From: Zootoca vivipara
Lineage: Eukaryota
Length of the DNA: 64,000 nucleotides
NCBI RefSeq assembly: GCF_963506605.1
Contig: NC_083277.1
Coordinates: 102,176,001-102,240,000, forward strand
Direction of reading: 5' to 3'
Position 1 is the first letter of the stretch, and each line of letters begins with the position of its first letter. Below, piece by piece: positions 1 to 64,000 of this stretch. A model generated the notes under the pieces. That model made no database searches. It was not told the DNA's origin and was given only the letters and a program-made list of their open reading frames with translations. The translations under genes were made by a program, and so were the position numbers.

Positions 1-1
1 T

Positions 2-346
2 CTACCACCAACTACATCTGCAACAGAATTCCATAGCTTTTGATCATATTACCAGATAATGGAATGGTCATGCCACAAAGAGGGTTTACGACCAAATGAC
101 TAGGGCTGGATTATAAAGGAGGACAACCAGCTTCACCCTGTGATGTCAGACATGGCCCCTGCACCTGAAAGTCTTTTGAAAGTTATCCACTGTAACTGCA
201 CCATTGGTTGTAGTACATTCCGTTGCATGTGCAAAAGAAATAGTTTTCCATGTTCAACAGCTTGTGGTCAGTGCCAGACCATTGGTTGTGAAAATGTGTT
301 GTTGATTGAACATTGTTGTGATATAGAAGATGATATGGATGGCTGA
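2..346 (+). pseudogene. Decayed C-terminus of a DNA-transposon protein with a CXC/tesmin-like Cys cluster (probably Academ/AcademX); truncated by the window edge
   Basis: Frame from nt 2 reads LPPTTSATEFHSF*SYYQIMEW...PND*GWIIK...PVMSDMAPAPESLLKVIHCNCTIGCSTFRCMCKRNSFPCSTACGQCQTIGCEN. Stops at 41-43 (TGA, likely ex-CGA) and 101-103 (TAG, likely ex-TGG). The LPPT..H..R..YQ..W..GW..PAP..LL..CxC..C..CxC..C..C..C..CxN layout matches, from memory, the end of Academ XPG+Cys-finger proteins. Confidence 0.7.
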
Positions 347-595
347 TGTCTGCTTTCGTTATTTGTGATACATATTAAAAGTTCAAGTGTCTTATTGTGA
401 TCTTTTTTCGATGTAACATTGCTTTCACTTTGTTGTTTTTAGGAAACATTTAAATACAGAAATCATTTAGCCTAATAACTAGATCAATGACAACTTTGTA
501 TTATTTTCCCTGACGTTTGGTAACAATTAAAAAGCATAGGATATACACAATCAAGTTTAGAAAACTAATCGAAATACAATAAAATAGATACGCAT

Positions 596-1250
596 AAGGC
601 AGCAAAAGGCGGCAAAAGGAACAAGGCACAAGGTGTCACAAGGCACAAGAAGGCAAAAGAAGGCACAAGGCAAAAGACACAAGGCGGCACAAGACAGCAC
701 AAGGTGGCAGAAGGTGGCAGAAGGCACAAAGCGGCACAAGCCACAAGAAGGTAAAAGAAGGCACAAGGCAAAAGGCACGAAGTGGTACGGTACAAGGTGG
801 CACAAGCCACAAGGCAAAACACAAGGCAGCAAAAGATGGTACAAGGCAGAAGGCGGCACAAGGCACACGGCGGCACAAGGTGGAACAAGAAGGCAAAAGG
901 CACCTGGCAGCACAAGGCAGAAGGCAAAAGACAAGGCGGCACAAGGCAGGACAAGGCGGGACAAACCACAAGGCTGCACAATAAAGCAAAACACAAGGCG
1001 GCACAAGGCCACAAGAAGGCACAAGGCAAAAGAAGGCACAAGGTACAAGGCGGCACAAGGTACAAGGCGGCAAAAGGTACAAGGCAGCAAAAGGTACAAG
1101 GCGGCAAAAGGTACAAGGCACAAGGTAAAAGAAGGCAAAAGGCACATGGCGGCACAAGGTGGCAAAAGCCACAAGGCAGCAAAAGAAGGCAAAAAAGGGC
1201 ACATGGCAAAAGATGGCACAAGGCGGCAAAAGAAGGCACAAGGCACAGGC
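596..1250. repeat. Purine-rich degenerate minisatellite (AAGGCAC/AAGGCGGCAC/AAGGCAAAAG units)
   Basis: Dozens of 7-11 bp variant units with very few T on the + strand. It explains the overlapping low-complexity ORFs at 557-1678. Confidence 0.9.
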
Positions 1251-2269
1251 TAGGTGATGGCTCAGGCACGGGCGAAGGTGATGGCGAATACTCTTACCAA
1301 AGCAGAAGGTACACTTATCAAGGCAGAAGATGGGAAGATTTCTGTCTTGTACAGTCTGCATCTGGGTTTGGTTCATCAGATTCTAGTGCAAGGATTAGCT
1401 GTTGCAGATATAACTCGAACAAATCAACTCTGTACAAGCAAGGCATGTTGGGAACCAGCAGGTGGCAACAGAAGACCACTCATTCAGAAGTGGTTTTTCA
1501 AGCAAAGGAGAGAAACATGCACCCCCAATTAGGAAAGAAATCCATTATTTTAAACATGCTTTTGGTCAATGCTGCTATTCCGTCAGTATCTGAAGAGAGA
1601 AACCATTTTATTCTGTTATTGTTCACGGTTTATGTTACACCCCTGTCCTGTCAGGAAATGTTTAAGTGCAGTGGATAAACAATTTCCTGCTTCAGAGGTG
1701 CATTCTTATCTATTTGATCGGCAGTATATACACAGTTCATGAGAAAGTAGCCGCTATTCAAGTGATCACTTCCATAAAGATCCCACCTTAACCGTCTTAA
1801 ACTGGAAAAGGAACCATCCCTTCCGAGCCATGGAGGGCACACCTATCCTGAATTGTGTTTGAGCAGGAAGATTGCATAATTGTCTTTTCAATTCTTCCAC
1901 TGAAAACACATCTGGCTGCCCACATGGCAGTTTTTAAAGTTTGTTGACTCACTGTGTTTTGACTTGTTGGAAGCCGCCCAGACGACCCGATTAACCCAGT
2001 TAGAGGCTTGGCATATAAATAAATTATTTTTATTAATCATAAAAGTGCAAACGAAAGAAGAGGGAGGAGAACAATAGAAAACATAACGAAGAGAGAGAGA
2101 AAAGTAGAGAAACTAAAGCATAAAGCCTCGTTAGGTTATAATGGTTAAGTGGTTTATTCTACAGTAGTCATTCCGCCCAAATCAAGGAGGTAACGGGCTG
2201 CCCGTTTACAAAAACCCAGAGCCGTAATTAGAAATAATCCGCTTAAAGCAGAAACAAAAGAATGCAGCG

Positions 2270-3050
2270 TGGAAAGCGGAAGATGGCCCCGGGAAAAGGG
2301 CGGCGCCCCGGGGATCCTGCAGCTGCAGCTGCCGCCAGCTCATCGCTCGGCGGCTCACCTGCCGCCCACTTCTGACACCCTTCCAGGCTGATGCAACCAC
2401 CACAACACAACCACGTGGCCACCGTCAGCTGTTTCCACCTCGCCAGCCAATCGCTGCCGGCCCTGTTGGCGTCATGGGCGCGGCCTGAGAGCTCCGGATC
2501 CCTGGCTTTCGACCGAAGGCTTCCCAACCCGTCGGCCGCGGGAGGCGGGGCTAAAGGCGGCCCTTCCGAACCTTCGCCGCCCAATAGGAAAGCTCGGCAG
2601 GGAAGATGGCGCCGCCCTCAGGCCGGCGGTGACTGCGAGGCTTGTTGTTGTTGCTGCTGCTGCTGCCGTGGAGCTGTGGCTGCGGAGTGGGGGGTGGGAA
2701 GACCTAAGTCCGGCGGGGGGGATAGACGCCGAACCCCGGCGAGGGGCAAAAATCGAGGCCGGGGCTTCGGCGCGACCGCCGTCCATGGAGGCCGCCGGCG
2801 GAGAAGGGGAGCCGGAGGCGCTCAGCTGCTTCTCCTACAACCAGGACTGCACGTACGTGAGTGGGGAGAGAGCAGAGCGGGTCAGGCTCCCCTTCCCTGC
2901 CCGTCCACTCGCTTCCACCCCGGCGAAAGAGGGAGCCCAGCCCAGGGAGCGAAGCCACCCTCTCCTCCAGGCTGCCCAAGGCGGGGAAGGGACGGCGGCC
3001 TTAGAAAGGAAGGGAAGAAGGGGCGGGGTCGTGGAAACGGGGCATACAGA
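2270..3050 (+). promoter_or_regulatory. CpG island / WIPI1 promoter and 5' UTR
   Basis: Very GC- and CpG-rich. CCAAT boxes (~2447, ~2581), GC box GGCGGGGC (~2544), YY1-like AAGATGGCG (2603), E-box CCACGTGG (2411), TGATGCAA (2389). Surrounds the WIPI1 ATG. Confidence 0.85.
2785..2852 (+). CDS. WIPI1: WIPI1 exon 1 (MEAAGGEGEPEALSCFSYNQDCT)
   Basis: tccATGG start; ALSCFSYNQDCT matches the WIPI1 N-terminus; donor AC|GTACGT, phase 2. Confidence 0.93.
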
Positions 3051-3694
3051 ATTAATGGATACCCGGTTTAGTTTGGAGATCTTGTTAACAGCATCTTTGG
3101 ATTATTCCCGCTCTCTGAGGTGCGCTAAAATTAGGGCAACGTGGGCAAAAAGTTACGTCTGGTGTGTGATGGATAAGCTTTTCCCTATCGCCACACTTCC
3201 CCACGAGCTGTGTGGATCCCGACCTTTTTTTTTAAAGTCCCAACAAGTCGAAATTTACTTCGCATAGTGACTAGTTGATTTATTACTGCGTAAATTTTGG
3301 ACTTTAGGTCTTCAGCAACCATCATTTTCATAAATGTTTAACTGCAGGTTTGCCTGTGTAATAACCATGACTTGAGGCATCAAGCAAATATTAATGTGGA
3401 ATTTGTGTGTGAGAGAGATACACAAAAAAATACATACATATACATATATATGTATATATGTATACTCTCTCTCTCTATATATATATATATATCATTTTCT
3501 ATTATTTACAAAGTTATTAAGGGGTTTTTTTTTAATGGAGATGTAAGAACACCAATCATCTGATTGCAGGATATTGCTTCATAAGCTATTGCAAATTATT
3601 CTAAGAACATAGGGTTACACAAGCAGTGTTTAGAGATAATCAACTGTGAATTGCCTGAATCGTTTTGTTCATGTTATAGTGTATCAGTGTAGAG

Positions 3695-3944
3695 CAGGGG
3701 TCCCCAAATTAAGGCCCATGGGCCAGATACGACCCAATCACCTTCTAAATCTGGCCCACCGACGGTCCGGGAATCAGCATGTTTTTACATGAGTAGAATG
3801 TGTCCTTTTATTTAAAATGCATCTCTGCGTTATTTTTGGGGCATAGGAATTCATTCATATATTTTTTCAAAATATAGTCCGGCCCCCCACAAGGTCTGAG
3901 GGACAGTGGACCGGCCCCCTGCTGAAAAAGTTTGCTGACCCCTG
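3695..3944. mobile_element. hAT (Charlie-type) MITE, ~250 bp family
   Basis: CAGGGGT...ACCCCTG ends; 8-bp TSD GTGTAGAG (3687-3694, 3945-3952). Confidence 0.9.
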
Positions 3945-5220
3945 GTGTAGAGTATCAGTGGGATGGCTGAGCTTGCAGGTCATTGTGGAGTTTGATGGCT
4001 GTCAGATATGGTCTCAGGTCACTATTGATCTGATACTGCTGTGCTGTATTTCAACTTCATAGGCATAATTGCTGAAAAGCCTGCAAAATTATGTACCATC
4101 AAATGGCATCAGCACATTTGGGATACTTGGTAATAACAGAGTAATTTTGGTAGCATGAATCCAAAATTCAGATACCTCACTTCCAAACATTTTTCCTTTG
4201 AGGTTCCTATCGCATGATAATTCAATGACGACTTTGTGAACTTTATCAACTGCAAATTGGTTCCACACCCATTCAAAGTTTTGTGTTTCTTCAGCAGAAA
4301 AAGTGGAAAAAGTTTGACTAAGCAAACTCAGTTATCCTTGGCTAAACGATCAAGTCTGGTGACAGATTCAGCGATAGCTCACCACAAGTACCTGTGCATC
4401 AGAACTGAGCTGTAACACTCAGAATAACTCCCTATATAAGCATCTCTTGGCAAACTGTCACTGAATTTGCCACCAGAGAGTGGTTACCAAGTGCTAAAAT
4501 GTAAGGATTGAGCCTTTCTGACATTCTGTTACAAATGTAAGCACAGCATTATAATATGCCAACAAAAGAAAAAGTTGTAATAGGTATCGTCATACCAGTT
4601 TATAGGATTAAAAGCAATAATTATATTGGGTTTAGGTTTAAATCCACTTGCACAAGTTTTGTGACCCACTTGCAAGTCACAGCCTACAGGATAGGAAACA
4701 CTGCTTTGGGGTATGAAGTTGAATGTGGTTAGACTTTGGGCTGCTCAGCCTGATGATTCTATATAAGCTAGCTTTCCACCAGCTCAAGAATAGGTTAGTA
4801 ATTCCAAAAGAACTGAAGCCAAGCCCCAAAGCCTGGCTTTCTCCTTTTATCACTCTCCAGCTCTTTGTGTAGTGGCTGTGGTGATGCCTTTTCATTTTCT
4901 CCTCTTCTCTCCTGTACTTGCCTTTGGTAGCTAACCCCGTGGACCAAATGTACAGGAAAGGCAATCTTGTTTAGCAGGAAGGGCAACAGGAAATGCCACA
5001 ATGGTGTATTCACAGTTTAAATCCCAAGTATGGTTTCAGTTGTTGTCCCGCTTCTTAAAAATCTAACTGAAATGATGTGCACAGATGACAGACAGTAACG
5101 GACTCCTCCTTGATGAAGGATGCTTTAAACTGGAGATTGGGAAGCTGTGGCCCTCCCATAACATCCTGAACTACAACTACTATTATCCCTGACCATTTAT
5201 GATACTGGCTGGGGCTGTTC

Positions 5221-5436
5221 AGCCCAATCGCCATCTAAATCCGGCCTGTGTTAGTTCTGGAAATCAATGTGTTTTTTACATGAGTAGAATGTGCCCTTTT
5301 ATTTAAAACACATCTCTGGGTTATTTGTGGGGCATAGGAAGTCATTCATTTTTTCCCCTTCAAAATATAGTCCGGCCCCCCACAAGGTATGAGGGACAGT
5401 GGCCCAACCCCCTGCTGAAAAAGTTTGCTGACCCCT
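5221..5436. mobile_element. Truncated copy of the same ~250 bp hAT MITE, joined to a fragment of the palindromic MITE family
   Basis: Near-identical to 3730-3944 (catgagtagaatgtg...tttgctgacccctg). Confidence 0.8.
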
Positions 5437-7147
5437 GATATAGAGTGCCACAGGTCCCCACCCCACCCCCCTGTTTTAAAGGAAAACTATGATCCCTTTG
5501 CCAGGGCTTAGACTCTTGTGCCTGTTACTATTGGGGGTATATAATCCTGTAGGCCCACATAATGCAATGCACTACACATTAAACGTTTAGCATATCTTTC
5601 TTTTTACTCTAGAATGTGTGAGGCACTGGTCCATCTTTTTACTGCTTGTATGCTTTAGAAACGAGATGTAGGGAGCCATGGTTGGCGCAGATTTCTGAAG
5701 TGTGCATGCAGTGTAAAAGAAATGTAGCTACATTTGTATGTTTTCAGGTTAGAAAGTGGTACATGCCGAAGTACTAAGGTATGCCTGCATCTACTGTAAT
5801 ATATGAAGCAGTTCTTGGTGTTGTTGAAACGGGAATTGGCACAGATTGGTGTTTGATTTTATACATTCCTCTGATGCAGGGTTTGGCACGGTACTCGCAG
5901 CAGTGTAGCTAGCCCTGTCCTGGGCACCCGGAGCTGTGCGCCTGGGACAGGGCTAGCTGCCCATGGGGGTGGGGCAAGCCACCCATTGGGCGGGGCGAGC
6001 TGGGGCAGGGGCAAGCCACCTCCCCTCAGCTGGAGGGTGACTGCGGCCAGGAGAGAGGTGGCAGCTAGGGCGCCCCTGCAAGCCATGCACCACACATATC
6101 TCATGCCGCATCCCGCTGGAGGGTGCCCTGCAGCCCTAGTGCCGCCCGTGGACCGCCTCCCCCGTCCCTCCGCTACTGGGTATTCCCCTTGTGGTCCCAA
6201 CAACCCCTGTGGTTCTATGAAGACAAGTTTCTGGTCCTCATGGTTGCAGAGAGAAGTTTGATTCTTGGATGTCAGATAGTGCTCAAGAATGCAAACGAAT
6301 GAGAACAAAATACAGTATCCTCTTTCTCATTCCCCACCCAATCTCATCCACCCATCTATCTATCTTTATATAAAAAAATTTCCTCTCTCTCCAGGATCTT
6401 TCAAGGGTTGTAGCAGTTTCCAACTATGGAAGTTGTTGAACAGGCTCCAGCAACTGCAGTATTGCATTAAACAAGTTACAATGTGATTTTTCCGGTCATA
6501 TTAATCATGTGCAATTAAGGTGCAGGATGAGTCTCCTGTCTTCACTGTGCTTCCATTGTGGTTGTTAGTGCTGTGCAATAAATCCTGAGGAACTGCTCAT
6601 TGCCTTAAACAGGATGTGGAGAAAGGTGAACTTGAGGTCTGACATCTTATCATTTTATAATTGGGGTGGGGGTGGGGGTGGGGAGCAACCTCTGAGCCAG
6701 AAATATATTACTGTGAACAGGAAATATCTTTGCTCTGAGCCAAAATGCAGGAAACAAAGGACATTGAAGGAAGTCATCGGGGAGCATGTTTCAAACAAAC
6801 AAAAGGCAGAAGGCTTTCATACTGGTTGCTGCCTAATTGGTCTATGAAACACTTTGCCATAGGGCACAGTGAATGAAAGTCAAATGAGTTTAACACATGA
6901 TGTGACACATTTTAGGTTCAGATGTTAGTGGTGTTTTCTGCTGTTTTGGGTATTAGGAGGTGAACACCAGTGGAGGGATTGTTTCATACTTTATCACTTC
7001 CTCGGATCCCCTGTCAAAGGCAGAATGCTAGAGATGGATTGACTATTAGTGTGAGCTGCTGTTGCAGTTATTTTGTTTTGATCTTAAAACCATACTGAAT
7101 AGAAGATAAACTGTGGGCAAATTAAAGGGAGCACAGATGGATTAGAT

Positions 7148-7283
7148 CAGGCATCCCCAAACTTTGGCCCTCCAGATGTTTTGGACTACAATTCCCATCT
7201 TCCCTGACCACTGGTCCTGTTAGCTAGGGATCATGGGAGTTGTAGGCCAAAACATCTGGAGGGCCGCAGTTTGGGGATGCCTG
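7148..7283. mobile_element. Palindromic ~136 bp hAT MITE
   Basis: CAGGCATCCCCAAACT...AGTTTGGGGATGCCTG long TIRs; TSD GATTAGAT. Confidence 0.92.
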
Positions 7284-8930
7284 GATTAGATTCTTAAGTT
7301 GAGGAAGGGAACTCTAAGAAAAGGCATTGCCTTGTTGGATCAGATTAAAGGTCCATTAATTCAGCAATCTGTCTCCAATACTGCCCAGATCAGTGTCTCT
7401 TGAAGTTCAAACTATGTCATAGAGAAGCTAGCTAACCCCTGTTTGTCTCCAGGCATTTGGTAATTAGAAGTTTATTTCCTGTGGTCATGGAGGGTCAGAA
7501 AAGCCAGTCATGTGACATGGTATATAAACCCTTTCTACAAACAAATCGTAGATTAAATAATTTTTGGGCAAAGTGTGTAAAATCTTAGTGGAAACACTGT
7601 CTTCTGAATGGGAAAGACTCCTTCTCTTCGGCATAAGGGCACCACAAATTAAAAGTCTCTTGTGTCTGCCCATCTGGCTTCCAGATGCGGAAGGAGAATC
7701 CGGTAGGTGAAAAAGTGCATGTGAGGTAAGCAAGTAAGAGAGAGAAGCGAGTCAAAAAAAGGCTTTGCTGAAGAAGTGTATTGTGAGGAGGAAATTAAAG
7801 AAAAGAAGCAAGTGGTTCATAAAATGTGAAGAGATTGTTCCAGGCATGAAATATCAGGGCAGAAGGTAAGAAGTTGGAAAATGAGACAGGGAGTGTCATC
7901 AGTAGCAGATGAACCTTGCTCTTGTCTAAACGTTGATGGTCCTGCTCCCCTATTTGAAGCGTCAGAAAATGAACATGAGACATAGCTAGTCCCTATCTAC
8001 CACAGAACTTTATTGAACTAAGGATCCTTCTGTTACTGATTCCATTCTGTGCAGTACCTAAGATCTACAGCTTCCAATAATAGAAGTAAAGCTACCTCTG
8101 CAGCCAGTCATGTGAGCCGACATTTCAGAGGAAATGTACATAAGATAGACATGTCCATCCTGGGCTGTGCCATTTTAGACTGCAAGACAAAGGCTGTATG
8201 TTTGAATGGTCCCTAACATAAAACTTTCTGCACTTAAAGGCAGTAGTATTTTGAGGGGGGATGGCTAGGCTGGGTAGTTTTGGGGTCAGAAGGTTTCCCC
8301 CTGGCAGCTGGGTTTCCATGTGTAGCTTTTCTTGAATATTGGGGAAACATTCAGACAAACAGCCCTCTACCTGCATGGTGGAATGATTGTATTAAATGAG
8401 ATTATAGGTTGTGTCTAATCTTAGTACTCTTTGCCCTAACAAATGCTAAATAACAGAATGGGGCTGATAAAGACCTGAACTCAGAATATGCTCTGCCTTT
8501 CTGGAAAGCAGAATGGTGGAGCAACACCCCTCCCCCTCCCGCTCAGATAATTCTGAGCGACAGCTTTCCCAATATACCCAATGTCATCAGTATCTGGCAG
8601 CCTCCCTTGTTATGCCATTCTAGAACTGTGTTTCTCTAGAACTACTTAAAGGCCATTGCAGTGTTTTAATTCTCTCTTGTGTCACATTTCCTGCTTTACA
8701 GGTTTGCTTCTCATATTTATATCTGATTCATGCCTGTTAGGTTGCAAATTGCTATATAATGGTGCCATTCAGATCACAATGGAATTGTTTGTCCGAGGTT
8801 TGGATTGCTGGTATGCGAAAGATCCAGTGGATGCTGGATCCAGTGCACATTTATTCTGAGAATCGAAGTTGCATTTATTTTTGTGCCTACCTTTCACCCC
8901 ATTGTGAGTGTAAAAAGAATGGGGGCCAGC

Positions 8931-8931
<1 letters not shown>

Positions 8932-8975
<44 letters not shown>

Positions 8976-9100
8976 TATTAGTTATACCTGCCCATCTGGC
9001 TGGGTTTCACCAGCCACTCTGGGCAGCTTCCAACAAAATATTAAAATACAATAGTCCTTCAGATATTAAAAGCTTCCCTAAACAGGGTTGCCTTCAGATG
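8932..9100 (-). mobile_element. 3' end of a LINE (L2-like) with (AAT)n tail; related pieces at ~1940-2035 and ~30230-30400
   Basis: Shared cccatctggctggg...ccactctggg...cttccctaaacagggttgccttcagatg sequence next to a simple-repeat tail. Confidence 0.55.
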
Positions 9101-11583
9101 CATAGGTCAGTGGCGAGTCTCAAGTGGGAGCTTTGGGATTTGAATCTATGGCAAAGTGGGGAAATGAGGATTATGGAAAAGATCAATAGTACCTGCGTGT
9201 CACTTTATATGCACGCACACAAAATCTCTCTGTTTAGAAATGTAAATCCTGGTAGAAGAAGAAGAATCAGATAAATTATATTGGAAGTAAAATGTGGATT
9301 ATTTGGAAAGAGATAGGAAGACGTCTCTTTAATATATAAATGTAATGCCTGTGCCTTATAGTTTGGGGTAGGGGAAGTAACAAGGAAGTAAGCTGCCAAA
9401 CATTGGGGGACAGAGGACATTTTGCCTATTTTGCTTTCATTACTCACCTGGTTGGGTTGACTCTGAAGCCCAAATCTCGCCTTATTCCAGTAAGTATCTC
9501 TATCAGTTAAGGGAGCAATCTGACTCACACTGGCTAATCAGCTGAGGGGCCTTAGGAAGCTAAGCCATGCTCTGCCAGCAGAGATGGAAGTATGCTAGCA
9601 GGTCAACATCCCACTAGACATCCTCTGGCCCACGTGTGGAAAGCTCTGCTGGAATAGGAGTTCCCATTGGTGGAGCAGGGAGAAACATCTGAGGTGGGAA
9701 CAGAGATGTCACATCCTAAGCCTCTTTGTTCCCTTGATCTACCTCTGGAACTAAGGTGCTAGGGTAGTTAATTCCCTGGCCACAGTGAGGTGGGGGGAGA
9801 GGATGTGGCAGTTACTCTGCCAGCAGATCTTCTCCTTTCACCTTAGTAAGGTAGGATTTCTCTGTTCATTGGATCCCACTGCTATCACCACTGTGTATGA
9901 CATCTTCAGCCCAGGGATGGGGAAAATCTTGGTGGAATTGTAACCATGTCTATTAAAAAGTATGTCCTACTGAGTTCAGTGGGGCTTACTCCTAGTTAGG
10001 CGTGTTTAGGATTGCAGTCATAAACTCTCTGTTGACAGAGTAACAGTGCAATCCTATGCATGTTTAGTTGGAAGTAAATCCCACTGTATTCATTTGGGTT
10101 TAGGATTGCACCTTCTTATGCATTTTGTTGTGCCTCTCTTCTTCAGTCTCCTAATTGCCTACTCATTCACAGCTTCAACCAGTAGTCAGGAAAGGTAGGA
10201 AGATTAGTTTGCTTATGTCAATATATCTGACAGGTGTGGGAGGCAAAGTAGAAAGCGTGTTAGTTAGCAAGTGTGTGTATATGTGTGAAAATTTTCTTGT
10301 TGAGCATTTGAACAAAGAGCGTCGGTAGAAAACTGATAGGGGTGCTTGTATGTTATACGCAATTGTGTCGTCTTCATTCTAGGATATTTTAAGGTAATCA
10401 CAAAATGAAACATTGACGTGTACAACTGCTTAGATCAAGCAAGTCAGCATGACATCAGTTAAATGTAATGCTTTGTACCTGCTGTGTGTACATTTGGCAG
10501 GGGAAGCCAAATGTTGCAGAACTGTCGCTTGATAGCTTCATACATAACGTGCAGGCACAGGGTTATTACAGTCTGATGGCACACGATTCCGCAAACTTTC
10601 TGAAGTTGAGGAGGCCACTGACTGTTCAATTTCTGGATGGGATGCTGCCTATAAACTTAATATACTTGAGAGCTCTGTGTACATTGTCTTGAGCTCTGTG
10701 GAAGAAAGGTAGGATATAAATGTAATAAATATGTATATGTTGAGCAAACTAACCTTATTCTCCCGATGGAGAATGGGCACTACCTGTGGTCCTCCAGTTG
10801 ACGCTGCACTACATTACTGATGATTGGCCATGCTGTCTGGAACTTAGGGAACTATAACCCTACAGGTGCCACAGCTGTGCTTCAGGTTTTTAATCCAAAG
10901 CTGAAGCAAAGTCTTAAGTACCGTTTGCTGCATCTGGTTGCATTCAGTCTCATTATCATTGTCTCTTCCAGCTACCCACCTGCAGTTTTAATTTAGATTG
11001 TATGCTCCTTGGAGCAGGGACTTGTCGCTCCGCTCTTTCACTGCTCTTTAAATTATGTATAGATGACTTACAAATCTATACAAATAATAATGGCTGGGAC
11101 ATTTGTAATATTTGCACACCTGCTTGCTACCCTGTATCATCTTAAGTACAGATGTGCTGCTGCTTCCTCTCCCTAATACAAGCCCTTATTATCCCAGGTA
11201 AACTTCTAAAGTTTCTTAATTTTCACCCTTCCAGTTGGTTCTGCATGCTCATGGGTTAGTCTCTCGTCATAGTATCCTCCCTCCCTGTTCTCAGTACTTC
11301 CACATCTGGGTTCCTGTTGGCTTCTTAGGGCTTGGGCAGTTCTGTTCCTTTCTCTAAGTACTCCTTGGTTTTTGTGAGTAGCTTGTAACCTTTTAGCTGA
11401 GAGGTAAGATTTTCAGACATGTAACCGTAGGTACCTTTCTGAATGAGTTCCTTAACCCATAGGTCTCTTCCTTAATCTTGCCATCAAACCCATCAGATCC
11501 AACTTTCCTATTGCCAGACAATCATTCTGGTTCAGAATGTGCCAAGCTTTGCAAGTAACCAATGCTTATATTATCTTTTGCAG

Positions 11584-11666
11584 TTCCCTGGCTATTGGAA
11601 CCAGAACTGGGTACAGGCTTTTTTCCTTGAGTTCTGTGGAGCAGCTGGATCAGGTCCATGAAAGCA
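11584..11666 (+). CDS. WIPI1: WIPI1 exon 2 (SLAIGTRTGYRLFSLSSVEQLDQVHES)
   Basis: ttttgcag| acceptor, |gtaagt donor, 83 nt. Confidence 0.96.
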
Positions 11667-25682: not shown

Positions 25683-25984
25683 AAAGGTAAAGGACCCCTG
25701 GCAGTTAAGTCCAGTCATAGACGACTCTGGGGTTGTGGTGCCCATCTTGCTTTACAGGCCGAGGGAGCCAGCGTTTGTCCGCGGACAGTTTTTCCGGGTC
25801 ATGTGGCCAGCAGGAACACCGAAACCAGAGCAGTGCATGGAAACGCCGTTTACCTTCCTGCCAGAGTGGTACCTATTTATCTACTTGCACTTTGACATGC
25901 TTTCGAACTGCTAGGTTGGCAGGACCAAGCAACGGGAGCTCACCCCGTCGTGGGGATTCAAACCGCTGACCTTCTGATTGGCAA
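25683..25984 (-). mobile_element. Sauria SINE, 5'-truncated, with TSD
   Basis: SINE body in reverse; flanked by GCAGAGTGGAAG(C/T)AAA at 25669 and 25985. Confidence 0.88.
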
Positions 25985-26515
25985 GCAGAGTGGAAGTAAA
26001 GGAGGACCTTTTCCTGCCTCCTCACTTCCAGCTACTCTCCGAAGACTGGAGAAGAGAGACCCTCTTAAGAATATTAGGGGGTGGGCAGGTAAAGGACTAG
26101 ACCATGTGGAAAATGAACACAATATTTTAGCTGCAGTGCCTTCATTTTCAGCTTTGTTGTATTGTTATATAAAAAAAAGCGCGCCCAGACATTCCTGTGT
26201 TTTGGCCACAGCCTAGGTTTAAGGTGCCATTTAGCTTCTAGCTTTCATATCTCAGTTTCTAACACTGGACTGAAGGTTAAAAAACAACAGGCTGCGTCGC
26301 ATGCTGGTGCCACTCTCATTTCTTCTTTCAGGCATGAGAGAGTCCTTGGCTTTTACTGTGCTGGTGTCTCCCCTTAGCAGGTCCCCTCTGTAGTTTTAAT
26401 CTTAAATCTTAGGCGCAGCACTCAGAGGATCACTGCTGTTCCTGCTACCTGCCCATTGCCAAATTGGCTTGGAGTGCCCATGGGGTGGTGGTGGACCTGC
26501 AGGGATCGTCTAAGG

Positions 26516-27272
26516 CAGTGGTTCCCAACAGGTGGTCCGGGGACCCCCAGGGGTCCGCGGGCTATGCCAGAGGGGTCCGCAAGATGCTATTAGAATAAAA
26601 AATATATTAAATATATTTCGTATGATAACAGATTTTTTGTTTTGGCCGCTTCCTGCATGAGCAGAGTCTAGCGCAAAACTAGAATTAGATAGAGGCAGTA
26701 GTTCTGCTGTATGCCGTTAGGTGGCGCTTTACAAACACTACTGTTTTGCAAAGAGGCAGCGCGCGCATTCTACTAACGCTCACCTCCCCAAGATGCTTTG
26801 CGCGCGTCGGCTTCATTTGTGCGCTACTGCGCAGGTACCCTGTCTTCTCCATTCCCCTCCCTCCTCTCTGGCGCGCGCTGCCTCTTTGCAAAACAGTAGT
26901 GTTTGTAAACAAAGCAAGCATTTTCTTCCATGTGTTTCATGAAAAACATAGGAATCGGCTCGACATGCGGTCGGATTTCAGAGTGAAAGTTTCAAGTTTG
27001 GAACCTAATATTTCAGAAATAATGGACTCAAAGGACAGATTTAACTTATCTCATTAAGAACTGAAAATTAAAACTAACTGTATACTGATGGAGTACTCTG
27101 TTGTAACTGTAAATATAAATATAAATATAAAATATAAGTATAAATATAAAATATAAAAAGACTCTTTATTTGGCTCTCACTTTTTAATTTTAGGATTAGG
27201 AATTAATGGGTGTCCTTGTCACAATAGCGGCTCGATGAGGGGTCCTCGAGAAAATTTTGTTGGGAACCCCTG
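26516..27272 (+). mobile_element. Non-autonomous hAT-Charlie element retaining the transposase C-terminal tail
   Basis: TIRs CAGTGGTTCCCAAC / GTTGGGAACCCCTG; TSD GTCTAAGG/CTCTAAGG; KHRNRLDMRSDFRVKVSSLEPNISEIM...SH* (stop 27057) resembles Charlie/ZBED5-type C-termini. Confidence 0.88.
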
Positions 27273-30200
27273 CTCTAAGGGTTGCCGTGGGGTGGTAGGA
27301 ATAGCTGGTGGGAGTTGCAGATCAACAACATTAGAGGGCCCCACATTTGACTATCCCTGTCCTGGATGTAGCATCATTCTGGAGCCCTGTAGGAAGTCAA
27401 GATGGCAACTGGCAGGCAGCCCATGCTCAGGCTACTAGAAAGCAATTTTTAAAAGTGGGGCAGGGCAGGTTTTCATGGTGGTCCCTGGCCTGCGTGTGGC
27501 ATCAACACACGAGTAAGCTGTGTGGAAAGCTGCAGAGCATTCCTGAATTGCTTCTAGGGCTGGCTAAATCAGGGGTGTCCAAACTTTTTTCAAAGAGGGC
27601 CAGATTTGATGAAGTGAACGTGCATAAGGGCCGACCAAAGTTGTTGACCTTTAAGGATTTTACCTGAGGACATAAACTGCCACAGGGGCCAGATTAGGCC
27701 CCCAAAACGGACTTTGGACATGCCTGGGCTAAGCAGAATGAATGCTCTGCTTGTTTTCTGCTTAACCTGTCCTCCTACCGCCACGACTTGATATATACCG
27801 AGACTGAGAAGAAAGTGAGTGGAGCAAGCTTTTGAGCCCCAGGAATGGTAGGCTATTGGCTTAGCAAGTTAATGGGGTTGGGGGGTGGGGGTGGGGATAA
27901 TTCTTACAATAGTCAACTGATTTTTTTAAATGAATTTAAAAAATAGTTGTAGTTGGATGGATGAATGAATGAATGAATGAAAAGGGGAGAGGAGTCAGGA
28001 CTACGTCCACATATTCCCAAATACACATAAAGGAATAAGTGAAGTTGGCAGCCCTCTGCGTATAAAAGGAAACTATTAAGTCATGTGTACAAAGAAAAAT
28101 GGCAAGAAAAAATGTGGGCCAAGGGTTAGCCTATTTGGGATAACAGTAGTAGGGTTGACAAGGGGGCGGATCTGGAAACTGCCCCATAACTGAGCGCTGA
28201 TGGAAAATTCAGTTAGAGCAAACAAGGGGAGAGATATATATCAGCACAGTAATGCAAAACAGATAAAGAGCAGTAGAGAAGAAGAATTGCCTCTGCCTGG
28301 TGTCAAGGCTTCACCCTTGCAAAACAGCCCAGCTGTTCAGAAGGACCCCATAACCTCTGGATACTTTCTTGGTGGGGAGCGAAGTGATTGTGTGGTTGTG
28401 TGCACTGCTCTCCACTCACACAACCACTGACTGTAACCCTCAAACTTTCAAGTTAATTTAGGTTAGGGATGCACAAATACAGACTTCACATTTGGGGTTT
28501 GCTGGCCTTTCAAGTGGAGGAGATGGGCAGGGTAGGGTGGGGTGGGGGACATTGTTTCTTTAGTGTTGGGGTGCAAGCTCATGGCCTCTTTAGGGCTGCA
28601 CATGGAGTTGATGCTCCCTCTCTAGAACAGAACATCTGGCTTAGCCCTGGTTCGGGAGAAGGATGCTCACGTGAACTCGTCTCTCCTGTACTTATTCTAT
28701 GCCTTTGAAATATTTTGCAAGGAAAGTCTGGAGTATTTTGTTTGTGCCTCTTGTGGAAACTAGTTCTTAGGACATCCTAGGAATAATAAAGAGGGCAGCC
28801 ATTCAACTTTGAGAGAGAGCTTTCTTTTTTGCAGCCTTGCGCTTAGTGCCTTCACGAAGTCAACTCTGTAGACCCAAGTTCTTTCCCAGGCCCTTCACAG
28901 CTTGTTTTCCTGCTCGGTTGTCCCAAACAAAACCTCTAGCTGGGCCTGCTGACTCACAGTGCTGCTGACTGAGTTTGTTTAGCTTTGGAATTCTCTCGAT
29001 CCTCAGTCATCTCCAAAGGGCTTCAGGAAACAGGCTTCACTGAATGTTCTTTCTACAGACCACAAGCCCAGATTTCAAGATTTTTCCTGGCTCTTTCGTT
29101 GGACTTGTCTGGTTTGCATGCTACAAAAGCCAGTTTTCTTTGTGATGTGGCCCATCCAGCTCCCTTTAAATGCATGCCTTGCAAATGTGGCACTTATCTC
29201 AGATGTTCCTTGTTTGGTGTTAGAATTGTTCTTCATGATCTTAGTCATATACAGTGGTACCTCGCAAGACGAATGCCTCGCGCAACAAAAAACTCGCAAG
29301 ACGAAAGGGGCTCTGACGAAACTCAAAACCAGGGTGGGTTAACCTTTGGCCCTCCAGATGTTTTCGAACCACAGCTTCCATCATTCCTGATCATTGGCCA
29401 TGCAGCCTGGGGCATGATGGGAGTTGGAGTCTGAAAGGCCCCAGGTTCCCAGTACCTCTTCAAGACAGGTGGAATTTGTGATTCCCTCCTTCGCCATTTC
29501 TCTTCTGCCTTGCATTCTCTTTCTTTCTTTTTGCAGCAGAAGAGAATCAGGTGGTTGGTGGATGACCAAGGGCCAGATAAATATCACTGTTATGAGATGC
29601 TGCCAGAGCTCTTGGTCATGATGTCAGACAATAGGTGGGCCGAGCAGAGGCTTTGCTGCTCTTGGGGTCTTGCCAAGGCAGCATAGCCTCGCACCAGTGT
29701 CTGAAAAGCACACATGGCCGTATTTCCTGTCCAAGAGTTGCACACACCATCTCTTTGGGATGCCTACAGCCTTTTTAATAACTCTGAAAAGGCCATCAAA
29801 GGAGGTTCCTGGCGTTTCTTGTACGTACCTGCTTACAGATCGTCTCTTCTTGTTGCTGTGATGTGTGAACAGTGGCTGCAGCAGGCTTAATAAGGGGCTT
29901 CATGGACCCAGTGATTCTCAGTGTTTTCATTACCACTTAGAAGCCTATTTTGGCATTGAGCCGTTTTGAATTAATAGACAATATTAGACTTCACATAAAA
30001 TTCATTTTTTTTTAAAAAAAAGGAGTATTGTTCTTTGAAATGAAGAGCTGGTGGTAAGCCTACTCATGTCTCCTGACCTCATCTTTCCTTCGTTATTTCC
30101 AAAGTTTTTAGAGCACTTCGAAGTCTCTGTGATGGAACAAGCAGGACATAATGTCATTTGGGCCTTGCTCTTGCTGAGGTGTTAAATTGCACATGGCCTG

Positions 30201-30896
30201 TACCATAGACTGCAGGATGAACTGTTCAACAACAATAACAACAACAATTTATTTTATTTATAGGCCACCCATCTGACTGGGTTGCCCCAGTCACTCTGGG
30301 AGGCTCCCAGCAAAATATTTAAAAAGCAAGAAAGCATCAACCTTTAGAAACTTCCCTGAACAGGGCTGCCTTCAGATGTCTTCTAAAAGTCAAATGGTTG
30401 TTTATCTGCTCTCTATGGGGAGGAAAAGAGACTCCTAAGAATAGCCAGCCTGAAGCACTACTCCCAGACACCCTAGTTAGTTAGATCTGTCTGCTGGGAA
30501 ATTATTTTCTGTGATAGATCTTTCTATCCTGTGACACACACACATAATACAGTTTGAAGTGGGACATTCATTCCAGATGTGGGCTTATTCACTTAATGAG
30601 AGGCTGGCCTTTTGTCAGTTGCCCTTTCCGAGGGGCTGCCCTTTCCGAATATCGTGACGTGGTGCCTGCCAAAGGGAGGAAGCGGGCTGTGCCACAAGAA
30701 AGAGGGCCAGTATTCCCAGGGGTCGCTTTCCTGACTTCCAGCTTGACATGTTGAGTTCACTCGAGGACTCTGGGAAGCAATGCCTGTGGGCGTTTTCTCT
30801 CATCATTGTAGAGGAAATGTTTTATGCTGCGTATGCTTCTTTCTGCCCTTCTCTGAACCCATGGTTTCCCAAAAGTGGAATCCCTGGCACCACCAT

Positions 30897-30920
30897 GGTG
30901 TGTGTGTGTGTGTGTGTGTG

Positions 30921-30987
<67 letters not shown>

Positions 30988-30990
30988 GTG
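30897..30990. repeat. Compound (TG)n(TCTG)n microsatellite
   Basis: Directly visible. Confidence 0.95.
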
Positions 30991-32219
30991 TCTGGTTTGA
31001 GATCCCTGCCCATTCCTTACAGGCATTTAGGACTGCAACTCTGTGCTGTTGGCTTTCCTCTACCAGCATAAAGTGACGTGGGTGAAAGAAAATCAGGGTC
31101 GCCAATGCATATGCATGTGCCTGCAGAGGATGCATTTCATGGTACCCCCAAAGTCACCTCCCCCCACTGAAAGAAGCATTCTATTGCTGAATAGGGGTGT
31201 AGGGGTGTGTGTGTGTGAGTGAGTGAGTGAGAGAGAGAGAGAGAGAGAGAGAGGGCCGCAACAGTTTATCAACCCATTTATGAAGGCACATTTGTCAGCC
31301 ACTGAAGTATAATGTCTCCAGCTGGCCATTAGTGGTCAATTTGTCTCCCCCTCTGGTTTTTCAGGGAGGGACCTCCCCCCCCCCCGGGGGGGGGAACTTT
31401 TGAAAAGGGACTTGCATTGTATCATCCCTAATCTGAACCTGCTTTGGGCAGAAGGGAGCCAGTTTGTTTATTTGCAACCTTTTCCAAACAAAAAACAATG
31501 ACTTGGCAGATTTAAAAAATGCAGCGACGACGCAATGATGATAGGAAAGACATTTTCTATTCTTCTTTACAAGAAATTGGCATCCCCTTGGAAAGGCTTG
31601 CTGGGGGGTGGCCAGGGCTGTATAGAGAAGTGTCTGCCTGTCATCTCTGATGATGGGGGAGGTTCAGCATCACTAGCCCCCATTCAGAAATCTGTGGAGG
31701 CAGGGGCAATAATGGCAAGGCTGTTCTCACTGTGCGTTAGTGGCAAGTTCTCCATGTCATTCCAGGTGCATGCAAGATGCTTAGAAACGGCTGCCTTAGG
31801 GATCTTGGTTATCTGTTTCCACCTGCAGGAGTCAAAGGAAAACCACTTGTGTCTTCCCTGCACAGCAACAAACGCTCTCCCTGTCCTCCACATCCAAAGG
31901 AACTCATTGTTTTCCCATTTTGCGCACCACACCATGAAAATCGCCCTTGCCAGCAGCTTTCCGAAGGATTCCAGGGCTATCTCTCTGGTGATCTCCAAAA
32001 CAGAAAGGCTATGTCATTTTTAAAGGCATAATATGAAGCAAGGGACTGGTTTGTGTAAAAAAAAAGGGGGGGCGGGAAGCAATTGAGAATGGGGTATTTT
32101 ATTGACAAAAGTAGTCTTGCATTGTGCATGGAGCTGTTCCCTTGCTTGCCTGTGGGTGTCGCCAGAGTCGGAGAGATTTCCTGTTGTGGGTAAGGAGTCA
32201 CCTCAGCCTGCATCTAGAA

Positions 32220-32474
32220 CATGGGTAGGCAAACTAAGGCCTTGGGGCCGGATCCGGCCCAATTGCCTTCTCAATACAGCCTGTGGACGTTCCCGGAATT
32301 GGCATGTTTTTACATGAGTAGAATGTGTGCTTTTATTTAAAATGCGTCTCTGGGTTATTTGTGGGGCATAGGAATTCGTTCATTTTTATTCATTTTTCAA
32401 ACTATAGTCCGGCCCCCCACAAGGTCTGAGAGACAGTGGACCGGCTCCCTGCTGAAAAAGTTTGCTGACCCCTG
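32220..32474. mobile_element. hAT MITE, same family as 3695-3944
   Basis: Same interior sequence; TSD ATCTAGAA on both sides. Confidence 0.9.
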
Positions 32475-32621
32475 ATCTAGAAGTGCTAGCAATGGGACCA
32501 GTTGCATTTTTCCCAGCAGGGAAGCTCTCTTCTGCCGCTGCCCTTAAACACCCTGCCCATACATACCGTGAGCTCAGCTTCTCTGCCTAATGATGCCATT
32601 TGTTTCCCCCCCCACCTCCAG

Positions 32622-32719
32622 GTTTATGTGCACTTTCTATCAACCATTCCAATTCCTACGTGGCATACCCCGGCAGCACGACCGTTGGCGAGATTGTGCT
32701 GTACGACGGAAACAATTTG
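32622..32719 (+). CDS. WIPI1: WIPI1 exon 5 ([33 protein letters not shown])
   Basis: cctccag| and |gtaggt, 98 nt. Confidence 0.96.
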
Positions 32720-33089
32720 GTAGGTAGAAAGGAATCTCGCAATCTGAGCTCCGAGGCCCATGTTCTCTGAAAGTATTTGTTTCACTTCAACAGGCCCTAC
32801 ATATTCTTTTGAATCAGGCTCCTGGAGCATGGGAAACCTGCCTAATACCAAATCAAGCCCAAGGGTTTGTGTAGCTTAGGCTTGTCTGCAATAGCTGGCA
32901 GTGTCTTCCCTTTTTTGCCATTTTATTTCTTCTCAGTTTAAATTAACATCAAATTAATTCAGATTTAAAAGTTGACTTCCCGTCCCACCCTTATTTGCTG
33001 CTCAATGTTACAAGTATTTCCAAATTGCATTTTAAAAAACCGTATGTTTTTATGTTGAAATTTGTTTATAATTTTCATTTTACAAATTT

Positions 33090-33570
33090 TTCAAATTCAC
33101 TAAAAAAAATCATCGACTCGACTCCCCCCCACTTTTCATGGTTTGTTCTACCGGTACTTATCCTCTGCTGCTGCATATTGCAATTACTCTGTATTATTTC
33201 TTTCCCATTTTCTCTCAACTTAATTTATACTGCTAGATTTACTCTAATCCTGCTAACATTTTGTTTACAGTGATTCTACAATTGCCAATCTTCCTTAAAT
33301 TCTCTTTCTTCCTGATCTCTTCTTCTGCTGTTTAGGCTTGCCGTTTCTACATATTCCATCAACTTTGTATGCCATTCCTCCTTCGTTGGTATCCTTCCCT
33401 CCCTTCATTTAAAAAAATCTAACATATTATAGCATTCCCCCCCCCTTCATTTCCCCTTGGCTGCTCTTTTTCACTTCCTGCTAGACTTTTACTTAACTAC
33501 AGCATATTCCCATATATCAAAAAGAGTTACTCTTCACTTTGTCAGCCCTCATAAATCCTTAGTTATCAAT
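33090..33570 (-). mobile_element. L1/Tx1-like LINE 3' remnant
   Basis: Minus frame RIPTKEEWHTKLMEYVETASL..RDQEEREFKEDW (33281-33400) resembles squamate L1/Tx1 ORF2 C-termini. Confidence 0.55.
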
Positions 33571-34436
33571 CAATAATTGCCCAGTGTTTTTCATGCACAA
33601 ACGTCTGACTGGTTCCAAGGCAGTGCCTTCCTAGTGTTTCAGGCCGGCTTTTCTTGGCGATTCTGGTGGTCAAACAATGCCCATGGTTGAACCTGCGACC
33701 TTCTGCATGCAGGGTAGATGTTCTGGTACTGAGCTCACCTGAGAGCTGCATGTATGTGCCTAATTGAAGTAAACATTAAACAAGGGAGACTGATGTTTCA
33801 GAGGGCGCTGCTAGACTGATGCTATTCTCAGGTGGGGTTGAGTCTCATCCCAGCAAATCTGGGTCACACAGTTGTAGTTGAGTGGGAGGTCTTGCTCAAC
33901 GAACCCACTTCCACCAAAGTCTGGACTTTTTGCAGTAAGGAAAGTGATGGGGAGATAAGGGTGACACTTGCTTTGATGCAACGTCACCTGACCTCCTTGC
34001 AAACACATAAGGATGAATGCTCAATAAGCAGCTTGTCAGGGAGCACCCTGATTCTCTGTGCCTTGACTATTCAACTGCTATCATTGGGGGCATTCTGCGC
34101 CCTTAGTCAATGAAGCCTTAATTTTGCCATAGCTAAGGAAGGAGCGTGGAGCCGATGCTCATTGGGTAACCTTCCGTCAATCACCGGCTCTTAGGCTAGC
34201 CTGCTTCACAGGGCTGTTGTAAGGATGAGTTTGAGGAGAGAGAGAACCATATATGCAACATTGAGCTCCTTGGGAGGGAAGGTGGGCCTATAAATGCAAC
34301 AAATTATGCAATTAATGCAATTAATAAAATACTTTTGTTTACAGCACTACTAATCTGACTACACATTTTGAAGAAAAACTTGAAATCTTACCCTTCTTTT
34401 GGCTCACACTTAAACTGTTTACCCTCCCATTAACAG

Positions 34437-34529
34437 AGAGACGTCTGTTCAATTTCTGCCCACGATGGGCCCCTCGCTGCCCTGGCCTTCAACTCCACAG
34501 GGTCAAAACTAGCAAGTGCTTCTGAAAAG
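34437..34529 (+). CDS. WIPI1: WIPI1 exon 6 (RDVCSISAHDGPLAALAFNSTGSKLASASEK)
   Basis: taacag| and |gtaagc, 93 nt; AH...LASASEK PROPPIN motif. Confidence 0.96.
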
Positions 34530-35047
34530 GTAAGCGAGCAAAATGTCTATCGCTGGAGAGAATTACAATTGGTGCTTGTGTTTTCCCCAAGGAGCAAGGT
34601 TTCCAAAAACGAGTGTTGTGTTCACCTTTTGAATCCTTTGGCAAATTACCAGTAGTTACTTGACCTAGGCAAATGTTTCTGGTATTTCACTTAGGTTATC
34701 CCCCCCCCCCATTTTAAGCTTATGCCCTCTTGCCTTGTCCTCAGCACAGAGAAATGTATTCAAAAGTTTGCATGTTTTCTAAGTCCGTTTTGAGGAGGAG
34801 CCATTGGAGTAAAAACATTAATTTAAAGAGACAGCTGGCAAAGGAGTAACCATCTAGCTACAGTTCTCCTAATACTGTTTGTGAGTGCTAGGGAAATACT
34901 TAATTCTTTTGTGTGCGTGTGTGTACGTGTGTGTGTATACACGTACCGAATGCCCATGCCGGAATAATTGTATCTCTTCTGTGAAGGCAGCTGGTCCTTG
35001 CAACCTGATGGCTATGTGACTTTCATGCCTTACCTATTTTCCTTTAG

Positions 35048-35118
35048 GGAACCGTCATTCGGGTGTTTTCCATCCCCGAGGGGCAAAAGGTCTATGAATT
35101 CAGAAGAGGAATGAAGAG
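35048..35118 (+). CDS. WIPI1: WIPI1 exon 7 ([24 protein letters not shown]), phosphoinositide-binding FRRG at 35099-35110
   Basis: cctttag| and |gtcagt, 71 nt; FRRG motif. Confidence 0.97.
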
Positions 35119-35903
35119 GTCAGTGCTACACTCTAGCCAGTGGCTCTTTTCTTCTTCTTTTTTGACCCCGTATGAAATGCATGTCCTGCTCCCTAGGAGG
35201 GTCCTTACCTAGGAAATGTTTCAGGAACACTGCATTCCTTCTGGATAGGAGATCTCTCCAAAGCACATGGGGCGGGGGCTGCTACCTTTCCTTGCTTTCA
35301 CGGCCATTGAACGCAACACATTTGAGAAACGGTATGATTGGTGCGGGAGTTTCTGGTACCACGCCTGGCTGCTCCAGTACCATTGAGGTTTTCACTGGTA
35401 CACAGCGAGTGCTTTCATTGGGCGTGACTGTGGGAAAATCGCTGCTTAGGGACACAAGTGTAGGAGAGGTATAAGTACTTTAGGGATCTTTTTCCCCACT
35501 GTGCTTTTTAAACCATTTTTGCAAGGTGTGCCAATTGTCAGAGGCTATTTGAAAACCTAGTACGGGATCCAGAATAATATGCAGTATTATCCCCATGTAG
35601 CAGGTTTGCAGGGGCTGAGGCATCGTGGCTTGAAGGAAATGAATGAATGGCTGAGCTCAGATTTTGAAAGGAGGGCTACAGCCCATTCCCTTTTCCAGTG
35701 CTACACCGCATTCGCTCATGGTTGGATGCCTAGCTGTAGGACACATAGACCAGCAGCAGGATATCATTTGATCATTTCGCGTTCATTTCCTTCACCACCG
35801 CCACCCTGCAGATCTCTCAGATCTGCTTCTTTTGGCCACGGCCTGACCTCCTTTTTGTTTTTGTGTCAGCTGCAGCAATCCTCTTTCCTTCCCTTGGGCT
35901 TAG

Positions 35904-36011
35904 GTACGTGAACATCAGCTCCCTGGTTTTCAGTATGGACTCGCAATTCTTGTGTGCGTCAAGCAACACCGAGACCGTGCACATCTTTAAGCTGGAACAT
36001 CTCACAGACAG
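35904..36011 (+). CDS. WIPI1: WIPI1 exon 8 ([36 protein letters not shown])
   Basis: gcttag| and |gtgggt, 108 nt; [12 protein letters not shown] motif. Confidence 0.97.
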
Positions 36012-37673
36012 GTGGGTATCCAAACAGTGCCGCATGGGCTGCGGGGAGTCTTAGTTGCAGTGAGTTTCAGCACTGGCCCAGCTATGGGAAGAATGGAAAT
36101 AGATATCCAAGCCATCACTGTCAGTTGGCCCCAGGGTATGCGATTTGGGCACATGCTTGTCATTTCCAGCAAGTTACTGGCTGTTTTCTTTCTTTTTTTA
36201 AATGGGCCCATGTTGTTTAGACAAAGTTGTGATGCCACACAGTGGGATGAACCTGTGGCTGAGGAGTGTGATTGTTAGGACAGGAGACAGGGATCAAGAG
36301 CATGCCTGGTTGTGGCAGCACTCCAGGAAGAGCAGAACTGAAGGAGCCTGGGACCAGAGTTGAGAGTGAAGATGGATCTGGGGTGTGCTAGACCCAGGAA
36401 ACTGCTTCAGCATCCAGCCCAAGGTCCAGCTTCTAGGCCACAGTATTTATTCCAGACATTTGTTGGAGAGATGGCAATGTCGTTGCAGCTCTGTGATCGG
36501 CACAAGTCTGCAAAGGGCTCGTGCCTGTTTCTGCCTTCAGTTGTTTCTGGGCCAAGTGCCTGTTCCCAAAACCAGTAACTTCAGTTCAAGGATTGCTGTT
36601 TGTAGCAGGGGCAGCTATCTTTGGCCGTATATGTACATTGTGCATCGTCCAATGGTAGCCTGTGTGCAGTTTTGGTATCTCCGTGGAAAAGATAGCTGCC
36701 ATCTTTGCTTCTGGGTAACTTCAAGTCTGCTTTGAAGCAGTGACTACTAGAGTAGCCATCCACAGTGGTGATGTCCTCCACACATTTTGAACTACAGCTC
36801 CCATAATTCCTGGCCATTGGCCATGCTGACTGAGGCTGATAGGATGGAGTGCAAGGTCATCAGAGGGCGCTAGGTTGGGGAAGGCTAAGCCAAAGATCAC
36901 TAGGGAGGAAAACTGGAATTGGCTTGGGTGGAACCGAGGCTCCCTTTAACATAATGCACATTATCCAGGATAAATGTTGAAAATAGATAACATATGCAGA
37001 AGCCCTGAGAAATGATCGGCTCTCGCTGATAACTGCTTCCTGTGGTAGATTTAAAGTTGGAACACAACCCGTTGCTTAGTACAGACTTGTTTTTAGCTAT
37101 TCATTGGTGTTTGGGCAAGAAGGTACATTCATAATGGCTTCCTGTGAAATGGGGTTTCATTGTACAGGCTGTATCTTAACAGATCATTGCATTCACTTCC
37201 CAGCATAGGGAGTGTTTTGCCCAGTTATCATTGGGACACGCAGTGGCTTATAGCATTGTTGCTTAAATATACTCGTTCTTGTTGGAGCAGACAGGTTAGC
37301 TCATGCAAGCACAACTGTGCCGGCATTATATATGAAGAAACTTCACACACAGTTGGACAGCTGATACAATTTTAATTTGCATGTAGATTTCACGTTTGAC
37401 TTTATTATATCATGCCATCCAATCACATTGCACTTTTAATAAGTTTTAGATTTGTGTATGCCCCGGGGTTCTTATACTCTTAAAATGCTGACACTGAGCG
37501 AAACTCCCAAAGGGGAAAAGAATAAAGAATTAACAAAGGATGAATAGGAGCCAGGAAAGTTGCATGTATGTAGCCTTGAGGGGTTGAGGACCACGCTGTT
37601 GCATTGATGCTGCCTGGTCTAGATACTACCGGTAGACTAAGAATCTCAGTGCCTGCTGCTTTGTTTCTCTTAG

Positions 37674-37838
37674 CCGGCCGGAAGAACCCCCGTCCTGGAG
37701 CGGCTACATGGGCAAGATGTTCATGGCCGCCACCAACTACCTCCCTTCTCAAGTGTCAGGCATGATGAGCCAGGACCGGGCCTTTGCCACCGTGCGCTTG
37801 AACGTCTCTGGACAAAGGAACATCTGTGTGCTCTCCAC
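37674..37838 (+). CDS. WIPI1: WIPI1 exon 9 ([55 protein letters not shown])
   Basis: ctcttag| and |gtacgt, 165 nt; includes the amphipathic membrane-inserting loop region. Confidence 0.96.
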
Positions 37839-38682
37839 GTACGTAAGCTGTGGCTATAGCAACCGAGCGGCAGCTCCTTCTGTGTATATATACATAGGCA
37901 TCTCTCGGAGCAGCATATATATACAAGCACCCTGAGTGGAGGCAATCTGGAAGTTTGTTAGAAATGTCTTGACAGCGTGGCAAGATGCGACGTGTGCAAA
38001 TGTTCTGCATCTTGCTTCTTCTGCGCTGGACCACTGCCATCTGTATCTGCTCCAGGGAAGCTGCAGAATACAGGCAGATCGGAATTTTAATCTGATTTGT
38101 GCCCCAGGTCTAAAAGAGAGTAGATCGCAATGGTCTCTTTAGGGGCTTTCTGCCTACCAGAAGATAGGCTGAGGATGTCTTTGGCCCAGGAGTAGTAAAT
38201 GTGATGCTCTGTGGACTACAACTCCCATTTGTCCTGGCTGTTGGCCATGCTGGCTGGGGCTGATGGGACTTGTAGTCCAACATTACCTGGAGAGCATCAT
38301 GTTGACTACCTCTGCTTGGCAGGAATTGGATTGATGGAAGGAATTTTTTTTGCCCTATTCCAAGTTGTAGTGGTGGTGCTCATAGTGACTGCATTTGGGA
38401 AGGTCTCATGTAGGAGAAGGTATCTCCACTGATGTGTTAAGCAGAACAAGGCCAATATCTGTACATTTGTACTCTCAGGGTGTAGTGCGTGTATCCACTT
38501 TTCCTCTGCTTAATGAGAAAATAGCATAGTAATTGCACAAGAGGAGAACTTACTCATCCAGGAACAGGTAAAATTCACTGCTAAATATCACCTGATGTCC
38601 TGGCCAGCCCTAGGGCAGGCAAATGGATGGAGAGACCTTTTGTGAGTGCCTTTCAACTCTCCTCTCGCGCATTTCTTGTTAG

Positions 38683-38790
38683 AATCCAGAAGTTGCCTCG
38701 GCTCTTGGTTACGACGTCTGACGGACACCTTTACCTCTACAACCTGGACCCTCAAGATGGAGGAGAGTGTGTTCTAATCAAGAAACACAG
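38683..38790 (+). CDS. WIPI1: WIPI1 exon 10 ([36 protein letters not shown])
   Basis: ttgttag| and |gtaaac, 108 nt. Confidence 0.96.
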
Positions 38791-41304
38791 GTAAACGATA
38801 CAGCTCAGCTGTTTGAGCACTGCAAAGGAAAATGCCTGGAGGTGGATTTTTAGCATATACAAAGGGAAGCCACGGGCTATAATAAAATCATGCCCTGTAG
38901 TGTTTTAATTCCTTGGTGGTTAAAATTATATGCATGACTTCCTGAACAATGCGAGATATGCCAATACTGCCCCACCTTCTAACAGAAATCCCAAATGTCT
39001 CCTGATTGATGATTCAGGGCAGGCACCCGCACCCTGGTTGTTGATACTAGTTTTCTGTAGGTAGGCATCTCCTCTCTCCCCACCCTCTTGCCAAGGGGAA
39101 CATCTCACAAAATTACACCAGATGGACATGGACCTCTTGGGTAAAAACCATCAGACAGTTTGGGCCTGACGCACAAAATCTGAAGGCCATTTTATCTCAG
39201 AAAGACAGAATTGTCTACACGCAAAAGCCCCCAACAGATTGTGCAGACCCTGGGGAGTAGGATGGATGCAGGGAACACAACAAAGATGCATGTCACATGT
39301 GGAATTGATGTAGCAAAACAGATATGTGAGAAGAACGAAGCTCCCTTGTTAGAAGGGAAGAGTCATAAAGCAACAGTTCAAAGGAAGGTTCTTGGAGGCA
39401 AGCAGACACATAACTGGAGGGAGGTTTGCACTGTGGCAAAGATATGGAAGTCCTTATGGCAGTGGTAGCCAACCTGGTGCCCTCCAGATGCTGTTGGACT
39501 TCAACTCCCATCAGCCCCACCAGCCTGCTTGGATTATGGGAGTTGTAGTCCAACAGCATTTGAGGATGAACGCATTGGCTGCCTCTGCCATACGGATTTC
39601 CCAAAAGGATGAGGTGATGCATGAGCAGCCTCCAATTGCTTTTTAGAGAACTGTTTCTGCTGTTGTGGGTTGGTTTTGTACATTACCGTGGTGCTTGATG
39701 ATGTTCTGCAGTTTATAGATATTCCGGAAAGCTAAGATGTGGAGGGCAAGTTACTGAACCCGAGTCATTGCGGCACAAGGGAAGCATGTAGGTTTTATTC
39801 CTTGTTTGAGGTGCTTATATTTGCATTGGAAATAGCTGAAGATGGCAGTGAAGGTGTTTCCCTCGTCAGTGGGCCTTTGTAGTCGGATCTAAACACCCAC
39901 CTAGATATTAATTTGGCTGTCGGCTTGTTAAGCGCTATTCGGCTCACACACCAGCATGCTTCAGATGCAGAGGCTGTGACTAAAAGGCCCACTACTCTGG
40001 GCCGCCCATCTCATTCAGGCATTGGCAACACTCTTGTGTCTCGGCCTGGAGCCTGTGTGTGTTCTGGGAACCCATAAAACTTAAAAACCCTCGCTTGAGG
40101 TGATCTCTCTTGGGTGTTGCCTGTGGCTCAGAATCATGGCTGTGCCCTCCTCCTCATCTCTAGACAGCCGGAGGGGAATTTCTCTACAAGCCCATCTACG
40201 CTGTCTAGCATAACAAGCAGAATGACCGCCCGTCTCTTTGCAAAGAGAGAATGCAAGAGTGAGCACTTGCAGCCTGGTGGAGTGTAACGTCTGTGGGTCT
40301 TAATGCCCAGCCCTTTGGGCTGGCAAGGGCAAGAAGACTGGGCGGCACCAGGGACTTGCAGGTGCCCACAATCAGCTGGGGGCGGGGTGGGGGGCTTGCT
40401 TGCAACAGGTCTATTCTGTGAATGAAAATCTGCAATGAACATGTGAACCCAGTAGCAGAGGGCCACCATGAACTTGTGTGGTGGAGTAGGATTACTGCCA
40501 TAAGGGATAAGCTTTAAAATGATAGTTGTTGTTGTTGTTGTTGTTTAAATAGGGGTATCGCTTAATGTCTAAAGCCTGGCGTGCCAGAGCAACTGTCAGA
40601 GATACTATGCTTCTGAATGCCAGTTGTTGGAAATGGCAGGAGAGATGAGAGGACTACTGCACTCAGATCCTGCTTGTTGGCCACTATGAGATCAGGCTAC
40701 TGGACTAGGTGGGCTGCTCATGTTAACCTAGAGCCCTGCCATCTTCTCTGCAAGGGAGAAGTGTGGGAAGAGGCGTCTGCTGCTCGCTTTGAGGTTGTGC
40801 TGCATGCATATGGGTATGCATATGTCTGCAAATTTGAATAAGTAGCTTGGGCAAAGATGGGGAAAAGGAGACTGAACTGAAAGGGTGGTGGTGCAAGATT
40901 AGGATAACAGTGCATGGGAGACTATTTCCCTTACCTGCTGCACTACCGAAGAAAAGGGGTCCGAAGGATCTGGTGTGGTCCGAGGTCCCTTTCCCCACCT
41001 CCACAGCAACATTACACCTGCGTCCCAGCACTCTCCTCCCTTTCTTCCAAATGCCAAGAGGTTGGGCTGTCTACATCTGCGTAGGGAGGTTTTGCCTTGG
41101 TGCATTTGTGTTGGGAAACCGGTGCAACATATGGGTCAGAGATGGATGAGAGCATGGCACAAGGCCCACATGCACCAGCCATCCAGCTTATACTTTGCTA
41201 CCCATCACAGTGAAGTATGGACACACATTGTTGATGTTACTGGGTAGCCTGGGAGGTGGTGACTAATTCTATTTTCCATTTTTCCTGCCTCAACATACCA
41301 TCAG

Positions 41305-41426
41305 CTTGCTTGACCTGGGAAAGGCAGAAGAGAACAAAGAAAACGATCTCAGCCCTCCAGTACCTCAGACTTACGCTGCAACGGTAGCCCGGCAGAGTTC
41401 GGTGCCTTCACCTTCGATGGTGCCAG
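41305..41426 (+). CDS. WIPI1: WIPI1 exon 11 (LLDLGKAEENKENDLSPPVPQTYAATVARQSSVPSPSMVP)
   Basis: catcag| and |gtgagc, 122 nt; EENKENDL..YAATVAR matches WIPI1. Confidence 0.93.
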
Positions 41427-42550
41427 GTGAGCGTCAGGTTAGCTTGCTCTGATTGTCATTTGAGGTCTTCAGGCTCCTGGTTTTAGCCAGACCAGAACTG
41501 TTCATGGCTAAGTATCCCCAGATAATGAAGTATCTATACACCCTCCCCCCTTGATGTTCTTAGGGAAACAGGATTCTTTTTCTTATCTTTCATCTCTCCA
41601 GATGCCCTTCAGATACTGGGGGGCTGTGGTGGAGGGGGAAGGGGTCTGGCCATAGGCAGAAGGCCAGATGTTTCCCCACACTTTTAATTTCACATTGCCT
41701 CAGGACCAAACAAAAGAAACCAAAGCAGCTCGGCACCCTTTGCTCTTTGTCACAATATAACATCTACATGACATGGGTTCTCAGAGTTGCCAGCGTTGCC
41801 AGGTCAAGCCACACATGTTGTATGATATAAAACCATCAAGGCTGTGTGCATTATGTAGAACTTTAGAAGAAGCATAAAGTCTAGTAATGAGCACAGAATT
41901 CAACTTCCCATGAATCTCAGCAACCATAAAGAAAGAAAGAAAAAATAGATCACCCTGATGCAAATCTCTTTTATTTTTGTAATGGAGTGCTCTGAAAACA
42001 GCCACAAATGTCTTCTAGACATCTTGTTTTGCTCTGGGTTGCTTATAACTGCAAAGTAAATGTAAACATACCCATTGTGCTGTCTAATAGACAACGTAGA
42101 CTCCCTTGCTTGCATGTTGGTGATGCACTTTGCTCATGTCATCTGAACCGACTCGCCTGACTACTCTCCTCTCCCCTAAGTAAGACTCTTTCCTCTATCC
42201 TGTCTGTGCAAACAAGTTAGAATGTGTTTCTGTCCGTCCTTTATGAAAAGCCTGGGGCGCCACTAATGCTTATTGAAGATCCCACATGAATCAAAACTCT
42301 GCATTTCTGATTCACAGTGGAAAGCCTGAGGCTTTCATTAGAATGGAAGCTCCCCCCCCCCCCAAGTCTGGCGATTGCAGCATTGGTGCAGCTCTCACAT
42401 GTCCCTTCACTTCTCTGTGTTTTGCCAAACCCTTGCAGAAGGAAGGGGGGAAAGCACTCAGTAAAAAGTCACCAAACGCTGCCCCTGTCTGCCCAGCCTT
42501 TGGGCTTTTCACCTGTACTTATCTCCAGTATTTTGTTCCTTATTAAATAG

Positions 42551-42651
42551 GTTACTCAGAAGATGGAGGAGCCCTTCGAGGAGAGGTTATACCGGAGCAC
42601 GAATTCGCCACTGGGCCAGTGTGTCTGGATGATGAAAATGAGTTTCCACCT
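42551..42651 (+). CDS. WIPI1: WIPI1 exon 12 (GYSEDGGALRGEVIPEHEFATGPVCLDDENEFPP)
   Basis: aaatag| and |gtgagc, 101 nt; essentially identical to mammalian WIPI1 as recalled. Confidence 0.97.
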
Positions 42652-45600
42652 GTGAGCATTAGGAGTACTTAAGAGAGCACTATGGGGCCTCATGCTGCGA
42701 AGAAAGCGTTAACCTCTTATTCCAGAAGGGCTGTCCCTTCCTCTCTTTTCTGTAGCCCGCGGCAACTAAATCAGTTATGCTCTTACAAATGGGTAGATAA
42801 ACTCCCACTGTGCTGGGAGAGGGGCTTGGGAACAAAAATCTATTTATAATCCCGATATCCTACTCTTGCATTGGTGTCCCAGGCCCAGGGAACTGACTGA
42901 GCAGGTCCATTCCTGCGGAGGTTCAGCAGTGCTACAGCTGCAGGTGCTTCCAGGCCATTTAATTGATTCCCACCCAAACCCTCTTGTCTTCCCAAGAGGA
43001 GGGCACGCTCAGAGTTCAAGTCTGGATTTCTGCATTCACAGCTTCAGCAATGCCTCTGAGATGGAAGTGGTAGGAGGAATCCTTCGAATGTTAGAACGAG
43101 GCATGTTTAAGGGCATCCGTTTGGTCCTTTGGATGTGTGTTTGGATTAAGTGACCAAAACGAAAATGATAAAACTGACACATGGCTTGTTGGCTTTGGCT
43201 TTTTGTGGGTTCTGGGCAACTGCAGCCCATGCCCCCTGTCCTATTGCTGGTAGCTTTACCATACCAGCAAGATGCTCAGCCCCCCAGCTTTGCTATTTGC
43301 ATGTTGGGCTGGGGGGAGGAAAAGAGCTGCAGGGCAGGCATCAGTATAAAATGGTGGTGCAGGTGCAGTGAGCAAGTGCTGGCTGGGCAGCAGTCGTGCT
43401 AGTGATGGAGCTGCTCTTCCATCACTGGGCTCTCAAGGTAGATCCAGCCTGTGGCAGGAGAGAAAAAAGAGAGAGTGATTAGCGGCCCCAGCCTACTGAC
43501 TGCTGCATACACAGACCAAACCTGTCTTTAGTGAGGAAGGTTGGAAACTGGAAATCTTAAGGACATTTATTTTGTGTCCCTGCTATCTTTCTCCCCTCTC
43601 TGTAATAGAAGTCTGCTACCTTCCAGTGTCTCTTTAATCAATGCTATTTATTTTCTAAGAAGTAACAAGTGATGTATTACATTCCTTCTAAAGGGCCCCA
43701 TCCCTCTTGCATTCAAAAGGAATCATGGGGAAGCGACTTCCATGCCGTGTCTAACAGCGTCAAGTGATCCATGCTTACTGCAGAGCTAAGCATCTACCTG
43801 CCCAACCGCTTGCCTGCCTTGCTCCTGTTGCTGCTTCTCACACCTGCTGCTTCCTCCTTCCTGCCATTTTGAGTTGCTTGACCTGGGCTGTTAAAGGTGA
43901 GAGGAACCGTCCCAGATAGCCTCACGCTGGTGTTTAGAGGCTGGAAGAGGACTGGCTTGGTCTAGGGCTGGGGAAGCCTTCCAGATGTTGTGGATCTACA
44001 ACTCCCACAATCCCTGACTTCTGCCCATGTTGCCTGGGGCTGATGGGAGTCCAGCAACACTGGAAGACTCACACGTCAGGCACCTGTGATCTATGGCATC
44101 TGTAAGCTCGCTCTACCCTAACCTTCAAGGCTGCCTCTCATCTTCTCTTTGTGTCTGAGGGGAGAGGAATGCCATGGTGGATGTGAGAGAAAGGATGGAG
44201 CTGGGGGTGTTATTTGGCTACTTGCCATAGACAACCAGGCAAGTGGCACATTGCACCTCAGAATGAGGATATAACGGGCTTAGTTTTGGCATTTATTCCT
44301 AGTTGTGTGGGCTGGTGAAAAAGCCAAGGCTGAGCAATCACGATGTTCCCTGCTTGCTAGGCCGCCATAGCAGCTTTTGGGTTTGTTTGTTTTTGCGATA
44401 ATTAGACTGTTTCATCCGCATATGGCCATGAACACTTGCTTAGGCAGTGTCCGACCTGCAAAGGATAGTGTTCTATTTTAAAAGTGTGAAGTGTTGGCAA
44501 TTTGGATTCATGGTTGTGTTAGTCGTGTATGCCTATGTACGATTATTGAGCTTCTAGGGTTTGGTCACAACTCGGGTTCGCTCAGCATCCTGTTTGAGAA
44601 GCTACTGCACTTAAGAGTTGTTTCTTTTTACCTTTGGCTGCCTTACTAGAGGAGGGTGGATGGCGATCTCTTAGTATTTTGTCATCTCTCTAGGATCAGA
44701 AACTTGGATTATTTTTCTCTCCTTTGTACCAACCTCCCAGGTTGTTATGGGTTTTTTTTCCATTTGCCATATTACTTTATGAATCCTCCTCAGTGCTCTG
44801 TGAAACTCTTGGTGTGATGATGTGCCTTATTCATAGGGAAATCACCTCTCCACGGATATTGTATGGTTTCTTAACAGTGCAGGCTGGGGTGGGGGTATTT
44901 CGATTGCTGGGCTCAAGCTGGCAGGGCAGAAGTGAGTATGGAGGTTCTATGTCATTTTTCCAGGGGGGTCTCTGTGTAATGGACATTCGTATCCAGCTGT
45001 TTTCTCCTCCCATTAGGAACAATGGGAGGGAAAGGGGAGGTAGAGATTTAGTGATCTCTGTTTCAGGAGCTTGACTGAATATTTCCCTAGTTTGGGGGAT
45101 GTCCAAGCCACTTCCCAGGATACCCTTCTTTTTTCTGGCCCTTCTGACAGCGCTTTTAAGGTCAGTTGGACTGGCCCTTTTTGGAGCTAGCAGAGGTGGG
45201 AAGGGAAGCTCTGACATTGGGTCTCCCTTTCTTATTTTGGAGCTCTTATCTCTGACATGGAGGGTAGATCCATTCTAGCCTGAGGCTTGTAAGGGTGCCC
45301 TCCTTGGCAGGGACGGTACCTTGAATAGCTAATATACTGGCATAAAAAAGAGGTTTTTCAAAGGGTATGTCTACACTGTCTTCTGCACAGGAGGAAGTAT
45401 CTACACACGTCAGAAACTGCTAAATTCCAATTTGGACAAAGTGGACTAGCCACACTAGACCCAAGTGCTAAAAGTTTTTTTCGGATGTCTGGGTCGTATT
45501 GCAACCTTCACAAGCACTAAATTGGGTATTCCACTACCGTTCCTCCACGTCATATTACTTACAGGAGGTGGAGGGGAGAGTTAGGCGATCTAATTTACAG

Positions 45601-46850
45601 CACGACGACTATAAGCTCTCTTGTCCAGGGAAGCGTAAAAATGTATTTGCCACAATCCATTGGTGCACCATGTGAAATGAGCATTCTGCATGCGTTGCAG
45701 GTGACGATGGTGTGCATACTTTCTCCTACTTTGAGATGCTCTTCATGTGGAAAGCATCATTGTGTATGTGAAGCTATGCCTGTGGAATCCAAGCAGCTTG
45801 GGATCAAGTGCCACTAAAACATGATTGCTGTGTGCCAGGTGCATCACTTATGCTCAGAGGAGAGCAATTTACATGCAGGAGCAAAGGAACTCCAGCTATT
45901 GTTAGGGTTGGGCAATATCTGGTTTTCAACACTGCAATGTATCAGCAGCTAAATATCAGCATGTGCTGATCTATCACAATGTCTGAAATGTGTATCAGCT
46001 GCTGCTTCCTCCCCTAAGGTGGGGAGGAAGAAGCAGTTGAGATACATCGCCCAACCCCATACCGCTCTGGCTTCTGCGAGCTTGATCAGCTATGGGGTGG
46101 GCAGCTTCCCACCCACCCTGCAGCTGATCAAACCCCTACCTTCCAGCTCACACGAGCAAGGGCTTGCTCAAAGGCGCCTGCCTTCCTGCCTTTGCCCGAG
46201 TGGACAAGCTGCGTCTTTCCTCTTGGGGTGGTTGGTCTCTCTGGGATGAAAGAGACAACCCACCTCCCTGGGCAAAGGCAGGCAGGCAGCAACCAAGCAC
46301 ACAGAGCCTGAGAAGCATGTTCAAGCTCTGTGCATCTGTCTGCCTTTGCCTTAGTCCAGTTGGGCAACCTAACACTTTCCTCTTGGGGTCCTTGGTTGCT
46401 CCAGGAGGAAAGACGTAGCCCGCCCAGACCCCTTTGCCGTATGCAGACAATTTGAGCTGCTTGATACACTGTGGTTGCCGCTAACACAGCACAGGGAGCC
46501 AGGAGGTGCGCTGTGCTAGTGGTGGCTGGGGAGCCGCGATGCATCAGGTGACCCAGCACAGGCCGCGTTTACAACCAAGATAAGGGTTCATTGTTTAAAG
46601 CAGAAAACACAATTCTCAGTCTTCTAAGATGGGCATTGGGGTCCGTTCCCAGCCCAGATGATTCCTTTGAATTAAGGGCACACAAAAAAACTAAGTGGCC
46701 CCACAGATTTTGCGGAAAGCAAAACAGTTGCATGGCATCCTGCCTCCCTGCTGCTTCCTCTGCATGTGCGCAAAGTCCGGCTACAGCACACTCCCTGCTC
46801 AACGGCACGCTGCTGGGAAAAGTAAGGCCCTTCTGTTTTGATTTTGGTAG

Positions 46851-46898
46851 ATAAACTTGTGCCGTGGAAGCCAGACGAACAAAGGCAAGAGGTCATGA
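46851..46898 (+). CDS. WIPI1: WIPI1 exon 13 coding part (INLCRGSQTNKGKRS*)
   Basis: ttttggtag| acceptor; resembles mammalian IILCRGNQKGKTKQS*; TGA at 46896-46898. Confidence 0.9.
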   Translation: MNLCRGSQTNKGKRS

Positions 46899-47376
46899 GG
46901 AGTGGCAAACAGCAGAGCACGGAGCGACGGATGGGAGGTAGTTTGGAGAAACAAAAAATGGGAAAGTGGAAGATCCCACAAGTGAGGGGGGGGAGCCAGA
47001 GGTGCTCCAGTGCTTTTATAACACAGTATGTTTCTTCTTAGCCAATCCTTTCTGGCCCTTTGTGTGTATTCTCTTAAAAGTGCTGCGTGGGTTTGGTATC
47101 AATGTACTGTATATGCACATTGCTCTATACTCGGAGTGTAAATGTTACCACCACCACCACCCCCCGAACCTGAATTTTATACACATGCCTGCCCTTTTCT
47201 AATTTATGTCGTGTATAAATGTACTTAACAGAAGTCTATTTGATCTATGTCCTTTGTACAGTATATATACATAATATTTTACCCAGGCAGAATATTTTTG
47301 CAGTGGCCTATTAGGGAGACAGGGGAAAAAAGAGAACTCCAACATACTGTGTTGGCACTCTGCTGGAATACCTGTT

Positions 47377-47382
47377 AATAAA
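47377..47382 (+). terminator. Likely WIPI1 polyadenylation signal AATAAA
   Basis: Follows an AU-rich 3' UTR and is followed by a GT-rich tract (~47420-47445). A second AATAAA is at ~47996. Confidence 0.7.
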
Positions 47383-47600
47383 GTCGGCATCATGTCAGCA
47401 GCAGCAGCAGCTGTCACCTTGCGTTCGTCTGTCTTGTTGTTTTGAACGGAGCCCTAAAGATGTCAGCCTTGATTAAGTTTCACCAGTGGAACTGCTGCAT
47501 CTGCTTGCAAATAGAATCCCGTTTTCTTTCTACTGTACACCATGCCTCAGTTGCTATTTTCAGAGAATCTTGTCTGGAGATCCACAGTAAGAATGGCCTC

Positions 47601-47810
47601 CCGTATTTTTCTTCGTATGTTGTGGACCCTCTCTGCCTGCAGAGAAAGATATATACTGTACTTTTCTGTGTGTGAGACTATATTTCCCGCCAATTTTTTA
47701 AAGTTTAAAATTGGGGGGTCGTCTTATACACGGAATGTTGCAATTAATTATTCCTTAATTCCTTAATTTCGGACTCAAAAAATAGAGGTCTTATACACAG
47801 AAAAATACGG
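47601..47810. mobile_element. Tc2/pogo-like MITE; a related copy is at 60031-60198
   Basis: CCGTATTTTTC ... GAAAAATACGG|TA ends; the 60031 copy has TA on both sides. Confidence 0.75.
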
Positions 47811-48268
47811 TAATTATGTCTCTAGCATAGTAAGAAGAAAAAACAAGGACCCGAGTCACTATTACTATTTAAATAAGATTTCTTTAGATTTTCATATCCT
47901 TGTAGCTGGCTCTACCTGATCTTGCAGCGACTCCATATGCCTAAGACCTACTTCAAAGACTCCCTCAAATGTCTTGGGCCATGGCTCCTGCTTAAAATAA
48001 AAATGACAACCTTGCGGCTGGTTCTCATCTCCCCGTTTGTAACACCTTATGCAACTAACTTGTCTCATCCTGATGTCAAGATGCAGCAACCCTTGCCAGT
48101 CTCTGATGCAGAGATGGAGATGCACAATTGGGTCACAGGTAAGTGATGCCCGACATGATGGAGGGGGCGAACCAGACGTGTTGCCATTTTGAGTGGCCGC
48201 CACTCAAGTGTGACTGCTTCCAGCACTGGATTGAGGTGACTTTTGCAGAGAGCAGTAATTGCTTAAGG

Positions 48269-48405
48269 CAGGCATCCCCAAACCTCAGCCCTCCAGATGT
48301 TTTAGACTACAATTCCCATCATCCCTGACCCCCTGGTCCTCTTATCTAGGGATCATGGGAGTTGTAGGCCAAAACATCTGGAGGGCCGCAGTTTGGAGAT
48401 GCCTG
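48269..48405. mobile_element. Palindromic hAT MITE (family of 7148)
   Basis: TIRs CAGGCATC...GATGCCTG; TSD GCTTAAGG. Confidence 0.92.
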
Positions 48406-49199
48406 GCTTAAGGCGTTAAACGCCACCGATGCTGAGATGAAATGTCCCCGTTTACAACAAAAAAGCAATAAGGCTACAGTCTTGTAGGTGCGAGGTTCCC
48501 CTAGAAAGTTGCATATACACTGCTCTTTAACAGGATAGCATGTGCATCCCCAGAGGAGCTCCAAGTACACCTGCAGAAAGTTTTTGGGTTTTTTTTGCAG
48601 GGAGAGATGCATGTTGGGGTGGGCCTTGGATCCAGAAGCCCCTTTTTTGACCAAAGCACTAAGAACTACACCAGCCTTCAAGGTGGCATATAGTCCATTT
48701 TCCCTCAAACATTTCCCCCCATGAATGTTTCTGTGTCCTACCTACTCCACCCCAATAGGATTGCTCTGGTTTAAACAAAATACGGTTATTTACTTGATCG
48801 TTTCCTTACAATATTTATAATAAGAACAAATTCTCTGGGCATTTTACAGTCAAAGTCGAAAGTAGAAAAAACCAGCAACATACAAATAAACGTGCAGCAG
48901 AACAAAACAAAATTATAAACAAGGGCTAACAATAGTGCCAAAGTTGTAAAAAGCAGGTCTAAAATTAGGGATCCTGGCTTGTGTGCATAAAGACTTAGAG
49001 CCATGTTAGAAATCTAGTTTGATTATAAAAGGAACAGCGGGTGGAAGCTGCCCCAAACAGCACCGATTCAAAATATTTACATACCACCTTTCAACCCAAA
49101 ATTATCAGAATGGTTTATGATGTAACAAAGCATCTTAGTTCTAAAGTTTTCCCTGCTATTCTGACCTTGAGTCTTGTTGGCTTCACTTCCCGTATCAGC

Positions 49200-49498
49200 T
49201 CAGCATCTGTGGGATGAGTTGGAATAAGCCAACTGGCACCGGCAGACCAAATGCAGTGGGTTGCAGCAGGGTATCACAGCTGGGTCGTGAGAGTAGTCTG
49301 CTGTAGAGATATTATCTGCTGCAATATTCCAAAGAATGTCCAGGAGAGCCTTGTTCGCCACTGGCAGAACAGTACGGTACTCGGCTGTCTCAATGTCCAG
49401 TGGTGCCTCCTCCTGGGTGTCATGCTGTAAGTTAAAAATGAGAGGTGGCTGATGGCAGCGTTCTTTCCCAATGCTCCCATCACAGGCCTTGGCACCAC
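49200..49498 (-). CDS. ARSG: ARSG last coding exon (GGAKACDGSIGKERCHQPPLIFNLQHD...DPAVIPCCNPLHLVCRCQLAYSNSSHRC*)
   Basis: Minus-strand acceptor tttccag|; matches the arylsulfatase G C-terminus (GGARACDG..PLIFNL..DPSVTPCCNP..CRC); synteny with WIPI1. Confidence 0.95.
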
Positions 49499-51234
49499 CT
49501 GGAAACAGATGAGGCATGCAAGATGTTAGGACTGCCATCTTTTACAAGGTATTCCTGTTGCAGAAGCCATGCCGTTAAAAGGAAAAACACCCAAAGTTCA
49601 TTAGTGTAGGTTAAGCATGATACAATCTAGCCCAACGGTAAGCATTTTTACCAGTTGATTTTGTGGAGGGGGACTAAGCGCAGGCCCATTACAAGAATGG
49701 ACCGGTTGCAGGTGGTCCAATGTCTGAAATATGTATCTGTGAAATGTTTGCAGTTGGGTGCTTCTCTGATTATTATTTAAATGCAAAACTTGGAAGTATG
49801 GAAGACATTCCTTGGAAATAATGCAAGATAGGTTCAGGAGGACTCGATACCAGCATCACATGATGACGACGTTGGTTTCCCACTTTAAAATTTTGTGAAA
49901 TGCCATGAGAAATGGAATTCTGCTGTTACACAAAATAGTACAGTCATCAATGAAAAACAGGAACATCAAGCAGAGGAATAGCCAAGGCGAGCAAGGGTGA
50001 GCTCCTACGTTCAACCCTTTGACAAGGACTTGTTTACTCTACTGGCCTTGCTGGACCAAAGAAAATGCCCATCTAGTCCAGCATCTTCTATCTCACAGTG
50101 GTCAGCTGGATGCGTACAGGAATTCCACAAGCAGAACCTGAGAGCAACCACAATCTCCCCACTGCAGACTCCCTGCAACTGGTATTTTAAAGGGATGTCT
50201 CTTAACAGTGGAGGTAGAACACCATCATTGTGGTAATCTTACATCTGGGTCGCACCACTTGTTCTCCAGCTCCCAGCTCTGGCTAGCACTCGAGGCAATG
50301 CCTGTTATTTATATATTTGGGCATCACCTGTGCCAGATCCTCTAGCCCCCAAAATAAAAAGGCAATTTAAAAATACCTAAGTACAAGGACACCTCATCTA
50401 AAACATCCTGCTCATTAACCACAGCTATACAGACCAAAACTTCCCCATACAAAAACGCAGGTGGCAACATCAACGGACCACATTAAAGCCATCGGGGAGA
50501 AGGAGATAGTTGGTGCAACCCTTAAGAAGGTGCCCCTGTTGAAACCAATTAGCTCATTGGCTTCTTTCGCTTCACCATGCGAGGGGTTTGGTTCCTGCCC
50601 ACACCATAGAGGAAGCAAACCTTGGGGTACACGGACTGTCCTTATGAACAGGAGGCAAACCTGCCCTCGCTAGCTGGGAAGAGCAGGAGCACAAAATGTT
50701 CTGACCACACAAGCATGCACTTCTATTTGCCTGGTAATAATTAGCCCTGGCGAGAGAGCAAGAGCATCCTAACGAGCCAGTAAACTAATTTAACAGTTGT
50801 CTACATCCCTTAAGGACAGGTTCCCTGCACCACGATGTTGCACTCTGCTGTTTTGCACTTTGCACTCAAGGCCAAGTATAGCCTGGACTTGGGAGGCCTC
50901 TTTAGACCGGTCCGATTGTTTGGCATGCCCACCAGTTCTTTCAGGAACCCCTTCCTCCTCTAGCCTCAGCCTCAACGTCCCTCACCTTTCATTCTTAAGT
51001 AACCTCTTCCCTTAGGAAACCCTATCTTGGAGAGGACTTTGTGGGTGCAACCTAGTAGTGACTGGTTCAGTGAGGCATCACATGCCTTGGGGGGAGCAGC
51101 TGTAGCTCAGGGTGGAGGTGGAGAGATCAGCAGTACTGAGCTAGGTGGACAGGTTCTGACCAAGTATAAAAGCAGCTTCCTAAGTGATTGAAACCATGCA
51201 TTATGGACCTTGATTACATTGTTTTAGTGGAGGG

Positions 51235-51595
51235 TAGGGCTGGGCAATAATCTGGCTTTCAACATAACGATATATCAACAGCTAGGCATCATGATACCAA
51301 TATATCACGATGTCTGAAATACATAGCTGCCAAGTTTTCCCTTTTCTCACGAGGAAGCCTATTCAGCATAATGGAATTTCCCTTAAAAAAAGGGAGAACT
51401 TGGCAGCTATGCTGAAATAGCACTATGTAGAGGCACTGGGTGGCTTCCGTTTTCCCAGCCTCATGATTTTTGCTAAGCACACCCCCACCCCATCCATATC
51501 ATGACGTACGATATATTGCTAGGTTAAAAAATTATGAAACCGGTATCACGACATGAACTTCAAATGTGTTTTGGACAATATATCGCCCAGCCCTA
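51235..51595. mobile_element. hAT-like MITE with TAGGGCTGGGC/GCCCAGCCCTA ends and GATAT subrepeats; relatives at ~45903 and ~61410-61698
   Basis: Terminal inverted repeats visible. Confidence 0.65.
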
Positions 51596-51907
51596 ACACA
51601 CATAACAATTTGCGATATAATTGCCAGGTCAAAAGGAATGAAATGGATAACATGATACGGACTTCAAACCAGTTTTGAACAATGTATGGATATATTACTC
51701 AGCCCTATTAGGGGGGTGGAGATAAAATGCACCCAGATTTTAACTGGGTGGCAGTGTGGAGAAAAGGGGTTTTTCTCTTTTTTTGTGAAAAATAAATAAA
51801 AATTATTGGGGGGGGGAGAAAGAAAGAAGGGAATAACTAACTACTGATCTGATAAAAGGGCTCTTCCCATCTTTCACAACTGAGCAATCACATCAGTGGA
51901 AGCTAAG

Positions 51908-51957
<50 letters not shown>

Positions 51958-53723
51958 CTTGCAGGACTACATCGGGCAAGAAGTCTCTGGGGAGAACCAC
52001 AACGGAGGAAGGGAGGAGAGGGACACATATTACGTGCAGTGACAGCCCATACTGCTTGCCAGAGGCGATAAGAAGGCAGCCCGTTGGTAATTATAGCTCA
52101 AGAAGCCTGAGTCGCAGCTGCCTCTGTAGGTCTGGCCCATGCTTGACCCCATTCCAGAATGCTGGCTTGAAGGCCCAGGAAGGGTTAGCAAGGCATCACA
52201 CCAGTGTCTATTTTCATTTTGCTAGAAAAAGATACCAAGGAACACGCAGATATAAAAATAGCTGCAAGGTGGCATGAAAGCTGAAAAGGTAGCTCTTGAA
52301 GAGCAATGCAAACGGGTGCCAGCATCTTGAGGGCAGTGCTACTCTTGCTGGTGACGGGCACACTTTTCTAATTAGGAAAGGGGGGAAAGAACACTGGGCC
52401 CTTCTCTCCGGTACTTGTGGGGAGGAAGAATGGAAGTGAGAAGGCTTTTGAAAGCAGCAAGAGTGGTCTGTAAGCTACTAAAGTCAAGGCTGGAGAGAGG
52501 AGGGAAGAAGTGGGGGGAGCGGGAAATGGGTACCCCACAAAACTGCCCAGTGGCTTCATCCGCACTGCAGAGAGAAGTGCATTCTGGTATAGCAGAATGC
52601 AGGTGGGCTAAGATTTGGTCTCTAGGAATATTGCCTTTCCTCTCCCCCCCCCTTTTTTAAAGTGCTCCCTCTTAGCTATCATACCTGCACAAATGCACAC
52701 TGTATTTTGGCAAAGTGGGAAACTGAGGCAACTGGTCCTGCTGCTACTACCACGTTCTGCTTGGCCAGGCTCTCTGCCTCCTCCTTTTCCTTCCTCCCTA
52801 ATTCCCCATCCTCAGAAGGACCGAGAAATTGTGGGCAGGGTGTGTAGCTGCTGCCGCTAAATGATTTTTAAATTTAGGCAGCATTTTTAGTCGCTGCAGC
52901 AAACTACAGGCACGTTCCCAGCCCACCCAGAAAGCTTTGCTCTGCTAGTCCGATGCAGAGAAGCACCAGCCTGGAAAGATAAACAGAGAGTCTGGGGACT
53001 CAACCAACTGCAGGGGCTCTTCACCCCCTTCAAAATCTTCTTGGATCTCCTGGTGTTCCTAAGCAAACCTAGGGGATACAACAGCCACCACTTGCACGCT
53101 AGAAGATCTGAGTGGATTTCAGTTGGCTGGCTGTTCTGTTCACCCAGGCAGATTCCACTCAGATGTCACGCAGTACCACAGCAGACCACAAAACCCCCCA
53201 CCCGCCAAGACATTTCTGCTCATTTGGCTCATTTGCCACCTGCAGGCCTAAATTCTCATTCTCTGTGTGGGTGTCTATCTTTACAAAACTAGGGCTGCCA
53301 TATGGCCAGATTTTCCCAGACACGCCTGGGAATCTGGCAGCATTTTGGCATCCAGGCGGATTTTCCCAAAATCAGCAAAATGTCTGGGGAAACCTGGACG
53401 TATGGCCGGGGGGGGTGTACTTTTATTTTTTAATCCCCCCCCCAAAATTGAAAAAAGCCCCCCAACTGTTTTTTTGGGGGGGGGATGTTCCCCAAAAAAG
53501 CTGAACAGATTTTCAGTTTTGGGAACCCGAACGAAACAGAATGATTAAAAATAATCTATTCAGCTTGGGGGGTGGGTTTCGTTTTTGGTGGAGTGAAGGG
53601 GGATGGATAACTGTCTTAGAGATGCAGCTAAATATTTGATTTGGTTCTGGGGGAAGGTAACTGGTTTTATTCAGAAATGCGTCAGAAGGGGAGAGGGAAC
53701 ATCCCACCTAACAAGCAACATAC

Positions 53724-53814
53724 CTGTGAGATAAAATGCCTTGTACTGGTCCACCCGAAGAGCTTGTATTTCTCCATATTTTCCTGCTGCCCCACTGTTG
53801 GGATGGAACAACGT
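53724..53814 (-). CDS. ARSG: ARSG penultimate coding exon ([30 protein letters not shown])
   Basis: ccctag| acceptor, |gtatgt donor, 91 nt; [15 protein letters not shown] motif; phase matches the last exon. No further ARSG exon was recognised up to 64000. Confidence 0.95.
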
Positions 53815-54197
53815 CTAGGGGAAAGAAAGCGCCAGACGCTTAGAAAGTTGTCCCATTTTAATGGACTACTGAATGGTTTAGTTTATATAAAAATATGCAG
53901 GGATTTATGCTATGCAAAATGAACCATGGAAAGAGAAGAAGGGAAGTCATTGGTATTTTAAGGTTGTACCTGTATAAATGAATATTCTAAATTGTAGAAC
54001 AGAAAATTTAATAAAAATTATAAAAAAGACAGCTCTTTTAACTTCGTAAAGCTTAGGAAATGCATGAATTCAACAGCATGAAAAAAGACACATTTGTTCC
54101 TCAAAATAGCAGCTATGCATATAGCACACTTCTGTATTTCCTGATAACACTGAGGATGAAACTGTGTGTGCTGTTTAAATGCGTATTTGCATTTAAC

Positions 54198-54249
<52 letters not shown>

Positions 54250-55263
54250 AGCATCTGCTGAGCAAGTGGGCCTAACTGAAAATGTGCTTTGAAAGAGGGA
54301 TAGTTGTGTTTAGTCTACACTCTGGTAATCAGGTTTCGTAGTGCATTGTGTTTCAAACCTGCGAGCTAGAGCAGTAGTGAGACAATGGGAAGCCATGCTT
54401 CTGTCAAATATATCCAGCTCTCCTAAGTTGTTTTCCTGTACTCTCAGAGAAGGCGCACACACCACACAGGAATTAGTTCTGGGTGGCTGTGTCTAAGGAT
54501 TAAATATTACCGGTACTGTTGGTCTCAGTGTCAGTGCAAACCTTGAAGTGCCACTTACGGAAATCAGGCAGGTTTACTCTGACTGTCATTCTGGGCTACT
54601 GAAATGAAACTCCCCCCCCCCCCAAGTCTCTCTTGATGAAAGCCGACCAAGCAGGATCCGGTATTTAGTGTCTATCTTATTGGAGTGACAGCTTTGTAAT
54701 GCTCAATACAAGCACGAGTCAATACAAGACAGCCATGAATTTGTCTCTGCAGAATACAAATCCTTGATTCTCAATGACTTAATGAACAACAACAAAAAAG
54801 GGGGGGTCTCCTTTTCCCTTTCGCAGAGGTGTGACCCAAGTCATTCATACATTTCTCCTCCCATGCGAAAACCGGTTTGGTGACTACACTTAACTCAAGT
54901 TTCTCTTTTGATCCCTCCTGGGCACTTAATCCCCCTGGGTCTCAATTTCCCACATGTACAATGACCGTAACAGCATTCCTAGTGCTCCACAAGACTTTAG
55001 TATGGAAAATAAATACATTCACATGGCCGTTTCATACACTAATGAATGGGAGCCATGTGCTACATTCAAAGCATTGGGGGGGGGGATCTTGGGCAATAAG
55101 TAAGAACTGCAGGAACAAATTTATCCACATGACTTAAGTCCATGGTTCTCCTTACCCAACACAGGTTGGGAATAAGTTTGCAATTATGTGGGTTTTTTTT
55201 TTTGTCATGTTGCAAGCCCCCTTTAGCATGGTTTGAACAATGGAAAGGCAGCATACAATAAAA

Positions 55264-55310
55264 GTATGTATGTATGTATGTATGTATGTATGTATGTATG
55301 TATGTATGTA
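55264..55310. repeat. (GTAT)n microsatellite
   Basis: Directly visible. Other SSRs: (TG)n at ~51910, ~54199, ~61374; (AAT)n at ~60675; (GA)n at ~25400. Confidence 0.95.
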
Positions 55311-56199
55311 TTGCTACACGACACCCCTGTCTCCAGGCGGCATGAGATTCCCACGCTACCAAGCATCCTTGTGTTTCACTTTGGACAATTTGGCACAGCA
55401 GAGACTGTGGTGTCTTTAGGATCTATGGTTTGCACAACCTGAAGCCTCCTATGGAGGAAGCTCACATCAATATTCCAAGAGGTTTCTGTCCCTTTCCTAC
55501 GCACAGCACTGCTTGCAAGAACAGACATCAGCATCTCTCTCTAGCACAGTTGCTTAGTCCCAGCCAGCCTCCTTCCCATGGACATCCTAAAACTCTAAAC
55601 TGCAACCCACGTTGCTTCTTAATGCCAAAGTGCTATTCTAAACTCTGCCCTCAAAGCACTGGGATCGCCAGGCGAAGGAAGGAGGAAACCCTCACCTTTG
55701 CAAATGAGAGGTGCCCTTTCACCCCTTTGTTGTTGCCTAAATAGCTCATCCTAACACCTCTCAAGGAAATTATTTGAGTTCATCAGCTTTTACACTTGTC
55801 TTAATTAGAGGATAAACAAAGTCTGGCAGAGGCTTAAATAAACACTACACTGGCTTGAATACACATGTGAGTCTAGCTCAGGGTGGTTCAACACACAGCC
55901 TGGGGGTTGCAGATGCTTGAAGCCCCCACAACAGCCCTGGAGCTAGGCAAGTGAGGTGCTGGGCTTTGGGAAAGGGGTGTGAGGGCTGGGGGCCATCAAA
56001 TTGTAGCCTCAAACTCCCTGCCCCCCCCATGCAACAAGGCAGTGTGTGGCCCACAGGTTCAGTGTCAAAGTAGCCTTGTGGCAGAGTTATGAAAATTTGG
56101 ACCACCCTGATTTCCCGGTTCTAACACCCAAGCCTTAATTAAATTCTGGCACTAATTTGATCTGGAAAAACAGCACTGCTGGTGCATATGGTTGTAGAA

Positions 56200-56303
56200 T
56201 AAGGTTACCAGATTTTTTTCCAATGAATCCAGGGACACTTTTCAACTTCAATGGATTTTGTATGGGGACTGATTTGTAAATCTGGGGACGTCTGGTAACC
56301 TTA
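56200..56303. mobile_element. Short hAT MITE
   Basis: TAAGGTTACCAGA...TCTGGTAACCTTA TIRs; TSD TTGTAGAA/GTGTAGAA. Confidence 0.8.
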
Positions 56304-56788
56304 GTGTAGAAGCTCTGTTAACATCTGTTAACGGGGGAAGAGTGCCATTTTGAATGAGGGATGTGGTTAACGCTTTACACTGCACCTCCTAATTTGTCCT
56401 GTCTGTGTCCTGCGGTACCACGAGGATGACAACAAGACAAGCTATCCCCTCCTGCCGCAACGCCGTTCTGTCTAGTGGCTCCAACATCAGAGAGCCTAGG
56501 CTGGGTCAGCTGCTGAAGCAGAGGGGCTTGCACAATGGCTGTGCCTGTGAAGCATAAACTGGCTTTCTGCTCAGTTTCCTGGAACAGCAGCGCAGCTCTC
56601 CTCTGCTGACTCAGTGTGGCACATTCAGCTTCCTCTCTGGAGCTGGGATTCCCACATTACAGCAACAAGGGATGGGAGCAGAGAGTCAGCAGCTCATGTA
56701 AGAAGTCCAAGCTTCTCAGTTTCCTGGCCACACACAAGAGATACTCCTCTTCAGGTAAAAGGAAAATATAAAGGCTCACTGTCAAATG

Positions 56789-57012
56789 CAGTGGTACCTG
56801 AGGTTACAGACGCTTCAGGTTACAGACTCCACTAACCCAGAAATAGTACCTCGGGTTAAGAACTTTGCTTCAGGATGAGAACAGAAATCATGAGGTGGCG
56901 GCATGGCGGCAGTGGGAGGCCCCATTAGCTAAAGTGGTACCTCAGGTTAAGAACAGTTTCAGGTTAAGAACGGACCTCCAGTGAATTAAGTTCTTAACCT
57001 GAGGTACCACTG
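56789..57012. mobile_element. Tigger-like Tc1/mariner MITE
   Basis: CAGTGGTACCT ... AGGTACCACTG|TA with internal ggttaagaac repeats; a truncated left end of a related type is at ~29252. Confidence 0.8.
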
Positions 57013-58187
57013 TATCCATTTGGAACAGCAATCTCACCACAAGGGGAAGGTAAAAAGGACATTTGCCATTAATTCTTGTTCTATAGGCTTCTCAGAGGGT
57101 ACTGTGATTTATTCATCTTTGGGATGCATCAGAGCACTGCCACTCCCTGCCATGGGTGCCCAACATCGTCAAGACCCCCCCCCCAAGATACCTTGTACTA
57201 CTTTTGCGCCAAGGTGGTCTGGTGTGCTGGGGCAGTGTTGTGGAGCCACTCTCCTGGCCCTGCTTACCAAGGGAGGGGTGGGGCAGGGTAGGAGCAAGGT
57301 TGGGGTGCGTGGGCAGCCATGTGGCACTCCCAAGTGTGCCTGCACAGCCCCACCCTCACCACTGCCCTGTCCTCATAAGTGGCAGCGATGTCAGAGTTCT
57401 AGGAGAGCAGCAAAGCCCCACCATGTCAGCTGCATGGAGCGTGCTGCCCCAGAGTGGGGAAGGGAGCACGCCCTGACTCTTCTTCCCGGACACTCAGCCT
57501 GAGGTGCCCTCCAAAATCTGGCACCCTGGTGCCCCGCCCCGCGCCACTAATGCCTATGGTTAAGACGCCCCTGCCCCTCAGAGTCAATTGTGGGGGGAGG
57601 CCTGCCCCATTGCAACGGCAGATGTCCTTCTGCAGGCTGCTCTCTTATTAGGTGAGTCCCACTCAATTTCACACAACACACACTCCTGCTTAAATCTGCA
57701 TCCAGTAGGCTCTCAGCACCGGTTTGGGAAGCGGTGTGCACACGCTGGCCACAATCCATACTTTCCCTATCCTGACGTTTCTTACAAAATACGATGTTTT
57801 CTCCCAAACTAGCTTCAATCCAAATATAGAAAAGGGATGACCTAGCTGTGTTTCAAGCAGGTAATGTGTACACAGCCTTCCTGGAACTGCTGTGTGCTGT
57901 GCCGTATTTCCTTTGTTTCATCATGCCTGCTACCCGCTCAGAGCAGCTTTTCACAATGCAATGCGTTTGTTGCCCAACAGCTGTCATTACTCATTCCTTA
58001 CCCAGCTTTAATTGGCCACGGAACTGGAGGCAGGAAATTGTTACCAAGGTGTGTTGGTTTAGGGTTTAGAGAAAAGAGCTGGGAGTTCTGGCTTTCTCTT
58101 TTTGTGCTCATCCAGCTGCAGGCATGCTCAGGGCTTGGCTGGTGTTGCAGCACCAAGTCAGAAGTAGCCTAGATTTGGGGATAGGCT

Positions 58188-58680
58188 CAGGGCCGTCTTA
58201 AGTGTATCGGGCGCCGTGGCACGATGATCCCTCCGGCGCCCCTCACGCTCCACCAGGCAAGGCAAGGCGCAGCCGGCAGCCAGAGAGCGCGGTGCAACAG
58301 GCAGAGACGCTGCCAGCTGTGGTCCGCCTCCGCCTGCTCGGCCGAAGCGGCAGAGTAGCGCTGCAGTCCAGGGAGCTCTAGCTGCTGCCCCGACAGGTTT
58401 GCTCTGTGGCACCTCATGTGCATGCCTGGCCACACTCCTTCAAGTCACAGCGAGCACAGACAACACTGCGCTGCCTGTGCTCACTGTGACTTGAAGGAGT
58501 GTGGGTGGAAGGTAGCCCAGTTCCGCTGCCGCCGTCTCGCTTCACCCACCGCTGCCGGAAAAGGAGTGAAGCGGGCGAGGCAGAGGTGCGGGCGGCTCAG
58601 TGTGTCTCCTTGATGTGCCCCCTTCTGGGCGGGCGCCCTTGTGCACCGCACCAGTCAGCCCAATGGGAAGGACGGCCCTG
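58188..58680. mobile_element. GC-rich hAT non-autonomous element
   Basis: CAGGGCCGTC...GACGGCCCTG TIRs; perfect 8-bp TSD GATAGGCT. Confidence 0.9.
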
Positions 58681-59639
58681 GATAGGCTCCACCTTGGATT
58701 CTTTGAAATGGCCTCTGATCTAAACAGGTAAGCAAGTCTCGCACGCTGCTCGGGGCCGTCAACCAAGCTGAGGGATAAAGAAAGGCAGCCGCCTTCATCA
58801 CACCATATTTTGCTATTCTAAAATGTTATTTGTCACAGAGAAGAGGTAACTATACTTAACAAGAGGTCTTTCTAAGAACATCGTTTTGCATGCATGCTTT
58901 TAAGAAGACTGCCTTGGCTGCCAGCAACTGACTTCCCCCCCAAAGGGTTCTGTGCCTGGATAAGCAAATAGATAGGCTGAACTTAAGAACATTCCTTCCC
59001 CCAAGCTGGTCTTTGGGGCATCCAGAGTTATTTAATTCTCTATGGGTAGCAGTTTTGAAGGAAGCACCCTTCCGACATGACAGGAGGTTCTTAGGCTATT
59101 TTAAACATCTGAAACATGTCAAGGGAAAGGGTAACAAGAAACACAGCTAGATTTGGTTTTGCTAAATACATGACTGCATCTAATACTGTACAGAAGGGAG
59201 AAAATCACAATTATCTCCCCACCCTCCCTGCCCAGCCATGTAGAGGTACAGCTAAACTCAAATCATCCATCAGTGGGAGACTCCCTTGCGAGAAACTGTC
59301 AGCTCTCCTAAATTGTTCTGGAATTAACCGATATTTTATTGGTCTTCGGATTTGAAGGTTTGGGTTTTTTTTATCATAGCAGTCCTCTACAGCTTCAGAG
59401 AACTGCTTGTTTTTCAGGTCTGCTGTGAAACTGCTGCTCCAAATCTCCAGCTGGCACATGTAGCTAAAAAACAAATGCCTCCTTGTAACTGTGGGAAGTT
59501 AGGAAAAGTGCCCTGGAATTTGGAGACACCGAAGCTAAAGAGCAGGTTTTTCTGCTCAGCACAGAATCTAAGTGGAAAGCTTCCTTCGTTTCATCAGGTC
59601 GTCCACTGGCTTCTCTCTTCTTAGCCAGAGACCTGATGG

Positions 59640-59726
59640 TAAAAAAAATCCTTCCAGTAGCACCTTAGAGACCAACTAAGTTTGTCATAGGTATGAGCTT
59701 TCGTGTGCATGCACACTTCTTCAGAT
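59640..59726 (-). mobile_element. Short Penelope-like retroelement terminal (pLTR) fragment
   Basis: Minus strand: ATCTGAAGAAGTGTGCATGCACACGAAAGCTCATACC...TTAGTTGGTCTCTAAGGTGCTACTGGAAGGATTTTTTTT; flanked by 14-bp direct repeat CAGAGACCTGATGG (59626-59639, 59727-59740). Confidence 0.85.
59691..59726 (-). ncRNA. Minimal type-I hammerhead ribozyme motif
   Basis: CUGAAGA-A-[GUGUG CAUG CACAC]-GAAA-GCUC-AUAC: conserved core, 5-bp stem II, palindromic AGCU helix III, CUC cleavage triplet. Confidence 0.75.
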
Positions 59727-60674
59727 CAGAGACCTGATGGGTACAAGATGCTCAATATTTCGTACTGGGTGTGGGGTCTGTGCATGTGTTACTCTCAATG
59801 AGCATCAAGGGATATCAAACATCATAACCATCTTCAACAACATGTCTTTCTGTAGCCTCCTCGCATAGCAACAAAAAGCTACTGAAGCACTAGATAGGAA
59901 GAGGAATGGATATTAGACCCCTGTCTGAGCAGCCCCAGGGCAACTGCGGCAGCCCCAGGAAGATGAAGAATACCATCTTTCCCCAGTTGCTCAAAAGGCT
60001 TCATATCCATGTTGTTAAGGAGGATACATACCGTACTTTTCTGTGTATAAGACTAGGGGGTTTTTTATTACAAAATAATGTTTAAAATTGGGGGTCGTCG
60101 TATACACAGTTATATCCTCCCCCATTTTCTTAACTTGGAGTCCCCCAAAATTGGGGGCGTCTTATACACAGAGGCATCTTATACACAGAAAAATACGGTA
60201 CATGCAACAACGAAAGAGAAGTCATTATGAGTTTTTACCATAGACGTCCAGTTCAGATGTAGCAGGAAACCACTGAGTTTGGTATACGACTATAATAATG
60301 GGTGGTTATATCATTTTTGCCACTGAAGTGTTCACTCTTGAACCTCTGCCATCTCATTCTATCCCTGGAGGCTGGAATATCTGAATTTGTTGGGTTAAAA
60401 CAAAAACAGACCAATGCTTTCAAAAACAGACCAATGTCTCTCAAGTGGTCATTGACTGCCCAAATGTGAAACCATTGTAATGAATAATGTCCCCAAAGTG
60501 GACACACTGCCCTTGGGATAATTATCCAGAATTTATGCCTAGCTGAAAATATTCTTGGGGGCCAAACACTGATATTATAATCCAAGTGAAAGTAAATCTG
60601 AAAAGCTCCAATGAACAGCCGAGTATGAACATGTCAATGCAGTGAAGGGATGTTCTGCCATTTTGATGTAAGGC

Positions 60675-60723
<49 letters not shown>

Positions 60724-61371
60724 TAATCTGAAAAATAAAGGCAAGCATTTTCTCTCAGATATTCATATTGTCCAAGCAGCTTCAATATCTAGTGTTTACA
60801 TGGCCTATTTACTTCCCTCTCCTGCTCTGGCTGATGCCATTGTGGTCTCCAGCCCTGGGAAGGAACCCTCCAGAAATCTTTTCAAGTAGAAATACTTGGA
60901 ACAAATTCTGACAGATGCTTACATTCATAGGGGCCTGGAACTAGGCTCCCTCCACTTGTGCTAATCACCTCCTGGAAATGTTGTTGCCAAGAGCCTTTTA
61001 GGATTCAGATCTAGGAATGCAAATTTGTCCCGGGCCTTTTAACAGGCCACAACTTGTCTGGAAAATAAGAGTTCTGGGGAAGGGAAGGGATAGGAGGGCA
61101 AAGGTGGAATTTAAAATAAAATCAATGCAGCTTTTAATAGTGTCTGTTTTTTAAAAAAATGTATATTTTATCCTGCAATGAAAAAGTAATAAATAATCTA
61201 ATTTCCAAGAAAGGCTCCAAGTCAGATGTTGTTCCTCAAGGAAAGGAGGTTCACTGAAATAAAACATCTTATTTTTCATCTAAGTTGTCTTCTTTTCCTA
61301 AAAACCTTAACTCCTCTTCTGTACTCCAACCATCTCTGCCACTCCAACCATCTCTGACAAGGCCTTCCACC

Positions 61372-61414
<43 letters not shown>

Positions 61415-61440
61415 TGATATCTCGAGATATCGAGATATTT

Positions 61441-61640
61441 GTTGTTGTTGTTGTTTAGTCGTTTAATCATGTCCGACTCTTTGTGACCCCATGGACCAGA
61501 GCACGCCAGACACTCCTGTCTTCCACTGCCTCCCGCAGTTTGGTCAGACTCATGTTCGTAGCTGCAAGAACACTGTCCAACCATCTCATCCTCTGTCGTC
61601 CCCTTCTCCTTGTGCCCTCCATCTTTCCCAACTTCAGGGT
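61441..61640 (-). mobile_element. Bov-B (RTE LINE) 3' end
   Basis: Translates to LKLGKMEGTRRRGRQRMRWLDSV...MSLTKLREAVEDRSVWRALVHGVTKSRT*LND*; (CAA)n tail; TSD GATATTT. Confidence 0.92.
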
Positions 61641-61988
61641 GATATTTAGCTGGTGATATATCGCGATATTGAAAAAAATCAGATATCACCCAGCCCTAGC
61701 AGCAACAAGTCTCACTGTGTTTTGTGAGGCTTGTTCCTTAGCAAATGTGTTTAGGAGAGAAGCCTTAGAAGAGGAGAATCTCTTGTGTGTCACAGGGTAT
61801 CCTGCATCATCAAGTGGAGAGTTGCCATTGCCAGCTCTCAAATGCAATACAGAAAGGGTGCGCATACCGGTATGCCCACTTCACTAAGTGACCAGCCTGA
61901 TGAAACACCACAACATGCCACCATCTCTACGGAACGGGTGCATCAAGAGAGTGCTACCGAAAAGAACGAGATGGACAGGAATAAATAA

Positions 61989-62125
61989 CAGGCTTCCTCA
62001 ACCTCGGTCCTCCGGATGTTTTGAGACTACAATTCCCATCACCCCAGACCACTGGTCCTGCTAGCTAGGGATCATGAGAGTTGTAGGCCAAAAACACCTG
62101 GAGGGATCGAGGTTGAGGAAGCCTG
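61989..62125. mobile_element. Palindromic hAT MITE variant
   Basis: CAGGCTTCCTCAACCTCG...CGAGGTTGAGGAAGCCTG; ATAAATAA near both ends. Confidence 0.85.
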
Positions 62126-62783
62126 AGATAAAATAACAGGTGTTTTGCCTGTGTTGGGGGACTGGATTATAGAGGACCTTCAACTCTAATCATTGCATGG
62201 AATGGCAGCTTCAGTTGCATATGGAGGAATTCAGTGTTGCGCTCTTCCAATTGTTCCATCAGCTTGCCCGAGTGAATGCTCCTCTCTCCGTGCAAGGTTC
62301 TGGGGGGTTCACCAGAGCTCCCAGAGCCCATTTGGTGGGGGACGTGGGGTCATGAGAAGGCGGGTGTGTGTCATTGGAAATCTCAATGGGACTTAATCAA
62401 TCACTTCCTTTTGAGGACACATGCAGAGGATTGAACTACAACATGACTGGTTTCAATAAATAGGTCACATTTTCAAATAATCATAGCATCTATGGCAAAC
62501 AAAAGAGATCACTGATTGTGCAATGGACCAGGGTAGTAGCAATAATAGCACACCAGATGTATGAATAGCACATGCTGATTGCCTGCATAAACAGAATAAA
62601 ACCAGCAAGGTTGATACAGAATGATCTGGCCAATTGTGCACATGTGGCTCGACACGTATTGGTGCTTTTGAAGTAAACATCAGCCAGCTTAATTCTAACC
62701 AAGGAACTCAATCATGTTGCACAAATCACGCAGAGATCTCATTACCAGCATGCATCATCTGCAAGGCTTGAGAGGTAAAAAAC

Positions 62784-63156
62784 GTAAAAGGTAAAGGACC
62801 CCTGGACGGTTAAGTCCAGTCAAAGGTGACTATGGGGCCATGGCGCACAATCTTGCTTTCAGGTTGAAGGAGCCGCCGTTTATCCACAGACAGCTTTCTG
62901 GGTCATGTGGCCAGCATGACTAAACTGCTTCTGGTGCAACGGGACACTGTGACAAAAACCAGAATGCACGGAAACGCCATTTACCTTCCCACTGCAGCGG
63001 TACCTATTTATCTACTTGCCCTGGTGTGCTTTCAAACTGCTAGGTTGGCAGAAGCTGGGACAGAGCAACGGGAGCTCACTCCGTTGCAGGGATTTGAACC
63101 ACCGACCTTCTGATCAGCAAGCACAAGAGGCTCAGCGGTTTAGACACAGCACCACC
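62784..63156 (-). mobile_element. Sauria SINE, near full length
   Basis: aaaggtaaagg tail, SINE body and tRNA head in reverse. Confidence 0.88.
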
Positions 63157-63485
63157 AATTAGGGCAACCAACATGTTCTGCAAGCCACGTTGAAAGTAGA
63201 AAAACAATCGTCTCTACTGCAAATGAATGAGTGGATTTTCCCTGTCTCGTGTGTGACAGAAATGGGAAGGGGAAACTGACAAAGGCACTGATGTTAAGTA
63301 TCAAGAGAAAATGAAATTTCAACAGTGGAGTCTGTCGACTTAGCGAAAATGGCGCCCTTCAGATGTTCTTGGACTCTTGCCCCAGCCAATATGGCCAATG
63401 CTGAGGGATGGTGGGATTGTAGTTAGGCAATAGGTATGTGGATGATACACCCTGGAGTAGAGGGACACAAAAGTTCACACTAGAC

Positions 63486-63621
63486 CAGGCACCCCCAAAC
63501 TTCAGCCCTCCAGATGTTTTGGCCTACAACTCCCATGATCCCTAGCTAACAGGACCAGTGGTCAGGGCTGATGGGGATTGTAGTCCAAAACATCTGGAGG
63601 GCCGAAGTTTGGGGATGCCTG
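63486..63621. mobile_element. Palindromic hAT MITE (family of 7148)
   Basis: TIRs CAGGCA..CCCAAACTTC / GAAGTTTGGGGATGCCTG; TSD CACTAGAC. Confidence 0.92.
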
Positions 63622-64000
63622 CACTAGACTGTAATCAGCAAGTGATTTACAGCACTATCCTATGCATATCTTCTCAGAAGTAAGTCCCGTTGAATTCAAG
63701 GGGATTTACTGTAATTGCCACTATCATTTGCACCAATAGACACAGTGTGGCCATTGGAGGTGTGGCTGGCATTGGCACTGCAATGCTTTGGGCATCAAGT
63801 TATGCTAATAAAAGGTTAAAATGGCTAAATGTTTTAAAAAATATGCTTTTTTAAAAAAATACTCAAGCATAATATTATAATCGTTATGCTGTCAGTCTGC
63901 TCTGGTTTTTCAAACTGGTCCAAACCTTTTTTTTTTTTTTACAATGTGGTTGTATTTTATCTTGATATGATTGGTTTAGTCGTGCCCACTGGTATCCATA

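What the first reader, a model, noticed from the sequence alone, without database searches (positions are those of the whole stretch)
59626..59740. Hammerhead ribozyme core in a tiny Penelope-type insertion, sense within the ARSG pre-mRNA
Seen: an 87-bp insert with a perfect 14-bp TSD. On the minus (ARSG-sense) strand it reads AU-CUGAAGA-A-GUGUG-CAUG-CACAC-GAAA-GCUC-AUAC, which is the full hammerhead core with stem II, a loop-less palindromic helix III (AGCU) and a CUC cleavage triplet. Known: Penelope-like elements carry minimal type-I hammerheads that cleave mainly as dimers. Inference: the insert's 5' end lies only 2 nt upstream of CUGA, so stem I keeps just ~2 bp and cis-cleavage should be weak. 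It could still pair in trans with other copies, or be a short non-autonomous ribozyme-bearing mobile unit inside a host intron.
Basis: partly seen in the sequence, partly recalled or inferred. Interest (0 to 1): 0.75.

Follow-up and report, generated by a model that had tools for sequence, protein, structure and literature searches.

The report
Penelope retrotransposon stub with hammerhead motif
This 87-base insertion in a lizard gene's intron is one of more than 17,000 copies of a jumping gene's end carrying a known self-cutting RNA motif, predicted to be inactive here, and its sister copies show an extra G at one fixed start, likely because the copying enzyme ran off the capped, uncut front end of the element's RNA.

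Summary
Observation confirmed: an 87-bp insert with a 14-bp target duplication and a minimal type-I hammerhead core, sense in a 14.9-kb ARSG intron. It is not special. The core has 17,230 exact copies and belongs to the pLTR of a Penelope-like element with an intact RT/GIY-YIG ORF. Minimal PLE hammerheads are published. This copy keeps 2 of 4 stem-I pairs and is predicted to misfold. The separate mobile-unit and ARSG-regulation ideas have no support.

The family is more informative. 5' ends peak at the first base of stem I (+1), 31 nt behind a TATA-like box (54 of 55 motif-bearing copies). A non-genomic G precedes +1 (G:A 2,390:758, against 244:321 two bases further in). Only 65 subfamily copies break at the ribozyme cut. 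The likely explanation is that RT primes internally near the 5' end of capped, uncleaved RNA and runs off the cap.

The parts
59626..59639 (.). Target-site duplication, copy at the element's 3' end (14 bp)
   Evidence: TSDs of 9-14 bp in 5 of 18 non-inverted sister copies
59727..59740 (.). Target-site duplication, copy at the element's 5' end (14 bp); predicted to pair with the ribozyme's CUG in host RNA
59640..59726 (-). 87-bp stub of the pLTR of a Penelope-like element (Neptune/Nematis-type linker); starts at +3 of the inferred transcript and ends in the T-run before the optional ~40-nt tail
   Evidence: 91% identical (80 of 88) to the pLTR ends of an intact element; exact subfamily 37-mer in 2,654 copies
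59725..59726 (-). Remnant 5' strand of stem I (2 of 4 nt)
59695..59724 (-). Minimal type-I hammerhead core: CUGAAGA, extra A, stem II with a palindromic GUGUGCAUGCACAC, GAAA, AGCU helix-III palindrome (59699-59696), CUC triplet; predicted cut 59695/59694
   Evidence: architecture as in PMC4209133
59691..59694 (-). 3' strand of stem I (AUAC)
59640..59690 (-). pLTR 3' segment between the ribozyme and the inferred RT priming site
53722..53814 (-). ARSG exon downstream of the host intron (aa 409-439 of P0003); the upstream exon lies beyond the window at 68677-68802
49203..49499 (-). ARSG last coding exon (Sulfatase_C)

Best explanation
The insert is a short stub of the terminal repeat (pLTR) of a very abundant Penelope-like retrotransposon, carrying its known minimal hammerhead motif, predicted to be inactive in this ARSG intron, and likely made when the element's reverse transcriptase primed internally about 90 nt from the capped, uncleaved 5' end of the element's RNA and ran to within two bases of that end. 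Shown: family membership, copy number, TSD, the intact master ORF, the peak of 5' ends at the first base of stem I (+1), the TATA-like box at -31, the extra G only at +1, and no excess of ends at the ribozyme cut. Inferred: +1 is a Pol II start; the G is a copy of the m7G cap; priming is internal, as shown in vitro for the anole element; this copy lost +1/+2 during joining; the stub cannot move on its own and does not cut ARSG RNA. Further inference: cleavage at +34 would remove the cap and leader, so the ribozyme more likely acts on expression or turnover of the RNA than makes the template's end.
For:: 17,230 exact core copies, 0 for the reversed control; a 925-residue open frame with RVT_1, GIY-YIG, DKG, YIDD and a CX4CxxC linker starts right behind the same ribozyme segment; it has a 1,794-bp 100% inverted copy, so the family was recently active; of 90 tail-picked copies, 11 start at +1 (the mode), 67 start no more than 3 nt upstream of +1, and 3 start within 1 nt of the cut; of 55 ORF-joined copies with the landmark (75 examined), 9 start at +1/+2 and 2 within 1 nt of the cut; the TATA-like motif starts at -31 in 54 of the 55 copies that have it (109 examined, 54 lack it), across subfamilies with different spacers (references). 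G:A before +1 is 2,390:758, before +3 it is 244:321 (Fisher p 3e-51; about 1,800 excess G); 3 of 6 copies with an abutting TSD have a G absent from the target, 3 are ambiguous; 65 subfamily copies break at the cut (37 of them T, likely C-to-T changes), against 2,654 for a similar tail pattern; stem I probability 0.0 and C-U-G about 1% unpaired in host context. Literature: an extra G marks the cap in full-length L1 insertions (PMC11702581, one passage); internal RT starts and uncleaved RNA as template in vitro (PMC11167929).
Against: No cap or start site was observed directly: the RNA lays show no pile of molecule starts at +1, and those reads come mostly from stubs inside host transcripts. This copy belongs to the +3 class, which has no G excess, so its run-off origin rests on the family pattern. 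About half of the 90 sampled ends fall inside the ribozyme rather than at +1, which run-off alone does not explain. 9,614 core copies continue with the genomic T upstream of +1, so many templates or primings reach further. In 6 of 30 G-copies the G could come from an inverted arm, and a one-base fold-back on stem I gives the same letter. Only one control position was counted, and the C class at +1 was not counted. The one dissected Penelope promoter (D. virilis) is TATA-less and internal (PMC2377424). Even copies starting at +1 are predicted to favour other folds (stem I probability at most 0.04).
Confidence: 0.75

Rival explanations
1. Same family, but ordinary 5' truncation: RT stalls or switches template in the structured ribozyme region, and the extra G arises from a fold-back of the cDNA end on stem I or from microhomology with an inverted arm, with no capped end at +1.
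For: About half of the sampled ends are spread through the ribozyme. The base a fold-back would add first is the same G; 6 of 30 G-copies follow an inverted arm's TTCA, and 3 of 30 match a fold-back over 4-5 bases.
Against: A fold-back match of 2 or more bases occurs in 11 of 30, about what chance gives. Long fold-backs at stem I are no more common than the A class (14 and 14 of 65, counted from the list). The TATA-like box sits at exactly -31 in 54 of 55 copies. ORF-joined copies peak at the same base.
Confidence: 0.15
2. One reading: the stub is an independent non-autonomous, ribozyme-bearing mobile unit (retrozyme- or SINE-like) that copies itself from stub-length RNA or circles.
For: Stub-length copies are very numerous, and RNA reads over the +1-to-tail segment are abundant. 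Tandem arrays with a ribozyme in each unit exist in this genome (10 x 293 bp, 4 x 598 bp).
Against: This copy is a monomer without the upstream box. Ends vary from copy to copy, and the same tail type is joined to the ORF end. 52-89% of RNA reads laid on the element run on into unlike sequence. The anole element needs ORF sequence beyond the priming site (PMC11167929).
Confidence: 0.04
3. The intronic hammerhead cuts ARSG pre-mRNA, alone or paired in trans with another copy, and so tunes ARSG expression.
For: Sense orientation and an intact catalytic core. It is the only family copy between ARSG's last exon and 70 kb beyond the window.
Against: Stem I has 2 bp and the core is predicted to be sequestered. 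A monomeric min-HHR showed no cleavage and dimers only low cleavage (PMC4209133); the anole motif needed its protein (PMC11167929). The insert matches the subfamily majority, so it is young and shows no sign of selection. No pile of ends at the cut in run X21, though those reads come from other copies.
Confidence: 0.03
4. The ribozyme makes the template's 5' end (cleaved or circularised RNA is copied), or +1 is a splice acceptor as at the D. virilis helix I.
For: A cleavage-and-circle role is proposed, and the D. virilis intron end maps to helix I (PMC4209133). A few copies start near the cut. One subfamily has an AG two bases upstream of +1.
Against: At most 65 subfamily copies break at the cut, and the stub itself spans the cut. 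Two of three subfamilies lack the AG, and sequence upstream of +1 junctions is heterogeneous, not a shared exon.
Confidence: 0.03

Closest known systems
Minimal type-I hammerheads in pLTRs of metazoan PLEs (Xena, Poseidon, Neptune; PMC4209133, parts 1-2 of 4 read)
   Same: Core, extra nucleotide before stem II, G-C closing pair, short stem I, palindromic loop-less helix III, thousands of solo copies per genome, reported in turtle and snakes.
   Different: Here stem I is cut to 2 bp and one sequence dominates (229 of 246 descriptor hits in loci selected for this family). The paper does not map RNA starts.
PAc (Poseidon_Ac) of Anolis carolinensis (PMC11167929, parts 1-2 of 4 and passages read)
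   Same: Lizard EN+ PLE, pLTR hammerhead, two alternative 3' ends (with or without the tail), no RNA ends at the cut, uncleaved RNA as template.
   Different: This ORF has a CX4CxxC linker (Neptune/Nematis type), and its first ATG lies after the tail, not in stem II. No start site or cap-derived G is reported in the text read.
Pen2a_Av of Adineta vaga (PMC3846280, passages read)
   Same: pLTR with a putative TATA box and Inr, inverted 5' copies, optional tail, TSDs of 8-10 bp, solo pLTRs.
   Different: Low copy number; solo pLTRs there are ascribed to recombination or deletion, and the promoter was only predicted.
Full-length LINE-1 insertions with an extra 5' G (PMC11702581, one passage read)
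   Same: An extra G at the 5' junction, read as a copy of the cap.
   Different: L1 primes at the 3' poly(A) end; here cap run-off would give 90-130-bp stubs through internal priming.
Non-LTR retrozymes (10.64898/2026.07.22.740005, part 1 of 5 and passages read)
   Same: PLE-derived, non-coding, type-I hammerhead.
   Different: Defined as tandem units with at least two ribozymes; this is a monomer.

Membership tests
EN+ Penelope-like element (truncated copy) | Homology to the pLTR of an element with a single RT + C-terminal GIY-YIG ORF | tested here: met
EN+ Penelope-like element (truncated copy) | Tandem pLTR-ORF units, inverted 5' copies and an optional 30-40-bp tail in the family | tested here: met
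   3,030-bp tandem spacings; inversions and two 3' ends
EN+ Penelope-like element (truncated copy) | Target-site duplication at the insertion | tested here: met
   14-bp direct repeat abutting both ends; an empty allele was not seen
Neptune/Nematis-type PLE | CX2-5CxxC linker between RT and EN (absent in Penelope/Poseidon, PMC8557442) | tested here: met
   residues 785-793 of P0001
Neptune/Nematis-type PLE | RT phylogeny placing it in Neptune rather than Nematis | not tested
Minimal type-I hammerhead of PLEs | Conserved core, extra base before stem II, G10.1-C11.1, NUH triplet, palindromic helix III | tested here: met
Minimal type-I hammerhead of PLEs | Stem I of 4-5 bp | tested here: not met
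   2 bp in this copy; 4 bp in copies that reach +1
Minimal type-I hammerhead of PLEs | Covariation supporting the stems | tested here: inconclusive
   fetched loci hold one family with single changes only
Minimal type-I hammerhead of PLEs | Match to an Rfam hammerhead model | tested here: inconclusive
   no hit here and none for a full-stem copy
Minimal type-I hammerhead of PLEs | Self-cleavage as a dimer or with protein | not testable with these tools
   needs an in vitro assay
Non-LTR retrozyme | Tandem units with at least two ribozymes | tested here: not met
   single copy in the window; no such tandem array in 48000-64000
Non-LTR retrozyme | Circular RNA of unit length | not testable with these tools
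   short-read lays cannot show it

The most novel reading that the evidence does not exclude
Thousands of stubs in this genome record in vivo that a vertebrate Penelope-like RT copies the m7G cap of an uncleaved Pol II transcript that starts, under a TATA box, at the first base of hammerhead stem I. Internal priming near the cap yields strong-stop-like minis, and the ribozyme sits as a decapping switch 34 nt into the mRNA rather than making the template's end.
Probability: 0.6. Interest if true: 0.6.

Novelty: new member of a known kind. Interest (0 to 1): 0.35.

Why it matters
As a locus it is ordinary: one of tens of thousands of stubs, so an intronic hammerhead of this kind should not be read as gene regulation without evidence. 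The family statistics bear on two open points in PLE biology: what the RNA template's 5' end is, and what the hammerhead does. If the extra G is cap-derived, the start site can be read to the base from genomes alone. Integrated copies would then come from uncleaved RNA, matching the anole in vitro result, and cleavage would decap the mRNA. That gives direct tests: CAGE, and capped against uncapped templates.

Tried and rejected
DNA search of the own genome with the insert: no match, not even to itself, because common words are skipped; uninformative. Rfam: no hammerhead hit, but the control copy was also missed. Whole-insert folding is no better than shuffles (z +0.4 to +1.3). The energy of a constrained active dimer could not be evaluated. 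Run search: no RNA holder listed. Empty allele: not among the joints shown (266 rows hidden). One contig from sample S2 runs from the flank 8 bases into the insert, so it is probably present there too, and the run of organism B hardly covers the flanks. ARSG splicing was not visible; run X21 has almost no depth on the gene. No pile of molecule ends at the cut or at +1 in three RNA runs; two small piles (7 and 5 molecules) lie about 25 nt upstream of +1 in X21. These libraries are weak for ends. An upstream hairpin that would switch the ribozyme off in read-through RNA was predicted for only 1 of 3 subfamilies; dropped. A splice acceptor at +1 was rejected (AG not conserved). A genome-wide count of TATA spacing was not obtained; spacing rests on 109 fetched copies. 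Lunse et al. (PMC5785218) was not available; its dimer result is known to me only through a review (PMC6765202, passages).

Full report
Observation. The sequence shows a perfect 14-bp direct repeat at 59626-59639 and 59727-59740 around an 87-bp insert. A descriptor with stem II and triplet finds 1 hit in the window and none in each of 20 shuffles. The host gene is ARSG; its 11 coding exons lie on the minus strand, and the insert sits in a 14.9-kb intron, 5.8 kb from the downstream exon. Rfam finds no hammerhead here nor in a copy with full stem I.

What it is. The 34-base core occurs 17,230 times exactly in this 1.44-Gb genome, and the 37-base subfamily segment behind it 2,654 times. In locus L045 the same segment is followed by a 925-residue open frame with RVT_1 and GIY-YIG domains, and it recurs after the frame's end; the insert is 91% identical to those pLTR ends. 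The frame has a CX4CxxC linker, which PMC8557442 (passages) gives for Neptune and Nematis and not for Penelope/Poseidon. 290 pLTR-ORF junctions match exactly, some 3,030 bp apart. A 1,794-bp inverted copy is 100% identical, so the family moved recently. Sister stubs of 86-89 or 127-130 bp with TSDs of 9-14 bp were found in 5 of 18 non-inverted copies of this copy's start class (30 examined, 12 inverted). Minimal hammerheads in metazoan pLTRs, mostly as dispersed single motifs, are described in PMC4209133 (parts 1-2 of 4 read).

Is this copy active? Probably not (inference). It keeps 2 of 4 stem-I pairs. In host context the target sequence is predicted to pair with the first bases of the core (about 1% unpaired; stem I probability 0.0). 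PMC4209133 reports no cleavage for a monomer and low cleavage for dimers; PMC11167929 (parts 1-2 of 4 and passages) reports that the anole motif cuts only with its protein. Run X21 has almost no depth on ARSG and shows no pile of ends, so it cannot test this locus. A contig from another sample runs from the flank into the insert; no empty allele appeared among the joints shown.

Where family copies begin. I took 90 copies from the first 100 listed of the 2,654, picked by downstream sequence only (all on contig C1; both arms of fold-back insertions are included, so rows are not fully independent). Eleven start at the G that opens stem I (+1, the mode), 67 start no more than 3 nt upstream of it, 3 start within 1 nt of the ribozyme cut, and 17 reach more than 14 nt upstream. 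Among 75 ORF-joined copies from the first 100 listed of 290, 55 keep the landmark: 9 start at +1/+2, 2 within 1 nt of the cut, and 15 extend more than 30 nt upstream. A TATA-like motif begins at -31 in 54 of the 55 copies that have it (109 examined, 54 lack it); three subfamilies with different spacers keep that distance. Genome-wide, the base before +1 is G in 2,390, A in 758 and the genomic T in 9,614 copies (C not counted). Two bases further in it is G in 244 and A in 321. The excess is about 1,800 G (p 3e-51). In 30 G-copies, 6 have an abutting TSD: in 3 the G is not in the target, in 3 it could be. Fold-back matches of two or more bases (11 of 30) are about at chance, and 6 of 30 could take the G from an inverted arm. 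Only 65 subfamily copies break at the cut, 37 of them with a T that a C-to-T change would explain. Three RNA runs show deep, two-strand coverage of the +1-to-tail segment, mostly running on into unlike sequence, with no pile of ends at the cut or at +1.

Mechanism. Established elsewhere: the anole PLE starts reverse transcription inside its RNA, at two sites that define the tail; it needs ORF sequence beyond them and uses uncleaved RNA (PMC11167929). An extra 5' G marks the cap in full-length L1 insertions (PMC11702581, one passage). Inferred here: a Pol II transcript starts at +1 under the upstream box; priming at the 5' copy of the tail leaves only 90-130 nt to copy; RT runs off the cap, often adding a C; joining often trims or inverts the end. 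This stub starts at +3, a class without G excess, so it would be such a product trimmed by two bases. It lacks the upstream box and the ORF sequence, so it would be a dead end. Cleavage at +34 would remove the cap, so the ribozyme more likely limits expression or RNA life than makes the template's end; this last step is speculation. Against the model: no cap was seen directly, about half of the sampled ends lie inside the ribozyme, over half of core copies continue upstream of +1, one control position was counted, and the D. virilis promoter is TATA-less and internal (PMC2377424, passages).

Comparison and novelty. The stub is a new member of a known kind. It fails the retrozyme definition of tandem ribozyme units (10.64898/2026.07.22.740005, part 1 of 5 and passages; its supplements were not seen). 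Putative TATA/Inr motifs in a pLTR were predicted in a rotifer (PMC3846280, passages). Searches for a cap-derived G or a run-off origin of PLE stubs (listings) turned up no such report. The text supplements of PMC11167929 had no hit for these terms, but its supplementary figures and subscription papers, including Lunse et al., were not seen and may bear on this. Earlier AI notes of this scan proposed run-off from a fixed RNA start in other genomes; I had reached that reading before looking, and they are not independent support. A word search for the cap test found no note.

Verdict. Interest 0.35.

Noticed in passing
L206:1168-4097 (G000:C3, about 91.909-91.912 Mb): Array of 10 units of 293 bp, 100% identical where compared, each with the TATA-like box, a full-stem hammerhead, the tail and the ORF start: fits the tandem retrozyme definition and is a natural dimer substrate.
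   Followed up: partly
L033:3822-6213 (G000:C1, about 2.778 Mb): Array of 4 units of 598 bp (99.8% or more identical), each with a hammerhead, joining the ORF start to the ORF end.
   Followed up: partly
L045:3294-8222: Intact element with a 100% identical 1,794-bp inverted copy; the full-length unit begins 4 nt upstream of the ribozyme cut, at an inversion junction.
   Followed up: partly
window 59703-59716: Stem II with its loop is a perfect 14-nt palindrome; several fold-back insertions have their inversion centre in it (5 ends at that position), and two RNAs could pair through it.
   Followed up: partly
window 58425-58509: Strong hairpin with weak matches to miRNA models, far below their gathering scores; it lies in a repeat-depth bin and is probably a small repeat.
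   Followed up: no
L156:900-1190: RNA depth over the ORF's 3' end reaches several hundred in run X23 while the ORF's 5' end has depth under 15 in all three RNA runs, as expected from many 5'-truncated copies.
   Followed up: no
window 51322-51411, 56830-57015, 53890 and 60150 regions: Other very high-copy short repeats in the same ARSG introns; not identified.
   Followed up: no
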